From: Acidobacteriota bacterium | GTDB lineage: Bacteria; Acidobacteriota; Blastocatellia; RBC074 | Direction of reading: 5' to 3' | Assembly (NCBI GenBank): GCA_022072205.1 | Contig: JAJVID010000143.1 | Span: 727 to 64,726, forward strand | DNA: 64,000 nucleotides | Shown: positions 1 through 64,000 of the stretch, piece after piece | Position numbering within the stretch: position 1 is the first letter of the stretch | How the letters are laid out: each line of letters begins with the position of its first letter | Position numbers and translations under genes: made by a program | Notes under the pieces: model-generated | Database searches by the model: none | The model's input: the letters and a program-made list of their open reading frames with translations, nothing else | What the model was told of the DNA's origin: nothing

Positions 1-328
1 CCCGAAAAGCAGCCAGGGAGAGAGCAAAGAACAAACAGATAAAGCAACACACAAACGCCCACATCAGGTTCCCGAACGACCGGCATTTGGCTTTTTGAAA
101 AAACCAGCTCCCAATCGTAACGATGCTGCCGATCAGAAGGATGTAAAGAAAGGCGCCAGCGATAATGCAATTTTCCCAAGAGGCGCTGGTCAGCCGGTTG
201 ATTCCTGCCACACTTCTGGCAAAACAGATTGCTGTCGGCGCTGCGGCGAAGACAAACAACCCGAAAAGTTTGGAACCGCGCCCCTGGTATTCTCTCCAAC
301 GAAGCTTACGAGCATTCTTTCGTTTCAT
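1..328 (-). CDS. integral membrane protein, N-terminal part only (gene runs off window start)
   Basis: Minus-strand frame open from ATG 326-328 to the window edge. It is absent from the ORF track because there is no stop in the window. GGAGGG lies 6 nt upstream of the ATG. Translation MKRKNARKLRWREYQGRGSKLFGLFVFAAAPTAICF...IIAGAFLYILLIGSIVTIGSWFF...LMWAFVCCFICLFFALSLAAF shows three hydrophobic helices. Confidence 0.5.
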   Translation of the reverse strand, partial: MKRKNARKLRWREYQGRGSKLFGLFVFAAAPTAICFARSVAGINRLTSASWENCIIAGAFLYILLIGSIVTIGSWFFQKAKCRSFGNLMWAFVCCFICLFFALSLAAFR

Positions 329-844
329 AAGACACCCTCCTTTCGGCGACAGACAGCCGCTCCACTGCGAGAAGCGATCCACCTGTGATTTGCGTTTGGG
401 AAGCATCAGCCCCGTCTGACCGGGCGCTGACAGCGCATTTATCAATGCCTCGGACTCAAGTCCGCGCTAGGCGTTGAGCATTTACCGGAGTGGGGTGGCT
501 AAATTCCGGATGTTGGGTGACCTAATCGTCTACTTCAGGGTGTTATTGATATGAATTGTATATTTGATTTTCGACCTAAATGTCGCTGGAAGATAACCCG
601 CCGCTCAAACCGGCGCATCAGAAAGTATGTCCGCTCTTGGCGTTCCTGGGGAAAGTAAGTACACTGGGAGCGCCTCAGATGCGGCCCCCGCGGAGGTAAG
701 AAGTAACCCGGCAGTACCTCAATTCAGCAGTTTATTCGTAGAAATGAAAAACGCCATCCAGGCGTGACGGGACATCAGAGGTTTCCCGGATACGCTCTGA
801 GTATACTTTTATGCGATGTTGGATTTTTCGGAGGGTCCAACCGT

Positions 845-2419
845 ATGTCTGTCGAGGAAAAATCACCTGCATCTCGCCCCAAATCGAAATCCGTCCTCGA
901 CCTCGCGGCACTGATCAAACAGACGATGATCCAGGCGGGCGTCGGAAAGCAGTTTGCCTTGATCCTTCAACTTGGCAGGATTCTTTACCCCAAAGAATCG
1001 AGCGATAAATATAAAGGGTCACAGTTGAAAGACATCTTGCGCGGCAGGAAAGTACCGTTTCTGCATTACCTGCTCGCCATATATCTGGCGTTACGAATCG
1101 AAAAGGAAAATAACTTCGCGCAACAATCCAACCCGGCGGATGAAATCAAGGAAAAGCAGAGATGGGCCATTGGCTGGCTGATCGCCGAGTTGGAATCCCT
1201 TAAAAACGAGACCGTAAAGAACAGGAAGCCGCTGACTTCGTCGAGTGAGATGAAGCAGCGATCACGCCTGCCTGACAATTATATTCAGGAGTGGGTTGAT
1301 GCGGTTGAATCATTGAAAGAACTGATCGTCGAGCCTGCTACACGCGACAACGACATCCCGTCATTGCCGACGCTGGATCAGTTTCCCGATATGTTTTCGC
1401 CGCTGATAATAATCACCGGCACAAGCCGTTATTCCCCGCCCGAATCCATCTCCGATTTGTTCAACGCCAGCGCACGATTAACCGATTTGCTCTTCATCAA
1501 CAGGTTGAAACTGCCACTTAAAACCCTGGTCATTCCAGACAGCCATATCATCAATCTTGACCCGCGAAACCGTGTCAGACTGTTGGGAGAAAAAAACATA
1601 CTCCTGATCGGAGGCCCTGTGGTAAACGCCGTGACACGCGCGCTCTGGAAAAAAAGCGTGTTCGGCTTTTCTTTTGACGAGCGTCGCGGAGCTTTTAACG
1701 AAATCTATGACGAGTTGAAGAGAACGGGGCTTCTCAATACCAAAAAGCAGGTGGAGTTGTTCCACGCGTTTTTGAACAGTTCCCCGGAAATTGATTACGA
1801 CAGCGATGTTTATCGCGATCGCGGCCCGACGAAAGCGGAACGGCGGAAAATATACGATCTGGTCATGGAGTGGCGGGGAAAAGTGGGAATACCAGGCGCG
1901 AATCACGATCAGATAAAAAAGATATTCTACCCCAACGGATCATTCGACCCTGTGGCGATGAATGAGGAATCCGCTCCGGGAAACGGCCATGACCGGGCGC
2001 TTATCACCCTGGCTCCTAACATCTGGGATCGGGGAATTGACGACATTGACGAAGATAATTATCGCGGGCGGTATGTTTCGGTAATCGTCGCAGGCTTCAG
2101 TGAATTGGGAACAGCCCTTGCTCTCAAGTCGCTGGCCAATCCGGGACACTTCAAAAGTCACCCGCTAGGCGGCTTCCTAAATGTTACGCCGGGCCAATAC
2201 AGCACTGACCTGGAAAAGATTACCCAGGCGAATTACGAGTGGGACGACAACAACTCGACTCCCGGATACACGGTGAGAAGCCTCTACACGCAAATCAAGA
2301 AACAGCTATCCGCCGATTCTGGGGAAAGAGCCTACGTGCTGCGACGGCGTTTCAACGACGCTGAGCTATCCGGGTATTGCGAATTCATCGAGAGATTTTT
2401 ACGAGATGATCGGGGGTGA
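845..2419 (+). CDS. hypothetical protein with Xre-like helix-turn-helix N-terminus and unknown ~400-aa C-terminal region
   Basis: The track ORF 764-2419 begins at GTG. An internal ATG at 845 has GGAGGG about 10 nt upstream. The N-terminus (LAALIKQTMIQAGVGKQFALILQLG...LKDILRGRKVPFLHYLLAIYLAL) resembles an HTH_XRE fold. I do not recognise the rest. Confidence 0.6.
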   Translation: MSVEEKSPASRPKSKSVLDLAALIKQTMIQAGVGKQFALILQLGRILYPKESSDKYKGSQLKDILRGRKVPFLHYLLAIYLALRIEKENNFAQQSNPADEIKEKQRWAIGWLIAELESLKNETVKNRKPLTSSSEMKQRSRLPDNYIQEWVDAVESLKELIVEPATRDNDIPSLPTLDQFPDMFSPLIIITGTSRYSPPESISDLFNASARLTDLLFINRLKLPLKTLVIPDSHIINLDPRNRVRLLGEKNILLIGGPVVNAVTRALWKKSVFGFSFDERRGAFNEIYDELKRTGLLNTKKQVELFHAFLNSSPEIDYDSDVYRDRGPTKAERRKIYDLVMEWRGKVGIPGANHDQIKKIFYPNGSFDPVAMNEESAPGNGHDRALITLAPNIWDRGIDDIDEDNYRGRYVSVIVAGFSELGTALALKSLANPGHFKSHPLGGFLNVTPGQYSTDLEKITQANYEWDDNNSTPGYTVRSLYTQIKKQLSADSGERAYVLRRRFNDAELSGYCEFIERFLRDDRG

Positions 2420-2504
2420 GTGATAGCGCGGTATCGAGCCTGCTCGTAAGCATACGGAAATGAGCGGGGCGAACGGGAAGATGGCTATTCGCCCCGCCTG
2501 TCAT

Positions 2505-2735
2505 TCACAACTTTGGCTTTGGCGCTGGCAGAACAGTCGCCACGACCTGCGATTCAAAGCCGCATCGCGCGTGCGAGCCGTCGCAGAATGGCTTGTTGCC
2601 GCTCTGCCCGCAACGACACAAACTGATGACCGTGCGTCCGGCCAGATCGTATTTATTGCCGGCGCCATCGTAAATTTCGATCTCGCCCTCAATGCGCAGC
2701 GAGCCATTGTTATTAACGGTGATTTTCGTCGCCAT
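2505..2735 (-). CDS. CDGSH-type iron-sulfur domain protein
   Basis: Motif CRCGQSGNKPFCDGSH is present. The ATG at 2733-2735 has an AGGTGG SD 6 nt upstream. The track ORF starts 9 nt earlier at GTG. Confidence 0.8.
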   Translation of the reverse strand: MATKITVNNNGSLRIEGEIEIYDGAGNKYDLAGRTVISLCRCGQSGNKPFCDGSHARCGFESQVVATVLPAPKPKL

Positions 2736-2747
2736 AGATTCCACCTG

Positions 2748-2957
2748 TTATGCGCTCTTCTTTGAAGCTTTGAGCGGGTTGACCGGACGTGGCGCGCGCT
2801 CTTTGGCCAACTGATCCGCATACGCCTTGCAATCGTGATTGTCGGCTTTGTCTTTCATCCACGCGTCCACCTCAACAGTGTGAGGCAGCATGGCGAAGAC
2901 CGGAAATTTGTGATTGCACTTCTGACAAAAAATGCTGTAACGCTTGACTGTCGCCAT
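2748..2957 (-). CDS. small hypothetical protein (possible Cys/His metal-binding)
   Basis: Internal ATG 2955-2957 is preceded by GGGAG. Sequence is MATVKRYSIFCQKCNHKF...NHDC. It sits 4 nt upstream of the CDGSH gene, so they probably form an operon. Confidence 0.5.
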   Translation of the reverse strand: MATVKRYSIFCQKCNHKFPVFAMLPHTVEVDAWMKDKADNHDCKAYADQLAKERAPRPVNPLKASKKSA

Positions 2958-3053
2958 AATCAAATTACTCCCTGATTGATAAATTTGTCTTCGTTGAGTT
3001 GAACTTGATCGCGCGCTCCGGCGCGCGCCAAACAAAGGCGCGAGTATACACTA

Positions 3054-4157
3054 TTATTTTCCCACATCAACCCACCGCCGCTCCTGGTTGGATCGCCGCA
3101 CGGCGTCAATCACTTCCTGGCAGCGCAAGCCATCGGCGAAGGTGGCGGCGTGCGCAATTTCTGTGCGGTCTTCGCGCAAAGCCTGAACGGTTTCGCGGGC
3201 CAGATGGTAGAACGAACGCGCCCAGATGTTGTTCGGGATGACCGAGATTTCGAGCGCGCGGTCTCCAAGGGACATGTCTTCAAACGGATGATTGTAACCA
3301 AGCGCGCCCGACAGAGTCTCTTCACCATCCAGAACCAGCGTTCCCTTGCTGCCAGCAGCAGTGACTTGATTCTTGCCGCCGCTTGCGAACAATGCGGAAA
3401 GCAGCACCGTGCCCTGAGCCGCATGCCCCTCGTGCCCGGCCAGCTTCATCAAAAATGAGCAGTAATCGTCGGTTTCGTTCGGCTTCATTTCACCAGTGGC
3501 CGGATCTTTGCGCTCAGCAACCATCGTCTCGACCGCGCCGCAGACCGATTCGATTTCGCCAAACAGCCAGCGCACGGCGTCTATGGCGTGCGATCCCAGC
3601 GCTCCGAGCAGCCCGCCTCCCGCCGATTCCTGCGACCACCAATTCCACGGACGCTGCGCGGAATGGCGAAAACCAGAGGCAATGGTTATGTTCACGTGGT
3701 AAAGATCGCCCAGAAATCCGTCCTCGACCAGTTCTTTCAATCGCCGCCAGGTCGGATTGAATCGCAACTCATGATCAATGATCGAAAGTTGCGCAGGGCG
3801 CGATTCCGACGCGGAAGCCATCTCGCGCGCCTCACCGGCATTCATCGCCATAGGCTTTTCGCAAATCACGTGCTTACCGGCGTCAAGCGCCGCCAATGTG
3901 ATCGGGTGATGCAAATATGGAGGCGCGGAAACCACGACCAGTGAAACCTCATCGAGCGCGAGCAATTGCTCATAATTTTCGCAGGCGTGTTTGATATTAA
4001 ATTCCGTAGCCACACGCTGCGCATTCTCGAATCGCCCGCTGCACACCGCCACCATCTCCGCTCCTTCGCACACGCTGAAGGCGGGAGCTTGCGCGCTGCG
4101 CGCAAAGCCGGTTCCGATCAAACCGACTCCGATCTTCTCATCCTTCATTTCAGTCAT
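3054..4157 (-). CDS. Gfo/Idh/MocA family NAD(P)-dependent oxidoreductase
   Basis: N-terminal Rossmann motif KIGVGLIGTGFARSA and family-typical EKPMA motif. The start could instead be ATG 4148 (MKDEK), which has better SD spacing. Confidence 0.85.
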   Translation of the reverse strand: MTEMKDEKIGVGLIGTGFARSAQAPAFSVCEGAEMVAVCSGRFENAQRVATEFNIKHACENYEQLLALDEVSLVVVSAPPYLHHPITLAALDAGKHVICEKPMAMNAGEAREMASASESRPAQLSIIDHELRFNPTWRRLKELVEDGFLGDLYHVNITIASGFRHSAQRPWNWWSQESAGGGLLGALGSHAIDAVRWLFGEIESVCGAVETMVAERKDPATGEMKPNETDDYCSFLMKLAGHEGHAAQGTVLLSALFASGGKNQVTAAGSKGTLVLDGEETLSGALGYNHPFEDMSLGDRALEISVIPNNIWARSFYHLARETVQALREDRTEIAHAATFADGLRCQEVIDAVRRSNQERRWVDVGK

Positions 4158-4423
4158 TCACCTTTAGCTTTACGTCAGCTTTGTTGAACCGCCTAATTTC
4201 GCGGAAAATCGCAGGAAGCGCATTGTAGCATCCCGATTTCAGAAAGCCGAACGCCAAACAAATTTTCATCACATTTCATTTTTCGCCATTTCCCGTTACT
4301 TTTCCCTTTAGATAGCCGTGCTATAATCGCGCCGTCTTTTTGCCAGTAGTAAAATAGGATCAATTTCAATGGCAGAGGATTGTCAACAGGGCCTTTCGAG
4401 AAAGCCTTTCAAGGAGGACAACA

Positions 4424-5167
4424 ATGGTAAAGATTGATGACACGAACAACCCTGGGAAATACGAACGAGACGAATTTTCTCCGAACGAGTACACTGCCGG
4501 CGAACAGAGCGGTGGCCCCAGAGGTTACTCACTCCAGTTCGATGACGACGACCGCGATCCCTGGAACTACGATGATAATTACCGCCGCGATAAAGATCTG
4601 GACGACGATGACGATGATTATCTGAAAGACGAAGACGAGGTGGAGATCGAAGAAGACGACGATAGGTTCAGCGATGAAAAACCCGGCAGCCCCGTTTGGC
4701 CCGGACACAGCGTTGACCAGGAGGAAGAAGAACCTGCTCCAGTTGTCTCAACCGTCTTGTCACCCCCGGCGCCGGAACCCGCGCCAATTCCGGCGGCTGC
4801 TGAACCATCGGCCCCGCCAGCCGCAAAGCCTGCCAGGAAACCGGCCAAGAAAGCTGCAAAGAAAGCTGCGAAGAAGGCTGCGAAACCAGCTAAGAAGGCT
4901 GCTAAGAAAGCCGCCAAGAAAGCCACCAAGAAGGCTGCGAAACCAGCTAAGAAAGCCGCCAAGAAGGCTGCTAAGAAAGCCGCCAAGAAGGCTGCTAAGA
5001 AAGCCGCAAAACCGGCTAAGAAAGCTGCTAAGAAAGTAGCCAAGAAAGCTACAGCCAGGAAAGCCGCAAAACCGGCTAAGAAGGCGACCAAGAAGGCGGC
5101 CAAGACTGCTAAGAAAGCCGTGAAGAAACCAGCTAAGAAGGCTGCCAAGAAAGGCTCCAGAAGATAA
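4424..5167 (+). CDS. bipolar nucleoid-type protein: acidic N-terminal half plus histone H1-like (AKKA)n C-terminal half
   Basis: AAGGAGG SD lies upstream of the ATG. Residues 1-110 are D/E-rich (DDDDDDYLKDEDEVEIEEDDD). Residues 135-247 are repeats of type KPAKKAAKKAAKKAAK. Confidence 0.8.
   Translation: MVKIDDTNNPGKYERDEFSPNEYTAGEQSGGPRGYSLQFDDDDRDPWNYDDNYRRDKDLDDDDDDYLKDEDEVEIEEDDDRFSDEKPGSPVWPGHSVDQEEEEPAPVVSTVLSPPAPEPAPIPAAAEPSAPPAAKPARKPAKKAAKKAAKKAAKPAKKAAKKAAKKATKKAAKPAKKAAKKAAKKAAKKAAKKAAKPAKKAAKKVAKKATARKAAKPAKKATKKAAKTAKKAVKKPAKKAAKKGSRR
4826..5164 (+). repeat. coding low-complexity repeat (AAG AAA GCY GCN, Lys/Ala tract)
   Basis: Imperfect 12/24-nt repeats of aagaaagccgccaagaaggctgct encode the AKKA tail. 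Confidence 0.8.
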
Positions 5168-5280
5168 GCCAAAGCCGCTGATGATCTCCGATCAGTCAGC
5201 GGCCTTCGCATCTTATGAAGTTGGCGAGAATGGCGCCGAAATGAAAAAGCGGACGGGTCTTTTCACTTGGGTGAAAGGGT

Positions 5281-6330
5281 CTAGTCCGCTTTTTGTGTCC
5301 TTGTTTTGCGATTGAAAAGTTCGGCGGCGAGTTTGATGGCCGCGACCATGCTCGAATGGTCCGCTCTGCCCTGCCCCGCGATGTCGAACGCTGTGCCGTG
5401 ATCAACTGAGGTGCGAATGAACGGTAGGCCGAGTGTGACATTGACCGCTTCACCGAATGAAAGGCATTTGACAGGGATCAATCCCTGGTCGTGGTAGCAC
5501 GAGATAACGATGTCGAATTCCCCACGCGCCGCTCTTACGAAGATTGTGTCACCGGAGTGCGGCCCGCTGACATCTATGCCATCCTGTTCGCGGCAGGATT
5601 CGATGGCCGGGAGCATCTCTGAAGCTTCTTCAAATCCAAACAGAGTTCCTTCTCCGCCATGCGGGTTCAGTGCGGCGACCGCGATGCGCGGATGATCAAT
5701 CCCGTAAACTGTCAGTTCACGGTGGATCAGGCGGATCAGTTTCTCAATCTCCGGCTTTTTGACATAGCTCGAGACATCGGCGAGCGGGACGTGTGTGGTG
5801 AGCAACGCGACTCGCAGCATCGGCGAGATGAACGTCATAGCGAATTCATCCGTTTGCGCCAGATGCGCCAGAAATTCAGTGTGGCCAGGGAAGTGATAGC
5901 CGGCCAGATAGAGGGATTTTTTATTTATTGGCGCAGTGGTAATCGCGTCGAGATGACCTGAGAGGCAAAGGTCGGTTGCAACTTCAATAAATTGGGCGGC
6001 TGCGCGGCCACACTCCACCTGTTCGCGGCCCATCTCAATCGAGCCGGGGACATTGTTCAAGTTATAAATGATTGGCGCGTCCGAATTGAGGGGGATGGGA
6101 TCGCCTGCGTTTAAACAATAGAAACCGCGATTCAAGTTGAAAACTCGCGCCCAGTGCGACAGGTACTGAGCATCGCCGATGATGACTGGCGAGCACGCGG
6201 TAAGGACTTCTTCTTCGGCCACTGCTTTGAGCGTTATTTCAGGGCCGATGCCAGCCGGATCACCTATCGTGACACCGACACGCGGCTTTGCCCTCACCGC
6301 AATAGAACTTGTGTCCGTGTTCGCCGCCAT
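5281..6330 (-). CDS. pdxA: 4-hydroxythreonine-4-phosphate dehydrogenase
   Basis: Motifs GDPAGIGPEI, TAPINK, FPGHTEF, LNPHGGE, YHDQGLIP and SVDHGTAFD. Confidence 0.9.
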   Translation of the reverse strand: MAANTDTSSIAVRAKPRVGVTIGDPAGIGPEITLKAVAEEEVLTACSPVIIGDAQYLSHWARVFNLNRGFYCLNAGDPIPLNSDAPIIYNLNNVPGSIEMGREQVECGRAAAQFIEVATDLCLSGHLDAITTAPINKKSLYLAGYHFPGHTEFLAHLAQTDEFAMTFISPMLRVALLTTHVPLADVSSYVKKPEIEKLIRLIHRELTVYGIDHPRIAVAALNPHGGEGTLFGFEEASEMLPAIESCREQDGIDVSGPHSGDTIFVRAARGEFDIVISCYHDQGLIPVKCLSFGEAVNVTLGLPFIRTSVDHGTAFDIAGQGRADHSSMVAAIKLAAELFNRKTRTQKAD

Positions 6331-6358
6331 TCATCTCAATCATACGAATTGAGCAGAT

Positions 6359-6787
6359 TTAGTCGTCGTTTCCATCATGTTCATCCTTGTACATATACTT
6401 GATGTTATGTTTGAGGACGAGCAGGTTCGGCCCTTCATCTCGATGCATTTTGATGCTGTTCTTGTCGTACCATTCAATGGTGCCGCGCAATTCCTCATTA
6501 TCCTGTAGCACAATCACCATCGGTGTGTGAGCGTCCATCTGCTTCTTGTAATAAAAACTCTCAGCATTAGTCTGCTCAGGCGGAATCTTTTTCTTTTGCC
6601 CAGGCTGTGGTTGCGGATGCGGATGCGGATGCGAAGCCGGGGCCGGTTCAGGAACGACACGACGCGCCTGTTGCGCCTGCATCTCTCTTTCTTTGACTTC
6701 TGCCAGTGTGGTGCGAATTAATTTCCGATTCACGATCGCTTCTCCTGTGATACGTTGGTTGAAAAAGTGAGAGGACAGTCTGACCAT
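6359..6787 (-). CDS. hfq: Hfq-like (Sm fold) RNA chaperone with long N-terminal extension
   Basis: The C-terminal 65 aa ([28 protein letters not shown]...[13 protein letters not shown]) match the Hfq Sm1/Sm2 pattern (V.v.L.nG..l.G.I..fD, then YKHAI). A ~70-aa extension with [10 protein letters not shown] precedes them. An alternative start at M36 (6682) is possible. Confidence 0.6.
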
Positions 6788-7150
6788 CTGCCCTTAAGCG
6801 GAGCAAAGTAACGAGCCGCAAGCCCTTTCCATTAGAGCGGATTGTTTAACAGGTTATTCGCATGTCGCGGCTGGTGATTGCAATTACCGCTAACCAGCCA
6901 ATCATAAAGCTGATTGAAAAGCCTGTCCTCAGACTAAGCTGGGGTTGGTGTGGGCCGACACAGGCCCATACCACCCATTACAGGTATGACAACTTCCCCT
7001 CGTGAGATCAACGGTGGAACTTTGCGGGAATCAGCGACAGCGCTTTAGTTAAGCGCCCCACGATCACAACTCAATACTGTTGCTCGTTGATGGGGCAATG
7101 CTACCTTATGAAATTTGTCAACGCAAGAGGGATGGCAGGGGAGAGCAAGG

Positions 7151-7246
7151 AAAATCAAAAGGCAAAAATCAAAGGGCGAAAGTAAGAGGACGAATTTGCA
7201 GTCCAGAACTTTTGCCCTTTGATTTTTGCCTTTTGATTTTTGATTT
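7151..7246 (-). repeat. heptad-periodic palindrome immediately after the ftsZ stop (probable terminator)
   Basis: Arm 7151-7177 (aaaatcaaaaggcaaaaatcaaagggc) is the exact reverse complement of arm 7214-7240, with a 36-nt loop. Both arms have 7-nt periodicity (tttgccc tttgatt tttgcct tttgatt tttgatt). Confidence 0.85.
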
Positions 7247-8401
7247 CTAGTCGGCCTTCTTGCGCATAAAAGTTGGGATCTCAAGATCCGCATCCGTCTT
7301 GGCCGGGATTGAACCGGAGGACGGAGGGCTGATTCGCGGCTGCGCGTTATTCAGATTATTCCCGCCGCCGACCGTAGTCTGGCGCAATGGCATGCTGTGA
7401 ACATTCTCGTTCTTCTGGCTATCGAAGCCGGTAGCGATGACCGTGATCTTCATCTCATTTTGCATGCGGTCATCCGTCACCGTGCCCCAGATGATATTGG
7501 CTTCCGGGTCGGCGGAATCATGAATAGCTCTCATCGCCTCATCCATTTCGAAGAGCGTCAGATCATTGCCTCCGGTGATGTTGACCAGCACGCCTTTCGC
7601 GCCGGTGATCGAAGCCTCTTCGAGCAGCGGACTTGAAATCGCGCGCTGCGTGGCGTCCATCGCGCGGCTTTCGCCGACCGCGTGGCCTGTGCCCATCAGC
7701 GCGATGCCCATGCCTTTCATAATCGCGCGGACATCGGCGAAATCCACGTTGATGAACCCGGGGATGGTGATCAGATCGGAAATGCCTTGCACCGCCTGAC
7801 GCAGCACGTCATCAGCCATCTTGAACGCGTCGGCGAGCGACATGTTGCGGTCAGCCGCGTGCAGCAACCGCTCGTTCGGAATCGTGATCAACGTGTCAAC
7901 CACCGAGCGCAGTTCTTCCAATCCGGATTCAGCCTGGCGCAGACGGTGACGACCTTCAAACGGGAACGGTTTCGTGACGACAGCCACAGTCAACGCGTCC
8001 AACTCCGCCGCGAGCGAGGCGATGATCGGCGCGGCCCCGGTTCCAGTGCCGCCTCCCAACCCGACGGTAACGAAAACCATGTCGGCGCCTTCCAGAGCTT
8101 CCAGTATTTTTTCAGTGTCTTCGAGCGCGGCGTCGCGCCCGATCTCAGGGTTCGCGCCCGCGCCCAGACCTTTGGTGAGTCTTGCGCCAAGTTGCAACTT
8201 GACCGGCGCCATCGCCCTCTTCAGCGCCTGAAGGTCAGTATTCGCCACCAGGAATTCAACGCCTTCGATGCGGGCTTCGATCATGTGATTCACGGCATTG
8301 CTTCCGCCTCCACCGACACCAATGACCTTAATTCGCGCGCCGGCAGATGGCGGCTCATCACCGAAGGTGAAATTCAATCCTGTGCGATCATCTAACGACA
8401 T
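7247..8401 (-). CDS. ftsZ: cell division protein FtsZ
   Basis: Tubulin signature [10 protein letters not shown] and [13 protein letters not shown] 8399-8401 is preceded by GGAGG at 4 nt. The longer track ORF starts at GTG 8437. Confidence 0.95.
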
Positions 8402-8823
8402 CCTGCCTCCTACGGGTATTTCAGTAGCCTGCTCCACTTACGTCAAAGCCACACGACTTCGGCTTCAACATTCGATTCGTTTGTAAACGACCGGCCGAGG
8501 CGGCAGCAGGCTTCATATTCAGTTAAGGATTAGTAGGCGCCAGTTCGAACTACTTGCGCTCTGTTATTCAATTCACTGATCGTGACTTCAGCCGCAAACA
8601 AACCGTTTGCGGAATAAGCCGGGGCACAATGACGCCGATTCGATCTTAATCGAACGGCCCGCAGGCCGCGCGACGTTTCGATCGGTAACTTCGCGTTGTC
8701 GAATCGTTGTGATTTAGCATTCTGGTTCGGCGCATGATCTTGTAGCTTGATGCGGATTTTACCACAAGATATTGGAACGCCAATAGCAAAGACCATTTCT
8801 GCGACAAGTAATGAAAATATTCG

Positions 8824-8854
8824 CTGATCGAGAACGCGCTCGACGTTCGATCAG
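8824..8854 (-). terminator. stem-loop just downstream of ftsA
   Basis: ctgatcga (8824-8831) pairs with tcgatcag (8847-8854). It lies 8 nt after the ftsA stop and is followed in transcript sense by a U-containing tract. Confidence 0.35.
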
Positions 8855-8861
8855 ATATTCA

Positions 8862-10112
8862 TCACCGCTTGATCCCGAAAAATGATTTGACTCTGTCTCT
8901 CATGGGCTTGACCGCTGTGCGGCGCCATTGGCCGCGACCGCCAGCGCTCACTCCGAGTTCGCGGCGCGAGCCGTGAAGAATCAATCCGACAGCCGCGGCG
9001 AAATTTGGCGAAGCGATCTCGTCGCCCAATCCCTGGAAATCGCCCGGCACGCCCAATCGGACCGGAGCGTTGAAAACATGCTCGGCGACTTCGATCAGCC
9101 CTTCGAGCATCGCGCCTCCGCCGGTGAGCACCACGCCGCTCGACAATTGCCGATCGAATCCCGCCTGACGAATCTCGTCCTGCACGTGAGATAGAATTTC
9201 CTCGGCGCGAGGTTCGAGGATGTCGCACAGAATCTGGCGCGAGACAGCGCGCGGCGCTCGCCCGCCGACGCTCGGAACTTCGATCAACTCCGAAGCCTCT
9301 TCGGGGTTGAGCAGCGGACGGTAGGCGCAGCCGTATTCGCGTTTGATCCTTTCGGCTTCGGGAATCGGCGTCCGCAGACCCACCGCGATGTCGTTGGTGA
9401 AATGATTGCCGCCGAGCGGGAAAACCGCTGTGTGCCAGACCGAGCCGCGCTGATAAATCGCCAGGCTCGTCGTTTCGCCGCCGACGTTGACCAGCGCCAC
9501 GCCGTATTCGCGGTCGTCATCCGTCAGCACCGCTTCAGCCGCAGCGAGTTGCGTCAGATAGACTCCAGCCACGTGCAAGCCGGCGCGATTGACGCTGGAG
9601 ATTATGTTCTGCTTCGCAGCCACCGGACTGGTGATAATGTGAACCGACACCGACAGCCGCGAACCTAGCATCCCAAGCGGATCGTCAATGCCGTCCTGAT
9701 CGTCAACCGTGTATTCCTGCGGCAAAACGTCGGCGACTTCGCGGCCCGAAGGGATCGAGATCGCGCACGCGGTGTCAATCACGCGCATCACGTCTTCGTG
9801 AGCGATGGCGCGATGGCGGCCCGGAATGGCGATCATGCCATTGCTGTTCTGCCCCTTGATGCTCGATCCCGCGAGGCCGACGTAAACCTGATTGACCGTC
9901 AGACCCGACATCAGTTCGGCGTCCTCGACCGCGTGTTTGATCGCGTCAACCGTCAGATCGGGTTTGCTGATCACGCCCCGGCGAAGCCCTTTGGAATCGG
10001 CCTCTCCGATGCCGACGATTTCCAGTTGGCCGTCGAGCAGTTCCGCGATCACCACGCGCACGCTGCTCGTGCCGATGTCTAAACCTACGATGGGTGAATT
10101 CTGTCTTGGCAT
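8862..10112 (-). CDS. ftsA: cell division protein FtsA
   Basis: Actin-fold phosphate-1 motif [16 protein letters not shown] and position between ftsQ and ftsZ. Confidence 0.93.
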
Positions 10113-10127
10113 TGCTTTACCTCTGAT

Positions 10128-11204
10128 TTATTCATCCAACCCAACGATCACACGTTTGGGGTCGGTGGCGTTCAGGTACGCGATCTTTGTCCCGCTGAGC
10201 AAACGCTCGGCGTCGCTGATCCTGAGCACGTTGAGCGCATCGGTGTCTTTGCGCCTGACGGCGTCGAGCACGTCGAGCGCAGCGTTCAGCCGCGTTCGGA
10301 AATCTTCTCTGCCGATCAGCACCGCCACCCGCGAATCCGCCAGCGTTAAACGCACGCTCTGGTCTTCGTCAAAATGAACTTCGTCAATGCGCGATGACAA
10401 CGGCGGCTCGCTATGGTCAAGCTCCGCCATCAATCTTTTGTACGTCATGATCCGTTGGCGATTTGTCTCGTTCGCGTTATCACCGCTTTCAGCAAGCCCG
10501 CTGATCACGGGCGGCGTCGGCCTCCCGCGCCAGTACGAACTGTCGCCGAACATGATTCCTTCATCATCAACGCACACGACCGAACTGCCTCGCCGCGCCA
10601 GCGCGACCGGCTGTCGCTCAACGATTCTCACGCGCAACCTGTTGGGCAGGAGCCGCGCGACTTCCGCTTCACGAATCAGCGGATAAGCTATGAGCTTCGA
10701 GCGAATCAGATCCAGGTCGGCGTTCAGCACGCCGCGCGATACGACCGATTTGACCATCGTCCCCACTTCCTCGGACGAGAGCAGCGTGTTTCCTTTGACG
10801 TCCACTTCCTTCAACTCGAAGAAACGCGAGCCGGCGAAAAGATGGAAGAGAACTATCAACCCCCCGATGGCCAGCAGCGAAAGCAGAATCGAGCCGCCAG
10901 TCCTGGTCACGTTTTGCGAAAATCTTTCCGGCGACAGGCGCGATAAGAGCGAGAGTTGTCGGGGGTCGCGGCGTCCTGGCGCATCTCTTCTCGGCGCTCT
11001 CTTCCGCGCGACGGGAGCGGTGGAGGCTCGCCTGGGCGCGCGAGTCTTGGCGGTGCGGCGAGGACGCGGCCTGGGTTCAGGTCTGGCCTCCTCTTCAACA
11101 CCGCGCGGCGCCAAAGCCTCTTCCTGCTCGAACTCTTCTTCCTCTTCTTCCAGCTCAAGCTCTTCAGGCTCTTCTTCCAGTTGTCTATTGCGCCTGTTTG
11201 CCAT
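10128..11204 (-). CDS. ftsQ: cell division protein FtsQ (POTRA) with ~100-aa charged N-terminal extension
   Basis: TM helix ILLSLLAIGGLIVLFHLF followed by POTRA-like FELKEVDVKGNTLLSSEEV. The first ATG is 11202-11204; the track ORF begins 6 nt earlier at TTG. Confidence 0.85.
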   Translation of the reverse strand: MANRRNRQLEEEPEELELEEEEEEFEQEEALAPRGVEEEARPEPRPRPRRTAKTRAPRRASTAPVARKRAPRRDAPGRRDPRQLSLLSRLSPERFSQNVTRTGGSILLSLLAIGGLIVLFHLFAGSRFFELKEVDVKGNTLLSSEEVGTMVKSVVSRGVLNADLDLIRSKLIAYPLIREAEVARLLPNRLRVRIVERQPVALARRGSSVVCVDDEGIMFGDSSYWRGRPTPPVISGLAESGDNANETNRQRIMTYKRLMAELDHSEPPLSSRIDEVHFDEDQSVRLTLADSRVAVLIGREDFRTRLNAALDVLDAVRRKDTDALNVLRISDAERLLSGTKIAYLNATDPKRVIVGLDE

Positions 11205-11210
11205 TGCCAA

Positions 11211-12596
11211 TCAACTCTTCATCGCTTCCAGAAATTCTTCCCCGGCCCGCCAGACATTGCCTGCGCCCAGCGTCAACACCAGATCGCCCGGTTCAACCGA
11301 ATCCAGCAATGCCTGTTTGCCCTGCTCGACTCCGCCGATGTAACGCGCGTTGCGATGCCCGAACTTTTCGATCTCTTCGGCCAGAGTCTGCGAGTTGACG
11401 CCGGGAATCGGGTCTTCACTCGCGGCGTAAATATCGCACAGCAACACGACATCGGCGTCATAAAAAGACCGCGCGAAATCTTCGTGCAGCGCAGCCGTCC
11501 GCGTGTAACGATGCGGCTGGAACAGCGCCACAAGACGGCGTCCGCTGGATTTTGCCGCCGCCAGCGTCGCGCGAATTTCGGTCGGATGGTGACCGTAATC
11601 GTCAACCACCAGAATGCCGTTCCTCTCGCCTTCAATCAGACCTTTGATTTGAAACCGCCGCTCGGCGCCGCGAAACGCTTCAAGCCCTTCGGCGATGACC
11701 TGGAAATCAACTTCCAGATCGAGGCCGACCGCAACCGCCGCCAACGCGTTGAGCACGTTGTGTTCGCCGGGCACGTGAAGTCTGATCCGTCCAAGCTCTT
11801 CGCCTTTGCGCCGCACCGCGAAATCGGAGCCGAAATTCTCGCGCGAAATCCGCACATCGAAAGCCGAAATCTCAGCGTGCGCCCGCATCCCGTAAGTAAT
11901 CACGCGCCGCGCAATCTGCGGAATGATCATCTGGATGTTCGAATCGTCCAGGCAAATGATCACCGAGCCGTAAAACGGAACCTTGTTGACGAACTGCACG
12001 AAGTAAGAGCGAATCTCTTCGATGCCGGAATAAAAGTCCAGATGCTCAAGATCAATGTTCGTGACTACGGCGATGGTCGGCGACAGCTTGAGAAAACTTT
12101 TGTCGCTCTCGTCGGCTTCGACCACCATAAAATCGCCGTGCCCCAGTTTGGCGTTGCTGCCGATGGTGTTGATACGGCCACCCACAACTATCGTCGGGTC
12201 GAGGTCAGCGCGGTCGAGCACAGTCGCCACCATCGAAGTTGTGGTCGTCTTGCCGTGCGATCCGGCGATGGCGATGCCGTATTTCAATCGCATCAACTCA
12301 GCCAGCATCTCGGCGCGCGGAATCACGGGAATCTGACGCCGCACCGCCTCGGCAACTTCGGGATTGTCGGCTCGCACCGCCGTCGAAGTGACGACGACCT
12401 GCGCGCCATCAATGTTACTCGCGCCGTGACCTTCAAAGACGCTCGCTCCCAACCCGCTCAATCGTTCGGTGATCACTGAAGCCTTCGCGTCGGAACCAGA
12501 GACGCGATAGCCCAGATTTAACAACACCTCCGCTATGCCGCTCATCCCGATGCCGCCGATCCCTACGAAGTGAATGTGCTGGTACTTTTTGAACAT
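11211..12596 (-). CDS. murC: UDP-N-acetylmuramate--L-alanine ligase
   Basis: [17 protein letters not shown] and [14 protein letters not shown] 12594-12596 ([10 protein letters not shown]) is taken as start. The longer track ORF reads through the repeat element from a TTG. Confidence 0.92.
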
Positions 12597-12597
12597 A

Positions 12598-12658
12598 GTG
12601 GTTGGTGGTTGGTGGTTGGTGGTTGGCCTCTTGATACCAACCACCAACCACCAACCAC
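12598..12658 (-). repeat. GTGGTTG/CAACCAC heptad hairpin filling the murG-murC junction
   Basis: (gtggttg)x4 at 12598-12625, loop gcctcttgata, then (ccaacca)x3 c at 12637-12658. The arms are complementary over 22 nt. Confidence 0.9.
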
Positions 12659-13830
12659 TACTCTCTGATTCTCATCGCCAGATCAACAACGCTCTTCGCC
12701 GCGTCCGGATGCCCCAGCCTCCTGCTGGCTTCGGCCATGCGGTTCAATTGATGCGGATCGCGGATGAGCCACAACAACTCTTTCGCCAAACGTTCGGGCG
12801 TCAACTCGGCTTGCAGAATCATTCGGCCCGCTCCGGCGCGCTCAATGGCTTCAGCGTTTTTGCGCTGATGGTCGTCAGCGGCGAACGGAAACGGAATCAT
12901 AATCGCCGGTTTGCCCGCCGCCGCAAGCTCCGCCACGGTGGTCGCCCCGGCGCGGCTGATGACCAGATCGGCGCGGGCGAATTCATCAACCATCTTTTCA
13001 ATAAAAGGCTTCACCTCGGCGTCCATGCCTGAATTTTCAAAAGCGTCGCGCACGCGGTAAAAATCGTTCTCGCCGGTTTGATGGGTGAACGACAGACGGT
13101 CTTTCTCTTCCGCAAGCAGAGGCAGCGCGCCGGCCACCGCCTCGTTGATCGCGCGCGCGCCCTGGCTGCCGCCGGTGACGAGCACGTGAACCACCCCGTT
13201 TGGATGCCCTTCGGCATGTTTGACTGGAACGTCAAAAAACTCCGCGCGAACCGGATTGCCGGTGATCTCGGCCTTCTCGCCGAAAAACCTTCTCGCTTCT
13301 TCAAACGAGACGGCGGCGGCTTTGACGAATCGCGCGAGCACGCGATTGGTGAAGCCCGGCATCGCGTTCTGCTCGGCCACCAAAGTCGGCACTTTCATCA
13401 ACGCAGCCATCAACACAACCGGCCCCGACGCGTACCCGCCGACGCCGATCACCACATCCGGCCTGACCTGTTTGATCAAAGATCGAACGGCAAGAAAACT
13501 TTTCGGCAGCATCAACAGCGACTTGACGCGTTTGACGATGCTGACGCGTTTGAGCGCGGCCACTTCGATCAATTCCAGATTGAATCCCTCGCGCGGAATG
13601 ATCTTCGTTTCAAGCCCTCTGGCCGTGCCCACGAAAAGAATCTGCGTATCCGCGTCGCGCCGCCTGAACTCCTGCGCGATGGCGACGCCGGGATAAATGT
13701 GCCCGCCAGTGCCGCCGCCAGCAATGATGACAGAGAGCGGGAGAGCGCTAGATCGCGAGAGCGCGAGAGCGGAGGACCCCACTGCGCCTTGCTCTCTCGA
13801 ATTTGACGCCTCTTGTCTCGATTCGCTCAT
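12658..13830 (-). CDS. murG: undecaprenyldiphospho-muramoylpentapeptide beta-N-acetylglucosaminyltransferase
   Basis: [12 protein letters not shown] motif. The first 30 aa are encoded by the repeat element at the ftsW/murG junction. Confidence 0.9.
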
Positions 13831-13866
13831 CTCCCGCTCTCCCGCTCTCGCGATCTCCCGCTTTCG
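13732..13866 (-). repeat. 8-nt-periodic imperfect palindrome spanning the ftsW stop and murG start
   Basis: Left arm 13732-13774 (agagagcg ggagagcg ctagatcg cgagagcg cgagagcg). Right arm 13831-13866 (ctcccgct ctcccgct ctcgcgat ctcccgct). About 27 nt are complementary with a few mismatches. Confidence 0.8.
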
Positions 13867-14995
13867 ATTCCCTGCTCTGACACATTCAACAGGATTCCGA
13901 CTGACGCCAGCGCAGTGATCAGCGACGATCCGCCCGCGCTGATGAACGGAAGCGTGATGCCTTTGGCCGGAACCAGATTCAACGCCACGCTGATATTGAA
14001 AAACGCCTGGATTACGATGCTCGTGGTCAACCCGACGGCGAGCAGCATCCCCAGACGATCAGGCGCGCGGAATCCGGCGCGCAACCCACGCCACAAAAAG
14101 AATCCGAAGACGAGCACCAGCGTCGCCGCGCCAGCCAACCCAAGCTCTTCCGAGATCACCGAGAAAATAAAATCCGATTGCGGCTCCGGCAGAAATGCAA
14201 GCTTCTGTCTGCCCTGCCCGAACCCGAGTCCGTTCATTCCGCCTGAGCCGACCGCCGTCAACGATTGCAAAATCTGATAGCCTTTGCCGCGCGGATCGCG
14301 TTCGGGATCGAGGAAAACCAGCACGCGATCCCAACGCCAGACGACTTTGACAACAAGGAAGACGAGCACAGCAGCCAGTATCGGCGAGAGCTTGTACAAA
14401 TGTCTCGCAGGCGCGCCAGCGGCGAACAGCATAGTCAGAAAGATGACGCCGAGCATCAGCGTCGTTCCCAAATCAGGCTCTTTCAAAATCAACACAGCCA
14501 GCAATCCCATCACCACGCTGGCCGGAGCGATAGTCGCCCAGAAATTTTCCAGATCGCCGTCGCGCTCGCGTTCCGACAGAAACCACGCCAGGAAAATTAC
14601 CAGAGCGATTTTCGCCAGTTCCGACGGCTGCGCCGAAAAGCCTTTGAAAAGTATCCACCGGTGCGCGTTGTTGACTTTCGGAAACAGGAAGACCACGAGC
14701 AGCAGGATGACGCAGGCGCCAAGAAACCCGTAAACGACGCTTGGTTGCGCGAGCCTGTGATAATCAATGCGACGCAACACGAGCATTGCGATCAGCCCCA
14801 TCGCCGCATAGCGAATTTGCCCATACAAAAACGCATTCGGATTTTTGGTTCCAGCCGATGCGCTGTAAACCATAATCACTCCGAACAACGTCAGGCCGAT
14901 GGCCGCCGCCGCGAGCCACAAATCCCAGCGCAACTCTTCAGTAGTCTGTAACAAATTTTTACGGGAGCTTTTCGTCATTGGGGGAATCTCGAATC

Positions 14996-14999
<4 letters not shown>
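13827..14999 (-). CDS. ftsW: peptidoglycan glycosyltransferase FtsW (SEDS family)
   Basis: Multi-TM SEDS sequence located between murD and murG. The track start is TTG 14999, overlapping the murD stop as TTGA. ATG 14978 (MTKSSRK) is an alternative start. Confidence 0.88.

Positions 15000-15004
<5 letters not shown>
14984..15004 (-). repeat. three heptads at the murD/ftsW junction
   Basis: gaatctc gaatctc aaatccc. Confidence 0.6.
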
Positions 15005-16354
<1,350 letters not shown>

Positions 16355-16377
16355 TCAAGGAGCGGCACGGCGCCGAT

Positions 16378-17481
16378 TTATCTCAGCTTCAAAGTCGAAA
16401 GACTCAATAATGCGAAGAGAATCGCGACGATCAAAAATCTAAAAACGATCTTCGGCTCCTTCCATCCCAACAGCTCGAAGTGATGGTGGATCGGCGCCAT
16501 CTTGAAGACGCGCTTCTTGCGAAGCTTGAAAAAACCGACCTGGATCATCACTGACAGGCCTTCGAGCACGAAGACTCCGCCCAGAATCGGCAAGACCAGC
16601 TCCTGTTTAATCAACACAGCCATTGTGCCGAGCGCGCCGCCGATGCCCAGGCTGCCGACATCGCCCATGAAAACTTCGGCCTGAGGGGCGTTGAACCACA
16701 GAAATCCCAGGCTCGCGCCGATAAGCGCTCCGCCGAAAGTCGTCACCTCCCACACGCCCGGCGTGTGCGGGATGCCCAGATAATTGGCGAACTGCGCGTG
16801 CCCCGTCACGTAAACGAAGCCGGTCAGCGCCGAAGCCGCCACGACCGTCACGCTGATCGCCAGGCCGTCGAGTCCGTCGGTCAGGTTGACCGTGTTCGAC
16901 GTGGCGATCAGAACGAAAATGATGAAGGCCGAATAACCCCAGACCGTCAGATTTGGTTGAAGGTTCTTAAAGAACGGCACGTAAAGCACCGATGTGAAAT
17001 CGGTCACGGTGAAAAGCAGCGCGCTCACTGCGGCTCCGACCAGCAATTGTCCGGCGATTTTCTGCCTGCCCGTCAAACCCAGACTGCGCTTTTTGATGAT
17101 CTTTATGTAATCGTCCGCGAAACCTATCGCCCCACAACCAACCATTCCCAGCAGAGCTATCCATACCGCCGGGCTTTTCAAGTTCGCCCACAGCAGAGTC
17201 GAGATGACAACCGAGCCGATGATCATCACCCCGCCCATCGTCGGAGTGCCGCGCTTGGCCTGATGCGACGCGGGACCTTCCTCACGAATCTCCTGGCCGA
17301 ATTTGAATTCGCGCAGTTTGCGGATCACCAGCGGCCCGAAGATCAGACTCAGCGCCAGCGCGGTGATCGCCGCGTAAGCCGTGCGGAACGTGACGTACTG
17401 AAAAACGTTCAACGCTTTCAACAGGGGGAATTGCGTAGCGTATTTTCGAAAGAGCACTTCGTAAAAAATGTAATAGAACAT
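16378..17481 (-). CDS. mraY: phospho-N-acetylmuramoyl-pentapeptide-transferase
   Basis: 10-TM protein with [19 protein letters not shown] and HHHFEL motifs. Confidence 0.93.
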
Positions 17482-17511
17482 TTGCTCTTACGCTTTCCCT
17501 TCATTGCGTTT

Positions 17512-18960
17512 TTATGTTTTCGCCGGGCCGAATGCGGCCTTCAATCTTTCAACCACTCTCTCCGTCCGCACTCCGCGCGACCCTTTAACCAGAATCAGAT
17601 CGCCCGGAACAGCGTCGGCGATCAACGACTCCGCAGCGGCTTCGGGCGTTTCGTAAAAGCTCGCCTGCGTTCCGCCGATTCCCGAAGCTTCGACCGCGCC
17701 GGAGATTAACTCGCTCGCCAGACCGCGCACACCAACCAAAACTTCAATGCCCATCGCGGCGATTTCGCGGCCGCATTGGCGATGCAGTTCAGCCCCCTGG
17801 GCGCCGAGTTCCAGCATCTCGCCCGCGACGACCACACGACGTTTGAATCCTTTCGCGTCGAGCATTGCGCGAACCGATTGAATGAGCGCTGACGGATTCG
17901 AGTTGTACGAATCATCAATCACCGTGACGCCGTTTGCAAAGCGGATCAACTCGCCACGCATTTTCGACGGCGCGGACGCCGCGAGCCGCTCGGCGATCTG
18001 TTCAACAGAAATGCCGAAATATTGCGCGACCGCAGCCGCCGCGAGCGCGTTGTAAACGTTGTGGCGGCCTATCAACGGCAACTTCACTTCGACTTCGCCG
18101 TCCGGAGTTTTCAAAATGAATCGCGTCCCGCTCAGGTCGTCCGCGCCCGCAATTTCGCGCGCCGTCACATCGGCTTTTGATTCGACGCCGAAGCTGATGA
18201 TGGCAATATCGTCGCGCCGCTCGCGCATCCGGATCACCAGCGGATCGTCAGCGTTCAGCGCCGCCGCGCCGCCGGTCTTGACGCCGTCAATCATCTCGGC
18301 TTTGGCGCGCGCCACGCGCTGCGGCGAGCCGAAGAATTCGATGTGCGCGGTTCCGACGTTGCCGACGACGCCGACTTCGGGCGGCGCGATGTCAACCAGC
18401 CGCGCGATCTCGCCGAAAGAACTCATTCCCATTTCGAGCACGGCGAAATCGTAATCGGCGGGTTTCGCTCCGCCGCTGATCATTCGCGCGACGGTCAGCG
18501 GCAGCCCGTAACCAGTGTTCAAATTGCCCAGCGATTTCAGAACGTTTCCCGCCGCGCCCAGGCAATGCGCAATCAAATCCTTCATCGTCGTCTTGCCCGC
18601 GCTGGCCGTGACGCCAACAACGGGCCGATGCCATTTTGCGATCACCCGCGCGGCCAATTGCTGAAACGCGCAGAGCGTGTTTTCGACGAAGAGCAGTTTG
18701 TCGGCGTAATCGCCAAGGGCGCCCTGTCTTAAAACCAACGGCAAACGGTGATGAACTACCATCGCGCCGCACGCGCCTTTTTCAAAGACCTCTCGAACGA
18801 ACTGATGACCATCAACCCGTTCGCCGGGGATCGCCACGAATAATTCACCCGGCTTTATCGCGCGCGAATCAATCGTGAAGCCCGCCGGTTCGGTCTCCGC
18901 CAGATTGTCATTCAACATTTGGCTAGCGCCGCACAATCGCGCGATCTCGCTTAACTTCAC
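17512..18960 (-). CDS. murF: UDP-N-acetylmuramoyl-tripeptide--D-alanyl-D-alanine ligase
   Basis: Mur ligase P-loop [11 protein letters not shown] and position between murE and mraY. Confidence 0.9.
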
Positions 18961-18971
18961 TCTTTACTCCA

Positions 18972-19009
18972 ATGGGACTTATAAAACTCATAGGACCTAT
19001 AAGTCCCAT
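18972..19009 (-). repeat. 12-bp inverted repeat in the murE-murF spacer
   Basis: atgggacttata (18972-18983) pairs with tataagtcccat (18998-19009). It is followed by tccca-containing units up to the murE stop. Confidence 0.7.
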
Positions 19010-19034
19010 AAATCCCATTTATGACATCCCAGGG

Positions 19035-20594
19035 CTAAGCGCCGTTCTTCCTGACGCCGCCGTTTCTCAATCTTTTTCTTTCGGCCAACGCCTCGCGCGC
19101 GACTTCGCGGTCATCGAAATGAATCTTGCCCGTCGGCAGAATTTGATAAGTCTCGTGGCCTTTGCCGGCGATCACGATCACATCGCCCGGCCTCGCCTGC
19201 ATGATCGCGCGGAAGATGGCTTCGCGCCGGTCAACCATCAGATCGTAATTTTTGCCGACGCGCGCAAGACCGACTCTGATGTCGTTCAGGATCAGCAATG
19301 GGTCTTCGCTGCGCGGATTGTCGGAGGTGGCGATCACGAAATCGCTCAGCCGCGCGGCCTCTTCGCCCATCACCGGGCGTTTGGCGCGGTCACGGTCGCC
19401 GCCGCATCCGAAGACCGTGATCACGCGGCCTTTGGGCTTGCAACCGTTCTGAGCGGCCTGCGCGTCGCGCACCGTTCGCAGCGTGTTGGTCAGCGCGTCC
19501 GGCGTATGCGCGTAATCAACGATGACGGTGATGTCTTCGCCGTTTCCGTTTGAGATCACACGCTCGAACCTGCCCGGCACTCCGGGACATTGATTGACGC
19601 CGCGCGCAATTGTCTCGCAATCGAAGCCAAGCGCAAGCCCGGCCCCGATGGCGCAGAGCGCGTTGTAAGCGTGCGGGCGTCCGACCAGCGGCGAATTGAT
19701 CCTGACCGCGCCGAAGGGTGTACGCGCGACAAAATGCAGCCCGTCCAGCCCGAAGTTTCTGTCATCGGTCGTGACGTCGGCTTTGGCGTCGAGCGCATAG
19801 GTCATCGCCGTTTCGCCGCACAGCGCTTTCAACTCGGCGCCGCGCGGATCGTCGAGATTGATGATCGAGCGCGCCGGGCGCTTGCCGATGCGGCCGTCAA
19901 AGAGCTTCTGTTTCGCGGCGAAGTAGGATTCCATCGTGTTGTGAAAATCCAGATGATCCTGCGTCAGGTTCGTGAACGCCGCCGCCGCGAATTCCAGTTC
20001 GTCGGCGCGATGCATATCCAGCGCGATTGACGAAACCTCCATCACCGCGTGTGTCACGCCCACCGCAACCGCGCGCCGCAGAAAGTCCTGAAGTTCGGAA
20101 GCTTCCGGCGTCGTAAAATCGGCGTCAACCTGCTCTTCGCCGATGCGGTAATTGATCGTGCCCATCATCGCCGACTTTTTCCCGGCGGCTTTGAAAATGG
20201 ATTCGATCAGATGCGCCGTAGTCGTTTTGCCGTTCGTGCCCGTCAATCCCACGAGCGCGAGTTTGCGCGATGGATGGCCGTGAACCAGCGCAGCGGCTTT
20301 CGCCAGCGCCCGTCGCGCGTCAGCCACGCGCAGCCACGCGATGGAGTTCGCGCCTGAAAGATCGGCGGGCCGCGCCTTTTCTGAAACAATCGCTATCGCG
20401 CCGCGTTTCGCCGCTTCCCCGACGAACTGATTTCCATCAGCGTGCGCGCCGGTTACAGCGACGAAAATACCCCCCGGCATCACGCGGCGCGAATCGTGTG
20501 TGACAATCGAACTCGAGGCGTCCACCACAGCATCCAGATTTGCGCCATTCCCCTGCGCGTCAATGTAGTCCGCGATGTCACGAAGTGTTGGCAT
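19035..20594 (-). CDS. murE: UDP-N-acetylmuramoyl-L-alanyl-D-glutamate--2,6-diaminopimelate ligase
   Basis: GTNGKTTT P-loop; C-terminal DNPR motif ([11 protein letters not shown]), typical of meso-DAP-adding MurE. Confidence 0.9.
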
Positions 20595-20615
20595 AATGAA
20601 TCCCCATCCGGGGAG

Positions 20616-22817
20616 TTATTGAAATTCAACCTTGCACGTTTCGCCAGCCCTGACTTTCGCTCCCGGCGGCGGGAATTGGCGAACGGCAAGGCCTGAGCCG
20701 TGCAGGCTAATTACTAAATTCATCTGCGCGCAGGCTTGCGTCACTGCGCGCACTCCACGGCCGCTGAAATCCGGCATCATGAAAACAGGCGCCGAATCGT
20801 TTGGCGAAGAGTTTTGCGGAGGAGGTTTTGAAGGCGCAGCCTTCGGGTTTCGGGTCAACGGAGAAAGGTTCTCCGAAACGCTGGCGCCACTCGGCGCCGG
20901 TTTGTTGTTCGACTTCTTGTCTGATCGCGCTGTTATTTCTACTTGATCGCCCGATGACCGATTGCCCGATGGCGCAGCCGGTTTGATTTCGATTGGCGCG
21001 TTCGCCGGCGAATTCCCTTCCTGCGATTCTTCGTCCGCCGCTTGCGATTCGTATTTCTTCGAGAGCGCGGCCAGCGCGTCGCGGAACGATTTGTCGTCGG
21101 GCGGAACGGCGTAATCGCCCAGCGCGGCTTCAGCGATCAGGTTGAAGACCGGAGCGGCGACGCTCCCGCCCTGATGCCTGCCCTGAGGCTCGTCAATCAT
21201 CACGATGATCGCCAGTCGCGGATCCGTCGCCGGGACGAATCCCGCGAACGACGGCATGTATTTCGTGTGCGACATCCTGCCGTTCTCGACCTTCTGCGGA
21301 GTGCCGGTTTTGCCAGCTACGGTGTAACCCGTCAGATTGATCGCGTGCCGCGCGGTGCCGTGCGTTACGACCCGCTCCATGAGCCTGGTCATCATCTGCG
21401 CGGTCTGTTCGCTGACCACCTGCCGCGTTTCGATCTTCGGCTCGTAAAGCGCGCGGCCATCCTGCGTCACGACTTTCTTGATGACATGCGGCTTGACCCA
21501 GACGCCGCGATTGGCGATTGCGCCGACCGCCGCGACAGCCTGCAACAGCGTGATCGAAACTTCCTGGCCGATGGCGACCGAGCCGATGGAATCAATCCGC
21601 CAGTCTTCGAGCGGGTTGACGATGCCGCGCGATTCGCCGGGCAACTCGATTCCGGTCTTGCGCCCGAAACCGAACCGCGTGATGTAATCGTGAAACTTCT
21701 CCTTGCCGAGTTTCATCGCCACGCGGATCGCGCCGCCGTTCGACGATTTGGCGAAAGCGTCCTCGACCGACAGAACGCCGTAAGCGTGCGTGTCGCGGAT
21801 CACTCGTTTGCCGATGGTGATCTGACCGCCGCCGCAATTGATCATGTCGTCCGGTTTGAACAGGCCTTCTTCAAAAGCCGCAGCGTAAGTCACCATCTTG
21901 AAGATCGAGCCGGGTTCGTAAGGCCAACTGATCGCCCGATTGGCGCGCGCGTTGTCGTCCGCGCTGCCGGGACGTTCGTTCGGGTTGAAGGTCGGAACGT
22001 TGGCCAGGGCGAGAATGGCTCCAGTCTTCGGATCGTAGACGATTGCGCCCGCGCCTTTCGCATGTGTCATCCGCACGGCTTCATCGAGCAGGACTTCGAC
22101 TTTGTGTTGAAGCACAGCGTCAATAGTCAGGACGACCTGCGCGCCGTCCATCGCCGGTATCTCGTGGCGATTGTACGGGCGGCCTGAAGCGTCTTTGTCG
22201 AATTGAACCTCGCCCGGTTTTCCGCTCAGCAAATCGTTGTATTTCTGCTCGACGCCTGCCAGTCCCTTGTCGTAAGCGTCAACGTAACCGATCAGGTGCG
22301 CGGCCAGCGAATTGTTGGGATAGAAGCGCTGCGTCTCTTTCTGAACCGCGACGCCGTGAAGCTTGTTCTTGGCGACCGCCTCGTTGACGGCCTGAGAAGC
22401 CGTCGGATCGAGTTTGCGTTTGAGCCAGAGGAAACTCGAATTCCCGGTCAGTTTCTTCATCAACTCGGATTGATTGAAACCGAGCAGCGGCGAGAGCGTC
22501 TCAGCCGCTCGCTTGCGATCCGCTTCTTCCTTGAGTTGTTTCAAGTCAACGTAGACCGAATCGGCGATGGCGCTGACGGCCAGTTCGCGCTCCTGGCTGT
22601 CAACAATCGCGCCGCGCGAGGCGATGGTCTTGACCTCTTTCTGCTGATTGAGCGCGGCGCGATCCGTGTAATGTTCGTGCCGCGCCACCTGCAGCCACGC
22701 CAGACGGCCCACTATCGCCAGCATCCAGACGCACAGGAACGCGACTATCCACAGCACGCGCCTGCGCACATCGGTCTTTTGTCTGATTGTCTGATGTCTG
22801 CGTTGTTTCGTTCTCAC
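20616..22817 (-). CDS. ftsI: penicillin-binding protein (FtsI-type transpeptidase) with S/P-rich linker and C-terminal PASTA domain
   Basis: SxxK (GSIFKM), SSN and KTGT motifs. The last ~60 aa (MPDFSGRGVRAVTQACAQMNLVISLHGSGLAVRQFPPPGAKV) look like PASTA. GTG start. Confidence 0.9.
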   Translation of the reverse strand: MRTKQRRHQTIRQKTDVRRRVLWIVAFLCVWMLAIVGRLAWLQVARHEHYTDRAALNQQKEVKTIASRGAIVDSQERELAVSAIADSVYVDLKQLKEEADRKRAAETLSPLLGFNQSELMKKLTGNSSFLWLKRKLDPTASQAVNEAVAKNKLHGVAVQKETQRFYPNNSLAAHLIGYVDAYDKGLAGVEQKYNDLLSGKPGEVQFDKDASGRPYNRHEIPAMDGAQVVLTIDAVLQHKVEVLLDEAVRMTHAKGAGAIVYDPKTGAILALANVPTFNPNERPGSADDNARANRAISWPYEPGSIFKMVTYAAAFEEGLFKPDDMINCGGGQITIGKRVIRDTHAYGVLSVEDAFAKSSNGGAIRVAMKLGKEKFHDYITRFGFGRKTGIELPGESRGIVNPLEDWRIDSIGSVAIGQEVSITLLQAVAAVGAIANRGVWVKPHVIKKVVTQDGRALYEPKIETRQVVSEQTAQMMTRLMERVVTHGTARHAINLTGYTVAGKTGTPQKVENGRMSHTKYMPSFAGFVPATDPRLAIIVMIDEPQGRHQGGSVAAPVFNLIAEAALGDYAVPPDDKSFRDALAALSKKYESQAADEESQEGNSPANAPIEIKPAAPSGNRSSGDQVEITARSDKKSNNKPAPSGASVSENLSPLTRNPKAAPSKPPPQNSSPNDSAPVFMMPDFSGRGVRAVTQACAQMNLVISLHGSGLAVRQFPPPGAKVRAGETCKVEFQ

Positions 22818-22834
22818 GGGCGCCGTCCGGGTGA

Positions 22835-22862
22835 ATTTGATATTTAATATTTGATATTTGAT
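22835..22862 (-). repeat. AT-rich heptad tandem repeat in the ftsL-ftsI spacer
   Basis: atttgat atttaat atttgat atttgat. Confidence 0.75.
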
Positions 22863-22877
22863 GTGCGGCTCAGACCT

Positions 22878-23573
22878 TCAACGCTTCTTCTGAAGCCGCG
22901 CCACCTGTTGTTGCTTAGCGCTCTCCTTCTTTGCTTTCGATTTTACGGCGCTCGATTTCGCGGCGCCGGCCTTCGACGGCGGAGTTTTCGCCGCTGACTT
23001 TGTGATCCGGCTGTTTTTGACCGGCTGCCTGCTCAGGCGATTGTTGCTCACACGATTATTGTTCAGGCGATTTTGCTGACTGACCTCAGGCGGTTTGACC
23101 GGCGTTGAAACCTGTTGAACCACCTTCGGAACTGAAGTGTCCCGCAACGCCTCCACTCTATCCAATTTGAGTTGGTTGAGTCCGCCGAGCTTCCCCGCAC
23201 GATCGCTTTCGGTGGTGTTGAGCGCGCGCTGCTGATCGAGCATCAGGAATTTCTGCTGGCCGGCGTATTCATCCAGTTTCGTCCTGAGTTGCTCTTCGGC
23301 CTGACCGAGCCTGTAGGCGCTGATCTGCGACCGCAGCGCAAAGACGAAGCCTGCGGTGAGCGCAATCCCGATCAGGATCATCATCCACATCACACGAGCG
23401 CCGCGCTCTTCGCTGTTGCGCTTCCCTGCCCGGCTTGAAATCCGGGTTGAGTTGCGCCGCGCCGATGATTTCGCCGCGCCGAATGATTTTGATGTCACGG
23501 GATTTTTCGACCGGGTCTGGCGTTTGGTTACACGGCCGTTCTGAATTCTGGGCAGGTATCGCTGTGTTCTCAT
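22878..23573 (-). CDS. ftsL: FtsL-position bitopic membrane protein with basic tails
   Basis: Single TM (MWMMILIGIALTAGFVFAL) followed by a coiled-coil-like segment. Position between rsmH and ftsI. At 231 aa it is much longer than a typical FtsL. Confidence 0.5.
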   Translation of the reverse strand: MRTQRYLPRIQNGRVTKRQTRSKNPVTSKSFGAAKSSARRNSTRISSRAGKRNSEERGARVMWMMILIGIALTAGFVFALRSQISAYRLGQAEEQLRTKLDEYAGQQKFLMLDQQRALNTTESDRAGKLGGLNQLKLDRVEALRDTSVPKVVQQVSTPVKPPEVSQQNRLNNNRVSNNRLSRQPVKNSRITKSAAKTPPSKAGAAKSSAVKSKAKKESAKQQQVARLQKKR

Positions 23574-23714
23574 TTCCCACGCTCCTGAGATGAATGGCGA
23601 ATAGCGCCGGCGATTTTTACCTTCAGTTGAGACACGACTCTTTCGGCTTGAGCCTGACTTATGTTTATTGACCTTGGGGACTAACTGTTGACGTTGTTTA
23701 TGTCAGGGACGCCG

Positions 23715-24698
23715 TCAAATCCTGCGACAGGCGCGCAACTTCGCGCTGCGAGAGCGCGGGTTCGAAGCGATTTCGTCTTCGCCCGGCTGAATAGCTTTCC
23801 GCGTGAGTATTTCCACGCGCTTTGTCGCTCCGCATCGGCACTCAGGCTGGTTCGGGGGGCACAGGCAACGCCCAGACTGAAACCTGAAGGCTTGTTTGAT
23901 GATCCGGTCTTCGAGCGAATGGAACGTGATCACGACCAGACGCCCGCCGGGTTCGAGCGCGTCAATCGCGTCGGCGACGAATTGATCCAACCCATCAAGC
24001 TCGCGATTGACCGCTATCCGCAACGCCTGAAAAGTTTTTGTCGCCGGATGAATGCGCCAGTGGCCTTTTTGATGAATCGCGCGGACGACCAGATCGGCGA
24101 GCTGCCCAGTCGTCGTGATCGCCGCTTTCGCCCGCTCCGCAACTATGCGATGAGCTATGCGCCGCGAGGCTCGCTCTTCGCCGTATTCAAAGATGATGTC
24201 GGCCAGTTCTCGCTCGCTGAGACCGTTGACCAGATCGGCCGCTGTCAATTTCTGCGACCGATCCATCCGCATATCCAAAGGAGACGCGGATGGATCGTTT
24301 GGTGAAGTTACTGACGACGATGGGGACTCTACAAAACCTTGTCCGGAACGGAAGCTGAAGCCGCGCTCCGGCGTGTCCAATTGATATGACGAAATGCCGA
24401 GATCAGCCAGCACGCCCGCGACCGTCTCGATCCCTTCTTCTCGAAGAACATCTTTGATCCGGCGGTAATCTGTGTGAACCGCCCTGAATCTTTCGCCGAA
24501 CTCAGCCAGCCTTTGTTTGGCCAACTCGATGGCTTCCGCGTCACGGTCAAACCCGATCACGCAGTTACCCGGCGAAGCCCGCAAAATCAACTCCGTGTGC
24601 CCGCCCATCCCCAGCGTCGCATCAACAAACAGCCCGCTACGAGCGGCGTCGAGATGCTCAAGCGTTTCTCGCGGCATCACGGGGCGATGGAGTTCCAT
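23715..24698 (-). CDS. rsmH: 16S rRNA (cytosine1402-N4)-methyltransferase
   Basis: [21 protein letters not shown] and ITFHSLEDR motifs. Confidence 0.93.
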
Positions 24699-24739
24699 AA
24701 GCTGCCTTCGGCCCGCTCACAGCGTGACGGGCACGGGGG

Positions 24740-24780
24740 AGGAGACGCCAAGCCGCCCAAAGCTTTTTCCGGCGTCTCCT
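24740..24780 (-). other. 10-bp stem-loop between mraZ and rsmH
   Basis: aggagacgcc (24740-24749) pairs with ggcgtctcct (24771-24780). There is no U-tract, so it is not a canonical terminator. Confidence 0.5.
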
Positions 24781-24792
24781 AAACTCGATTTT

Positions 24793-25239
24793 TCAAATTC
24801 CCAATTGCGCCAACTCCATCGCGTCGTCGTCCGTGTACGGCTGTTCTTCCAGACGCGAGTGGCGGAAGTTATCGGCGTTCCAAATTTCCAGATACTTCAA
24901 ATATCCGAAGACCATCACATCGCCCGACAGCTTCGCCTCGTTGCGCAACATCGGATAGATCAGAATCCTCCCCTGCCCGTCCATTTCCTGCATCTGCCCG
25001 TAATAATTGGTCCGATCCAGAAACTTCTTCGCGGCCGGAACCATCGAGGGCTGAGCGGACAACTTCTTTTCAATTTCTTCCCATTCCTGCAGCGGATAAA
25101 TGCGCGCGCAATCTCCCAACAGGCTCGTCACATAAAAATCCGGCCGTCCGTACTTCTCATCAAGGTAGCGTTTAAAAGAGGCCGGAATCTTGATCCGCCC
25201 CTTGTCATCTACGCGCCCGTTGTAGCTACCTCGAAGCAT
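24793..25239 (-). CDS. mraZ: division/cell wall cluster transcriptional regulator MraZ
   Basis: Duplicated SpoVT/AbrB-like halves, N-terminus [23 protein letters not shown], and first gene of the dcw cluster. Confidence 0.92.
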
Positions 25240-25320
25240 CGCGATTTCTCACCAACCCTTTAATCCTTTTCTTAAATATCGGTGCAGGTCGGCGAAAAAC
25301 GACCTTTCATTCTAAATTCA

Positions 25321-25357
25321 ACCACTCTGTTCTATCTTTTACCACTTTAGCCCACTC
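25321..25357 (-). promoter_or_regulatory. candidate MraZ operator: three phased AGTGG(G/T) direct repeats
   Basis: In mraZ sense the boxes are GAGTGGG (25357-25351), AAGTGGT (25347-25341) and GAGTGGT (25327-25321). Box starts are spaced 10 and 20 bp apart, 82-118 nt upstream of the mraZ ATG. Confidence 0.45.
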
Positions 25358-25608
25358 AAGTGCGGCGTATAGTATGCCAGCGATTAAAACGTGTCAAGGC
25401 ATTTGTCCAAGCGCAATCGTTGATTCACGACTTGAAGTCAGAAATGCTAAAGGATTGAAATTTATGCTTAGTACAGCGCCGGGCATAATGTTGCATGGAT
25501 GCCACAGTCCAGATTAGTTAGGCGCCGTTCGCACGCTTTGTGAGCGATGGGAGGTTGGTGATATAGTGACGCGCGTTTTTACAGAAGAAGGAATATCTTT
25601 TTCCCCGA

Positions 25609-26370
25609 ATGACTCCATTTCTACAACTCATCGGCTTCGGATTGCTGGCGGCCACAGGAAACATAGTCGGCGGTTTTCTAATCACAAGGGCGCGCGCGAC
25701 GAATCAGCGATTGCTCAATTATCTGATCGCGCTCGGAGCAGGGTTCATGCTCGGCGCGGTCTTTCTCGAAGTAATCCCCGAAGTCGCTTTGCAGTGGAAC
25801 AATGATTTGATAAAGCCGATGGGATTGGCTCTGGCGGGTTACTTGCTGATCCAGTTCGTCGAGCACACCATCGCGCCTCATTTCCATTTCGGCGAAGAGA
25901 CGCATTCCGACGAGATGCTGCGACGGGGCGTGGCCCTGACGGCAGTCATCGCGCTTTCGGTTCATACCTTTTTTGACGGCGTCGCAATCGCGTCGGGGTT
26001 GCTCACGAATTTCCAACTGGGCTTGCTGCTCTTCATCGCGATAGCGCTGCACAAGATTCCCGAAGGGTTCACTGTCGCTTCGATCATGCTGTCGTCGGGG
26101 CGCGGCCATCAGGCGGCCTTGCGCGCGACAGCATTGATCGCCGCCGCGACGTTCGCGGGAATCATTTTGACTTTCGTCCTTCGGCCTGCCGTCATCTATA
26201 CGCTGCCTTTTTCAGCCGGCGTCACGCTTTACGTGGCAGCTTCCGACCTGATTCCTGAAGTCAATCGCAAAAGCCGTTACGGAGGCGACGCGCGCACGTC
26301 GCTGCTGGTCTTCGCTGGAGTGGCGCTCTTTTACCTGGCGCATCTGATGTTGCATGACGCGCTCGAATAA
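25609..26370 (+). CDS. ZIP family divalent metal transporter
   Basis: 8-TM protein with the HKIPEGF signature and a His-rich loop ([12 protein letters not shown]). Confidence 0.85.
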
Positions 26371-26510
26371 TGGTCAATCCACTTAACGACCCGCCTGGCG
26401 AACCGTTACTTGCCTTGATCTGCGCCGCTCAAATATCATCCCGATTCACATTCACTGAGAGCGCACGCGTCCACGCGTACGCTCCCATGATTCATCTCAG
26501 GAGCGACTCT

Positions 26511-28199
26511 ATGAGCAATCCCGCAATCATCAATGACCGTCTGGACGAACTGCAGCAGGAGTGGGAAGAGAAACATCTCAAAACTTCGCTGCGGAAAATG
26601 CCTGAGAGCCAGGACGAGTTCTCGACTGTCTCTTTGAAACCAATCAACCGGCTTTACACGCCGCGCGACATTGAGAACATTGATTTCGAGCGCGACATCA
26701 ACTTTCCCGGAATGCCGCCGTACACGCGTGGCATTCATCCGACGGGTTATCGCGCGAAGCCCTGGACGATGCGCCAATTCGCGGGTTTCGGCTCGGCGTT
26801 CGATACCAATCAGCGTTTCAAATATCTGCTCGAACACGGACAAACGGGGCTTTCGACGGCGTTCGACCTGCCGACGCTGATGGGCTACGACTCCGATCAC
26901 CCGGTCTCCGAAGGCGAAGTCGGCAAATGCGGCGTGGCAATCTCTTCGCGCGAAGACATGGAAGTTCTTTTCGACGGCATCCCGCTCGATCAGGTGACGA
27001 CCTCGATGACGATCAACGCGCCGGCCTCGATGATCTTCGCGTTCTTCCTGGCGACGGCTGAACGGCAGGGAGTGAAATGGCGTGACATCGGCGGCACGCT
27101 GCAGAACGACATTTTGAAAGAATACATCGCGCAGAAAGAGTGGATTTATCCGCCGCGCCCCGCGATGCGGCTGATCACGGACACATTCAAGTTCACCGCC
27201 GCCGAGATGCCCAGATGGAATTCAATCTCGATTTCCGGCTATCACATCCGCGAGGCTGGCGCGACCGCAGCGCAGGAACTTGCCTTCACGCTGCGCGACG
27301 GAATCGAGTACGTCGAATACGGCGCCCGTGTCGGGCTGGACGTTGACGAATTCGCGCCGCGCCTGTCGTTCTTCTTCAACGCGCATAACGATTTCTTCGA
27401 GGAGATCGCCAAATACCGCGCGGCGCGGCGCATCTGGTATCGCGTGATGACCGAGCGGTTCAAAGCGAAGAATCCGCGCTCGCATCAACTGCGATTCCAC
27501 GCACAGACCGCCGGAGTCAGCCTGACGGTTCAGCAACCGATCAACAACATCTCGCGCGTTGCGATTCAAGCGCTGGCCGCAGTGCTCGGCGGGGCGCAAT
27601 CGCTGCATTGCGACGGTTACGACGAAGCGCTGGCCCTGCCAACGGAACGCGCCGCGCTGATTGCGCTTCGCACCCAGCAAATCATCGCGCACGAGACCGG
27701 CGTCGTGAACGCTGTTGACCCGCTCGGCGGTTCGTACTTCGTCGAGAAGTTGACCAACGAACTCGAAGAAGAAGCCTGGGAATACTTCCGCAAAATTGAC
27801 GCGATGGGCGGAATGGTTGAAGCCATCGAGGCCGGCTTCCCGCAGAAAGAGATTCATGAATCGGCTTACCAGTACCAGCGCGCAGTCGAACGCGACGAGA
27901 AAGTGATCGTCGGCGTCAACGCTTACCAGATGGAGACGAATGAACTGGGCGAGGCGAACATTTTGCAAATTGACGAATCGGTGGCGAGACTTCAGGAAGA
28001 GCGTCTGGCTAAACTTCGCGCGCAACGCGATAAAGCGGCGGCCCAGCGCGCGCTCGATGCATTGAAGCGCGGCGCCGAAGATCCGGACGTCAACACGATG
28101 CCGCTGCTGATTGATTGCGCGCGCGCCGATTGCACGCTCGGCGAGATGTGCGACGCGTTGCGGCCAATCTTCGGCGAATATCAGGAGCCGGATTTCTGA
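26511..28199 (+). CDS. methylmalonyl-CoA mutase family, large (substrate-binding TIM barrel) subunit
   Basis: [45 protein letters not shown] 26511 has AGGAG 7 nt upstream. The track ORF extends 141 nt further upstream. Confidence 0.9.
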
Positions 28200-28221
28200 T
28201 CGGCTCTTTCTCCCCCGGCAA

Positions 28222-29178
28222 ATGGCTACAAAACCTTACGACCAGGCGTTCAAATTTCTCGCCGAGCAGGACCCGGAGAGTCTGTTATTGATGCTCGGCG
28301 CAATCGAACCGGACGAGAATGCCGTCATCGAATTGCTGCCGCGCGAAATCAGCGCGGCCGCCGTGTTGCCTGACCAGCCTTACCTCGTCACATCGGCGCG
28401 CGGCAAGCGCGTGGTTCACGTCGAAGCATGGACGAGATGGGAAAAGGAAATCCCGGATCGGATGGTCGAATACGGGCCGCTGCACTGGTTCAAGTATCTC
28501 CTGCCGGTGGACAGCTACGTCATTCTGCTGACGAAAAAAGGTCTGCCGCGTCGCCCGCCGCGGAGCGGAGTTATCAACGCAGGCGGCACGCGCATCGAGA
28601 CGCGCTTTCATCTGATCCGCGTTTGGAAGATTCCGGCGCGCAAGGCGCTTGAATCGGGACGACCGGCATTGCTGCCCTTCGTGCCATTGATGGACGGTGG
28701 GCGCGAAGAGTTGGAAGCAGGCGCCGAGGCGTTACGCTCAGTGCCTGACGAAAGGCAGCGCAGCGAGATGGGCCTGCATTTTGTGATGCTCGGAGGCCTG
28801 CGCTACAATGACATTGACCTGCTGAAATTGCTCGTCGGAGGAACGTCTATGATGCCAATCGAACGATTACGCGAGTCGAGTTTCTATCAATCCATTCTCA
28901 GAGAAGGACGCGAAGAAGGACGCGAAGAAGGACGCGAAGAAGGACGCGAAGAAGGACGCGAAGAAGGACGCGAAGAGGAAAGACTTAGATTGCTGAAAGT
29001 CACTGCCGATAATTTACGCCAATTGATTGCTAAGCGCTTTCCCAGTATTCAAATCGGCAAAGAACTCGAAGCAATCAGCGATCTCGACATTTTGCAGCGT
29101 TTGTTCATCGAACTCGATGATATCCACGATCCTGACACACTCCGTCGCAGGATTTCCGAATTGGCCACGATGACTTGA
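28222..29178 (+). CDS. Rpn/YhgA-like PD-(D/E)XK putative nuclease/transposase with DUF4351-like tail
   Basis: The N-terminus YDQAFKFLAEQDP...VVHVEAWT...RMVEYGPLHW resembles the Rpn family. C-terminus has an (EGRE)n tract then LRQLIAKRF...LDILQRLF. Start taken at ATG 28222. Family assignment is from memory of motifs, not from a search. Confidence 0.55.
   Translation: MATKPYDQAFKFLAEQDPESLLLMLGAIEPDENAVIELLPREISAAAVLPDQPYLVTSARGKRVVHVEAWTRWEKEIPDRMVEYGPLHWFKYLLPVDSYVILLTKKGLPRRPPRSGVINAGGTRIETRFHLIRVWKIPARKALESGRPALLPFVPLMDGGREELEAGAEALRSVPDERQRSEMGLHFVMLGGLRYNDIDLLKLLVGGTSMMPIERLRESSFYQSILREGREEGREEGREEGREEGREEGREEERLRLLKVTADNLRQLIAKRFPSIQIGKELEAISDLDILQRLFIELDDIHDPDTLRRRISELATMT
28903..28974 (+). 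repeat. perfect 12-nt tandem repeat x6 inside the Rpn-like CDS
   Basis: gaaggacgcgaa repeated six times without mismatch, encoding EGREEGREEGRE... Confidence 0.95.
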
Positions 29179-29342
29179 TTGTCTTTTTCGCTTATTCGCC
29201 GCCAAGCGTTTTCCAGGCATTCAACAAGGCTGAACCTCAACCACCCTGAACGCGTTTATACAATTGCGGCTGCGGCTCACGCGGCCCAGTTATTCAACCA
29301 TAGTCACGAGTTTCCCTGACTCAAAACAGAAAGGAAATCACT

Positions 29343-30770
29343 ATGAGTAACGCTCATCGCTTCACGCGTGTGTCGCTGGCTTTTGCGCTCGCGCTGTCGA
29401 GCGTCACGGTCTGGGGACAGGACGCGCCGAAGCCCTCTGCGCCGAAAGGCGCTCAACCTGCGGCCAAACCTGCGCCAGCCAGGGTCGCCAACGTCAACTT
29501 CAAAGAGTTCAAGCTGAAAAACGGCCTGCGCGTCTTCCTGGTCGAAGACCACAGCGCGCCGGTCATTTCGCTCGCCCTGATTTACGATGTCGGTTCGCGC
29601 AACGAACGGCAGGGGCGCACGGGCTTCGCCCACCTCTTCGAGCACATGATGTTTCAAGGCTCGGAGCAGGTCGGCAAGGGCGAATACATGACGCTCGTCT
29701 TCAACAACGGCGGAAATCTGAACGGCACGACCAATGAAGAGCGCACGCTCTATTTTGAGACGCTGCCGGCCAATCAACTCGACCTCGCGCTCTTCCTCGA
29801 AGCCGACCGGATGCGCGGCCTCGACATCTCGAAAGAGAATCTCGACAACCAGCGCAACGCCGTGCAGGAAGAGCGGCGGCTGGGGCTGGATAACCAGCCT
29901 TACGGCAAGATGCGCGAAAAATTCGGCGAGACGATGTATGACAACTTCGCCTACAAGCATTCGGTCATCGGTTCGATGGATGACTTGAACGCCGCGAGCG
30001 TCGAAGACGTGCGCAATTTCTTCCGGATTTACTACGCGCCGAACAACGCCGCGATGGCGCTGGTCGGCGATTTCAAAATCGCCGACGCGCTGGCCAGGAT
30101 CAAAAAGAATTTTGAATCCATTCCGGCTCAAGCTTCGCCCGCCAGGGTAGACACGACCGAGCCGGAGCAGACCGCCGAGCGCCGCTTCACGATGGACGAC
30201 CCGCTGGCGCAACTGGCGCTGCTCAACATCGGCTACAAAGGCGTCATTGGCGAAACGCCCGACGCTTACGCGCTGCAAGTGCTCGGCACAGTGCTCGGCG
30301 GCGGGCAAAGCTCGCGGCTTTATCAAAAGCTGGTCAAGGAAAAGCAACTGACGCTTTCGGCCGGCAGTTTCTCCAATGCCCGGCGCGGTCCCGGCGCTTT
30401 CCAGATTTCGGCCACCATCGCTCCCGGCAAGAAGATCGAAGATGTCGAGGCGGTGATCTACGAAGAGATCGCTCGATTGCAGCGGGAGCCGGTCGCCGAC
30501 TGGGAGTTGGAGAAAGCCAAACAGTTCGCCAAGCGCGGCGCCGTCAGCTCACGTCAAAGCTCTTTGGGGCTGGCCATCAACATCACGGAGGCCGCCGTCG
30601 CCTGGAACGACCCGAATCTGGTCAACACGCGGCTCGATAAATTGATGGCCGTCACCAAAGAAGACGTGCAGCGCGTGGCGCAGAAATATCTGCAACCGGC
30701 AAAACGCACTGTCGGCGTCGCCACGCCCAAGCCGAAAGCGATGGGCGCCAACGCCAACCGCAACCAATAA
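29343..30770 (+). CDS. M16 family zinc peptidase (catalytic subunit)
   Basis: Signal peptide and inverted zinc motif HLFEHMMFQG (HxxEH). Confidence 0.88.
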   Translation: MSNAHRFTRVSLAFALALSSVTVWGQDAPKPSAPKGAQPAAKPAPARVANVNFKEFKLKNGLRVFLVEDHSAPVISLALIYDVGSRNERQGRTGFAHLFEHMMFQGSEQVGKGEYMTLVFNNGGNLNGTTNEERTLYFETLPANQLDLALFLEADRMRGLDISKENLDNQRNAVQEERRLGLDNQPYGKMREKFGETMYDNFAYKHSVIGSMDDLNAASVEDVRNFFRIYYAPNNAAMALVGDFKIADALARIKKNFESIPAQASPARVDTTEPEQTAERRFTMDDPLAQLALLNIGYKGVIGETPDAYALQVLGTVLGGGQSSRLYQKLVKEKQLTLSAGSFSNARRGPGAFQISATIAPGKKIEDVEAVIYEEIARLQREPVADWELEKAKQFAKRGAVSSRQSSLGLAINITEAAVAWNDPNLVNTRLDKLMAVTKEDVQRVAQKYLQPAKRTVGVATPKPKAMGANANRNQ

Positions 30771-30788
30771 CGGAAAGGAGAGCGCAAA

Positions 30789-32303
30789 ATGAAACGAGTG
30801 ATTTTTCAACTCACCCGCACGCTGACGATGATTGCCCTGGCGACGCTGTTGGCCGGTTTGGCGCAGGCTCAAGCGCCCGGCGGACAGGCGCAGCGTCCGT
30901 CCACCAAGGGCACGGTGATCAAAGGCAAAGCGCCCGTCAACAAGGAAGTCCTCAAAGTCAAACTGCCGAAACCTTACGAAACCAAATTGAGCAACGGCTT
31001 GCAAGTGCTGGTGCTGGAAAACCACAAGCTGCCGCAGTTCAACATGCAGATGGTCATCCTGAGCGGCGGCCTGGCCGATCCGGCGGATCAACTCGGCGCG
31101 GCGCAATACACCGCCACGATGCTGCGCGAAGGCACGCAAACGCGCGACAGCAAGAAGATCGCCGAACAGATTGATCAACTCGGCGCCTCGCTCAGCGCCA
31201 ACGCCGGACTATCGTCGCTGACCAGCGTGGTTTCGGCTTCCGGCCTGACCGACAACTTCGATCCGATCATGGAGTTGTTCGCCGACGTGATCCTCAATCC
31301 GAGCTTCCCGGCGGAAGAGTTCAACAAACTGAAATCGCGCAACCTCGCGCAGATTCGTTTGCAGCGGTCGCAGCCGGGCTTCCTGGCCGCCGAGATGTTC
31401 ACGAAGGTCATGTACGGCTCGCATCCGGCGGCGCGCTTCGCCCTCTCGGCGGAACAGATCGGGCGCATCACGCCCGAGTCGCTGCAAAAATTCCACGCCG
31501 CGAACTACAAACCGAACAACGCCATCTTCGCCATTGTCGGCGATGTCAAACCGGCGACGGTCATAGCCAAACTCGAAAAGGCTTTCGCTTCGTGGAAGCC
31601 GGGCGAGGTTCCAAAAACCGAGATTCCTAAAGTGGCTGAGACCGGCGCGGCCAAAATCTACCTGATTGACCGTCCCGGCTCGGTCCAAACCAACCTGGTG
31701 GCCGGAACGCTGACCATCGAACGCACCGACCCGGATTACTTCGCGCTTGAGATGATGAATCAAGTGGTGGGCGGCGGCCCGAGCGCCCGGCTGTTTATGA
31801 ACCTGCGCGAAGACAAGGGCTACACCTACGGCGCCTACAGCAACGCCTCATCGTCCAAATACCGGGGGCGATTCCAGGCCAACACCGAAGTCCGCACCGA
31901 CGTGACCGACGGCTCGATGAAAGAGTTGCTCTACGAATTCAAGCGCATCCGCGACGAAAAGATTCCGGCGGAGGAGTTCGACCGCGCTCAACGCACGATC
32001 ATCGGCGGATGGGCCTTGCAGCTCGAATTTCCGCAATCGGTCTTGCAGAACGCCATCACGTCGAAGCTTTACGGCCTGCCGGCGGATTACTGGGACACTT
32101 ATCCGCAGAAGATCGCCGCAGTCACGCCCGAGGATGCGCAGCGCGTGGCGCGGAAATACCTCGATCTCGGCAAGTTGCAAATCGTCGCAGTCGGCGACGC
32201 TAAAAAGATCGCAGGCGCGCTCAAGGCTTACGGCGCAGTCGAGCTTTACGATACCGAAGGCAAGCCGCTACAATCGCCTTCCGTTGAAGCGAAGACAAAA
32301 TGA
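30789..32303 (+). CDS. M16 family peptidase-like protein (non-catalytic partner, no HxxEH)
   Basis: Signal peptide and M16 fold-like sequence. The HxxEH position reads AAQYTATMLREG. It lies 18 nt after the catalytic subunit gene. Confidence 0.8.
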   Translation: MKRVIFQLTRTLTMIALATLLAGLAQAQAPGGQAQRPSTKGTVIKGKAPVNKEVLKVKLPKPYETKLSNGLQVLVLENHKLPQFNMQMVILSGGLADPADQLGAAQYTATMLREGTQTRDSKKIAEQIDQLGASLSANAGLSSLTSVVSASGLTDNFDPIMELFADVILNPSFPAEEFNKLKSRNLAQIRLQRSQPGFLAAEMFTKVMYGSHPAARFALSAEQIGRITPESLQKFHAANYKPNNAIFAIVGDVKPATVIAKLEKAFASWKPGEVPKTEIPKVAETGAAKIYLIDRPGSVQTNLVAGTLTIERTDPDYFALEMMNQVVGGGPSARLFMNLREDKGYTYGAYSNASSSKYRGRFQANTEVRTDVTDGSMKELLYEFKRIRDEKIPAEEFDRAQRTIIGGWALQLEFPQSVLQNAITSKLYGLPADYWDTYPQKIAAVTPEDAQRVARKYLDLGKLQIVAVGDAKKIAGALKAYGAVELYDTEGKPLQSPSVEAKTK

Positions 32304-32306
32304 AGA

Positions 32307-32404
32307 ATGGTGGTTGGTAGTTGGTGGTTGGTGGTAGAGACGTAAAATTTTACGTCTCTACCACCAACCACCAACTACCAACCACCAACCACTAACCACC
32401 AACT
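32307..32404 (+). repeat. perfect 80-nt palindrome of TTGGTGG/CCACCAA heptads, extending to the next start codon
   Basis: 32308-32347 is the exact reverse complement of 32348-32387. Units are atggtgg ttggtag ttggtgg ttggtgg on the left and ccaccaa ccaccaa ctaccaa ccaccaa ccactaa ccaccaa on the right. The ATG at 32405 follows 2 nt later. Confidence 0.95.
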
Positions 32405-32809
32405 ATGTCTGAAATCAAAATCAGAGTTCTGTTAGCCAAGCCCGGACTGGACGGGCACGACCGGGGCGTCAAGGTCATCGCCCGCGCGCTGCGCGACGCG
32501 GGAATGGAAGTGATCTACACCGGCTTGCGTCAGACGCCCGAACAGATCGTCAACGCCGCGTTGCAGGAAGACGTAGACATCATCGGGCTTTCGATCCTGT
32601 CGGGCGCGCATATGACGATCTTCCCGCGCGTGCTCGACCTGATGCGTGAAAAAGGTATGGACGATGTGCTGCTTTTCGGCGGCGGCATCATCCCCGAAGA
32701 CGACATCCCGAAACTCAAGGAGGCTGGGGTCGGCGCAGTTTTTCTGCCCGGCGCTTCAACCGAAGACATCATCAAATACATCCGCGAGAACGTGAAACCA
32801 CGCGAATGA
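32405..32809 (+). CDS. cobalamin (B12)-binding domain protein, acyl-CoA mutase small subunit
   Basis: DxHxxG motif ([27 protein letters not shown]) and SILSGAH. Confidence 0.9.
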
Positions 32810-32827
32810 TCCGAGCGTGTCCAAACG

Positions 32828-33496
32828 ATGTCCTCCTCAATTCTGCTCACCGAACACGGCCATCACGCGATCATCACGCTCAACCGCCCGTCGCGACTCA
32901 ATTGTCTGACCAGAGAATTGATGGAAGAGTTGGCCGAAATCATCTTGAATCTGAGCCGGAACGATAGTCTGCTCGCGCTGATCATCACCGGCGCAGGCGG
33001 CCTCTTTTCTGCGGGCGCCGATTTGAGCGAAGTCGCCGCGCTCGATCCAACGACGGCTTTTGGATTTTCACGGCGAGGACAGGCGATCCTGGCTTCGCTC
33101 GGCGACGCAGCGCTGGTCACCATCGCCGCGATTGACGGTCATTGTCTGGGCGGTGGGCTGGACATTGCGATGAGTTGCGACCTGCGATTCGCCACGCCGC
33201 GCGCTACGTTTCAACATCCCGGCGCCAAACGCGGCATCATCACCGGCTGGGGCGGCACACAACGATTGCCGCGAATCGCCGGAGTTGACGCCGCACGCCG
33301 AATGCTCATCACCGGCGACCGCATTGACGCTGAAGAAGCGCATCGCCTCGGCCTCGTCAACAAAATCTGCGACGACGCGTTGGATCACGCCTGCCGGTTC
33401 GCCGAGCGCGTTTCAGCGAAATTCACGAGGGAACAACTCCTGGCCATCAAAACGGCCCTGGATCAAGGGAATTCATGCTTTCCGCTCAAACCATAA
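32828..33496 (+). CDS. enoyl-CoA hydratase/isomerase (crotonase) family protein
   Basis: [16 protein letters not shown] and [15 protein letters not shown] motifs. Short form (222 aa). Confidence 0.8.
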
Positions 33497-34434
33497 TCGA
33501 AGCCGAAGCTCGCATCCGCCCGCTCGTGCGCGAAACGCCGGTTGATCATTCTCTTCACCTGAGCGAACTGGGAAACGCCTGCGTTTACCTCAAACTCGAA
33601 CACCTGCAACACACCGGCTCGTTCAAGCTGCGCGGCGCGACGAACAAAATTCTCTCGCTCACCGAAGAGCAATTGCGCCGGGGCGTGATCGCCGCTTCGA
33701 CGGGCAATCACGGAATGGGCGTCTGTTACGCCGCTCGCCACGCGGGCCACGCTGGAACGACAGCGACGATTTATTTGCCGCGCGACGTTTCGGAACAGAA
33801 GCTGGCGATGATCAAACACCTCGGCGGCATCTCCGTCACATCCAACAATGATTGCCTGGACGCCGAGAACAAAGCCCGCGCGGCGGCTGAAAAATCAGGC
33901 CAGGTCTTCATCTCGCCTTACAACGACCTTGAAGTCATCGCGGGTCAGGGCACGATCGGCGTGGAACTCGCCCGGCAGATCAATCGGATTGACGCGATCT
34001 TCGTGGCGGTCGGCGGAGGAGGGTTGATCGCAGGGATCGCAACGTACCTGAAAACGGTCAGTCCGCAAACCCGCATCATCGGCTGCTGGCCTGAAAATTC
34101 GCGCGCGCTATACGAATGCCTGCGCGCAGGCCGCATCATCGAAGTTCCAGAAGAGCCGACGATCTCTGAAAGCACGGCGGGCGGCGTCGAAGAAGACTCG
34201 GTCACTTTCCCGCTCTGTCAACAATTGATTGACGAGCATACGCTGGTTTCGGAAACTGAAATCCGCGAGGCGATGCGCCTGATCTTCGACAAAGAGCATT
34301 GGATCATCGAAGGCTCGGCGGGCGTCGCCGTCGCGGCTTACCTTAAAGAGCGTGAGAGATTCGCCGGTCAAAACGTCGCTATCGTTCTTTGCGGGCGCAA
34401 CATCGCGCCAGGCAGGTTGAAAGAAATCTTGTGA
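33475..34434 (+). CDS. PLP-dependent threonine/serine dehydratase family enzyme (no ACT regulatory domain)
   Basis: PLP lysine motif [15 protein letters not shown] and glycine loop [11 protein letters not shown]. It overlaps the preceding gene by 22 nt. Confidence 0.82.
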
Positions 34435-34518
34435 AACGAACCAGGCTGATGAACGGAATCGAAGTTGGCGAAGAATCGAATTTCCTTGTAATAACGCCTT
34501 TAGTCGTCCTTCTCTGAT

Positions 34519-35856
34519 ATGCCTCACTTACTACAACTTCTTTTGCTGCTCGCGATCATCGTCTTCGCGGCGAAGGCCGCCGGAGCGCTGAGCGTGCGCT
34601 ACGGTCAGCCCGCGGTCTTCGGAGAAATACTGGTCGGGTTGCTGCTCGGCCCGACCGTGATTGACCTGCTGCATCTGTGGCCGTTCGCCGCCGCAAATGA
34701 TTCGCTCGGAAGCGTCGTCAAGGATTTCTCAGAGATTGGCGTCATCCTGCTGATGTTCGTGGCCGGTTTGGAAACCGATCTTGACGAGATGAAACGTGTG
34801 GGCCGCGTCGCGTTCTGGGCGGCGGCGGGCGGCGTCATTTTGCCGATGGCGGGCGGAGCGGCGGCGGCGCGCGTTTTCGGCTACGGCTGGCGCGAAGCGA
34901 TCTTCATCGGCACGGTGTTGACGGCGACCAGCGTTTCGATCTCTGCGCAGACCTTGATGGAATTGAAGCAGTTGCGCTCGAAGGAAGGCTCGACGATTTT
35001 GGGCGCGGCGGTCATTGATGACGTGATGGGGATCATCGTCCTGTCGCTGGTCGTGGCGTTTTCGACGGTCGGCGGCGCAACGGGCGCGGGGAACACAAAC
35101 GCTGAAACGACGCTGCCGGCGTTGATCTCCGGCGCGGTTTTCAACGGCGGTAAAACCGCGGAGATATTTTTCGTGATCGCGCTGATGACGATCTTCTTCG
35201 CGATTTCGATCTGGTTCGGGCTGAAGTTTTTCGACCGCCTGCTGGCGCGCGTGAAGCAGGTTCCGGCCAGCCAGGCGTTGCTGGCTTTCGCCGTCGGCGT
35301 GGCGTTCATTTACGCCTTCCTGGCCCAGTACATCGGCCAGGTCGCGGCGATCACCGGGTCATACATTGCGGGTGTGCTCTTCACGCGCACGAGGTTCAAA
35401 CGCGAGATTGACGAGGGCATTCACCCGTTGACCTACAGCATCCTCGTCCCGGTCTTTTTCATTTCAATCGGTCTCGAAGCCAACGGGCGCGCGCTGCTGG
35501 GAGACGCGGCAAAACTGTCGCTGATGGCCGTGATACTGATTGTCGCGATTGTGGGCAAGGTCGTTGGTTGCGGCGTGGCGGCGCGTTTGTGCGGTTTCAA
35601 TCGTCAGGAATCCATGCGAGTCGGCGTCGGAATGATCTCGCGCGGCGAAGTAGGTTTGATCGTCGCCGGCGTGGGGCTGGCGAGCGGCGTCATCAACCAG
35701 GAGATTTTTTCGATCATGGTGATCATGGTTCTGGTGACGACCATGGCCACGCCGCTGCTGCTTCGGCTGGTTTTCCCGCGCGTGGCCGAGGAGCGCGTCG
35801 AGATTTACGAAGCCATCGCCGGAATTGAAGACGCCAGGTTAGACCGTGATGAGTAA
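34519..35856 (+). CDS. cation:proton antiporter (CPA family)
   Basis: ~12 TM segments and an N-terminus typical of Kef/NapA-type exchangers (GQPAVFGEILVGLLLGP). Confidence 0.82.
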   Translation: MPHLLQLLLLLAIIVFAAKAAGALSVRYGQPAVFGEILVGLLLGPTVIDLLHLWPFAAANDSLGSVVKDFSEIGVILLMFVAGLETDLDEMKRVGRVAFWAAAGGVILPMAGGAAAARVFGYGWREAIFIGTVLTATSVSISAQTLMELKQLRSKEGSTILGAAVIDDVMGIIVLSLVVAFSTVGGATGAGNTNAETTLPALISGAVFNGGKTAEIFFVIALMTIFFAISIWFGLKFFDRLLARVKQVPASQALLAFAVGVAFIYAFLAQYIGQVAAITGSYIAGVLFTRTRFKREIDEGIHPLTYSILVPVFFISIGLEANGRALLGDAAKLSLMAVILIVAIVGKVVGCGVAARLCGFNRQESMRVGVGMISRGEVGLIVAGVGLASGVINQEIFSIMVIMVLVTTMATPLLLRLVFPRVAEERVEIYEAIAGIEDARLDRDE

Positions 35857-35888
35857 CGAACATCAAACGGGAGTTCGTAAAATTTTTT

Positions 35889-35926
35889 AGCGCCGGCTAT
35901 CGTCAGGCGTCTCCGAAGCCGGCGCT
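35889..35926. terminator. stem-loop between convergent genes
   Basis: agcgccggct (35889-35898) pairs with agccggcgct (35917-35926). T/A runs lie on both flanks. Confidence 0.45.
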
Positions 35927-35934
35927 CGATGGTT

Positions 35935-36657
35935 TTAAAACGTGATGCCGTAATACATGAACAGCCCGTTATTTTTCCTGCCGCTATTGCCGATGCTGTA
36001 GCCGATATTGAAGAGACTGTTCTTCGGCAGCGCGAAGGAAAAGCCCGGCGTAACGTAGCCGAATCCGTTCTTGCCGCTGAACCAGTCGGCGACGAAGCTG
36101 ACGCGTTTGGCGACCGGCTGTTCGTAACCTACTATCGCGCCGCTTTTGTCCACGCCGTCAATGTCGAGTCCGCCCAGGCCGTAACCGCCAACCGTCAGGC
36201 GCGGGCCGTAATCGCCTCTAAATTTCCTGCTGGCGTTGACGTAGAAAAGGCCGAACGTGTCGTTATCGCTGCGGTTCCTGAGAGGCGTGAAGGCGATGGC
36301 GCCGACGGCCACCGCCGAGCCGTTCTCTTCATTCGCGTAGAACTGCCATTTGATGTTCGGCTGCGCGTAAACAGTCGTCGGGGCCGCCGAGCGCGTAACG
36401 CTAACGTTCAATCCGACCTCGACGCCTTTCCTCAGGCCGTAAACTACGCGAGGCGCATAGGTCTGGAACCCGCCGTTGTCGCGGCTTTCCAGATGACTGA
36501 TGAAATCGAACTCGACGTAGGCGCTCTTCCTGGCCACGACGTCGGTCGAAGGGATGTTGAAGATGGTTGATTGGGCGAACGCCTTGTTTCCGCACGCAGC
36601 GGCGAGCGCGATCATCAAGACGGTTCCGAGACAGGTAGAGTTGCGTTTCAGCGTCAT
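35935..36657 (-). CDS. outer-membrane beta-barrel protein
   Basis: Start at ATG 36655-36657 (AAGGGGGA SD). Signal peptide MTLKRNSTCLGTVLMIALAAACGNKAFAQ, alternating beta pattern, and terminal aromatic ...YYGITF. Confidence 0.65.
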   Translation of the reverse strand: MTLKRNSTCLGTVLMIALAAACGNKAFAQSTIFNIPSTDVVARKSAYVEFDFISHLESRDNGGFQTYAPRVVYGLRKGVEVGLNVSVTRSAAPTTVYAQPNIKWQFYANEENGSAVAVGAIAFTPLRNRSDNDTFGLFYVNASRKFRGDYGPRLTVGGYGLGGLDIDGVDKSGAIVGYEQPVAKRVSFVADWFSGKNGFGYVTPGFSFALPKNSLFNIGYSIGNSGRKNNGLFMYYGITF

Positions 36658-36887
36658 GGTGGTTATCCCCCTTAAACTGAGATTTGATTGACTTGCGCCG
36701 CCAACCACCTGCCGGAACCTCAGCGGGAGAAACCACGAATGAGCGCCTTGCCAACTCTTGAAGACAGGTCTTACACTCATGCGCGATCGCGCCGGTAGCT
36801 ACAGACAGTTGCCAGTGCGGTTTCCATCGGGGGCGTTTCGCGATGATGTTGCCGCATCATCGAACAAGCGAAACGCCCCTGTCTTTT

Positions 36888-37229
<342 letters not shown>

Positions 37230-37283
37230 TTAGCCTCTTTTCTCGGAACGAAATTCAAACCGCGAATTTCAGATTGAACCGCG

Positions 37284-38747
37284 TTACTCGCTGACAGGTT
37301 TCGCCGCTGCCGCAAACACCGGCTCGGCGTAACTCAAACCCGGGTGCAATGACGAAGCCACGTCCAAATCCAGGTTGTATCCTTCTTCGCCGTGCTGCGA
37401 CAGGTCCAAGCCTGTCACCTCGTCTTCGCCGGTCACTCGCAAGCCGATGACGGCGTCCACCACTTTGAGGATGATGAGCGTACCGATCACGCCGAGCGCG
37501 ATCGCAATGCCCGCCGCGATCAATTGATTGAGGACCTGCTTCGAGTTCCCTTCGAGCAGGCCGACCGGGCCGCCGCTGAACACATCGTTGACCGCCTTCG
37601 TCGCAAAGACGCCGGTCAGAATCGCGCCCGTGAAACCGCCCACGCCGTGAACGCCGAACGCGTCGAGCGAATCGTCATAGCCGAGTTTCTTCTTCAATTC
37701 AGTCACGGCGAAGAAGCAAACCACACCCGCGATGAAACCGACGGCTAACGCCGCCATCGGCGTGACGAACCCCGAAGCCGGAGTGATGCCGACCAAACCG
37801 GCGACCGCGCCGGAAATTGCGCCGAGCACTGTCGGTTTGCCCTGCCTGAGCCATTCAACGATCATCCATCCCAGCGCCGCCGCAGCCGCCCCGAAGTGCG
37901 TCGCCACAAACGCGCTCGAAGCCAGTTTACCGGCCGAAACCGCGCTGCCCGCGTTGAAACCGAACCAGCCGACCCACAGCAGACACGCGCCGATCACGCT
38001 CAGTACCAGACTGTGCGGCGCCATCAACTGCTTCGGGAATCCGATTCGTTTGCCCAGGTAGATCGCGCAGACCAGCGCCGAAAAGCCCGACGAGATGTGA
38101 ACCACTGTGCCGCCTGCGAAATCCAGCGCCGGAATCTTGCCATTGAGAGCCGGCAGCGCCAGCAATCCGCCATTGCCCCAGACCATATGCGCCAGCGGGA
38201 AATAAACGAACGTGGCCCACAACGCCGTGTAAGCCAGCATCGCGCTGAACTTCATCCGCTCGGCGAATGCGCCGGTGATGAGCGCCGGAGTGATGATGGC
38301 GAACATCAACTGGAACATCATGAAAGTCTGGTGCGGGATCGTCGCGGCGTATGCCGTGTTCGGGTCGCCTCCCACGCCACTCAGAAACAGATAATTCAAT
38401 TTGCCGAAGAACGGCGTGCCTTCGGCGAAAGCGATGCTGTAACCGTAAACCGCCCACAGCACGGTGACGACGCCCATCATCACAAAACTTTGCATCATCG
38501 TCGCCAGCACGTTCTTCTTGCGAACCAGGCCGCCGTAAAACAGCGCCAGTCCGGGGCCGGTCATCATCAGCACGAGCGCGCAGCAAACCAGCATCCAGGC
38601 GTTGTCGCCAGCCAGTTGCGCGCCAGCCGCCGCAGTTTCAACTTTCGCCAGCCGCTCTTCGACCGTTTGCGACAGGGCGGCGGGCGCGATTGTCAGACCA
38701 CACATCAAGGCGAAGACGGCCTTGCGGAAATTCAACTTTGTTGTCAT
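37284..38747 (-). CDS. amtB: ammonium transporter
   Basis: Signal peptide plus 11 TM, with Amt signatures (DFAGGTVVHISSG, GVHGVGG). Confidence 0.93.
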   Translation of the reverse strand: MTTKLNFRKAVFALMCGLTIAPAALSQTVEERLAKVETAAAGAQLAGDNAWMLVCCALVLMMTGPGLALFYGGLVRKKNVLATMMQSFVMMGVVTVLWAVYGYSIAFAEGTPFFGKLNYLFLSGVGGDPNTAYAATIPHQTFMMFQLMFAIITPALITGAFAERMKFSAMLAYTALWATFVYFPLAHMVWGNGGLLALPALNGKIPALDFAGGTVVHISSGFSALVCAIYLGKRIGFPKQLMAPHSLVLSVIGACLLWVGWFGFNAGSAVSAGKLASSAFVATHFGAAAAALGWMIVEWLRQGKPTVLGAISGAVAGLVGITPASGFVTPMAALAVGFIAGVVCFFAVTELKKKLGYDDSLDAFGVHGVGGFTGAILTGVFATKAVNDVFSGGPVGLLEGNSKQVLNQLIAAGIAIALGVIGTLIILKVVDAVIGLRVTGEDEVTGLDLSQHGEEGYNLDLDVASSLHPGLSYAEPVFAAAAKPVSE

Positions 38748-38813
38748 AGCCGGTGTTTCCTCAGTTAAAGGTAGTTGTTGTACTTCAATTGGCCTACTGG
38801 CTGCTCGAACCGC

Positions 38814-41504
38814 TCAATTTCTTTTTTCACTGAGCGCGTTCCGAATCGCGTCCTCGATGACCGGCAGATCAGCGTCCGCCAGCTTTTCGCCCGCCGCGTT
38901 CGTCACGTAGAAGACGTCTAAAGCGAGGTGTTTTTCAGTCGCCACTTTTGCAAACACGATGTCCAGATCGAGAGACGTGAGCGTGTTTGCGATCTTGTAA
39001 GCCAGTCCCAGGCGGTCGCTCGTTCTGAGTTCCAGAATCGTGCTTTTGCCTGACGACTGGTTATCCCAGCTTATTCGCGTCGCGCCCTGAACAAGCGCCT
39101 TTCGCCGCTGAAAGCGCGAGCCTGTTTGCGAGCGCAATCTTTTTTCAACAGCCGCGGCCACGTCCAGTTCGCCGCCAATCGCGCGGCGGATCGCGCTGTC
39201 AATCTGTTCCCACCGCGCGGGATCGGTGATTGGCTCTCCGGCGGTGTCGCGCACCTTGAATGAATCAATCGCAATTCCGTCGGCGCGCGTGTTCAGTTGA
39301 ACGCTGAGAATGTTGACGCCCTGCGCCGTCAGCGTTCCCGCGACGCCGGCGAAAAGCCCTCGCCGGTTCGGGGCGCACAGATGCAGATCGGCGCATCGCA
39401 TTTGAGTGTCAACCCTCCAACTGGTTTTGACCGGACGCGAATTGAGCGTGTGCGCCAGCCGGATGTGTTCGATGATCGTTTGCGGCGGAACCGACCGCGC
39501 GTAATCTTCCGGCAGCAACCCGAAATGTTTTCGCGTCACGTCAACGTCAATTTCGCTCGCCAGCATCCGCCCCACGCGTTCGCGCAACTCTTCGGCGCCG
39601 CGCTCCGGCTGTTTGTCCGGCGACAGAACCGCGCGGGCTTTCGTGTACAGTTCCCACAGCAGCGAATCTTTCCATTCGTTCCATACGCCCGGCCCGACGC
39701 CGTTGATGTCGCCGTAAGTCAGCAGCGTGAGCATGTTCAGGTTGTCGAGCGTCCCGATCTTCTCTGCGAAATCGCCGATCACCTTGTCGTCCGACAGGTC
39801 ACGCCTCTGCGCGATGTGTGACATCGTCAGGTGATGGCGAATCAGGAATAGCGCCTGCTCGGTCATCTCAGCCTCCAGGCCGAGCCGCGCCATCGCCCGT
39901 TCGGCGATTCTGATTCCCTTCTCTGTGTGATTGCCGCCAAGCCCTTTGCCGATGTCGTGCATCAACAAACCCAGATGCAACGTCGCCGCATCGCTGATCT
40001 CGCCGTACAGGTTTCGATAGCGCTCCGTCTGTTTGCCGCGCGAACCGGCGAGTTCATCCAGCGCCTCAATCGTCCGCAGCGTGTGTTCGTCAACCGTGTA
40101 GCGATGATAAAGATCGTGTTGAACCAGACAGGTGACGCGCCCGAATTCGGGTAGAAACTTTCCCAGAAAATCGAGTTCATGCATCAATCGCAACGTCGCC
40201 GCGACGCGTCCCCTGGCCCGCAGCATCTTCAAAAACGATTGCGCCCCATCGGTCGAAGAGCGAAAGGCCCGATTCACAGCGGGCAGGCTCGATTGAATCG
40301 CGTCCTGCAGGTTGACGCTGAATCCTGCGCCAGTGGCCTGCGCGTAGCCGAAAGCCATCATCATTCGAGCGCCGTCAAGCTCTTCGCCCGCGTTCGCGGT
40401 ATCGAGCGTTCCGTCCGACATCACGAATCCGCCTGCGGCTGTGGTTGAACGCGAGCGAGCGAACCAGTTCTTTTTTTGGCGCGCGGCGATGGCGCGTCGC
40501 AGATGCGATTCGCACAACCTATGCAGCCGCCGCGCATGCAGGTAATAATCCCGCATGAAAATTTCCGACGCCTGTTGCCTTTCCGAATCCGCATAGCCCA
40601 GGTTGCGCGCCACCTGTTGCTGCAAATCGAGCGAGAGCAGATCTGTGCGGCGCGATGTCAGGAAGTGCAGATCGTTGCGCACGCGCAGCAAAAACTCATA
40701 AGCTGCGCCGATGGCTTTCGCGTCGCGTTCGGGAATGACTTCAGCTTTAATCAGCCCTTCGAGCGTCGTCTGGCCGTACGCCACACGCGAGGCCCACAAC
40801 AACTCGTGCAGATCGCGCAATCCGCCCGCGCTCTCCTTGATGTTCGGCTCCTGCAAACACGCGGCGCTTCCGAACTTGGCGTAACGCGCCTCGCGCTCTT
40901 TCAACAGTTCATCGAGCAACGCCGGTTTCTGTTTTTCAAATATCTCTTCGTCCAGCCGCTCCGTCAGTTGCTCGAACAACCCGGCGTCACCCCACAACAG
41001 CCTCGCGTCAATCATCGAGTTGCGCGATACGACATCTTCCCTGGCCATCGAGACGCAGTCGCCCAGGCCACGCACGCTGTGGCCGACGTTGAACCCGATG
41101 TCCCAGAGCAGGTAAAGAATCGCTTCGCTCAACTTCGCGGCGGCGACGCTGTCCCTGCGCCCCTGATGCAGGAACATAATGTCAATGTCCGAATGCGGCG
41201 CGAGTTCACGCCGCCCATATCCGCCGAGAGCGACAACCGCGAACTGCCCAGCATTCGCGCCGCCGAGCTTTTCCTCAACCGCCGTTCGGGCGATGCGCTC
41301 GATCAACAAATCAACGATCAAACTGCGGGCCGCGACAATCTGCGCTCCGTTCACCCCGAACCGGTGGCGCAAGCTCAGCCGCTGCGTTTCGATCTTCAGG
41401 AATTTTTTGAGCGCGGCGAGACGTTGCGCCGGACTCGGCTGGCTTTCGATCTTCCGCAGCTTCTCGCCCGCGTGCCGCTCGATTGTGATCATGTCAATCT
41501 GCAT
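38814..41504 (-). CDS. glnD: [protein-PII] uridylyltransferase/uridylyl-removing enzyme
   Basis: Nucleotidyltransferase domain (GGYGRRELAPHSDID), HD domain (LLMHDIGKG) and two C-terminal ACT-like domains. The first ATG is 41504; the track ORF starts at TTG 41534. Confidence 0.9.
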   Translation of the reverse strand: MQIDMITIERHAGEKLRKIESQPSPAQRLAALKKFLKIETQRLSLRHRFGVNGAQIVAARSLIVDLLIERIARTAVEEKLGGANAGQFAVVALGGYGRRELAPHSDIDIMFLHQGRRDSVAAAKLSEAILYLLWDIGFNVGHSVRGLGDCVSMAREDVVSRNSMIDARLLWGDAGLFEQLTERLDEEIFEKQKPALLDELLKEREARYAKFGSAACLQEPNIKESAGGLRDLHELLWASRVAYGQTTLEGLIKAEVIPERDAKAIGAAYEFLLRVRNDLHFLTSRRTDLLSLDLQQQVARNLGYADSERQQASEIFMRDYYLHARRLHRLCESHLRRAIAARQKKNWFARSRSTTAAGGFVMSDGTLDTANAGEELDGARMMMAFGYAQATGAGFSVNLQDAIQSSLPAVNRAFRSSTDGAQSFLKMLRARGRVAATLRLMHELDFLGKFLPEFGRVTCLVQHDLYHRYTVDEHTLRTIEALDELAGSRGKQTERYRNLYGEISDAATLHLGLLMHDIGKGLGGNHTEKGIRIAERAMARLGLEAEMTEQALFLIRHHLTMSHIAQRRDLSDDKVIGDFAEKIGTLDNLNMLTLLTYGDINGVGPGVWNEWKDSLLWELYTKARAVLSPDKQPERGAEELRERVGRMLASEIDVDVTRKHFGLLPEDYARSVPPQTIIEHIRLAHTLNSRPVKTSWRVDTQMRCADLHLCAPNRRGLFAGVAGTLTAQGVNILSVQLNTRADGIAIDSFKVRDTAGEPITDPARWEQIDSAIRRAIGGELDVAAAVEKRLRSQTGSRFQRRKALVQGATRISWDNQSSGKSTILELRTSDRLGLAYKIANTLTSLDLDIVFAKVATEKHLALDVFYVTNAAGEKLADADLPVIEDAIRNALSEKRN

Positions 41505-42373
41505 TTTTGTTACGCTCGATTTTAAGAGGAGCAAGCCGGGCGCCAGAGAAGCTGAATAATGAGCACTCTGCCGTAAGGCCTATGTTTATTGGCATTTCCC
41601 ACGTTTTAACTCTTTCGGCGGTCTTTTCCGACGATCATACGGCCAGACAAAAGCGTAGCTTTCGCCTGACAGAATCACATTTTTGTAGCGATTATCAGCG
41701 CTGCTCACCATCCCAGAAGGCGCTCAGCAAGTGAAAAACGCGCGCAAACTCGACAGTTTACGCTGCGTTCACCAAGCGACTTCTGATCCAGAGACTCGCA
41801 ATGGAAAAGACGGAAATTTGGACGCGGACAAAATTGTAGTTCTGGCTGGAGCAATCAACATTTATGTCGGATAGATTTTGAGGGAGGAACAGACAAATCA
41901 GAATTTATGTCACGAGGAGTTGCGGTGAAAATCGCGGGAGTTGTCCATGCTTCAGCCCAGCAAATCCACTTGCGGATAGAGAACCCACAGGCTGGCGCGG
42001 CGGCGTGTGGCGCGGATTTGGCGGCGCGTTTGGCGCGAGCGCGTTCGGCGGCGACTGTCTTCACGAGGGCGGTTGATGATTTTTGCGGGCGCTGTTTGAC
42101 GTTGTCAGCGAGGGCTAGACAAGCGAACAGAATGGCGCTGATGGTCAGGATGTGGCGCGGGCGCAGTTTTCATGAGGTTGCTCCGTGATGTGTTTCGTCA
42201 TCTGAGTCTGTCTTTGAGTCTTTACACCAGCCTGGGCGTTGAGCTTGCTGCCGGGAGTTCCGGTTTGGGCGTTTCAATACGTCTTATCGGTCAGAACAGG
42301 TGGTCTCATGATCTATATGCGCGAAACGGGGTGAAATGTCGCACGCCGCGAAAAATATTTTTTCAGCCTTTGC

Positions 42374-43525
42374 TCAATAAATAATCGTGAAGCCGCCGCC
42401 GGCTTCGGCGACGACCGTCGCCAGTCCCCAGACGGGCACGCCCTGCGCCACGCCCATCTCTCCGGCGGGTTTGCCGTTTTTATCGAAGACCTGCCACGCC
42501 AGCGAGCCGCCTTTCTTCCAGCCTGTGCCTTCCGTCCAGACCAGTATCGTTTCGCCGCGCGCGTTTGTCGCAATCGCCGGGTGTTTGCGCTTGCCGGTCG
42601 GAGCGGGCGCGGGCGTAGCCGATGATTTTTGCGGTGAATTAATCGCGCCGAAGTAGACCTGGCCGTTGTTTTCCCAGGCGGCCAACGTTTGTTTGTCGCT
42701 GTTCACGGTCATCGTCGCGCTGCTCATCGGGCATGTGGTCAGATGCCAGTTGTCCAGCCGCGTTCCGCGAAAGCTCTTGCCTTTGTCGGTCGAAGTCAGC
42801 AGAAACATTCCGCGTTCGCTCATATTCGTCGCGGTGCGGTAAAGCAGATGAAGCGCGCCGCGCGGGTCAACGAAAGCGCGCATCCCGCAACACCCGCAAG
42901 CGCCGGTCTCACCGGCGAACGCGGCTGCCTCTCGCGCGAACGTCTTGCCTTCGTCGGTCGAGAGCGCCAGCCAGACGCGGCGATGCTCTTCGCCTTTCTG
43001 ATTGCCTGCGCCGTGCCACGCGACGTAAACATCGCCCGCGCTGTCCGCCGCCACCGTCCCGCCGCCATCAAGCGCGTGGCTGATCTGCATCAGGTTGCGC
43101 TGGGCTTCAAAGGCGGTCTTCGCGTCGTTCATTCGCGCGTAAAGCATCGGGGCGGAATTTTCAGGGCCGCGCGGCGCGGCGCTGTTCGATCCGTTCCAGG
43201 CCACGTGGACGCGCCCGTTTTTGCCGATGGCGATCTGCGCGCCGCGTATTGTGCCGATGGCGACGGCGCTGCCCGGTTGGCTGTTGACGCGGATCGGCGA
43301 TGAAAAGTCTTTTTTGCCCGGCTCTCGACGGACGTAGAAGATATCGCCCGCGCTCGGTTCACCTGCGAAGTAAATCAGATGGAGCGTGCCCCCCGCATCC
43401 GTCACGGCCTGCGGCTGAATCCCGCCGTTCGGCGGGTGAATCAGATTCACTTTTATCGAGCTGCTCGCCGACGCGAGCGGCCATGTGGCTACAACCATCA
43501 ACAAACATAGGTGAACGAATTTCAT
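42374..43525 (-). CDS. secreted BNR/Asp-box beta-propeller (sialidase-like fold) protein with CxCC...CP motif
   Basis: ATG 43523-43525 with AAGGAG SD. Signal peptide MKFVHLCLLMVVATWPLASA, Asp-boxes (STDEGKTF, STDKGKSF), and ACGCCG-x51-CP. Confidence 0.75.
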   Translation of the reverse strand: MKFVHLCLLMVVATWPLASASSSIKVNLIHPPNGGIQPQAVTDAGGTLHLIYFAGEPSAGDIFYVRREPGKKDFSSPIRVNSQPGSAVAIGTIRGAQIAIGKNGRVHVAWNGSNSAAPRGPENSAPMLYARMNDAKTAFEAQRNLMQISHALDGGGTVAADSAGDVYVAWHGAGNQKGEEHRRVWLALSTDEGKTFAREAAAFAGETGACGCCGMRAFVDPRGALHLLYRTATNMSERGMFLLTSTDKGKSFRGTRLDNWHLTTCPMSSATMTVNSDKQTLAAWENNGQVYFGAINSPQKSSATPAPAPTGKRKHPAIATNARGETILVWTEGTGWKKGGSLAWQVFDKNGKPAGEMGVAQGVPVWGLATVVAEAGGGFTIIY

Positions 43526-43542
43526 AATGTCTCCTTGAAAAA

Positions 43543-43624
43543 GGGCATGGAGTTCAAGCTTTAGCTTGTGACCGCCATCTTCGGGCGACTCAAAGCCGCA
43601 AGCTGAAGCTTGAACTCCATGCCC
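43543..43624 (-). terminator. long stem-loop between the two BNR genes
   Basis: gggcatggagttcaagctt (43543-43561) pairs with aagcttgaactccatgccc (43606-43624), a 19-bp perfect stem that extends imperfectly. T-runs lie on both sides. Confidence 0.5.
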
Positions 43625-43668
43625 TTTTTTATTGTTCCAGAGCGTCGCCAAGCGACATGGGCGACTCC

Positions 43669-44868
43669 TTACGGTAGCGGCATTGTGGCTGTGAAAACAC
43701 GAGCGCCAGTCCAGGCGAAGACCAGCGTATTTCCGGCGCGAACCATCTGCGGAAAGCCGTTGGAGCGGGCCGTGCCGGAAGGCGCGACAGTGATGGATTG
43801 GTCGCGCTTGCCGTCCGGCTTCACGCGGCGGACGCGAACTTCGCCGCCGCCGGACAGTTTCTCCAGCCAGCAGACCATCGCGCTTCCGTCCGCCAGCAAC
43901 AGAACATCCACGCGGCCCACTGGCGCGCCGTCATCCACAATGACAGACTCGTTGAAGGTCTCGCCGGCGTCGTCGGAGAAAGCCAGCTTCACGCGCGGAG
44001 CGCCGCCAGCAACAGTGAACCAGGCCACCGCCACGCGGCGACCGGAAGCCGCCACAGCAGGCCCGTTCACGGGGCACCCGTTGAGTTGCCAGCCGTCTTG
44101 CGCGACCGAACGCGGCTGGCTCCACTTTCCGTCCTTCAATCGAATCACCGAGATGTCGCGGATCTCCTGATCCGAACGATCACGATAAACTACGACAGGC
44201 CCGTCGGCGGTCATCGCAGCCGAAGTCTGGCAACATTCACACACCTTTGCATCCAGCGAGGCTTCATCGGCCATCGAGCCATCGCGTTTGATCTTCGCAT
44301 AACGCAAAGTCATGTTGCCGTGACCGTGATCGCCTGCGCCCGCTTTCATCTCGCGTCCGTCCAGCCACACCGCCGCCAATGAATTGTCCTTTGCGGGAAA
44401 GAGGGAAACGAAGCCGTGCTCGGTCTGTGTGCCGTCGCGATGCGGGACGAAAGGCTTGCTCCACGTTTTGCCGCCGTCGAAAGACCGCGAGATGTTGACA
44501 TCGTAGGCGTAAGTCCCCGTCCCGCTCCTGACCAGCCAATGCGCCGCCAGCGAGCCATCGGGCAGCGCGATCATCGAAGGGAAGTCGGCCCAGTTGACGA
44601 ACCAGTTCGAGCCTTCGGCGATGACGCGCGGCGCCGACCATTCATACTTTTCCGGAGCGGCTTTTTCCAGCGTGGCGAAGCGGAGCGAGAAACGCCCTTC
44701 ACCCAATCGCTCGATCCAACTCAAATGCGCGCGGCCATCAGGCGAGACGGTCAGATTGGGTTGACCGCTGCCCGCTCCGGCTGGCGATGGCAGTTCTCGC
44801 GTTTGCGCAAGGACCGAAATCGGGAACAGCAAAAAGCTGGCAACCACGCCGATTCGTAATCTGTTCAT
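43669..44868 (-). CDS. secreted BNR/Asp-box beta-propeller (sialidase-like fold) protein with CxCC...CP motif
   Basis: Signal peptide [22 protein letters not shown], Asp-boxes ([23 protein letters not shown]), and VCECCQ-x51-CP. Confidence 0.75.
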
Positions 44869-44874
44869 ATCGGA

Positions 44875-46428
44875 TTAGCCTCCGTGTTTGTGTTGATGCG
44901 AGTCCTGTTTGGCGGGCCACTTCGGCCCCGGTTCATATTTGCCTTCTTTGATGAGCGCCATCATTCGATCATATTTTTCCGCCGGGAGCACGCGCGCCAG
45001 CGTCATCATTCCCATCATCGAACCCGTCCAGCCTTCGGGCAACCACGACGTTTCGGGCTTGGCGACTTCAGCGTCCATTGTCATCCACATATCCTGCGGA
45101 TAACCGGGCACTCGTTTCTGCCTGCCTGTTTTTTGCAAGACCAAAGTCATTCCGCATTTCGGGCAATTGCCAGGCTTGTCGGATTTGACTTCGGGATGCA
45201 TCGGGCAGGAGTAAACCGCTTGCTGGCCGACGGCGTTCGACGTTTGTTGTTCGAGCGGGATGCCGGTCGTGCGGCCCAGCGACGGGCCTAAATCTTCCGA
45301 CAGCGCGCCGCCTTTCGAGACGATTCCCATTCCTTCTTCCATCCCGCGCCCGGTTTGAATCCCGTGTCCGCCGTGCGCCATCGGCCCGACCATCGAAACC
45401 ATCTGATTCATCATGTGGTGCGGCAAGTGGCAATGGAGCATCCAGTCGCCTTCGTATTTCGCCGTGAATTCAATGTCGCGCGCCTGCGCCACGCCGACCA
45501 GCACGGTGTTGCCGGGATACCAGGTTGATTCGGGCGAGCGCCCGCCTTCAGTCCCGGTGACGACGAACTGTTGCCCGTGCAGGTGCATCGGATGATGATC
45601 CATCCCCAGATTGACCAGCCGGATTCGCACGCGCTCGCCCTGTTTGACGATCATCGGCGTGGTGGCCGGCCCGGCCTTGCCGTTCATCGTCAGCCAGTTG
45701 AACTCCATCGCCAGCGTGTTCGGCACTGTGTTGTTCGGCAATATCGCCCACTCCTGCAGGATGAAGGCGAAGTCCTTGTCCACGCGAGGCTCGTGCGGGG
45801 TTTTCGGATGGACGATGAACAGCCCGATCATTCCCAGCATCTCCTGCATGGCCATGTGCGAGTGATAAAAGAACGTGCCGTTTTGATTGATCGTGAATTC
45901 GTAGGTGTACGTTTCGCCCGGCATGATCAGCGGTTGTCCGATGCCCGGAACTCCGTCTTGCGACGGCGGCACTTCCAATCCGTGCCAATGCGGCGTTGTC
46001 GGCTCCGGCAGATTGTTGGTGAAAAGTATCCGCACGCGGTCACCTTCCACAATTTCGATTGTCGGCCCCGGACAACTGCCGTTGTAGCCCCACACGTCAA
46101 CGATGCGGGCGTCGGCCCACGAAGCTTTCGGCAGAAATTCAACACGCACCGGTTCGGCGATCAGATGGAAAACTTTCACTCCGTTTTCAATCTTGAACGG
46201 CAACTTCGGCAGATCGGGAGCGTGGACGGGCAGGAAGCCCGATTCGCTCGCCGCCTGAGTTTGCGCCTGATTGTTCGGAGTTTGCGTGACGGCCTTCGCA
46301 GGCGTGTGATCGTGTTGTTGATGCTCGGCCTGAGCAGGCTTTGTTTGTTGCTGCCCGCTGGCCGATTGGCTGGCCAGCATGCCAGCGCCCAGTAATGATG
46401 TTCGACGAAGAAAATTGCGACGATTCAT
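44875..46428 (-). CDS. Tat-exported multicopper oxidase with C-terminal heavy-metal-binding zinc-ribbon-like module
   Basis: Twin-arginine signal MNRRNFLRR, copper ligand motifs HWHG and HCHLPHHMMNQM, then YSCPMHPEVKSDKPGNCPKCGM and Met/His-rich segments. Confidence 0.88.
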   Translation of the reverse strand: MNRRNFLRRTSLLGAGMLASQSASGQQQTKPAQAEHQQHDHTPAKAVTQTPNNQAQTQAASESGFLPVHAPDLPKLPFKIENGVKVFHLIAEPVRVEFLPKASWADARIVDVWGYNGSCPGPTIEIVEGDRVRILFTNNLPEPTTPHWHGLEVPPSQDGVPGIGQPLIMPGETYTYEFTINQNGTFFYHSHMAMQEMLGMIGLFIVHPKTPHEPRVDKDFAFILQEWAILPNNTVPNTLAMEFNWLTMNGKAGPATTPMIVKQGERVRIRLVNLGMDHHPMHLHGQQFVVTGTEGGRSPESTWYPGNTVLVGVAQARDIEFTAKYEGDWMLHCHLPHHMMNQMVSMVGPMAHGGHGIQTGRGMEEGMGIVSKGGALSEDLGPSLGRTTGIPLEQQTSNAVGQQAVYSCPMHPEVKSDKPGNCPKCGMTLVLQKTGRQKRVPGYPQDMWMTMDAEVAKPETSWLPEGWTGSMMGMMTLARVLPAEKYDRMMALIKEGKYEPGPKWPAKQDSHQHKHGG

Positions 46429-46493
46429 GAATTTACCTCACTGAGTCTGTGTCTCTGTGGCAAGTCCTGTGTTCAAAAGTTGTGAGACCTGTT

Positions 46494-47918
46494 TTAGTCA
46501 TTCGGCAGCACCAACGGCGGCCTGACTCGCCCTGTGTTTCCCATGCCCGACGCCTCGCCCGCCGCCGGGCCTGGCGCCTCAAGCCCGCCCGTCAAAAGCA
46601 ACCCGCGCAACAGCGTGACGTTCTGCCACACGTCAATTAAAGAATTGACGTATTCGGCTCGCGCCTGAAACAGCGTGCGCTGCGCGATCAACGCCTGCGG
46701 ATAAGCAGCGGCCATCTGGCGGAATTTCGTCAGGTACAGTTCGTAAGCCCGCTGCGCTCGCGGCAGGATTTCGCGCTTGTAGCGTGCGGCCACGCCGATT
46801 GAATTCAGATAAACGGTGAACGCGTCGGCCAATCGCGCGCGCAGTTCGAGTTCGACGCGCTGCAACTCTTTTTCGGCGCTCGTCAAATCGGCCCTGGCGG
46901 CGGCGACATTGCCCTGGTTGCGGTCGAAGATCGGCACGCGTATCCCGACTCCGAAACTGCCTTCCCAGCCGGTCTTGCCGCCGAAGAATTCGGCGAAATC
47001 ATTGCTGTGCCCGATTCTGCCGAAGACGAACACGTCCGGCTTAGGTTCGGCTTTCGCGCGCGCGATCACGGCCTTTGCGCGCTCGACGCCGGCCATCGCG
47101 GCTTTGATTTCCGGACTTTCGCGCAGGAGTTGCGCGAGCATGTCTTCCTGGTTGAGCATCGGCGCGTCCGCTTCGAGCGATCCGATGAGCCGCGTGGATT
47201 TTTGATCCGCAGCCAATCGAGGATTGTTGACGACCGCCGCCAGCACTTTCCATATACGCGCCAGATCGTTTTCGGCCTGCATCAGATCAATCTCCGCGCG
47301 CTGCGATTCGACTTCGGTGAAGAGCACGTCGGGGCTGTCGGATTGGCCGACGTTGAAAAGCTCTTCGGAAATACCCACCGCCTCGCGCGTCAGATCGAGC
47401 AATTGCTTGCGCAGTTCAACCATCCGCTGCGCGCCGAGGACTTCGTAATAAAGCATCCGCACGGCGTTCAGCACGCGCCAGCGCTGCGCTTCGGCCTGAG
47501 CCTCGGTTTGATCTTTTTCTCGCGCGGCGATGTTTTTATTCTTGCCCAGCTTGCCGAACGTGACGATGTTCTGTTCAAAGAAAGCGTAATGGGCAGCGCG
47601 GAATTGCCGCACCACGTCGTTGAAGGCCAGCCCTTCGTTTTCGTAGCCGACAAGCGGGTTGGGCCACAGTCCCGCCTGTTTGCGGCGGCCTTCGGCTGCG
47701 CGGACAGCGGCTTCGGCCTGCGCCATCGTCGGATTGTTGGCGAGCGCCATCCGCTCCAGGTCATCCAGGCTCAGCGTGGCGCCGCCCGAAGTGGTTTGCG
47801 GTTTTGTTTGCGTCGAAGCTTGTGAGTGATCGTGTTGTTGCGCCTTTAAATCAAGAGCAGAGCAGACAACCGCAAGCGCTCCGGCAAGGAGCGATGCGGC
47901 GAAATTTTTAAACTTCAT
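46494..47918 (-). CDS. TolC family outer membrane efflux protein
   Basis: Signal peptide and two-repeat coiled-coil/barrel pattern typical of outer membrane factor (OMF) proteins (CusC/CzcC-like). Confidence 0.82.
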   Translation of the reverse strand: MKFKNFAASLLAGALAVVCSALDLKAQQHDHSQASTQTKPQTTSGGATLSLDDLERMALANNPTMAQAEAAVRAAEGRRKQAGLWPNPLVGYENEGLAFNDVVRQFRAAHYAFFEQNIVTFGKLGKNKNIAAREKDQTEAQAEAQRWRVLNAVRMLYYEVLGAQRMVELRKQLLDLTREAVGISEELFNVGQSDSPDVLFTEVESQRAEIDLMQAENDLARIWKVLAAVVNNPRLAADQKSTRLIGSLEADAPMLNQEDMLAQLLRESPEIKAAMAGVERAKAVIARAKAEPKPDVFVFGRIGHSNDFAEFFGGKTGWEGSFGVGIRVPIFDRNQGNVAAARADLTSAEKELQRVELELRARLADAFTVYLNSIGVAARYKREILPRAQRAYELYLTKFRQMAAAYPQALIAQRTLFQARAEYVNSLIDVWQNVTLLRGLLLTGGLEAPGPAAGEASGMGNTGRVRPPLVLPND

Positions 47919-48048
47919 TACCAGACTCCGTGTGAGTTACGGCGGTTCGGCGCCGGTAGCCGAACCGAGTCGAATAAATGCGGATGAATGGAGACAAACT
48001 CCGGCCTCATCCGGCGAACCAGAAAGATTTTTGATTGAGAAGGTGGAT

Positions 48049-48570
48049 TTAAATTCTGATATTGAGTCGCCGCCCGCTGAATGGCGGCGAGTGCGGTTGG
48101 AAAGAGTGAGGCGAGACGCTTTGCGGCGATGATTCAATCAGCCAGAGCGGCTGATTCGGCGGGCTTGATGAGAGTTGAACCACCAGGCGCTGTTCGGGCG
48201 ATCTCTGCAACAGGGCGTCGAACGACTCTTCTTCCCGTTTGACGCTGCAAGCGCAGAAGTGCGCGTTAATTGTGGAGGACGACCCTGCTTGATGATGGTT
48301 CTGATGATGCGCGGCTGTCGGGCGTTGAATTGTATTCGACGAACGTTGCTTGTGTTCTTGCGGCGTGGACTCTTTGGCGGCGTGCATCGGGCAATGGCCG
48401 CCTTCGATTTTTTCTTCCGTAGCTGGCTTGTAGTTGTCTTCTGTAGCCGTCGCGACGCTGTGATCCTTTCGATCCGGAGCCATGTCGCAACACACGCCGC
48501 CGCACAGCCCCGTCGTGACGAAAAGCTGTAAGGCAAGAAACGTCGTGATAATCAACTTAGCCGTTCGCAT
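48049..48570 (-). CDS. small exported Cys/His-rich hypothetical protein (putative metal-binding)
   Basis: N-terminal hydrophobic segment, then CGGVCCDM, GGHCPMH, HHQNHH and HFCACS motifs. First gene upstream of tolC. The extent of the C-terminal part is uncertain. Confidence 0.45.
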   Translation of the reverse strand: MRTAKLIITTFLALQLFVTTGLCGGVCCDMAPDRKDHSVATATEDNYKPATEEKIEGGHCPMHAAKESTPQEHKQRSSNTIQRPTAAHHQNHHQAGSSSTINAHFCACSVKREEESFDALLQRSPEQRLVVQLSSSPPNQPLWLIESSPQSVSPHSFQPHSPPFSGRRLNIRI

Positions 48571-48631
48571 CGCGGCGATTAAAGCAAATGGAAATCATGC
48601 AGGCAAGCCTGTAGCCCGGCTACTGACCCAT

Positions 48632-49579
48632 TTAATTCTTCTTCCACGCGACCTTGCCCATCGCGCGCCAGGTCGTCAGCTTGATGCCCAACTCTTTGAT
48701 CAGCGCTTCGATTTCGGGATCGGTGAACGACTGGTAGTCGGCGTAACGCTGCTCCCACGATCCGGTAGTCGCTTTCAATTCGGGATCGTTCATTCCCAGA
48801 TGCACGATCAGCATCGTCACGCCCGGTTTCAGATTCCGCAGGAAGTTTTTGTACGCTTCCTTGCGCTCGGCGAAGTTTTTGCCCCGCACGCCGGTGTTCA
48901 AATAATCGAGCATCGCAAAGCCGTCGGCCTCGACCTTCTTCAAAACATCTTCGGTGACCGGCGAGCCGATCATCTTGCCGTAGGCGATGGCTTCTGGCGT
49001 GGGGCGCATGACCATCACCGGGATGCCATATTCCTTGCCCAGCTTCGTGTAAACGTCGAAGAAATCCTTGCGCGTGTAAAGCGTGCCCATGTGCGTGTCC
49101 AGATGCGTCGGCTTGATGCCGAACTGCAGGGCGCGTTCGATCTGAGCGCGCAACTCGGTCTCGATCTCCTGCGGCGTGGCCTTCATCGCCGTCTGCCGCT
49201 CCGACCGCCACATATAGCCCTCTTCGTCGAGCAGGCCTTTGACTTTTTCCGGCGAAGCCACAGGCCGCCAGCGCAGATATTTCCACTCGCTGGTCAGCGT
49301 CAGGTGCAGTCCCAGATCAAGCTCCGGGCGCTCTTTCGCGTAAGCCGCGATTTCAGGAAACCAGGGACAGGGAACCATGATGCTGCCCGAAGTGACCATG
49401 CCTTTTTTGAACGCCTCGATAGACGCGACGTTGACCGAATGCGACATGCCGATGTCGTCGGCATGAACGATCAGGACTTTGTCGTTCGGGCCGTAACCGA
49501 GTTGTTGCGCGGTGGTCGTTTGCGCCATTGTAGAAGGTCTCAACAAAAACAAACCGAGCAGGATAAAGACTCTTTTCAT
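48632..49579 (-). CDS. ChbG/HpnK (YdjC-like) family carbohydrate deacetylase, secreted
   Basis: Signal peptide, then [39 protein letters not shown], typical of the YdjC family. Confidence 0.75.
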
Positions 49580-49607
49580 TATTGATTCTCACTTGATTCG
49601 GGGTTTT

Positions 49608-49958
49608 TCAAATAGGAACGTACTTGACCTGATTCTCAATTTCCTCAGGTTCGCTGCAGGCAATCAGTATTGCGAGTTCTTCGACAGCGGTTCCTATGGC
49701 CATATCCTCCGGCACGATGACGACACCAGCCATAGGCTTGCCATATCGTAAACGCTCGTTGGCGTATTTTGTAACGGTGTTGATGTCGTGGGTTATGATC
49801 ACGCGCTGATGTTCAGCCGCCCAGGCGAGCAGAACAGGATCACTCGCTCTCCCCAGTTCCGAGTCTTGAGCGATGATGTAATCGAGGTCGGGAACCAGTT
49901 GTTCAATTCCGCGCAGAATTCGGTGATTGAAATTCTCATCGAGCAGAATTCGGAGCAT
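49608..49958 (-). CDS. DUF5615 (PIN-like, Mut7-C-type) putative toxin
   Basis: MLRILLDENFNHRI...VIITHDINT pattern, located directly downstream of a DUF433 gene. Confidence 0.7.
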   Translation of the reverse strand: MLRILLDENFNHRILRGIEQLVPDLDYIIAQDSELGRASDPVLLAWAAEHQRVIITHDINTVTKYANERLRYGKPMAGVVIVPEDMAIGTAVEELAILIACSEPEEIENQVKYVPI

Positions 49959-49970
49959 AGGGCTAAGGCG

Positions 49971-50324
49971 TCATGAAGATTTAGCGAGTTGGGAGTTGCG
50001 CTCAAGGGCGCGTTTGCGAAGGCGTTCGCGGAAACCAATGGTGTCCTGGCCACTTTCGATTTCGCGCCTTATGGCTTCGCCCTCTTCTTTGCGCCATTCG
50101 AGATAAGCTTCGACTTCGGCTTCGTGTTCGAGATAGTAAGCGATGACGCCATAGATTTGCCACAACGAGAGCGAAGGAAAACCCTCTTGAATCTCCTGCG
50201 GCGTGTCGCCTCTCCTGAAAGCTCCGATGATCGTATCCAGCGTGATGCGCGATCCGGTTATGCGAACCGTGCCATCGCTTTCCTGAACGAGCGGCGGGGT
50301 TTGTATTAGATCAAGTTGGATCAT
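49971..50324 (-). CDS. DUF433 domain putative antitoxin
   Basis: Start at ATG 50322-50324. ITGSRITLDTIIGAFRRGDTPQEIQEGFPSLSLWQIYGVIAYYLEH matches the DUF433 pattern. Confidence 0.7.
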   Translation of the reverse strand: MIQLDLIQTPPLVQESDGTVRITGSRITLDTIIGAFRRGDTPQEIQEGFPSLSLWQIYGVIAYYLEHEAEVEAYLEWRKEEGEAIRREIESGQDTIGFRERLRKRALERNSQLAKSS

Positions 50325-50373
50325 AATGGCGTGATTATAGCTCAGAAACGTTTTCCTGCTAACATCAACGAGG

Positions 50374-53300
50374 CTACTTGCTGATCCGCAAATCCTGCTT
50401 CGAGAAATCAACGCCGGTGTGGCCTTGCTCGTCCGCGCCTTTGATCATCAAGCGAACCTGAGTGCGGCTGTTCACGGGCAAGTCCTTCGGGATCGTCCAC
50501 TGAAACTGGTTGGCGTAGCCGGGCAGATCGGCGATGACTGTTGAGTAGCTGGCGCCGCCGTCGGTTGAAAGCCTGATCTGGTATTTGCTCATCCGCGCCG
50601 CATGCGATGTTGACCACGAAATCAGCGCGGGTTTGCCTGGGGAAAGATGATTCTCCGGCTCGATCAGCGTGATGCTGGGCGCGCCGTCAATGACGACCGC
50701 GATGTCCAGCCGGGCGAATTTGTCCGTCTGTTCGTTCATCGCGCGGAAAGAGATTTGATAGACGTTCCCCGCCTGCATTGAATTCGGCGTAAAGAGAAAA
50801 CTGCCATCGCTCGGATCGAACACCGCTCCGGCTGGAAGGTTATAAGCGTAAAGCTGAACGGGCGCGCCGCGTTCGTCAGTTTGCGGAAGCGCGAAGCCGA
50901 GCGATTGGCCGACAAGCAGCTTCTGCGATTTCAATTCGCTCAGAGAGATCCGCTTCCGGGGCGCGTCAGGTTGCGAGGCCAGCGGCGGCGCTGAGCGAAA
51001 GGGTCGCGCGAAAACGCGCGCCTCCTCGAACGTGAAGAAACTTTGGCCGTAAGCGTCTTTGTCAATCCTGGTCTTTTGCACGCGCACGTAGCGGAAGCCG
51101 TCGGCGACGGTCACGCTCGCCAGCCAGGTTTGTTTGAACGGCACTGGCGTTTCGCCTCGTTCGCCGAGCTTCGTCGAAGTTTTGAAGCTCGGATCGTTCG
51201 ACGCCAGGACTTCAAAATTGCGGCGCGTCACGGGTTGATCCTGATCGTTGCGGAAGACGATTTCGACCGATGCGATCTGGAACTTCCTGCCCAAATCAAC
51301 CTGCCACCATTCGGGCTTGCCAGTGTTGGAATCGGAATGCCACGCCGAATTTTTGCCGGAGACCGCGCTCTGCCCGTCGTTGGCGGCGCTTGCAAGCCCG
51401 ATGACGTCCGACCACTGCCTGACGCTCGAAGCTGTGGCCGGGCGATTGAGCGCGACGTTGGCGAGCGTGGCCTGCGTCGGTACGGTTCGCGGCTGCGCAG
51501 GCGTGGGCGTGTTTGTCGTCAGAATCACGGGTTGAGGAGTTACCGGTTGAGAGTTTGCCGGCTGCGGCGGCATTGGTTGCGGCGGCGCGGGTTGCGCTGG
51601 GGCCGATTGGCCGGGCGCGATTATCGAACCGGCGATCTCAGGCAGATATTCCGAAACGGTCAGTCCCATCTGCCCATAAACTTTGGTCGCCGATGCGGGG
51701 TAAAGCAGCGAGCGGAAGTTGATGATGTGGCGCGACGCCGACGCGACGCTTTTTCCTTCATTGAAATCGCGGTAGAAGGCGTAATCGCGAAAAATCTGCT
51801 GCGCGCGCGCGCGCAAATCGGCTCGATTGGAAATGCGCGCCGCCGTAGCCAGCACGGGCAATGCCAGGCCCGCAAGCGCGACCGAACGATCCCCGGCGAC
51901 TTTCTCCGGCGTCCAGAAATATGAAATCCCATTCGGCAGGTAAGTGCCGTCGGTCATCTTCGATCCGGGCTTGATCGGTGGATTTTCTTTGTTGATCAGC
52001 CAGTCGGCGATGCGAACGAGGTAATCGGCGACGCGTTTGTCACCGGTCTCGCGCCAGTATTCGATCACGCCCAGTTGCGAGTAACTCCACGCCCAGGGTT
52101 GCGCGGCCTGAATCACATCGGCCCCGCGACTGATGTAATAGCCTTTGCGCCCGAACGACTCTTCAGTTTGAACCAGCAGGTATACGTCGTCTCGCGCTTT
52201 GTTGAGATAGCGCGCATCGCCGGTGTAGCGGTAAGCGGCCATCAGACCGTGCGCGGGCCAGCCGACCCAGCGCGGCTCGTTCCACCCCAGCGCGTTCGCG
52301 TAAGTGAAATTCATCCGCAGAAAAGCGTCGGCTCCATCAAGAGCCGATTCGCGCACGGCCTCATCGCCGGTCAGCGCCCAATACAACCACATCCCTTCGA
52401 TCCAGGAATGACTGGGGACAGGCTCTTTGAACGTGCCGTGATCGCCCTTCTCGTAAAAAGCCAGCCCTCGGAAATTCCATGTTTTTTCGACGGTCAGAAA
52501 ATCGTCGGCGCGGTAATGGCCCCAGTCGGCGCGGTAACGCGCCATCTCGCCGCCCAGCCGGAACGCGCGCGCGTCGCCCGTGCGCAGGTATTCGCGCAGG
52601 AGCACGAACGGCAGATCGTAATGAACGTTGGCGTAACCGTCGCCCCAGGCCAGATCGCCGAAATTGCGCCATCCGAATTGCTCGCCGTTTTCGCCGCGAT
52701 TGCGATATTCAAAGATCGAGCTTGGCGGAACCGCGCCCGCGTCGTCGGTGGCTTCGACCGCGTAACCAGACGCGAACATCCGTTCGACGCGGTTCGCGGC
52801 CTCGCTCATCACCTCGTCTTTTCCGAAAAAGTCGCGCCAATCGCGGCTTTCGACGAACGCTGGCCGCACCGCGCCGGTTGTGGCGATGTAAGCCGGATCG
52901 AGCGTGGCAGGCGTCGAGTCGGTCAACGCCCGCGCGCTGATCGTTTGCTGGCCGATATAAAAATCAGTCGTCTTCGCGCGCGCGCCGTCGAAGATGTAAT
53001 CGTTGCCAGTGTCGGGCAGAACGTCGAAGCTGATGCCGTCGGCTGAGCCTCGCAAAGCCTTCGGATAATTTTCGACGAATTCGGGAACGGCTATTTCAAA
53101 CAACCCGGCGACGAGTGACGCGCCGCTTTGTTTTTCCGCGAGGCGGGCGTGGGCTTCGTTAGCGTCCAGAACCTGCGAAACGCCCGAAGCCGGCGTGACG
53201 GTCGGCAGCAAAACCGACAGGCTGCGCAGGAGCGCGTGTTGCGGGAACGGCGGCTGGAACGAACGATACGCGCCGAAACCGAACGTCCCATTGTTCATCA

Positions 53301-54504
53301 TCCGCAATCGAACGCGAACGAAAGGCTGATTGGCGTAAACGTAATACCGCAGCGTGAAGGCGACGGTCGGCAAGGCTTTGCCCGAAGCGCTTTTGAAATA
53401 TCCATCCTGCCGCACGACCGCGCGCAGCGGGTTCGATTCTTCGACAAACGTGTGTTCGATGAAGGCGTTCGCGGGTTGATTGGCGGCATTCACCACGATC
53501 AATTTCTCGCCGACCAGGTGATTGGGTTTCAGCGGCGCGGTGAATTGAACCGTCTGATCGCTGGCGCTTTTGATCGTGGAGGTCTCCTGCTCGACGCTCA
53601 GATCGCGGATGGTCGCGCCCGCCGCGTGCTTGAATTTCAGCGGCGCGGCGGTTCGCAAATCTCCGGGCTGAGTCGAGGCCACCAGAACGTCTTCTTCGCG
53701 CGGAGTCCCTTCATCAACGCGGTAGCGGCGGTCGGCGGTGAAACTCCAATCGTTGACGACCAGTCGCGCGCTGCCTGCCGGAGCGTCCCACTTCAACGTG
53801 TCCACGTGCTCGAATCGCGCGACGTCTCCGGCCTTGAACTGCGCCGTGTCGTTGACGGTCACGGCGTCGGGCGATTGTCCAAGCCGCGTGATCAACGCGC
53901 GGCGCGGCAGATCGGCTCGAACCGTGACGGGGGCCCGCAACTGCTCTCTGCCGCTGAGCATGAAACTTTTGATTAACTCTTCGCCTGACTTTGGAAATTC
54001 GACTTCGAGCCGTGAATTGCTCGCGCGAACAGCGCCGCCCACGTCGGTGATGGTCACGGGAGGCAAATCGGCGCGCGCGGCGGGAGTCAGAAAATGAAGA
54101 CCTGCGAGGTTCGGTTTGAAATCCACCAGCAGCCATTTAACGGGCCTGGCTCCGTCGTTTGCGACGCCGCGCCACCGCGCCAGCACGCGCATTTGAGCGG
54201 GCACGGGCGCGCCGTTCGCGTCGGTGACGCCAAGCCACATCGGATCGTAGAGCTTCGCCGACTCGCTGATCGGAACTCCAATCGTGATCGGCAAAGAGGC
54301 GCTGCTGACGTTGATCGGAATGCGGATTGGCCCAGCCTGTGTTTGTGAAGCTTGCGATTGCGCGCCGGGCGCGGCCTGACGCGATGGCAAAACTGTTAAG
54401 CAGAGACACAACGCGGCCAGACAAAGGCAGCTTTGCAGAAAGGCGGATTGAGGAGCTTGATTGAACAAAGTTCGAACAGTCGGTGAAAAACCCATGCCTG
54501 CCAT
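50374..54504 (-). CDS. 1376-aa secreted multidomain protein: unknown N-terminal region, alpha/alpha-toroid-like middle, Pro-rich linker, F5/8 type C (discoidin) domain, cadherin/Ig-like domain
   Basis: Signal/anchor LCLAALCLCLTVLP and linker PAQPAPPQPMPPQPANSQPVTPQP. Discoidin-like segment LNRPATASS...NSAWHSD...EWWQVDLG...IASVEIVFRND. Ig-like segment YAYNLPAGAVFDPSDGSFLFTP. The catalytic family is not recognised. Confidence 0.8.
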   Translation of the reverse strand: MAGMGFSPTVRTLFNQAPQSAFLQSCLCLAALCLCLTVLPSRQAAPGAQSQASQTQAGPIRIPINVSSASLPITIGVPISESAKLYDPMWLGVTDANGAPVPAQMRVLARWRGVANDGARPVKWLLVDFKPNLAGLHFLTPAARADLPPVTITDVGGAVRASNSRLEVEFPKSGEELIKSFMLSGREQLRAPVTVRADLPRRALITRLGQSPDAVTVNDTAQFKAGDVARFEHVDTLKWDAPAGSARLVVNDWSFTADRRYRVDEGTPREEDVLVASTQPGDLRTAAPLKFKHAAGATIRDLSVEQETSTIKSASDQTVQFTAPLKPNHLVGEKLIVVNAANQPANAFIEHTFVEESNPLRAVVRQDGYFKSASGKALPTVAFTLRYYVYANQPFVRVRLRMMNNGTFGFGAYRSFQPPFPQHALLRSLSVLLPTVTPASGVSQVLDANEAHARLAEKQSGASLVAGLFEIAVPEFVENYPKALRGSADGISFDVLPDTGNDYIFDGARAKTTDFYIGQQTISARALTDSTPATLDPAYIATTGAVRPAFVESRDWRDFFGKDEVMSEAANRVERMFASGYAVEATDDAGAVPPSSIFEYRNRGENGEQFGWRNFGDLAWGDGYANVHYDLPFVLLREYLRTGDARAFRLGGEMARYRADWGHYRADDFLTVEKTWNFRGLAFYEKGDHGTFKEPVPSHSWIEGMWLYWALTGDEAVRESALDGADAFLRMNFTYANALGWNEPRWVGWPAHGLMAAYRYTGDARYLNKARDDVYLLVQTEESFGRKGYYISRGADVIQAAQPWAWSYSQLGVIEYWRETGDKRVADYLVRIADWLINKENPPIKPGSKMTDGTYLPNGISYFWTPEKVAGDRSVALAGLALPVLATAARISNRADLRARAQQIFRDYAFYRDFNEGKSVASASRHIINFRSLLYPASATKVYGQMGLTVSEYLPEIAGSIIAPGQSAPAQPAPPQPMPPQPANSQPVTPQPVILTTNTPTPAQPRTVPTQATLANVALNRPATASSVRQWSDVIGLASAANDGQSAVSGKNSAWHSDSNTGKPEWWQVDLGRKFQIASVEIVFRNDQDQPVTRRNFEVLASNDPSFKTSTKLGERGETPVPFKQTWLASVTVADGFRYVRVQKTRIDKDAYGQSFFTFEEARVFARPFRSAPPLASQPDAPRKRISLSELKSQKLLVGQSLGFALPQTDERGAPVQLYAYNLPAGAVFDPSDGSFLFTPNSMQAGNVYQISFRAMNEQTDKFARLDIAVVIDGAPSITLIEPENHLSPGKPALISWSTSHAARMSKYQIRLSTDGGASYSTVIADLPGYANQFQWTIPKDLPVNSRTQVRLMIKGADEQGHTGVDFSKQDLRISK

Positions 54505-54620
54505 GCGTATTTGATAAATGAGCGCGAAAAACTTATGAAAATACGGGGTAGCGGACGCGGGTGGGATGCCGCCGAGAGAATATCACAGGCTGCGGGATTT
54601 GAAAGCGCGCCAGGGAAATT

Positions 54621-55574
54621 TTGCGGTTAATGCGAATGGATCGGTATCGCTCGCGGTACCGGCGCGAATTTGCTAAGGTGCGCTGCGTGTGGAAGGGCAG
54701 ATTAGATACGAAAACATTCTTGAAGACGGGCGCGATTTCGGTCGCCTGGGGCGCGCTTTATTTCGACACGCTGCGGCGCCTGGTTGACGACTGGCGGGTT
54801 GACGAAAACTACTCGCACGGGTTTCTGATTCCGATCATCAGCGGCTACGCGATCTGGAACAACCGAGAACGAATCTTTTCGACGAAGCCTGCGCCACGAG
54901 TTTTTCTCGGCGGCGCATTGATGCTGATCGCCGTGTTGATGCTGTTCGTGGGCATTGCCGGAGCCGAGTTGTACATCACGCGCATCTCGATGATCCTGTC
55001 GCTCGCGGCCCTGGTCGTCTACTTTCGCGGGATTGAATGGCTGCGGCTGCTGGCATTCCCGATTGGCCTGTCGCTGTTTGCGATTCCGGTTCCAAGCATA
55101 GTCTTCAACCAGATCGCGTTTCCGATGCAGTTGATGGCTTCCGATTACGCTACGCGCGCGATCCGTCTGTTCGGCGTTCCCGCGCTGCGCGAAGGCAACG
55201 TGATCGAGTTGGCGCAGATGAAATTGCAGGTCGTCGAGGCGTGCAGCGGGATTCGTTCGCTGATGACGCTGGCGGCGCTGGCGGTCGTTTACGCTTACTT
55301 CACCGAAAAGCGATGGACGCGCCGCATCGCGCTGGTCATCGCTGTGATCCCGATCGCGATCATCGCCAACGCCGCGCGCGTCGCAGGAACCGGAGTGATG
55401 GCGCACGCCTGGGGTATTCAGGCCGCCGAAGGTTTCCTGCACGGGTTTTCGGGATGGCTGGTGTTCGTCGTCGCCGTGTTGTTGCTGCTTGCGTTCGCGC
55501 GGGTGATGAGTTGGGTCGAGAGGTTGACTGCTTCAGCGCCGCGAGCGGTAGCAAGTGAGTGGCCTCGTAAGTAA
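54621..55574 (+). CDS. exosortase
   Basis: ENYSHGFLIP, catalytic Cys VVEACSGIRSL, NAARV and HGFSGW motifs. The track start is TTG 54621; ATG 54630 or 54636 are alternatives. Confidence 0.85.
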   Translation: MRLMRMDRYRSRYRREFAKVRCVWKGRLDTKTFLKTGAISVAWGALYFDTLRRLVDDWRVDENYSHGFLIPIISGYAIWNNRERIFSTKPAPRVFLGGALMLIAVLMLFVGIAGAELYITRISMILSLAALVVYFRGIEWLRLLAFPIGLSLFAIPVPSIVFNQIAFPMQLMASDYATRAIRLFGVPALREGNVIELAQMKLQVVEACSGIRSLMTLAALAVVYAYFTEKRWTRRIALVIAVIPIAIIANAARVAGTGVMAHAWGIQAAEGFLHGFSGWLVFVVAVLLLLAFARVMSWVERLTASAPRAVASEWPRK

Positions 55575-55627
55575 CGAACCTGGGAGTATCCGCTCGCTAC
55601 TTCTCGTGGCGCTGACATAGCTGATGA

Positions 55628-56275
55628 ATGATGAAGAACCTGAGTTACATCTCGATGCTGTTGTTTCTGCTGCTCTCCGCCGCGTTCGCGCAATACCTGT
55701 CGCGCGAAGACAGCCGCGAGCTAATCCCGCCGCGCGTCTCGCTTTCGGAGTTTCCTCAGCAATTCGGCGTGTGGCGGCAGATCGAGGAGCAGCGTCTGGG
55801 CGAAGGGCAATTCAGGGAATTGAAGGCGGACGATTACATCTCGCGCACCTACGTCAACGACAAAGGATTCCCGGTTTTTCTCTTCATTGCCTGGTACGCC
55901 AGCCAGCGTCATCGCCAGACTTTCCATTCGCCGCAGAACTGTTTGCCGGGCGCCGGATGGACGATGGGCGGTCACAAGCTTCATCACGCTGGCTCCGAGG
56001 AAAGCCGAATCAATGAATACCTGATCGGGAAAGATGACGCGAAGATGATCGCGCTCTACTGGTATCACGGGCGCGGGCGGATTGTGGCCAACGAATATTG
56101 GGGGCGTCTCTACACGATCAAAGATTCGATTGCGCGGGGGCGAACCGATGGAGCTTTGGTTCGCGTGATCGCGCCAATGGGCAAAGGCGAAGGCGCGGAA
56201 GAGCAGGCGAGGCAAACCGCGTTGGATTTTGCGGGTAAGCTTATGCCGATGTTGTCAAATTACATCCCCGACTGA
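55628..56275 (+). CDS. EpsI family exosortase-associated protein
   Basis: Signal anchor and the FHSPQNCLPGAGW motif typical of EpsI. It lies directly after the exosortase gene. Confidence 0.8.
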   Translation: MMKNLSYISMLLFLLLSAAFAQYLSREDSRELIPPRVSLSEFPQQFGVWRQIEEQRLGEGQFRELKADDYISRTYVNDKGFPVFLFIAWYASQRHRQTFHSPQNCLPGAGWTMGGHKLHHAGSEESRINEYLIGKDDAKMIALYWYHGRGRIVANEYWGRLYTIKDSIARGRTDGALVRVIAPMGKGEGAEEQARQTALDFAGKLMPMLSNYIPD

Positions 56276-56373
56276 ATGGGGCAGGCGATATTTTCAAAGC
56301 TTCGTCGAATCGTGTTATCTTCGCGCCTCCTTATCGGCAATGAAAACCACCAACAACAGAAAGAGGATTTTGT

Positions 56374-57153
56374 ATGCTTCTTGAAGGCAAGAAAGGTTTG
56401 ATCCTGGGCGTTGCGAACAAGCAGAGCATCGCCTGGGCGATTGCGGAATCCGCTGCGCGCGAGGGCGCGAAGTTGATCTTCAATTACCAGAACGACAGGT
56501 TCAAAGACAAAGTCGAAAAGCTGGCCGAAGGCATCGAAGGTTCAAAGGCTTTCCAGTGCGATGTCGGAAACGATGGCGAGATCGCCGCCTTGATGAAGAA
56601 CGTCGAAGATGAGTTCGGACGTCTTGATTTCCTGGTTCATTCAATCGCGTACGCGCCGAGCGAGGAACTGGCTGGCGAATTCATCAACACTTCGCGGCAG
56701 GGCTTCGCGACGGCTCTGGAAGTCAGCGCCTATTCGCTCATCGCCGTGTCGCGCGCCGCGTTGCCGCTGATGAACAGTGGCGGCTCGATCGTCACGTTGA
56801 CCTATCTGGGCGCCGAACGAGTCGTTCCGAATTACAACGTGATGGGTGTGGCAAAGGCCGCGCTGGAAGCTTCGGTGCGTTATCTGGCGAACGATCTTGG
56901 GCCGCGAGGCATCCGGGTCAACGCGATTTCAGCCGGGCCGATCAGAACACTGGCGGCGCGCGGCGTTGGAGGCATTAGCAAGATGGTCGAGCATCACCGC
57001 GAGATAGCTCCGCTGCGACACGCGACCGAACAGGCCGAAGTCGGCGACACCGCATTGTTATTGTTGAGTTCGCTCGGACGCGGAGTGACGGGCGAGGTGA
57101 TTTACGTTGACGGCGGTTATCATATTCTGGGGACGCTTGCGCCGATGGGCTGA
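56374..57153 (+). CDS. fabI: enoyl-[acyl-carrier-protein] reductase (NADH)
   Basis: LEGKKGLILGVANKQSIAWAIA and the Y-x6-K segment (YNVMGVAKAALE). Confidence 0.92.
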   Translation: MLLEGKKGLILGVANKQSIAWAIAESAAREGAKLIFNYQNDRFKDKVEKLAEGIEGSKAFQCDVGNDGEIAALMKNVEDEFGRLDFLVHSIAYAPSEELAGEFINTSRQGFATALEVSAYSLIAVSRAALPLMNSGGSIVTLTYLGAERVVPNYNVMGVAKAALEASVRYLANDLGPRGIRVNAISAGPIRTLAARGVGGISKMVEHHREIAPLRHATEQAEVGDTALLLLSSLGRGVTGEVIYVDGGYHILGTLAPMG

Positions 57154-57167
57154 AGCATCGGGGCAGA

Positions 57168-57662
57168 TCAATTCGACAAAAGCAGTTTGATGTACGGACG
57201 CAACACCGGCTCGGTGATAATTTCGCCGAGCCTTTTATTTGTGATGAATCGCCAGACGGGTTCGCCGCCTTCCTGACGTTTGAGAATCAGTTCAGCGACC
57301 GTTCGCGGTTCGAGCATAACGTTTTGACTTAAACCTATCCGCGCGCGCGCCAATCCTCCGCCGGGCACAAAACCGTGTTGCGGTTCGCGCGGCCAGCCGG
57401 CTTCGACGATCAATGTCTTTTCGCGAAAACGCGCGCCGAATCGCTCGCCAACCATCGTCGCATCTTCGATTTTGAACTGCCATTCATGACGGCCAACCTG
57501 CAAAGGCGGATTGGCGCCAGCGCTCAATTCGCGGCTGATCTCCGAGCAGATCACGTCGAGCGCGTTCCACAACCATTGCTTGCCGCGTTCGCGCAATTGG
57601 TCATTTGCGGCCTTCAGCGCCAGGTATTCGTCGGCCAACTCTTTGTTGTCCGGGTTGTTCAT
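57168..57662 (-). CDS. hypothetical protein, translationally coupled downstream of recR
   Basis: 164-aa ORF whose ATG lies 3 nt after the recR stop. No recognisable motif. Confidence 0.55.
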   Translation of the reverse strand: MNNPDNKELADEYLALKAANDQLRERGKQWLWNALDVICSEISRELSAGANPPLQVGRHEWQFKIEDATMVGERFGARFREKTLIVEAGWPREPQHGFVPGGGLARARIGLSQNVMLEPRTVAELILKRQEGGEPVWRFITNKRLGEIITEPVLRPYIKLLLSN

Positions 57663-57665
57663 TCG

Positions 57666-58280
57666 TCAGATTTCGTGGCGGTTGGCGAGAGCCTTGTGCA
57701 TCGTCACTTCGTCGGCGTATTCGAGATCGCTGCCGACGGGCAGCCCCATTGCGATGCGCGTGATGCGGAAGCCGAGCGGTTTGAGCAGGCGCGCCAGGTA
57801 ATTCGCCGTAGCCTCGCCTTCGGTGTTCGGGTTTGTGGCGAGAATGATTTCCTTAACACTGCTTTCGCCGCTTTCGTTCGGGCGCAGGCGTTCAAGCAGG
57901 TTTTTGATCCGAAGCTCTTCGGGGCCAATGCCTCTGATCGGCGAAAGCGCGCCGTGCAGGACGTGGTAGAGGCCGTGATACTCGCGCGTCTTTTCAATCG
58001 CCACCAGATTGTAAGGCTCTTCGACGACACAGATGACCGACCGATCGCGCGAATGGCCGGAACAGTAACGGCAGGGATCAACGTCTGTCAGGTTGTTGCA
58101 GGTAGAACAAAAAACGATCTTCTCTTTGACTTCGCGGATAGCTTCAATCAGACGGTCGGTCTCTTCCTGAGGCGCCTTGAGCACATGAAACGCCAGCCGC
58201 TGCGCCGATTTGTGACCGATGCCGGGCAGCCGTTTAAATTCATCTATGAGTTTTGTTACAGGTTCTGCGTAATCGAGCAT
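57666..58280 (-). CDS. recR: recombination protein RecR
   Basis: HhH motif [15 protein letters not shown], zinc finger [16 protein letters not shown], and Toprim domain. Confidence 0.93.
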
Positions 58281-58283
58281 AGT

Positions 58284-58368
58284 GGAATGGGGAATGGGGA
58301 ATGGGGAATGGGGAATGGGGATGGAATCTCAAGCTTATTCCGCATTCTGCATTCCGCATTCCCCATTC
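58284..58368 (-). repeat. GGAATGG heptad hairpin filling the ybaB-recR junction
   Basis: (ggaatgg)x5 at 58284-58318, then ggatgga atctcaa gcttatt, then ccgcatt ctgcatt ccgcatt ccccatt at 58340-58367. The arms are complementary at about 28/32 positions. Confidence 0.9.
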
Positions 58369-58370
58369 GG

Positions 58371-58682
58371 TTACATCAACCCCGGAATATTCAATCCGCC
58401 AAGAGCGCCGCCGAGTCTGTTGCTCGCGGTTTCGTCAACTTTACGGCCACATTCGTTGATCGCAGCCATGATCAAGTCCTGCAGCATTTCGATGTCGCTC
58501 GCGGCTTCAGGTTCGATTTTGACTGAAAGGACTTCTTTGAGGCCGTTCATTTCAACCCTGACAATGCCGCCTCCTGCCGTCGAATCAACGCGCAGGGTTT
58601 CCATCTCTTTCATCATCTGCTCTTGCATCTTCTGAGCCTGCTTCATCATTTGCTGCAGGTTCATTCCACCGGGAAGTTTCAT
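58371..58682 (-). CDS. ybaB: YbaB/EbfC family nucleoid-associated protein
   Basis: ATG 58680-58682 with [31 protein letters not shown]... is typical of the family. Located between dnaX and recR. Confidence 0.9.
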
Positions 58683-58799
58683 AACACTCTCCTTGAATTT
58701 TGTTACCAAAGCTTTGCGAATCAGCGGCCCTCATCATAACACGCTGAGACCGAAGCGAAGAACCCACTTATCAGTTGTCAATTGTTGAAGGAATTAAGC

Positions 58800-60623
58800 T
58801 CATTTAGTATTCGGAGTGAGAACCTCTTTTTCCTTCACCCAGAGTAACTCCGCCTTAGTCTTCTCTACGATCAGACGCACGGCGGGATTTTGCATCGCGC
58901 GTTCACGCAAGCCTCGCCGTTTTAATTCGGCTTCGTCTATCCGTTCCTCGATCTGTCCGCTGATTTTCACTTCCAGAGTGACTGGCCGCCCAAAAAGGCG
59001 CGCGCCGATGTCGCGGAAAAGCTGTGCGCTGTCGCGCACCCGTTTGGCGAAAACATCGTCGTTGTTGAACGTGATGGCAAGCGTGCCATCACGGAAATCC
59101 AGAGCCTGGGCGTCTTCAAGCGCAGTTAGAACCAGACCTCGATTCATCTTTTGTACCTCTTTCAGGATAGCTTCGACTTCGCGCCCGGCGGGAATCGAAA
59201 CGTCACTCGATTGTACTTGAGCTTGACGCGGCGCCGCTTGTCGAGGACGTTTGATAAATTCCGTCTGGTCAGGTTCGTAAGGCTCTGTCAGATCGAAATC
59301 CGGAAAATCGGGAGGCTCATCCATCCCGCCTGCCGGAGCTTTGGGAATTGATCCAATACTATTTCCCGGCAATTGCGATGTGGATTTGCCGGGTTGTTCT
59401 TTACTCACGGGGTTTTGATTATTAGTAACGGCGCCTTTTGTTACTGGTTGATTAGTAACTCCGCCGCCAGCGGAGCCATTTAACGTCGCCTCAAGGTACT
59501 CAAGCCTTTTTATCAGTTCATCAAGCGTCCTTAGCCTGACCGCATGAGTCAGCTTGACCAGTCCGATTTCGAGCTGAAAGCGTGGATGCGGTGAATCCTT
59601 TATTTCTTTTTCGGTTTCGGCCAGTAGATGAAAGAGCCTGACCAGGTCTTCTTCAGAAAAACTGGAAGCCAGTTGTTTCAACCGATCAACTTCTACGTCA
59701 GTAACACCAGGCAAGCCGTCACCACCTACAGATTTAATTACCAGCAGATGACGCAGGTATGCGGTCAACTCACGAGTAAAATTGCGCAGGTCGTAGCCCC
59801 GAACGAATACCTCTTCAACCAGATTGAGTATCTCCGGGGTGTTTTGGCTGGCGATAGCTTCCACGAAGTTTCCGAGCGTGGCGGCGCTGACCAGGCCCAG
59901 GGAGGTTGTAACGTCTTCTTCGGTAATCTGGTCTCCGCCGAAGGCTATAACCTGGTCGAACGCCGATTGCGCGTCGCGCAGGCTGCCCGCGCCAGCGCGA
60001 GCTATTTCGCGCAAGGCGGCGTCGCTTATTTTTACCCCTTCGCTGCCGGCTATTTCCCGCAGACGCTGAAATATCTTTTCGGTGGGAATCTGCCGGAATT
60101 CAAACTGCTGGCAACGCGAAAGTATAGTGTCGGGGACTTTGTGCAGTTCCGTCGTCGCCATAATGAAGACGACGTGCGCTGGCGGCTCTTCCAGAGTTTT
60201 GAGCAGGGCGTTGAACGCGCTCGTCGAAAGCATGTGGACTTCGTCAATGACGAACGCCTTGTAGCGATCCCGCGCGGGGGCGATTGCAATGTTGTTGATG
60301 ATCACATCACGCACATTATCAACTCCGGTGTTCGACGCGGCGTCAATTTCAAGCACGTCGAGTGAGCCGCCCGCAGCGATTTCGATGCAGGAAGGACATT
60401 GCAGGCAGGGCCGGCTGGTAACGCCGGTATGGCAGTTGAGGCCTTTAGCCAGTATCCGCGCGGTGGTGGTCTTGCCTGTGCCTCGCACGCCGGAAAAAAG
60501 GTAGGCGTGATGAAGCCGCCGCTGGTCCAGCGCGTGTCCGAGCGTGCGTGAAATATGCTCCTGGCCTGTCAAATCGGTGAAGGTTTGAGGGCGGTATTTA
60601 CGAGCAATGACCTGATAACTCAC
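58800..60623 (-). CDS. dnaX: DNA polymerase III subunit gamma/tau
   Basis: AAA+ P-loop [16 protein letters not shown], zinc module [16 protein letters not shown], and SRC motif. Confidence 0.93.
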
Positions 60624-60990
60624 AATCTGTTCCTTTTGTTTGAACCTGAGTTTGAAAATGCCTGGATGTGATCCGTAGTGTTTGGCGAAATCGAAGAATA
60701 ACGTAGTTACGCCAGGCGCTCAAGCCGCGCCCGGATTCGATAAATTGAAGCTGGCAAGTGAAAATCGAGAGATGATAAACCGCAGCCAAATACCGACATC
60801 AAGTTAATTCTTCTTGGCTTTTTACATAAAAGGTAGTTTAATACGGAGCAAGTTAGTCTCCTGATGTTACTGGTTAGCTCGAAGCTGAGAAGGTAAGATG
60901 GCTTCAAGGTGGAGTATTTGTTAGAGGCAGAGAGTAACATCGGAGCATTTTGAACTATCAACAAACTTAATTTTATGAGGAGAGTAGCGC

Positions 60991-61263
60991 ATGCCTAGAA
61001 AATCAGGAAGCAGCAATCCCCAGGAACATATCAGAATGGCGATTGCGAGCATTGATCGCCAAATCAAGGATCTGACGGCGCAACGTGAACAACTCGCAAA
61101 GATAGTTCCAGGTATCGCCTCTGCAAGCGCGCGACGCCGGGGAAGACCTGTGGGCGCTGCGGCGACTGGCGATAAGCCAAAGCGAGTTGTTTCGGAAGCG
61201 ACAAAGAAGAAACTCAGGGCCGCAGCCAAAGCGCGATGGGCCAAGGAAAGAGGGGAAGGTTAA
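60991..61263 (+). CDS. small basic hypothetical protein (coiled-coil N-terminus, AT-hook-like RRRGRP)
   Basis: GAGGAGAG SD lies 7 nt upstream of the ATG. 90 aa with a K/R-rich C-terminal half. Confidence 0.5.
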   Translation: MPRKSGSSNPQEHIRMAIASIDRQIKDLTAQREQLAKIVPGIASASARRRGRPVGAAATGDKPKRVVSEATKKKLRAAAKARWAKERGEG

Positions 61264-61300
61264 GCAGGCGGGTAAATATTTTGTGACGTAGTCAGGGATC

Positions 61301-61342
61301 ATATTTCATATCACATATGAAATATTGCATATGAAATATGGC
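61301..61342. repeat. ATAT-phased heptad repeat with alternative hairpins
   Basis: atatttc atatcac atatgaa atattgc atatgaa atatggc. The segment catatttcatat can pair with either of two atatgaaatat copies. Confidence 0.8.
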
Positions 61343-61377
61343 TTCAACGCTGTTATCAGCGCCCCGAAAATGGGACA

Positions 61378-61477
61378 GGCTCCGGTTACTGCCGCGGCAC
61401 ATCCGAACAACGCTACCGTTGCTACCTTCCGGTCCTGGCGGGATTCACGCGTTCGGGATTGCACGGAGTCCGGAGCC
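61378..61477 (-). ncRNA. ffs: signal recognition particle RNA (small, 4.5S-type)
   Basis: The minus-strand transcript contains helix-8 core GCCAGGACCGGAAGGUAGCAACGG (GGAA tetraloop, conserved AGCA). The 5' GGCUCCGG pairs with the 3' CCGGAGCC. The location upstream of dnaX matches a widespread synteny. Confidence 0.75.
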
Positions 61478-61484
61478 TGAGATT

Positions 61485-61516
61485 AGGTCTCGATTTCAGA
61501 TATGATATCGAGACCT
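61485..61516 (-). terminator. 10-bp stem-loop between tRNA-Ser and SRP RNA
   Basis: aggtctcgat (61485-61494) pairs with atcgagacct (61507-61516). Confidence 0.4.
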
Positions 61517-61523
61517 TAAAAAC

Positions 61524-61610
<87 letters not shown>

Positions 61611-61612
61611 GC

Positions 61613-61654
61613 ATCTCGGATTTCAAATTTGGAATCCGGGATTCGAGATTTCCG
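61613..61654 (-). repeat. heptad-periodic spacer between the two tRNA-Ser genes
   Basis: atctcgg atttcaa atttgga atccggg attcgag atttccg. It contains the near-palindrome cggatttcaaatttggaatccg. Confidence 0.75.
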
Positions 61655-61655
61655 A

Positions 61656-61742
<87 letters not shown>

Positions 61743-61767
61743 ACATAAAAACTCACTCAATCCTGTT

Positions 61768-62373
61768 TTATTCATCGTCATCGGAAGCTACTTCCAGCCG
61801 CCTGCCACCTTCATCATTATTAGCAAGATTAGCAGAATCATCATCCGGCTTGTTTTTGCGTCGTTGTTTGAAGAAAGCCTGCATCAACCGCCGGCCATCT
61901 TCAGCCCGCGTTCCCGAAGTAACTTCCACTTGATGATTCAAAGAACCGTTTGTGCAAATCTGGAAAACGGTATCAACTCCGCCCGCGCGCAAATCCGCCG
62001 CGCCGTATACCAGACGCTTGATTCTGGCGTTGACTATCGCTCCGGCGCACATCGCGCACGGTTCAATGGTGACGTACAACGTCGCTTCGGTTAAACGATA
62101 GTTGCCGATTCGTCGCGCAGCTTCTCGCAACGCTATGATTTCGGCATGCGCGGTCGGATCGCTTGATCCAATCGGGTGGTTGTGTCCGCTCCCCACGATC
62201 TGATTATCAATTACGACGATGGCTCCAATGGGAACCTCGCCTGCGTCTCGCGCCAGCCGGGCTTCGCCGAGCGCAAAGCCCATGAAGAAGCTGTCATTTT
62301 CATCGGCGTCACGAAGATGGCCAGCAGCGGCGGCGCTGTTTGTTTCTTCGTTTGCCTCATTGCGCTGTGCCAT
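61768..62373 (-). CDS. tadA: tRNA-specific adenosine deaminase with acidic C-terminal tail
   Basis: Zinc motifs [10 protein letters not shown] and PCAMCAGAI. Confidence 0.9.
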
Positions 62374-62471
62374 TGTTCATCAGGCGCGCCAAAACGCGAA
62401 GGCGAATGGTACTGACGCTGATTGTTCCTGTCAAGCAAGGCTTCAGTCAGGTTTTGATGTAGAATCCCCGC

Positions 62472-63062
62472 GTGTCTTCTTCGTACCAGAAATTCATAAA
62501 ACAGGTAGATGAACTCGCCGCGAAGCTACAGGCGCGTTACTCGAACCATCTGGTTTGCCGCGCGGGATGCAGCGGATGTTGCCACCATCATCTTTCCGTT
62601 TTCACCGTCGAAGCAGAAGCTGTTCGCGCGGCGATTGAAAATATGCCCGCTCAGGTTCGCGCTCGTGTGGAAGCGCAGGCTCGTGAAGTCATCGTACGCG
62701 AAGCTCAGGGCGAGACGGTAGCCTGTCCGCTGCTGCTTGACGACCGTTGTTCGATTTACGAATCGCGCCCGCTGATCTGTCGAACCCAGGGGCTGCCGTT
62801 GTTGATGGAGGCGGAGGACGGCGAACAGGAAATTGATTTCTGTCCGCTGAATTTCACCGAGGCCGGCGCGGTTGATGATCTGGATGAAAATCATCTTGCG
62901 CCGCTCGACCAGTTAAACTTGCGGCTGGCGCTGGTGAATTTGCAGCATTGCCGCGAAACGGGACTGGCGGATGGCGCGAGTGGCGAGCGCGTGAAGATGG
63001 CCGACATCGCGCTTGAATCTCAGACCTCAATCCCAAATCCCAAATCCCAAATTCAAGGCTGA
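62472..63062 (+). CDS. YkgJ family cysteine-cluster protein
   Basis: CRAGCSGCCHH and CPLLLDDRCSIYESRPLICR motifs. GTG start. Confidence 0.75.
   Translation: MSSSYQKFIKQVDELAAKLQARYSNHLVCRAGCSGCCHHHLSVFTVEAEAVRAAIENMPAQVRARVEAQAREVIVREAQGETVACPLLLDDRCSIYESRPLICRTQGLPLLMEAEDGEQEIDFCPLNFTEAGAVDDLDENHLAPLDQLNLRLALVNLQHCRETGLADGASGERVKMADIALESQTSIPNPKSQIQG
63029..63056 (+). repeat. AATCCCA heptad repeat at the 3' end of the YkgJ-like CDS
   Basis: aatccca aatccca aatccca aattcaa, bracketed by cttgaat (63012-63018) and attcaag (63051-63057). Confidence 0.8.
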
Positions 63063-63084
63063 ATGATTGCCAACGGAGGGTCGC

Positions 63085-64000
63085 TTGAAACTCAGACTCG
63101 TTTTGATCTCGTTCTTGTCCTCGCTTTTTGCGTATCAGGTTTTCGCTCAATCGTCGCCAGCCGCATCCGCCGCGAGAGCTTACAGGCAAGCGCACGAACA
63201 CGAAATCATCGAGGAATTCGTCAACCTGCTTTCGATCCCGAACGTCGCGTCGGACACGCCGAACATCCGCCGAAACGCGGAAGCGGTCTCGCGGATGCTC
63301 GAAAGACGCGGCGTCAAAACCCGCTTGCTCGAAAGCGCCGAAGCGCCGCCGGTAGTTTACGGCGAGATCAATGCGCCGGGCGCGATGCGCACGCTGATCT
63401 TTTACGCCCATTACGACGGTCAGCCAATCGAACCTGCCAAATGGACAGGCGGCGATCCGTTCAAACCCACGCTGCGTTCGGCGTCGCTCGAAGCCGGCGG
63501 CAAAGACATTCCATTTCCATCCAGAGGTCAGAAATTCGATCCGGAATGGCGGCTCTATGCGCGTTCGACGGGCGACGACAAAGCGCCGATCATCGCCATC
63601 TGCGCCGCGCTCGATGCGATGCGCGAAAAGGGCATCGCTCCCGCGTCGAACATCAAGTTTTTCTTCGAGGGAGAAGAGGAGGCCGGATCGCCGCATTTGG
63701 AGAAGATCGTCGAAAAATACCGTGACCTGTTGAAAGCGGACGCGTGGCTGATTTGCGACGGGCCGGTTGACCAGACGCGGCGGCCGCAAATCTATTTCGG
63801 CGCGCGCGGCGTGACGGGGCTTGAAATCACCGTGTACGGCCCGCGCCGCGAACTTCACAGCGGTCATTACGGCAACTGGGCGCCGAATCCCGCGATGATG
63901 CTGGCGAAACTGCTGGCTTCGATGAAGGACGATGACGGGCGCGTGTTGATCAAAGATTATTACGACGGCGTCGAAGCCCTGACCGAGACCGAAAAACGCG
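63085..64000 (+). CDS. secreted M20 family dipeptidase/peptidase (3' end beyond window)
   Basis: Frame open from TTG 63085 (GGAGG 5 nt upstream) to the window end, so it is not in the ORF track. Signal peptide MKLRLVLISFLSSLFAYQVFAQ. Motifs FYAHYDGQP, STGDDKAPI and FFFEGEEEAGSP. Confidence 0.8.
   Translation, partial: MKLRLVLISFLSSLFAYQVFAQSSPAASAARAYRQAHEHEIIEEFVNLLSIPNVASDTPNIRRNAEAVSRMLERRGVKTRLLESAEAPPVVYGEINAPGAMRTLIFYAHYDGQPIEPAKWTGGDPFKPTLRSASLEAGGKDIPFPSRGQKFDPEWRLYARSTGDDKAPIIAICAALDAMREKGIAPASNIKFFFEGEEEAGSPHLEKIVEKYRDLLKADAWLICDGPVDQTRRPQIYFGARGVTGLEITVYGPRRELHSGHYGNWAPNPAMMLAKLLASMKDDDGRVLIKDYYDGVEALTETEKR

Follow-up and report, generated by a model that had tools for sequence, protein, structure and literature searches.

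Within the 64,000-nucleotide stretch of Acidobacteriota DNA analyzed here (the window), murG and murC lie next to one another on the minus strand, and the 61 nt between the murG stop codon and the murC start codon (12597-12657) are filled by a hairpin of a repeated 7-base unit. murG (12658-13830, minus strand; NCBIfam TIGR01133, 349.8 bits) ends in a UAG at 12660-12658, and murC (11211-12596, minus strand; NCBIfam equivalog, 554.4 bits) starts at ATG 12596. The mRNA of the spacer reads UAG-(UGGUUGG)x3-UAUCAAGAGG-(CCAACCA)x4-CU-AUG, with a GAG codon preceding the UAG. TRF reports period 7 and 100% identity in both arrays, which occupy 12598-12626 (4.1 copies; the C-arm in mRNA sense) and 12636-12658 (3.3 copies; the G-arm) in plus-strand coordinates. 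An inverted-repeat finder places perfect 25-nt arms (25/25 complementary) at 12596-12620 and 12636-12660, separated by a 15-nt loop, and also returns a second register of 22 bp with a 10-nt loop, offset by one heptamer. The 5′ G-rich arm of the transcript (12636-12660, minus strand; inverted repeat I9) consists of UAG + (UGGUUGG)x3 + U, or ≈3.3 copies, and its first three bases are the murG stop codon. In the lowest-energy register, the loop (AUCAAGAGGCCAACC; 12621-12635, minus strand) holds the hexamer AAGAGG and one spare CCAACC unit, and the 3′ C/A-rich, G-free arm (12596-12620, minus strand) has the A of the murC AUG as its last paired base; the entire (CCAACCA)x4.1 array on this 3′ side spans 12598-12626 on the minus strand. 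The 25-bp stem is closed by a pair between the U of the murG UAG and the A of the murC ATG, and the whole is a perfect 65-nt palindrome of the unit GGTTGGT/ACCAACC (arrays of ≈3.3 and ≈4.1 copies). The 13-mer GGTTGGTGGTTGG, allowing at most one mismatch, occurs 11 times in the window versus 0.03 expected. The same 61 nt are present, without indels, in four further independent assemblies (L162, L163, L165, and L081; 98.5-99.9% nucleotide identity), and the spacer is therefore not an assembly artifact. These data confirm that the hairpin is real and far beyond chance.

This architecture agrees with the first-pass annotation, made from the letters alone, which had described the whole 61-nt spacer as one hairpin element of G-type and C-type heptamer arrays, borne out here by TRF, the inverted-repeat finder, and the fold, and had placed the murG stop and the murC start at the base of one stem, as found for 12660-12658 and ATG 12596. 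It was also correct that the only Shine-Dalgarno (SD)-like sequence, the hexamer AAGAGG, lies in the loop, 30 nt from the AUG, and that none adjoins the start codon. The distance between (CCAACCA)x4 and the AUG, given there as one nucleotide, is corrected to two (C and U); the array stops 2 nt short of the AUG, and there is no ribosome-binding site (RBS) at that position. The absence of an SD, presented as a special trait of murC, is ordinary in the window, where an SD-like 4-mer is seen in only 14 of 43 genes. What stands out is the G-free leader: the 20 nt preceding the murC AUG contain no G, a feature shared only with two other genes of the window, mcm and recR (3/43), against a mean G fraction of 0.27.

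Several properties of the junction bear on what the repeat is not. The open frame of murC reaches back to a TTG at 12647, and a start at this codon, raised earlier as an alternative, would translate the repeat into a 17-letter N-terminal extension of MurC. However, the match to the NCBIfam murC model starts at residue 7 when MurC is read from the ATG, the best 120 MurC homologues are mostly 459-465 aa long, and in relatives with an unrelated murG-murC spacer, or none, MurC always begins MFKKYQH; furthermore, TTG 12647 sits within the stem. Because model start, homologue lengths, and N-termini all point to ATG 12596, we take the repeat to be untranslated and give the TTG start almost no credence. 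Exact look-ups of the 461-aa and 478-aa forms of MurC gave no match. Programmed bypass of the T4 gene 60 type was rejected by eye, since no matched pair of take-off and landing codons is present and murC possesses a conserved N-terminus of its own.

The hairpin is exceptionally stable. In a 111-nt context, the RNA folds at about −55 kcal/mol versus a shuffle mean of −27.9 kcal/mol (z = −7.9), with none of 200 shuffles as stable, and the same hairpin modeled as single-stranded DNA reaches −31 kcal/mol (z = −8.6). The first-pass annotation had also entertained a switch between this hairpin and a G-quadruplex (G4), in which the G-arm would adopt a two-tetrad structure like that of the thrombin aptamer. 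The G-arm GGUUGGUGGUUGGUGGUUGG indeed has six GG tracts joined by 1-2-nt loops, which satisfies the requirement for at least four tracts, and in isolation it is predicted to form a two-tetrad G4 at −15.4 versus −11.1 kcal/mol, a gain of ≈4 kcal/mol. When the C-arm is present, however, folding that allows for G4s again yields the hairpin, at −55.6 kcal/mol, an advantage of ≈40 kcal/mol, so that the G4 appears only after removal of the C-arm; in addition, a G4 is impossible for sister elements built of other units, for example AAAAUCA. The switch is therefore not borne out, and we consider it extremely improbable. Only marginally more credible is an intrinsic terminator or attenuator between murG and murC: the strong stem-loop speaks for it, but no U-tract follows the stem (CCACUAUGUUCAAAAAG), and murC is an essential gene in mid-operon. 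A terminator and promoter scan found nothing at the hairpin. Rfam 15 covariance models gave no match at the hairpin at gathering score, and their matches in the window were the SRP RNA and two tRNAs only. An integron attC site was rejected by eye, the RYYYAAC/GTTRRRY core sites being unmatched.

The murG–murC element has sisters within the window. The GGTTGGT unit occurs at two loci in these 64 kb, the second of which (32304-32404, plus strand) extends from the stop codon of an M16 peptidase gene to the ATG of mcm, encoding the methylmalonyl-CoA mutase B12-binding subunit. This GGTTGGT/ACCAACC element has a 40-bp perfect stem that folds at −85.6 kcal/mol, followed by a 17-nt G-free tail into the ATG; tail and AUG are both unpaired. 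Its arm at 32370-32394 matches 12636-12660 at 24 of 25 positions (family D4), and the loops of the two elements are unrelated. The mcm leader is also G-poor in relatives that carry quite different hairpins. A third stop-to-start element, between ybaB and recR (58281-58370, minus strand), reads stop-(GAAUGSG)n-loop-(CCCCAUU)x5.4-CCACU-AUG and folds at −52.4 kcal/mol. In all three elements, the ATG-proximal C-rich array is the longer one and ends in CCACU or CAACU followed by AUG; in the ybaB–recR element, it is also the more perfect. Directly 3′ of the ftsZ stop codon (7151-7246, minus strand) lies an (AAAAUCA) heptamer hairpin with U-rich sequence behind it; it is conserved in diverged form in the 93% relative and probably serves as the terminator of ftsZ. 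Lone heptamer arrays stand ahead of ftsI (AUCAAAU, four copies) and the gene at 63063 (AAUCCCA, 3.4 copies). Period 7 is the dominant class of tandem repeat, with eight arrays in the 64-kb window and 28 in 275 kb of Blastocatellia loci, and it is also the commonest class in 2.03 Mb from other phyla (92 arrays).

To follow the junction through related genomes, we obtained relatives by a MurC homologue search; a metagenome scan added at least three useful ones (L082-L084), and a MurC scan of a genome-contig collection gave relatives of at most 63% identity. The closest named relatives are Blastocatellales/Blastocatellia MAGs, of which GCA_009612875.1 is 99.6% identical over 3 kb. The murG–murC arrays show no copy-number variation among the five assemblies of at least 98.5% nucleotide identity, and these identical arrays (98.5-100% identity) give no sign of phase-variable copy number. 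Beyond this group, the junction changes completely. The relative with 93% MurC identity (L166) has a 71-nt spacer with an unrelated perfect hairpin of 18-bp arms and no heptamers, in which TAG is followed by TCCCGCCTTCAGGCGGAA and the opposite arm TTCCGCCTGAAGGCGGGA by CTA. At 91% MurC identity (L167), a 107-nt spacer holds a third hairpin of GTGCTGA/TCAGCAC units, and at 90% (L168), a 66-nt spacer holds a fourth (GGAGTGGGAAATCGGGGC/GCCCCGATTCCCTACTCC). At 89% (L169/L170), murG and murC share 34 nt and a GAGGA SD lies within murG, and the spacers at 88% (L082) and 76% (L083) are 7 and 12 nt long, respectively. These junctions suggest that the ancestral arrangement was tight and of a coupling type (overlap or a spacer of at most 12 nt), and the hairpins at murG–murC appear, from sequence comparison, to have been gained independently and recently. 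Relative to L169, ≈71 nt are added in the window between GAAT and ATGTTC, and they bring the murG stop codon with them. The insert lies between AT and AT, which leaves a 2-nt ambiguity and no clear target-site duplication; the arms could count as terminal inverted repeats.

Turnover of this kind extends well beyond one junction. Hairpin gain and loss are also seen among the relatives at ftsQ–ftsA, murE–murF, and M16–mcm; hairpins of 91 and 94 nt occupy mraY–murD in relatives, and the L167 murD–ftsW junction reads stop-(GGUAGUC)n-loop-(CAACCGA)n-CCAACU-AUG. The copy number of the orthologous GAGATTC array at murD–ftsW is 2.4 in the window and reaches 16.9 in L082. Within single arms of L167 and L178 the units are identical, but a fixed substitution sets each arm apart from its partner, a separate homogenization of the arms as independent slippage would produce. 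Some palindromes without periodicity recur at different loci and in different genomes, namely CAGTACCGCGAGCGGTAGCGAGCGTG (L168, L178, and L172) and GGGACAGACTTTAGTCTGTCCC (L173, L171, L172, and L082), and mobile REP-like families are therefore also present. In a census of hairpins with a stem of at least 16 bp and at least 88% complementarity, where G-first denotes a 5′ arm in which G exceeds C by at least four, 354 kb of Blastocatellia loci contain 47 hairpins, of which 21 are G-first and 26 neutral, with not one C-first; in other phyla, 2.03 Mb yield 14 G-first versus two C-first. Since palindromes read alike on both strands, this polarity characterizes the type of palindrome, independent of the direction of the genes. 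The 5′ arm begins 0-12 nt past the stop codon in these junction hairpins, and in the five with zero offset, the stop is a TAG that follows a G and lies inside the palindrome or array; the upstream ORF terminates at whichever stop the element offers first. Where the downstream gene bears an SD, the hairpin stands upstream of a conserved 13-21-nt initiation region; otherwise the G-free array reaches the ATG. With the stem discounted, the distance from stop to start is at most 21 nt in 12 of 13 junctions.

Of known systems, the closest kind is the intergenic heptameric simple sequence repeat (SSR), including the convergent inverted pairs of Xanthomonas, and the murG–murC element is best described as a new case of it. 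Rehm et al. (2015) described intergenic heptamer SSRs with the units GGGAATC in Xanthomonas and GGGGAYT in Nostoc, and found 70-75 convergent inverted GGGAATC pairs in Xanthomonas that lie near the upstream ORF and vary between close relatives (PMC4692102). As in these SSRs, at least three tandem 7-nt units lie in intergenic DNA near the end of the upstream ORF of co-directional genes (here 0 nt from its stop, with both genes on the same strand), and two convergent arrays, the G-rich one first, are able to form stem-loops; the Xanthomonas and Nostoc arrays vary in length and sequence between close relatives, and their function is unsettled. The present case differs in its host (Acidobacteriota/Blastocatellia) and in having several units per genome and not one dominant unit. 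Furthermore, the murG–murC hairpin takes up the entire stop-to-start spacer and extends over the murG stop codon and the A of the murC ATG, whereas a mean distance of 160 nt separates the arrays from the downstream ORF in Xanthomonas (PMC4692102). Akin to the heptameric SSRs are the STRR heptamers of heterocystous cyanobacteria, and CCAACCA arrays are found in the heterocystous genera Fischerella, Calothrix, and Tolypothrix as well as in other phyla. With the translated array (PTTNHQP)6 as query, only 16 small ORFs were retrieved, the majority from cyanobacteria, and no further copies from the source genome; one metagenomic ORF (P0243) has the same G-first pair of arrays. A survey of short tandem repeats (PMC12699852) contains nothing on heptamers.

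A second comparison is with the direct TAACTGA heptamers that stand beside start codons in marine Beggiatoaceae, some cyanobacteria, and Bacteroidetes (MacGregor 2015, PMC4679880). There, too, the array ends a few nucleotides from the start, replaces the RBS, and is G-poor in the sense strand; these repeats change in 7-nt steps between strains, and a role in translation is suspected (PMC4679880). They consist, however, of one unit used throughout the genome and repeated in direct orientation, inverted in just one of 170 sets, unlike the murG–murC element, whose unit is CCAACCA and whose start-proximal array pairs with an inverted copy at the upstream stop codon. The REP, BIME, and REPIN elements are GTAG-tagged, RAYT-associated palindromes (Di Nocera et al. 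2013, PMC3733652), and the resemblance lies in a short palindrome just past a stop codon between co-directional genes; REPs are transcribed, dispersed, and strain-variable. REPs are imperfect palindromes of 20-40 bp with one conserved sequence per family and an unpaired tag, unlike the 65-nt, perfect, 7-nt periodic murG–murC palindrome, for which a single related copy, with an unrelated loop, is seen in the 64-kb window. A GTAG does occur at the 5′ edge of the murG–murC element (12661-12658), with its TAG paired and serving as the stop codon. REPs near stop codons are reportedly the subject of a paper by Liang, Rudd, and Deutscher from 2015.

The first-pass annotation had further suggested that the arrangement couples or throttles murC translation in a structure-dependent manner. 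The physical half of this proposal is plausible in silico, because in folding models the AUG region of murC is >98% paired and is released by a ribosome parked on the UAG. The modeled equilibrium probability that positions −15 to −1 of murC are unpaired is 0.004, and forcing open the AUG together with nine upstream nucleotides is predicted to cost 7.3 kcal/mol. When the stop codon alone is blocked in the model, the stem moves by one heptamer into the 22-bp register, which frees the AUG and leaves CAACCACUAUG unpaired; when 10-12 nt past the murG stop are unwound, a stem of ≈10-12 bp is left and the entire leader is single-stranded. We thus envisage a 25-bp stem that would hide the murC AUG together with its G-free, SD-less leader until a ribosome reaches the murG UAG and, on terminating, melts the stem base. 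Because the 3′ array holds one extra heptamer, the stem could then re-register by 7 nt and leave CAACCACUAUG single-stranded beside the terminating ribosome. With the AUG masked and then freed in this way, murC initiation would depend on murG translation by RNA unfolding and would be throttled; judging from the models, initiation at murC would most likely be both made dependent on murG termination and lowered.

A downstream start silenced by structure that the upstream ribosome disrupts is an established model of translational coupling, with genes VII-IX of phage f1 and the MS2 coat-lysis pair as examples (PMC12548453). By folding models, the murC start would be sequestered in just this manner, by a structure open to disruption by the ribosome on murG. 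The structures behind the classical examples are conserved and as a rule extend into the upstream coding region, unlike the murG–murC structure, which is wholly intergenic, built of repeats, and not conserved, and for which the coupling effect is modeled. A likeness also exists to ribosome termination structures (RTS), in which a stable mRNA structure stands immediately after an intra-operon stop codon, beginning no more than about 5 nt past it; here, the stem starts in the murG stop itself. RTS are defined by position and stability alone, at a few kcal/mol per 40-nt window (PMC7518266), whereas the murG–murC stem is ≈10-fold more stable and contains the downstream start codon. In a synthetic E. 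coli operon, stable structure right behind the stop codon reduced downstream re-initiation (Chemla et al. 2020, PMC7518266), so that the net effect at murC could be mostly inhibition, which would be awkward for an essential gene. The masking of the murC AUG may also be incidental, as the sister elements do not fully mask theirs and the 32.3-kb element leaves its AUG unpaired. Finally, RNase III would be likely to cleave a perfect 25-bp duplex of this kind, which would alter this picture of coupling.

The half of the proposal that fares poorly is the idea of a dedicated device, selected at this junction to couple or throttle murC and so to set the MurG:MurC ratio. In its favor are the stop and start at the base of one stem, the modeled masking of the AUG and its unmasking by the terminating ribosome, and the presence of some hairpin at murG–murC in four of seven related genomes. 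These four hairpins, however, show no relationship in sequence and vary in length (61-107 nt) and in how far they stand from the AUG (1-20 nt), and three relatives have none; in relatives at 76-93% MurC identity, the hairpin is thus either absent or replaced. Many similar elements stand at other junctions, and hairpins come and go about as fast at mraY–murD, murD–ftsW, ftsQ–ftsA, and M16–mcm; the carriers of the murG–murC heptamer hairpin are all identical, leaving no differences between them from which covariation could be read. We therefore regard a murC-specific device as improbable. Scarcely better placed, and still unlikely in our judgment, is an RNA processing or stability element, in which an RNase III cut or a block to exonucleases would separate the fates of the murG and murC mRNAs and cleavage would expose the AUG. 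Long perfect double-stranded RNA is a substrate of RNase III, and REP-type hairpins stabilize upstream mRNA. The perfect duplexes of 25 bp at murG–murC and 40 bp in the 32.3-kb sister are of the appropriate kind, and REPs are thought to act as RNA elements (PMC3733652), but poor conservation argues against a required processing site.

A stronger contender, although we still hold it to be less probable than not by some distance, is a mobile REP- or MITE-like palindrome, moved by a transposase of the RAYT/TIRYT type or another, that landed at the murG stop and acquired its heptamer periodicity secondarily. The near-identical 25-nt arm at a second locus is consistent with mobility, as are the recurrence of the CAGTACCGCGAGCGGTAGCGAGCGTG and GGGACAGACTTTAGTCTGTCCC palindromes across loci and genomes of relatives, a murD–ftsW insertion in L166 that is flanked by a direct duplication, and a G followed by TAG at the 5′ edge of all five stop-abutting hairpins, which recalls the GTAG tag of REPs (PMC3733652). 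Against it, the loops of the two GGTTGGT elements are unrelated, no clear target-site duplication flanks 12597-12657, the TAG is paired and is not an unpaired tag, and both the independent homogenization of arms and the whole-heptamer differences between orthologous arrays are what slippage predicts. We consider it probable, with appreciable room for doubt, that the murG–murC spacer is instead a young, lineage-specific palindrome of two inverted heptamer arrays, one member of a fast-turnover population of heptamer-based and other palindromic repeats that fill operon stop-to-start spacers in this Blastocatellia lineage, and not a conserved element of the dcw cluster, with a coupling effect as modeled above. 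Under this young-palindrome reading, ≈71 nt would have been gained at an ancestrally overlapping or very short junction, either by copying of a related element, such as that with the near-identical arm 20 kb away, or from a short palindromic seed, and replication slippage in 7-nt steps would have followed. The element may persist because selection tolerates a purine/G-rich arm behind the stop and a G-poor arm next to the start; with the hairpin discounted, stop and start would stay close together.

A broader and more speculative proposal is that operon junctions in Blastocatellia, and perhaps in soil bacteria widely, are colonized by rule-bound stop-to-start palindromes that form a general, renewable coupling device. 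The rules would be that the G-rich arm comes first, that the stop codon lies inside the 5′ arm, and that the G-free C/A-rich arm serves as an SD-less leader; the hairpin would cancel the inserted length by joining stop and start, the G-arm would be melted by the terminating ribosome, and a heptamer slip in register would hand the freed leader to that ribosome. The 21:0 polarity could then reflect selection on the transcript, for instance against exposed C-rich Rho-loading sites or G-rich leaders, or alternatively a process at the DNA level that builds G-first palindromes. We regard this generalization as unlikely at present.

For the young palindrome at murG–murC, the functional consequence may be that MurC synthesis depends on MurG translation in this operon, a dependence that should not be transferred to other species, as the element is only strain-deep. 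The wider interest lies in a pattern seen across the lineage, in the strictness of the G-first polarity, and in the repeated, nonhomologous occupation of one essential junction, which holds four different hairpins, or none, within ≈10% protein divergence. Heptamers near gene ends are known from Xanthomonas, Nostoc, and Beggiatoaceae without a settled function, and this lineage offers a natural experiment on them. It raises the questions of how palindromes and coupling are compatible, whether G-free C/A-rich arrays act as SD-independent initiation regions, and how the palindromes originate. Heptamer hairpins of this type also break short-read assemblies, as seen in two contigs (L081 and L164) that end at the arms, and such repeats mislead gene callers into N-terminal extensions, as observed in mcm homologues.

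The heptamer hairpin of the murG–murC spacer has counterparts at two further gene junctions. A second GGTTGGT/ACCAACC hairpin (window 32304-32404, plus strand) is located between the stop codon of an M16 peptidase gene and the ATG of mcm, the gene for the methylmalonyl-CoA mutase B12-binding subunit; its perfect stem of 40 bp corresponds to −85.6 kcal/mol, and the G-free tail that separates it from the mcm ATG measures 17 nt. The hairpins at this M16–mcm junction differ among relatives, and the leader is G-poor in every case. The ybaB–recR junction (58281-58370, minus strand) carries a third stop-to-start heptamer hairpin, which pairs (GAAUGSG)n with (CCCCAUU)x5.4, its 3' end reading CCACU AUG; the GGGGAAU unit of this hairpin is also present in the M16–mcm hairpin of the related Blastocatellia locus L178.

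Repeat hairpins of this kind leave a trace in protein databases. The B12-binding subunit encoded at 32405-32809 has 134 aa, and many of its homologue entries among P0124-P0216 have 151-225 aa, with extra N-terminal stretches such as GSGEWGVGS...PTPHSPLPTP and HHQPTTNNQQP. These over-long entries are annotation artefacts, in which gene callers have read through the repeat hairpins upstream and extended the ORF. CCAACCA arrays, when translated, appear as PTTNHQP repeats annotated as small hypothetical ORFs (P0241-P0256) from Fischerella, Calothrix, Tolypothrix, a Bacteroidales MAG, and Cohnella; CCAACCA, the unit of the murG–murC hairpin, is thus a recurrent SSR across phyla.

Inverted arrays also occur within coding sequence. 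Those of the ftsW end and murG start region (13733-13865, minus strand) have an 8-nt unit, with (GAGAGCGG)n forming the final codons of ftsW and (CGCUCUC)n murG codons ~20-32. The region folds at −80.8 kcal/mol (z = −3.5), and the predicted hairpin would be G-first, that is, with the G-rich arm as the 5' arm, and would hold the murG start inside its loop. Relatives carry purine-rich (GGAGACA)n arrays at this junction in place of the inverted arrays of the window. The neighboring murD–ftsW spacer contains a short (GAGAUUC)x2.4 array (14984-15002), which has grown to 16.9 perfect copies in L082 (6299-6416; 88% MurC identity); in L166 (93% MurC identity), the array (7413-7645) is interrupted by a ~190-nt insertion that contains a hairpin and is bordered by the direct duplication ATTCGAGATTTGAGATT. 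Two single G-free heptamer arrays lack an inverted partner, namely (AUCAAAU)x4 upstream of the ftsI start, between an ftsL-like gene and ftsI (22835-22862), and (AAUCCCA)x3.4 (63029-63052), which ends 10 nt upstream of the ATG at 63063.

Directly 3' of the ftsZ stop, an AAAAUCA/14-nt-unit hairpin (7151-7246, minus strand) is followed by U-rich sequence and is kept, with changes, in L166; it is likely the ftsZ terminator. An Hfq-like gene is preceded by a conserved promoter-like TTGACA...TAGCAT and a conserved leader of ~400 nt. A non-periodic hairpin with 31-nt arms of 97% complementarity (43538-43629, minus strand), which has A/U runs on its flanks, separates two genes of the same orientation, and a canonical AAGGAG Shine–Dalgarno (SD) sequence comes after it; the organism therefore does use SD sequences at some genes.

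Two dispersed palindrome families each recur at differing junctions of different Blastocatellia genomes, the CAGTACCGCGAGCGGTAGCGAGCGTG family in L168 (2767-2851), L178 (6695-6761), and L172 (14466-14528) and the GGGACAGACTTTAGTCTGTCCC family in L173 (7745-7833), L171/L172 (~6790-6850), and L082 (18758-18808). Within the latter, GGGGACAG matches GGGGWSAS, a motif reported in the TIRs of RAYT-like transposases of Acidobacteria (PMC3733652).

Other repeats in the window include two in-frame 12-nt tandem repeats, (AGAAGGACGCGA) in six perfect copies (28897-28982) and the long, degenerate (AAGAAAGCTGCT)n (4825-5156), which codes for lysine/alanine-rich repeats. Finally, an AT-rich stretch with ATATGAA-type heptamers (61299-61340) adjoins a minus-strand RNA gene cluster (61377-61742) comprising the bacterial small SRP RNA (61377-61475) and two tRNA genes (61527-61610 and 61656-61742).

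Follow-up and report, generated by a model that had tools for sequence, protein, structure and literature searches.

REP/BIME and REPIN elements of Proteobacteria are intergenic or intra-operon palindromes whose RNA stem-loops stabilise upstream mRNA. REPs themselves are conserved sequences of 20-40 bp that occur in high copy number and are moved by RAYT transposases. Closer to the locus studied here are the heptamer arrays of Xanthomonas. According to excerpts of Rehm et al. (2015, PMC4692102), GGGAATC arrays are 89-93% intergenic and form 70-75 inverted pairs per genome. The convergent pairs, able to form a stem-loop or cruciform, lie near the end of the upstream ORF, and their position is conserved between species while length and sequence vary (PMC4692102, same excerpts). 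The excess of heptamer simple sequence repeats (SSRs) in bacteria is attributed there to polymerase slippage (Mrazek et al. 2007, as cited in PMC4692102).

A further system comprises arrays of directly repeated TAACTGA that precede start codons in Beggiatoaceae, Cyanobacteria and Bacteroidetes (MacGregor 2015, PMC4679880). These arrays stand in 'forward' orientation and end a few nucleotides from the start, the largest class 1 nt upstream. Moreover, the genes downstream mostly lack a Shine-Dalgarno sequence (SD), close strains differ by 7-nt increments, and a post-transcriptional role has been proposed (PMC4679880). We found no specific description of heptad repeats in the literature on Acidobacteria or Blastocatellia.

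Here we analyse a palindrome in a 64,000-nt stretch of DNA from Blastocatellia, a class of soil-dwelling Acidobacteriota; this stretch is referred to as the window. The palindrome belongs, as one copy among many, to a lineage-wide Blastocatellia class, which we term "heptad hairpins", consisting of inverted heptanucleotide arrays that fill the spacers between genes.

The palindrome at the M16-to-B12 junction

Positions 32308-32347 and 32348-32387 had been predicted to form a perfect palindrome, and the repeat finder confirms two arms of 40 nt each, 100% complementary, with 0 nt between them (Table 1). The sequence directly 5' of the palindrome (32301-32307) reads TGA AGAA, which places the M16 peptidase stop 4 nt upstream of the stem. 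TRF resolves the arms at period 7 into TGGTGGT x4.0 (32308-32335) and ACCACCA x6.3 (32360-32403) with 89-90% matches; both arms are SSRs in the sense of three or more head-to-tail 7-nt copies. The variant heptad ACTACCA in the 3' arm mirrors TGGTAGT in the 5' arm. Two additional heptads had been expected to run to 2 nt before the ATG. The heptads are present, but they end 3 nt before it, and a partial third heptad reaches the ATG.

Table 1. Features of the palindrome region and further hairpins of the window.
Feature	Position	Strand	Basis
TGA stop of the upstream M16-family peptidase gene (30789-32303)	32301..32303	+	ORF list; Pfam Peptidase_M16 / M16_C
5' arm, G/T-rich heptads TGGTGGT TGGTAGT TGGTGGT TGGTGGT	32308..32335	+	TRF period 7; inverted repeat
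Non-heptad palindromic core, halves AGAGACGTAAAA and TTTTACGTCTCT, A/T-rich centre, spacerless	32336..32359	+	sequence; within 40+40 palindrome
3' arm, paired part ACCACCA ACCACCA ACTACCA ACCACCA	32360..32387	+	sequence, inverted repeat, TRF
Unpaired continuation of the A/C array, ACCACTA ACCACCA ACT (17-nt leader)	32388..32404	+	sequence, TRF
Downstream gene, 134-aa B12-binding domain protein, ATG start	32405..32809	+	ORF list; Pfam PF02310
murG-murC sister element, murG TAG stop through first base of the murC ATG	12596..12660	-	fold; Pfam MurG / MurC
Class member GGGGAAT / CCCCATT, from ybaB (stop + 2 nt) to recR (CACT, then ATG)	58285..58368	-	TRF; fold; Pfam
14-mer-armed hairpin, 4 nt after the ftsZ stop	7151..7242	-	TRF; fold z = -9.7; Pfam
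Octamer-armed hairpin (CGGGAGAG... / ...CTCTCCCG), ftsW-murG junction	13733..13866	-	TRF

RNA folding of the region predicts a 38-bp stem closed by a 4-nt loop, with -82.5 kcal/mol and z = -14.4 against dinucleotide shuffles. The 17-nt leader lies outside the main stem in the MFE fold and pairs weakly with the start of the coding region; in an alternative, slipped register it pairs with the 5' arm at 89% (repeat finder). G-quadruplex and i-motif readings of the arms were set aside, since a duplex of -82 kcal/mol would outcompete two-tetrad G4s. RNase III cuts long helices, and stable stems block 3' exonucleases. The predicted helix, 38 bp and perfect, would exceed the ~20 bp or more of uninterrupted dsRNA that mark RNase III substrates. 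Thus, the anticipated helix of sufficient length is borne out in silico, and RNase III cleavage of the stem is plausible.

In contrast, the stem is not the "severe barrier to ribosomes" that the original prediction made of it. Since the M16 stop precedes the stem by 4 nt and the ATG follows it after 17 unpaired, G-free nucleotides, no ribosome must traverse it. The B12-binding gene, whose product has an N-terminus conserved in 29 related loci, indeed lacks an SD, as G is absent from positions -17 to -1. In T4 genes 25 and 38, an SD upstream of a hairpin is brought close to the start by the stem. This arrangement was rejected for the B12 locus, since inspection of 32288-32307, upstream of the hairpin, revealed no SD core.

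At the Rfam gathering threshold, the whole window yields an SRP RNA and two tRNAs only, and the palindrome matches no family. Permissive thresholds around the palindrome return sub-threshold matches only, almost all to eukaryotic miRNA-precursor models and none to a bacterial family. A sigma-70 promoter scan gives one weak promoter-like site in the M16 coding end, which is at chance level (0.5 expected). A candidate TTGGTG-N16-TAAAAT promoter inside the palindrome, noticed by eye, was dropped because it has no equivalent in other class members.

An exact look-up of the B12-binding protein retrieved 18 contigs. Two NCBI MAG contigs that match the window at 99.6% identity cover the whole element at equal length. 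Both carry one G-to-A difference in the G arm, at 32312, which turns the first heptad into TGGTAGT and leaves 39/40 positions complementary; the 40/40 perfection is limited to the strain of the window. De Bruijn assemblers stop at palindromes. The Logan contig L090 crosses the palindrome centre, and seven further short-read Logan contigs from different runs (L083-L089) end inside the C arm. All contigs covering the C arm agree in its six units. Across 10 independent assemblies from several studies, at 99.6-99.9% identity, there is no change in array length and hence none of the slippage in copy number between close strains that is typical of SSRs. The palindrome is therefore stable at the strain scale rather than hypervariable, and it is not an assembly artefact, because independent assemblies carry the same element. 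Class members are also present in contigs with long-read-style names (e.g. L015, L040, L044, L076), a label judged from the names alone.

Heptad hairpins in the window and across Blastocatellia

The window contains four or five members of the class, among them the palindrome together with its leader (32308-32404; Table 1). Its sister is the murG-murC element, with the heptads GTGGTTG x4.1 / ACCAACC x3.3 at 12598-12658 (TRF) and a perfect stem of 25-26 bp (z = -7.0). Here, the spacer is exactly one palindrome, which opens with the TAG and closes with the first base of the ATG. The stop codon of murG and the start codon of murC are predicted to pair at the stem base, the U of UAG with the A of AUG. 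TRF bears out that this element and the palindrome share their heptad, as originally predicted; the heptad alone is common to the two TGGTGGT elements, while loops, lengths and ends differ. In the ybaB-recR hairpin, the start-proximal arm is perfect and the distal arm decayed. In the hairpin behind ftsZ, the last gene of the division cluster, the 5' arm is A-rich and the 3' arm U-rich, so that it resembles a terminator and departs from the polarity described below. At the ftsW-murG junction, the arms are free of stop codons and ORF calling runs through them, so that the start of murG and the end of ftsW are uncertain.

Several other repeats occur in the window. An ACTATG junction (array, ACT, ATG) is found at three unrelated genes, murC (12594-12599), the B12-binding gene (32402-32407) and recR (58278-58283) and recurs in the metagenome loci L150 and L157; general start contexts have no such preference. 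Unpaired arrays are (ATCAAAT)x4 at 22835-22862, in a spacer between co-directional genes with a GTG start 17 nt further on, and (AATCCCA)x3.4 at 63029-63052, which lies at the 3' terminus of an ORF, immediately ahead of a TGAATG junction. Coding repeats comprise Lys/Ala-rich AAGAAAGCTGCT units at 4825-5153 in ORF 4424-5167 and a coding-type perfect 12-mer x6.2 (AGAAGGACGCGA) at 28902-28976. Ordinary bidirectional terminator-like hairpins of the A5-stem-T5 type lie at 5244-5294 and 43538-43629.

A search with the M16 peptidase provided 80 related loci, assigned to Blastocatellia / Pyrinomonadaceae (Acidobacteriota) by record title or gene content; the best match has 85% amino-acid identity. Four of them (L001, L006, L009, L039) carry GenBank MAG titles of Heliomicrobium, Heliobacteriaceae or Clostridia. 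As these loci are syntenic with Blastocatellia loci and their M16 proteins are 60-85% identical, the Firmicutes labels are probably wrong.

Together with the window, the 80 loci amount to 1.30 Mb. Period 7 predominates among the non-coding tandem repeats: TRF arrays of period 7 (93) and 14 (29) stand beside 23, 26, 18 and 14 arrays of periods 8, 10, 11 and 13, and those of periods 9, 12 and 15 fall largely in coding sequence. Of the arrays of period 7 or 14, 67/122 have an inverted partner no more than 160 nt away, and period 7 accounts for 24 of the 30 hairpins with tandem-repeat arms. The survey yields 31 heptad-armed hairpins in spacers, typically leading from a stop codon to an SD-less start. 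In co-directional cases, the stem begins about -5 to +10 nt from the stop, and the next start is about -2 to +11 nt from the stem. Loops of 6-160 nt and imperfectly matching arms are the norm, and arms reach up to 92 nt. Single genomes hold many different heptad units, which vary continuously, and some units recur across loci and genomes (GGTGGTT, GCGGATT, GCCGATT/GGCAATT, GTCATTT). Several class members sit inside conserved operons, at murG-murC, ybaB-recR, skp-fabZ and fabZ-lpxA, the last two in several Pyrinomonadaceae; heptad hairpins are therefore unlikely to be efficient terminators. Hairpins also exist where no start follows, for example after terminal or convergent genes (L029, 10350-10461). 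At L015 (18354-18616), we observed a nested hairpin of ~260 nt with two heptads per arm, (GGGGTCA)9 (ATTTGTC)5.6 / (GACAAAT)5.9 (TGACCCC)12.

M16-to-B12 synteny is retained in 29/80 loci. Most of these spacers hold a hairpin with tandem arms of ~7-nt units, and the unit differs between species. The closest relatives L004, L022 and L002 share a TGGTTGG-type unit in differing copy number, which is decayed in L005 and L003; in L022, the C arm consists of five perfect units and the G arm is decayed. Further afield, the units are GGGGAAT/GGGGAGT (L029), GAGCGGGAGAG (L019), TAAAGTC (L023), TAGTGGC (L035), GTTGTCG (L034), CTATCAG (L045), GATGCTG (L032) and GGTTCGT (L008, about 300 nt). Ordinary or MITE-like hairpins take their place in L001, L012, L017 and L018. 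Folding of every spacer revealed that those of at least 55 nt nearly always contain a hairpin (z <= -3.3 in ~21/24), and that spacers without one are only 3-32 nt long.

The class has a pronounced polarity. The original prediction had noted that the palindrome and the murG-murC element share a G-arm-first orientation relative to transcription. This is uninformative on the strand, since a palindrome reads identically on both; the real finding is that the orientation holds class-wide. Among 30 informative hairpins, 26 have a G/T-rich 5' arm and an A/C-rich 3' arm and 4 the reverse (p = 6e-5), and the same holds for 18/21 heptad hairpins in unrelated metagenome contigs (18 vs 3). Start-proximal arrays are A/C-rich in 18/24 cases, stop-proximal arrays G/T-rich in 21/28, and the start-proximal arm is the longer one in 6/6 TRF-resolved pairs. 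Among 81 metagenome (CCACCAA)n arrays, 10 are partnered, and the partner lies upstream in 10/10, giving the layout stop, G arm, loop, longer C arm, ATG. In one divergent gene pair from metagenomes, a C arm faces both starts. For unpaired (CCACCAA)n arrays from metagenomes, the two orientations with respect to starts (17 vs 15) carry no information, as GTG occurs within the G strand; the G-sense orientation follows stop codons 23 vs 8 times. Although the lineage uses SDs, whose cores peak sharply at -14 to -11 (214/614 predicted starts vs 42 in the control window), the genes behind heptad hairpins lack them.

Origin and upkeep of the arms

Complementarity of the best stems ranges continuously from 0.78 to 1.00, and only 4/31 heptad hairpins are perfect, so that arm perfection, which had been considered as a possible general trait, is not one. 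This spectrum looks like birth and decay rather than upkeep of perfection. Consequently, the perfect stem cannot be taken as a sign of active maintenance, given also the 39/40 of the sister strains; the second half of that proposal, copying of one arm from the other, is still a plausible origin of the palindrome. Many decayed copies in relatives with no positional preference had been named in advance as the mark of neutral junk; the decay is there, but the positional preference is not missing.

If selection acted on the sense RNA helix, mismatches should mostly be of the G.U type. In hairpins with assignable transcription direction, G.U-type and A.C-type mismatches number 18 vs 17, and in an independent metagenome set 17 vs 20. 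The resulting 35 vs 37 rests on 72 mismatches, with gapless registers and a transcription direction assigned crudely from ORFs. The evidence that variant heptads follow a mirrored order in the two arms is suggestive: 20/24 hairpins have fewer mismatches than permuted controls, at a Fisher p of 0.07 and with a bias from register choice. A spacerless, A/T-centred perfect palindrome is the expected trace of a recent fold-back copy.

We favour, at a probability of roughly 0.55, the view that the palindrome is a self-renewing SSR, generated by slippage and template switching and tolerated in spacers only with a G-free arm beside the start codon. This reading builds on what was observed, namely the class itself and its polarity, the graded decay, the symmetry of the mismatches and where the copies lie; from these, we infer mutational processes, a filter and RNA effects. 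At the DNA level, replication slippage would add or remove 7-nt units, and intrastrand template switching or arm-to-arm conversion would copy one arm from its partner. The arms could thus stay complementary while the unit drifts between species, akin to the concerted evolution of satellite DNA, and selection on the RNA would not be needed. The present copy was presumably homogenised recently, which would explain both its 40/40 complementarity and its spacerless centre. Selection would mainly act as a filter, letting those copies persist that have their G/T-rich arm after a stop and their A/C-rich arm before a start, as the polarity suggests. An A/C arm would be tolerated next to a start because it has no SD, no GTG, TTG or ATG and no tendency to fold on itself; it usually has extra unpaired units beside the ATG. 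In the mRNA, the 38-bp helix would lie wholly in untranslated spacer that ribosomes never cross, where it would serve as an RNase III substrate and a block to 3' exonucleases, and the B12-binding gene would be translated without an SD from its 17-nt unstructured, G-free leader. Two findings speak against this reading. Some 21/24 long M16-to-B12 spacers of deeply diverged species hold hairpins of unrelated sequence. As generic selection for a stem-loop would also predict such occupancy, a purely mutational model has to invoke a site that is hot or renews itself. Further, no strain-level slippage event was seen among the 10 assemblies, so that the slippage rate may be low.

The near-constant occupation of the M16-to-B12 junction by hairpins of unrelated sequence fits a selected RNA punctuation mark, a tentative alternative that we consider possible but unlikely. 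REP elements and phage T7 intercistronic sites set different mRNA fates for cistrons. Likewise, the stem would block 3' exonucleases and/or be cut by RNase III, giving separate fates to the mRNA of the two cistrons. Any stable stem would serve, which explains the sequence turnover, and the reading gains from stems that start 0-5 nt behind stop codons, from the stability and uninterrupted length of the predicted helix, and from hairpins after terminal or convergent genes such as those behind ftsZ and in L029. On the other hand, the wobble bias expected of a sense-strand helix is absent, stems far exceed the needed length, with many of them decayed, and a structure requirement by itself leaves the polarity unexplained.

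The geometry of the murG-murC palindrome, which starts exactly with the UAG stop and ends with the A of the AUG, recalls a lineage-wide translational coupling. Here, the stem would juxtapose the stop and an SD-less AUG, and a terminating ribosome would melt ~10 bp and reinitiate across 60-300 nt. To our knowledge, stem-based stop/start coupling has no precedent in bacteria. It would be a bacterial counterpart of ribosome shunting, in which the melted stem base exposes the A/C leader. The short stop-to-stem and stem-to-start distances of co-directional cases, the missing SDs in a lineage that uses them and the positions in conserved operons with essential downstream genes all fit. However, repeat expansion inside an originally short spacer trivially gives identical geometry, some hairpins exist without a following start, the 17 nt before the B12 ATG are already unpaired in the fold and need no unmasking, and the mismatches again lack a wobble bias. 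We therefore regard this coupling as doubtful.

A mobile element of the MITE or REPIN kind that inserts into spacers appears quite improbable. Heptads such as GGTGGTT, GCGGATT and GCCGATT/GGCAATT do recur at several loci and genomes, and L017 and L018 have long MITE-like inverted repeats at the M16-to-B12 junction. Yet the two TGGTGGT elements of the window have only their heptad in common, units vary continuously, and inspection by eye disclosed neither a common core nor a target-site duplication. A function at the DNA level, as a cruciform or a site for a repeat-binding protein that affects supercoiling, replication or transcription, is a shade less credible still. For cruciform extrusion, a palindrome that is perfect and A/T-rich at its centre is ideal, and the symmetric mismatch spectra fit a constraint on DNA; the many units per genome nevertheless speak against a sequence-specific protein, most copies have a loop and imperfect arms, and the polarity follows the starts and stops of genes.

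That the hairpin is a Rho-independent terminator of the M16 operon is very improbable. The strong stem directly after a stop and the functional unrelatedness of the flanking genes would suit a terminator. The stem is followed by ACCACTAACC, however, and not by a U-tract, a terminator scan of 31900-32900 found 0 terminator-like sites, canonical A5-stem-T5 hairpins occur elsewhere in the window, sister elements lie inside murG-murC and ybaB-recR, and the gap ahead of the B12 gene is too small for a promoter. Finally, a phase-variable contingency locus switched by SSR length, or an assembly artefact, is barely conceivable: SSR arrays beside a start are the classic contingency layout and palindromes can mis-assemble, but the array lengths agree in all 10 assemblies, two MAG contigs span the element, and the flanking genes are housekeeping genes.

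Overall, the palindrome resembles a repeat that renews itself and is tolerated in one orientation more than a device whose perfection is kept up for a purpose. Heptamer repeats are over-represented in bacteria, and Blastocatellia offer a rich natural data set with dozens of units per lineage. Should the polarity stem from a filter on translation starts, it would show directly which features an SD-independent leader has to avoid; if arm-to-arm copying keeps the arms complementary, heptad hairpins would be small bacterial counterparts of palindromes that evolve in concert. In practice, they break short-read assemblies and make ORF callers run through spacers. De Bruijn assemblies break up at such elements, and counts from short-read MAGs will be too low.

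Comparison with known repeat systems

The REP/REPIN type is defined by a conserved palindrome, a GTAG or CGTC head and a RAYT. The copies described here share only their heptad: unlike in REPs, the hairpin arms are tandem arrays, and conservation is limited to the 7-nt unit. As in the cyanobacterial STRR heptanucleotide repeats, 7-nt units are over-represented among long SSRs. Phylum and units differ, and neither hairpin pairing nor abutment on stops and starts is a defining property of STRR repeats.

The sense array of the palindrome resembles the TAACTGA arrays in that it ends at 32403-32404, directly before the ATG at 32405 of a gene without an SD. Its unit, ACCACCA, is neither TAACTGA nor a one-off variant thereof. 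The related locus L007 has (AACTGAC)x5, 3 nt before a start. TAACTGA arrays are direct repeats of one unit with one inverted case in 170, whereas start-proximal arrays in Blastocatellia usually have an inverted partner upstream; unpaired (CCACCAA)n arrays beside ATGs exist in metagenomes.

The likeness to the Xanthomonas pairs, as the excerpts of PMC4692102 present them, goes further: the palindrome consists of two opposite-strand arrays of one heptad, close together and intergenic. By the same excerpts, Xanthomonas uses one G4-prone unit genome-wide, while Blastocatellia have many units per genome. TGGTGGT, with GG runs only, lacks the GGG run of this G-quadruplex type, for which GGGGAAT at 58285 would qualify. 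In contrast to the pairs in those excerpts, Blastocatellia hairpins fill stop-to-start spacers inside operons. The polarity of 5'-G/T and 3'-A/C arms seen in Blastocatellia is not mentioned for Xanthomonas in the excerpts of PMC4692102. What is new relative to the known cases is the multitude of units per genome, the stop-to-start hairpins in essential operons, and the 5'-G/T, 3'-A/C polarity.

Follow-up and report, generated by a model that had tools for sequence, protein, structure and literature searches.

The 90-nt spacer between the ybaB stop codon and the recR ATG in a 64,000-nt stretch of a Blastocatellia (Acidobacteriota) genome (the entire stretch analyzed is called the window here) is a single hairpin throughout its length (positions 58281 to 58370), and this hairpin belongs to a family of elements built from 7-nt repeat units (heptads) that is dispersed over the genome. 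Judging from its sequence, it appears to be a gene-less copy of a heptad-armed cassette family similar to the intervening sequences (IVS) of 23S rRNA. The explanation that we favor, by a modest measure, is that of an empty heptad cassette which is renewed at the DNA level and whose RNA stem marks the 3' edge of the abundant ybaB RNA, while keeping expression of recR, a gene without a Shine-Dalgarno (SD) sequence, low. The hairpin is best read as one empty copy of a dispersed repeat or cassette family and not as a regulator specific to this locus. An effect on the expression of ybaB versus recR is plausible in light of the metatranscriptomes described below. The features of the junction are as follows.

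60623 to 58800, minus strand: dnaX (Pfam confirmed).
58687 to 58694, minus strand: SD sequence of ybaB, AAGGAGAG, 5 nt before the ybaB ATG (read from the sequence).
58682 to 58371, minus strand: ybaB, encoding the YbaB/EbfC nucleoid-associated protein (open reading frame [ORF]; PF02575, E value of 1e-24).
58369 to 58370, minus strand: 2-nt head, CC, from the stop codon to the first paired base (fold of the spacer).
58337 to 58368, minus strand: stop-side (5') arm, GAAUGGG GAAUGCG GAAUGCA GAAUGCG GAAU (Tandem Repeats Finder [TRF]; alignment with L009; L115, L116, and L119).
58322 to 58336, minus strand: apical region and loop (AAGCUUGAG plus flanking partial units; locus-specific sequence).
58284 to 58321, minus strand: ATG-side (3') arm, 5.4 perfect copies of CCAUUCC (TRF).
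58281 to 58283, minus strand: 3-nt tail, ACU, before the recR AUG, without an SD sequence (sequence and fold).
58280 to 57666, minus strand: recR, encoding the recombination mediator (ORF; Pfam Toprim_4, RecR_HhH, RecR_ZnF, and RecR_C).
58285 to 58368, minus strand: the whole folded stem-loop (31 pairs, four small internal loops).

The ybaB gene ends with TAA (58373 to 58371), and the N terminus of its product, MKLPGGM, agrees with that of relatives. In mRNA sense, the junction reads UAA-CC-GAAUGGG GAAUGCG GAAUGCA GAAUGCG GAAU-AAGCUUGAG-AUUCCAUC-(CCAUUCC)x5-ACU-AUG, and sequence, TRF, and fold all confirmed, in every detail, the anatomy that had been predicted for it. TRF assigned a period of 7 to both arms, with 4.6 copies at an 88% match on the stop side (58337 to 58368) and 5.4 copies at a 100% match (unit GGAATGG) on the ATG side (58284 to 58321). 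The latter arm corresponds to (GGGGAAT)n on the plus (template) strand; the diverged units of the former represent an older GCGGAAT state. Folded alone, the spacer RNA forms one stem of −41.5 kcal/mol (shuffle mean, −18.8; z = −8.3; 0 of 200 shuffles as good), and the plus strand folded as DNA reaches −31.1 kcal/mol (z = −9.2). This stem starts 2 nt past the ybaB stop codon and ends 4 nt ahead of the recR AUG, which leaves too little space for a promoter; its internal loops are C:C and A:C mismatches where an older unit type faces a newer one, and the last ybaB codons pair with the first recR codons as outer pairs that lengthen the helix. In the predicted fold, approximately 71% of the zone from −15 to +2 around the recR AUG is paired in free RNA, and placing a ribosome on the ybaB stop codon raises the unpaired share of that zone from 29% to 55%.

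No purine-rich SD sequence was found upstream of the recR AUG (CCCCAUUCCACU-AUG), whereas ybaB does have one. The lack of an SD sequence before recR, singled out in the original prediction, is thus real but unremarkable, with an SD-like motif at only ~38% of the gene starts in this genome, compared with a background of 10%. An Rfam scan of the window returned the SRP RNA and two tRNAs only, with no match at the hairpin, and a scan of positions 57500 to 59000 for consensus promoters and terminators yielded no sigma-70 promoter and did not call the hairpin a terminator.

The arrangement of stop codon, hairpin, and start codon recurs, as had been anticipated for murG/murC (12598 to 12658), at that junction, at other sites in the window, and genome-wide. 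In the assembly (6.47 Mb; 57.5% GC; 89% complete), exact tandem arrays of at least three copies number 224 for period 7, versus 12, 34, 29, and 13 for periods 5, 6, 8, and 9, respectively, and 161 of those 224 arrays have an inverted partner no more than 150 nt away. They fall into 26 unit classes, with copy numbers peaking at 4 to 5 units. A set of G-rich units (GCGGATT, GCGGAAT, GGGGAAT, GGGGAGT, and AGGGAGT) are one-step neighbors, further classes include GGTGGTT and GAAGACA, and the largest families are those of GCGGATT (90 arrays) and GGTGGTT (23 arrays). Arms with an identical order of variant units recur at separate loci. The loops differ between loci that share one unit family, and a search for a loop motif common to the hairpins of this genome found none, the loops being unrelated to each other; Pyrinomonadaceae loops often hold AAGA..CAG..TCTT. 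With 37 matches to (GGGGAAT)3 in this genome and, among 150 other genomes of the class, matches in just 2, unit repertoires are lineage specific.

Gene contexts, taken from a simple purpose-made gene caller, place 47 of 70 strict hairpins between co-directional genes, 10 between convergent genes, 1 between divergent genes, and 12 inside genes. Divergent placement therefore accounts for 1 of 58 intergenic hairpins, against a baseline of 13% (P = 0.003), and the 12 intragenic copies point to insertion regardless of function. The base of the hairpin lies between −14 and +8 nt from the upstream stop codon in 42 of the 47 co-directional cases, and hairpins hug the stop codon even where 77 to 900 nt are free on the opposite side. 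The downstream ATG is mostly 0 to 26 nt away and mostly lacks an SD sequence, and the C/A-rich array frequently continues, unpaired, as far as that ATG. All in all, a heptad hairpin is present at ~4% of the co-directional junctions of this genome. Irrespective of gene strand, G exceeds C in the 5' arm of 113 of 127 genome hairpins, and the ybaB/recR copy, with its G/T-rich array 5' and its C/A-rich array 3', shows the polarity of its family. The C-rich arm next to the AUG, noted in the original prediction, is indeed there, but it is not a design of this junction: since a G-first hairpin stays G first when reverse complemented, it is a property of the element and not of the gene.

A RecR search yielded 80 loci, all from genomes labeled Blastocatellia, Pyrinomonadaceae, or Chloracidobacterium, in which the same junction could be compared. 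Some 60 of these 80 relatives carry a hairpin of at least 12 bp in a ybaB-recR spacer of 40 to 170 nt, and 47 passed a strict heptad test; 10 have no hairpin and spacers of 0 to 21 nt, and spacers longer than 175 nt were seen in 7. The units vary almost everywhere (GCGGATT, TTTTGGA, TTTTCAG, GTGATAA, GGTTCAA, GAGGTCA, GCTCACA, and others), and the geometry, for 46 relatives, has a median of 0 to 2 nt from stop codon to stem and ~6 nt from stem to ATG. The tails that precede the recR AUG across relatives contain 6% G, from which it follows that there is no SD sequence anywhere at this junction. When remeasured, these tails were T/A-rich and G-poor, not U-tracts, with some being short and T-rich; at least 5 T's in the 8 nt past the stem were counted in 1 of 46 relatives, a count taken after the extended helix and thus not a clean one.

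With one and the same detector, 29 matches were obtained at ybaB/recR, 20 just past the recR stop codon, 10 at the next junction, and no more than 3 at dnaX/ybaB. In view of these counts, occupancy is strongly site dependent, and at ybaB/recR it is well above that of co-directional junctions in general. On the RecR tree, the hairpin switches between presence and absence at least 16 times, and near-identical RecR proteins are found next to unrelated units (L027 versus L029 and L044 versus L053). The heptad family is widespread past stop codons in this group of soil and sludge bacteria and is fast changing.

How the arms change can be followed in closer relatives. The closest one (L009; RecR, 96% identical) has nearly identical flanks and a spacer of 83 nt. 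Compared with L009, each ATG-side unit of the window copy is changed at one position (ATTCCCC in the window versus ATTCCGC in L009), while GAATGCG persists in the stop-side arm, where a single additional GAATGGG now stands at the base, so that the one-sided change suspected from the contrast between perfect and diverged arms is borne out. By this comparison, the window copy is a hybrid caught in the middle of a sweep, with one arm already swept by a variant unit, and this is the source of the C:C mismatches in its fold. Searching metagenome contigs by the flanks of the junction added seven alleles, at ~87 to 100% nucleotide identity: one identical allele, three with units of the GCGGAAT family (90, 90, and 97 nt), two with GGGGAGT/GGGGAAT-type units, and one with GCGGATT-type units. 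Because the public runs consist of k=31 contigs that are broken off within the perfect array, length variation was read between strains and species; at that level, the copy number polymorphism that had been put forward as a check does exist, with spacers of 83, 90, 90, 90, and 97 nt that move in exact 7-nt steps.

Further traces of turnover are found in the same set. In L116, the loop has the L115 sequence in reverse complement. The consensus fold computed from nine alleles contains 25 pairs; compensatory double changes are seen in 7 of these, and the CC-type broken pairs come from the window copy. Another strain is near-identical: the 72 nt of ybaB next to the junction have no mismatch, and the 482 nt up to position 58850 have 2. 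It carries GGGAGTA GGGAATA GGGAGTG beside the ybaB stop codon, in the variant order found at C72:29255 of the present genome. Slippage, exchange between arms, and copying between loci can thus all be seen at this site.

The proposed connection with cassettes comes from junctions at which the hairpin encloses a gene. In L054 and L070, the ybaB-recR spacer is ~460 nt long and has complementary heptad arrays at both ends, with an ORF in between; the ORF of L054 matches PF05635 (E value of 3e-14), and that of L070 was judged by eye only. PF05635 is the family of the 23S rRNA intervening-sequence protein, an Avd-like four-helix bundle. Two other relatives (L079 and L047) resemble collapsed remnants of the L054/L070 unit type. 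In the genome under study, all three strong PF05635 genes (C7, C119, and C44) are filled forms that lie between complementary heptad arrays, the chance of a random 260-nt flank touching an array being ~0.008. The gene at C7:56985-57290 lies exactly between (GAAGACA)3 and (TGTCTTC)n, and that at C119:7024-7338 lies between GGGGAGT/GGGGAAT hairpins, i.e., within the unit family of the ybaB/recR element. Of 24 PF05635 loci taken from 26 genomes belonging to the same family, heptad periodicity marks both flanks in 15, and in at least 11 of those the flanks are complementary. The loop in the window, 9 to 15 nt long, holds no ORF, and the hairpin is for that reason classed as an empty copy. In the literature searched, we found no published description tying heptad hairpins to PF05635 genes and no published account of heptad hairpins in Acidobacteria.

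The organism is present in activated-sludge and bioreactor samples, which allowed transcription across the junction to be followed. In eight metatranscriptome runs from four studies (X25 to X29, X31, X32, and X34), the depth of ybaB is 2 to 6.6, with RNA contigs counted at a match of at least 99%; these are k=31 contigs of low depth, which give no true 3' ends or ratios. The depth of recR is 0 in all eight runs, except for one 120-nt piece from a variant strain in X31, and that of dnaX is mostly 0. The ybaB RNA contigs span from approximately 58672 to 58719 down to 58349 to 58389, and the RNA level thus falls at the hairpin. One ybaB contig, from X29, continues across the stop-side arm and the loop to position 58292, within the ATG-side arm, and the hairpin is therefore transcribed with ybaB. 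Since DNA contigs of the same organism span 58292 to 58850 unbroken, the shorter RNA contigs reflect coverage and not the assembly graph. Likewise, the depth of ftsZ in X31 is 16.6 before its hairpin and 0.9 after it. As a caveat to such drops, structured RNA is undersampled in libraries, and the high level of ybaB RNA could stem merely from a strong promoter of ybaB's own. One more run labeled RNA (X20) was flat at 3 to 8x over 20 kb, as DNA would be, and was excluded from the expression evidence.

Genes for RNase III (rnc) and Rho are present in the genome; the SbcD_C profile had no match in this 89%-complete assembly, and only 5 of 14 control genomes match it. A strand-specific RNA signature was not seen among mismatches: on the sense strand, with only Watson-Crick pairs allowed in folding, G:U-type versus A:C-type mismatches numbered 44 versus 52 in the genome and 41 versus 27 at the junctions of relatives (P = 0.11).

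In our favored explanation, the family consists of dispersed, lineage-specific palindromes, each with a G/T-rich array of ~4 to 5 units, a loop, and a complementary C/A-rich array, that lodge as cassettes directly past stop codons. Renewal would take place at the DNA level: slippage would add or remove 7-nt units, a variant would sweep one arm with the other arm following, and arms would also be exchanged with each other and with other loci. The window copy, with its old GCGGAAT arm opposite a new arm complementary to GGGGAAT, is in the middle of such a sweep. In the dnaX-ybaB-recR transcript, the stem of ~31 bp would bring the ybaB stop codon to within a few nucleotides of the recR AUG. There, it may form or protect the 3' end of the ybaB RNA by stopping 3' exonucleases, by acting as a weak factor-dependent terminator, or by offering RNase III a site, as in rRNA intervening sequences, and it may at the same time cover the region where the 30S subunit lands on recR, which has no SD sequence. 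RecR synthesis would then be low, depending on read-through RNA and on ribosomes fresh from termination at the ybaB stop codon, and recR is probably translated only in coupling with that termination. Little RecR next to abundant ybaB RNA fits known biology, the cell having plenty of the nucleoid protein YbaB and requiring only small amounts of RecR. Such an effect may have been selected or may simply be tolerated.

A purely passenger element would be the main competitor, one to which we give clearly less, though still appreciable, credence. Under that explanation, the hairpin is a selfish or neutral palindrome, the remnant of a cassette, which is kept by slippage and exchange, is tolerated since the folded form leaves stop and start codons adjacent, and affects expression only incidentally. 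We grant it this much because G:U bias is absent, some copies are intragenic, and ten relatives manage without a hairpin; the multicopy, lineage-specific unit families, the unrelated units next to near-identical RecR proteins, the repeated switches on the RecR tree, and the filled, empty, and collapsed forms at one site also speak for it. It is harder to reconcile with a junction that is occupied in ~60 to 75% of genomes (compared with ~4% for co-directional junctions, and with dnaX/ybaB almost never occupied), with the strict anchoring to stop codons even in spacers with hundreds of free bases, and with the fall in RNA level at the hairpin. That the stem was instead selected as a bridge for translational coupling, holding the ybaB stop codon near the recR AUG so that terminating ribosomes melt its base and reinitiate without an SD sequence, was implied by the original prediction and seems doubtful to us. 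The close spacing on both sides of the stem in 46 relatives, the G-poor tails without an SD sequence, the opening of the start zone by a ribosome on the stop codon, and the outer pairs between ybaB and recR codons are all as such a bridge would have it, and the hairpin-less relatives with spacers of 0 to 12 nt represent the classical coupling arrangement. However, a direct spacer of that length would serve at least as well, leaving nothing for the hairpin to add; the same elements also occur where coupling has no object, past operon-terminal genes and between convergent ones; their polarity is intrinsic; and recR RNA is scarce.

The five 7-nt units might also be a docking site, on DNA or RNA, for a PF05635 Avd-like multimer produced from a filled cassette (such as C119:7024-7338, the flanks of which carry GGGGAGT and GGGGAAT), with binding controlling the stem or its propagation. 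We regard this as improbable. PF05635 genes are indeed flanked by complementary heptad arms, here and in related genomes of the family, PF05635-type cassettes occur at ybaB/recR itself (L054 and L070), array sizes peak at 4 to 5 units, and the units at ybaB/recR are those of the arms around the C119 gene, but 26 unit classes face only three or four PF05635 genes, and neither GCGGATT (90 arrays) nor GGTGGTT (23 arrays) has a cognate gene in the 89%-complete assembly. A block to RNA polymerase before recR by a G-quadruplex folded from the template-strand (GGGGAAT)5 is very improbable. Six G-runs with 3-nt loops are present on the plus strand (58284 to 58321), and GGGAATC-type heptamer repeats form G-quadruplexes in vitro (PMC4692102); however, the complementary arm competes for the G-rich strand, and most unit families (GCGGATT, GGTGGTT, GAAGACA, TTTTGGA, and GTGATAA) have the same architecture and position without G-runs, so that the G-quadruplex cannot be the common principle of the family here. 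Hardly any weight goes to an ordinary intrinsic terminator of the ybaB transcript, even with a strong stem right past the stop codon, a fall in RNA after it, and short T-rich tails in some relatives: the absence of a U-tract past the stem (CCACUAUG) means that it is not a canonical intrinsic terminator, the consensus scan was silent, the recR AUG 4 nt further on leaves no room for a promoter, and the stem is 3 to 4 times longer than those of terminators. Two other assignments were considered and dropped, namely REP/BIME (no heptad element lies within 6 kb of any of the three Y1_Tnp genes, and there is no conserved head sequence) and MITE (loops differ within one unit family, and no duplicated flank was seen).

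Returning to the renewed cassette, we note that at ybaB/recR, a single orthologous site within a housekeeping operon, nature has provided an exceptionally clean series, ranging from the empty site (0 to 12 nt) over a one-unit remnant, hairpins with many different units, a mid-sweep hybrid, and an inverted loop to a filled cassette with its four-helix-bundle gene. With this series, it can be tested how the arrays are generated and stay complementary and whether expression ratios within operons (abundant YbaB, scarce RecR) depend on them, and the junction ties gene-less hairpins to rRNA intervening sequences. It also holds a warning for annotation: long, perfect stems in the operon spacers of Acidobacteriota are repeat elements and not riboswitches or terminators. 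We speculate, without giving it much of a chance, that gene-less heptad hairpins, PF05635 cassettes, and rRNA intervening sequences form one system, in which a multimer reads ~5 units of its own arm type and, together with host enzymes (RNase III or a polymerase/reverse transcriptase), maintains, copies, or processes the hairpins, with empty junction copies serving as trans-controlled RNA switches for operon gene ratios. Were this so, the G-first polarity could come from both 3' ends at a break being extended with the same unit; alternatively, it could reflect the exposure of a Rho loading site that would result if the C-rich arm emerged first.

To our knowledge, the overrepresentation of heptamers in bacteria has been recognized since the 1990s to 2000s (cyanobacterial STRR; Xanthomonas) without an explanation, and the heptad cassette family is in print only as fragments, namely, the Xanthomonas heptamer pairs and the rRNA intervening sequences. 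Among better-known elements, the REP/BIME of enterobacteria are species-specific extragenic palindromes that occur in hundreds of copies, past stop codons and inside operons. REP elements stabilize upstream mRNA and lower distal expression (malE-malF), affect translation when within ~15 nt of the stop codon, have a conserved GTAG head, and are mobilized by RAYT transposases. The hairpins described here are like them in being species-specific palindromes past stop codons within operons; unlike them, they have heptad periodicity, no link to RAYT, and locus-specific loops. The intervening sequences of 23S rRNA are excised by RNase III. ORF-bearing forms, in Coxiella and Leptospira, encode S23p (PF05635) (PMC4990558). 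Like the heptad hairpins, they combine a long stem with a loop that may carry a PF05635 gene, behave as selfish insertions, and are transcribed within the host RNA, whereas the ybaB/recR copy resides in an mRNA spacer and has no cargo.

The closest likeness is to the heptamers of Xanthomonas (GGGAATC) and Nostoc (GGGGAYT), mostly of ~4 copies, which form convergent inverted pairs in which, whichever strand is read, the G-rich array comes first (Rehm et al., 2015; PMC4692102). [quoted passage not shown] The inverted 7-nt units, G-first polarity, proximity to the stop codon (2 nt here), and avoidance of divergent genes are all shared with the present family. In contrast, Xanthomonas uses essentially one unit, compared with the 26 classes found here and units of its own in each relative, and nearly all arrays here are paired into hairpins that fill operon spacers; that paper (PMC4692102) makes no link to four-helix-bundle genes. 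Cyanobacterial STRR and the TAACTGA arrays of Beggiatoaceae are likewise intergenic tandem heptamers near start codons, in genomes where SD sequences are rare, and a role in translation has been proposed for them (MacGregor, 2015; PMC4679880), but there the arrays are for the most part direct and built from a single fixed unit (169 direct sets and one indirect set), unlike the inverted, many-unit arrays of the present genome. By analogy, then, the putative role of the ybaB/recR hairpin as a boundary within its transcript would most resemble that of REP elements in enterobacterial operons or of IVS stems.

In two relatives, L054 (2537-3000) and L070, the ybaB-recR spacer, which in the window is taken up entirely by the heptad-repeat hairpin, carries an open reading frame enclosed by complementary heptad arms. 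The ORF of L054 matches PF05635, the four-helix-bundle family of 23S rRNA intervening sequences, and that of L070 was assessed by eye only; these spacers represent a filled form of the window's element. In two further relatives, L079 and L047, the spacer resembles what is left of such arms, a remnant of one unit of that type. Within the window's own genome, heptad arrays adjoin all three strong PF05635 genes, in the following regions:

C7:56907-57400, PF05635 gene located exactly between (GAAGACA)3 and (TGTCTTC)n
C119:6850-7500, PF05635 gene flanked on both sides by complete GGGGAGT/GGGGAAT hairpins
C44:1130-1600, PF05635 gene with adjoining heptad arrays

The helix at the junction is potentially longer than its heptad arms, with the last ybaB codons (58374-58390) able to pair with the first recR codons (58262-58280). 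In the relatives, this extension takes in 12 nt of ybaB and 7 nt of recR (medians), both partners being coding ends. With regard to the loop, two junction alleles from metagenome contigs, L116 and L115, share the same arms, but their loops (CGAGTCCAAAGATCG and GATCTTTAGACTCG, respectively) are reverse complements of each other; the hairpin center was apparently flipped via recombination between the inverted arms. An SbcD_C domain was not found in the assembly of the window's genome (89% complete), an absence that, if real, could favor the persistence of long palindromes.

A second heptad hairpin directly follows the recR stop codon in 20 of the 80 relatives recovered with RecR, at positions of approximately +603 to +634 nt counted from its ATG. 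The window has no hairpin there; instead, a 164-amino-acid ORF (57168-57662) without a Pfam match lies 3 nt beyond the end of recR. The window also contains the following features:

4825-5156, repeat gene rich in lysine and alanine (periods of 12, 24, 57, and 69 nt, of the AAGAAAGCTGCT type)
7151-7246, heptad hairpin after the ftsZ stop codon
61377-61742, minus strand, SRP RNA and two tRNA genes

In one metatranscriptome run (X31), the ftsZ contig (6074-7127; depth, 16.6) stops just short of the heptad hairpin, past which the depth is 0.9. The lysine- and alanine-rich repeat gene is one of the few genes with expression in the metatranscriptomes and displays strain indels, with 6 nt inserted at 4625 and repeat joints that are rearranged. 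At 28902-28976, the 12-nt unit AGAAGGACGCGA forms a perfect tandem repeat (6.2 copies, 100% match), and further heptad-like arrays (61301-61340) adjoin the SRP RNA and tRNA genes.

Finally, the apex AAGA..CAG..TCTT is common to many Pyrinomonadaceae heptad hairpins of differing unit families among the relatives' loci, and AAGACAG is itself among the heptad unit families of the window's own genome, where it accounts for 10 arrays.
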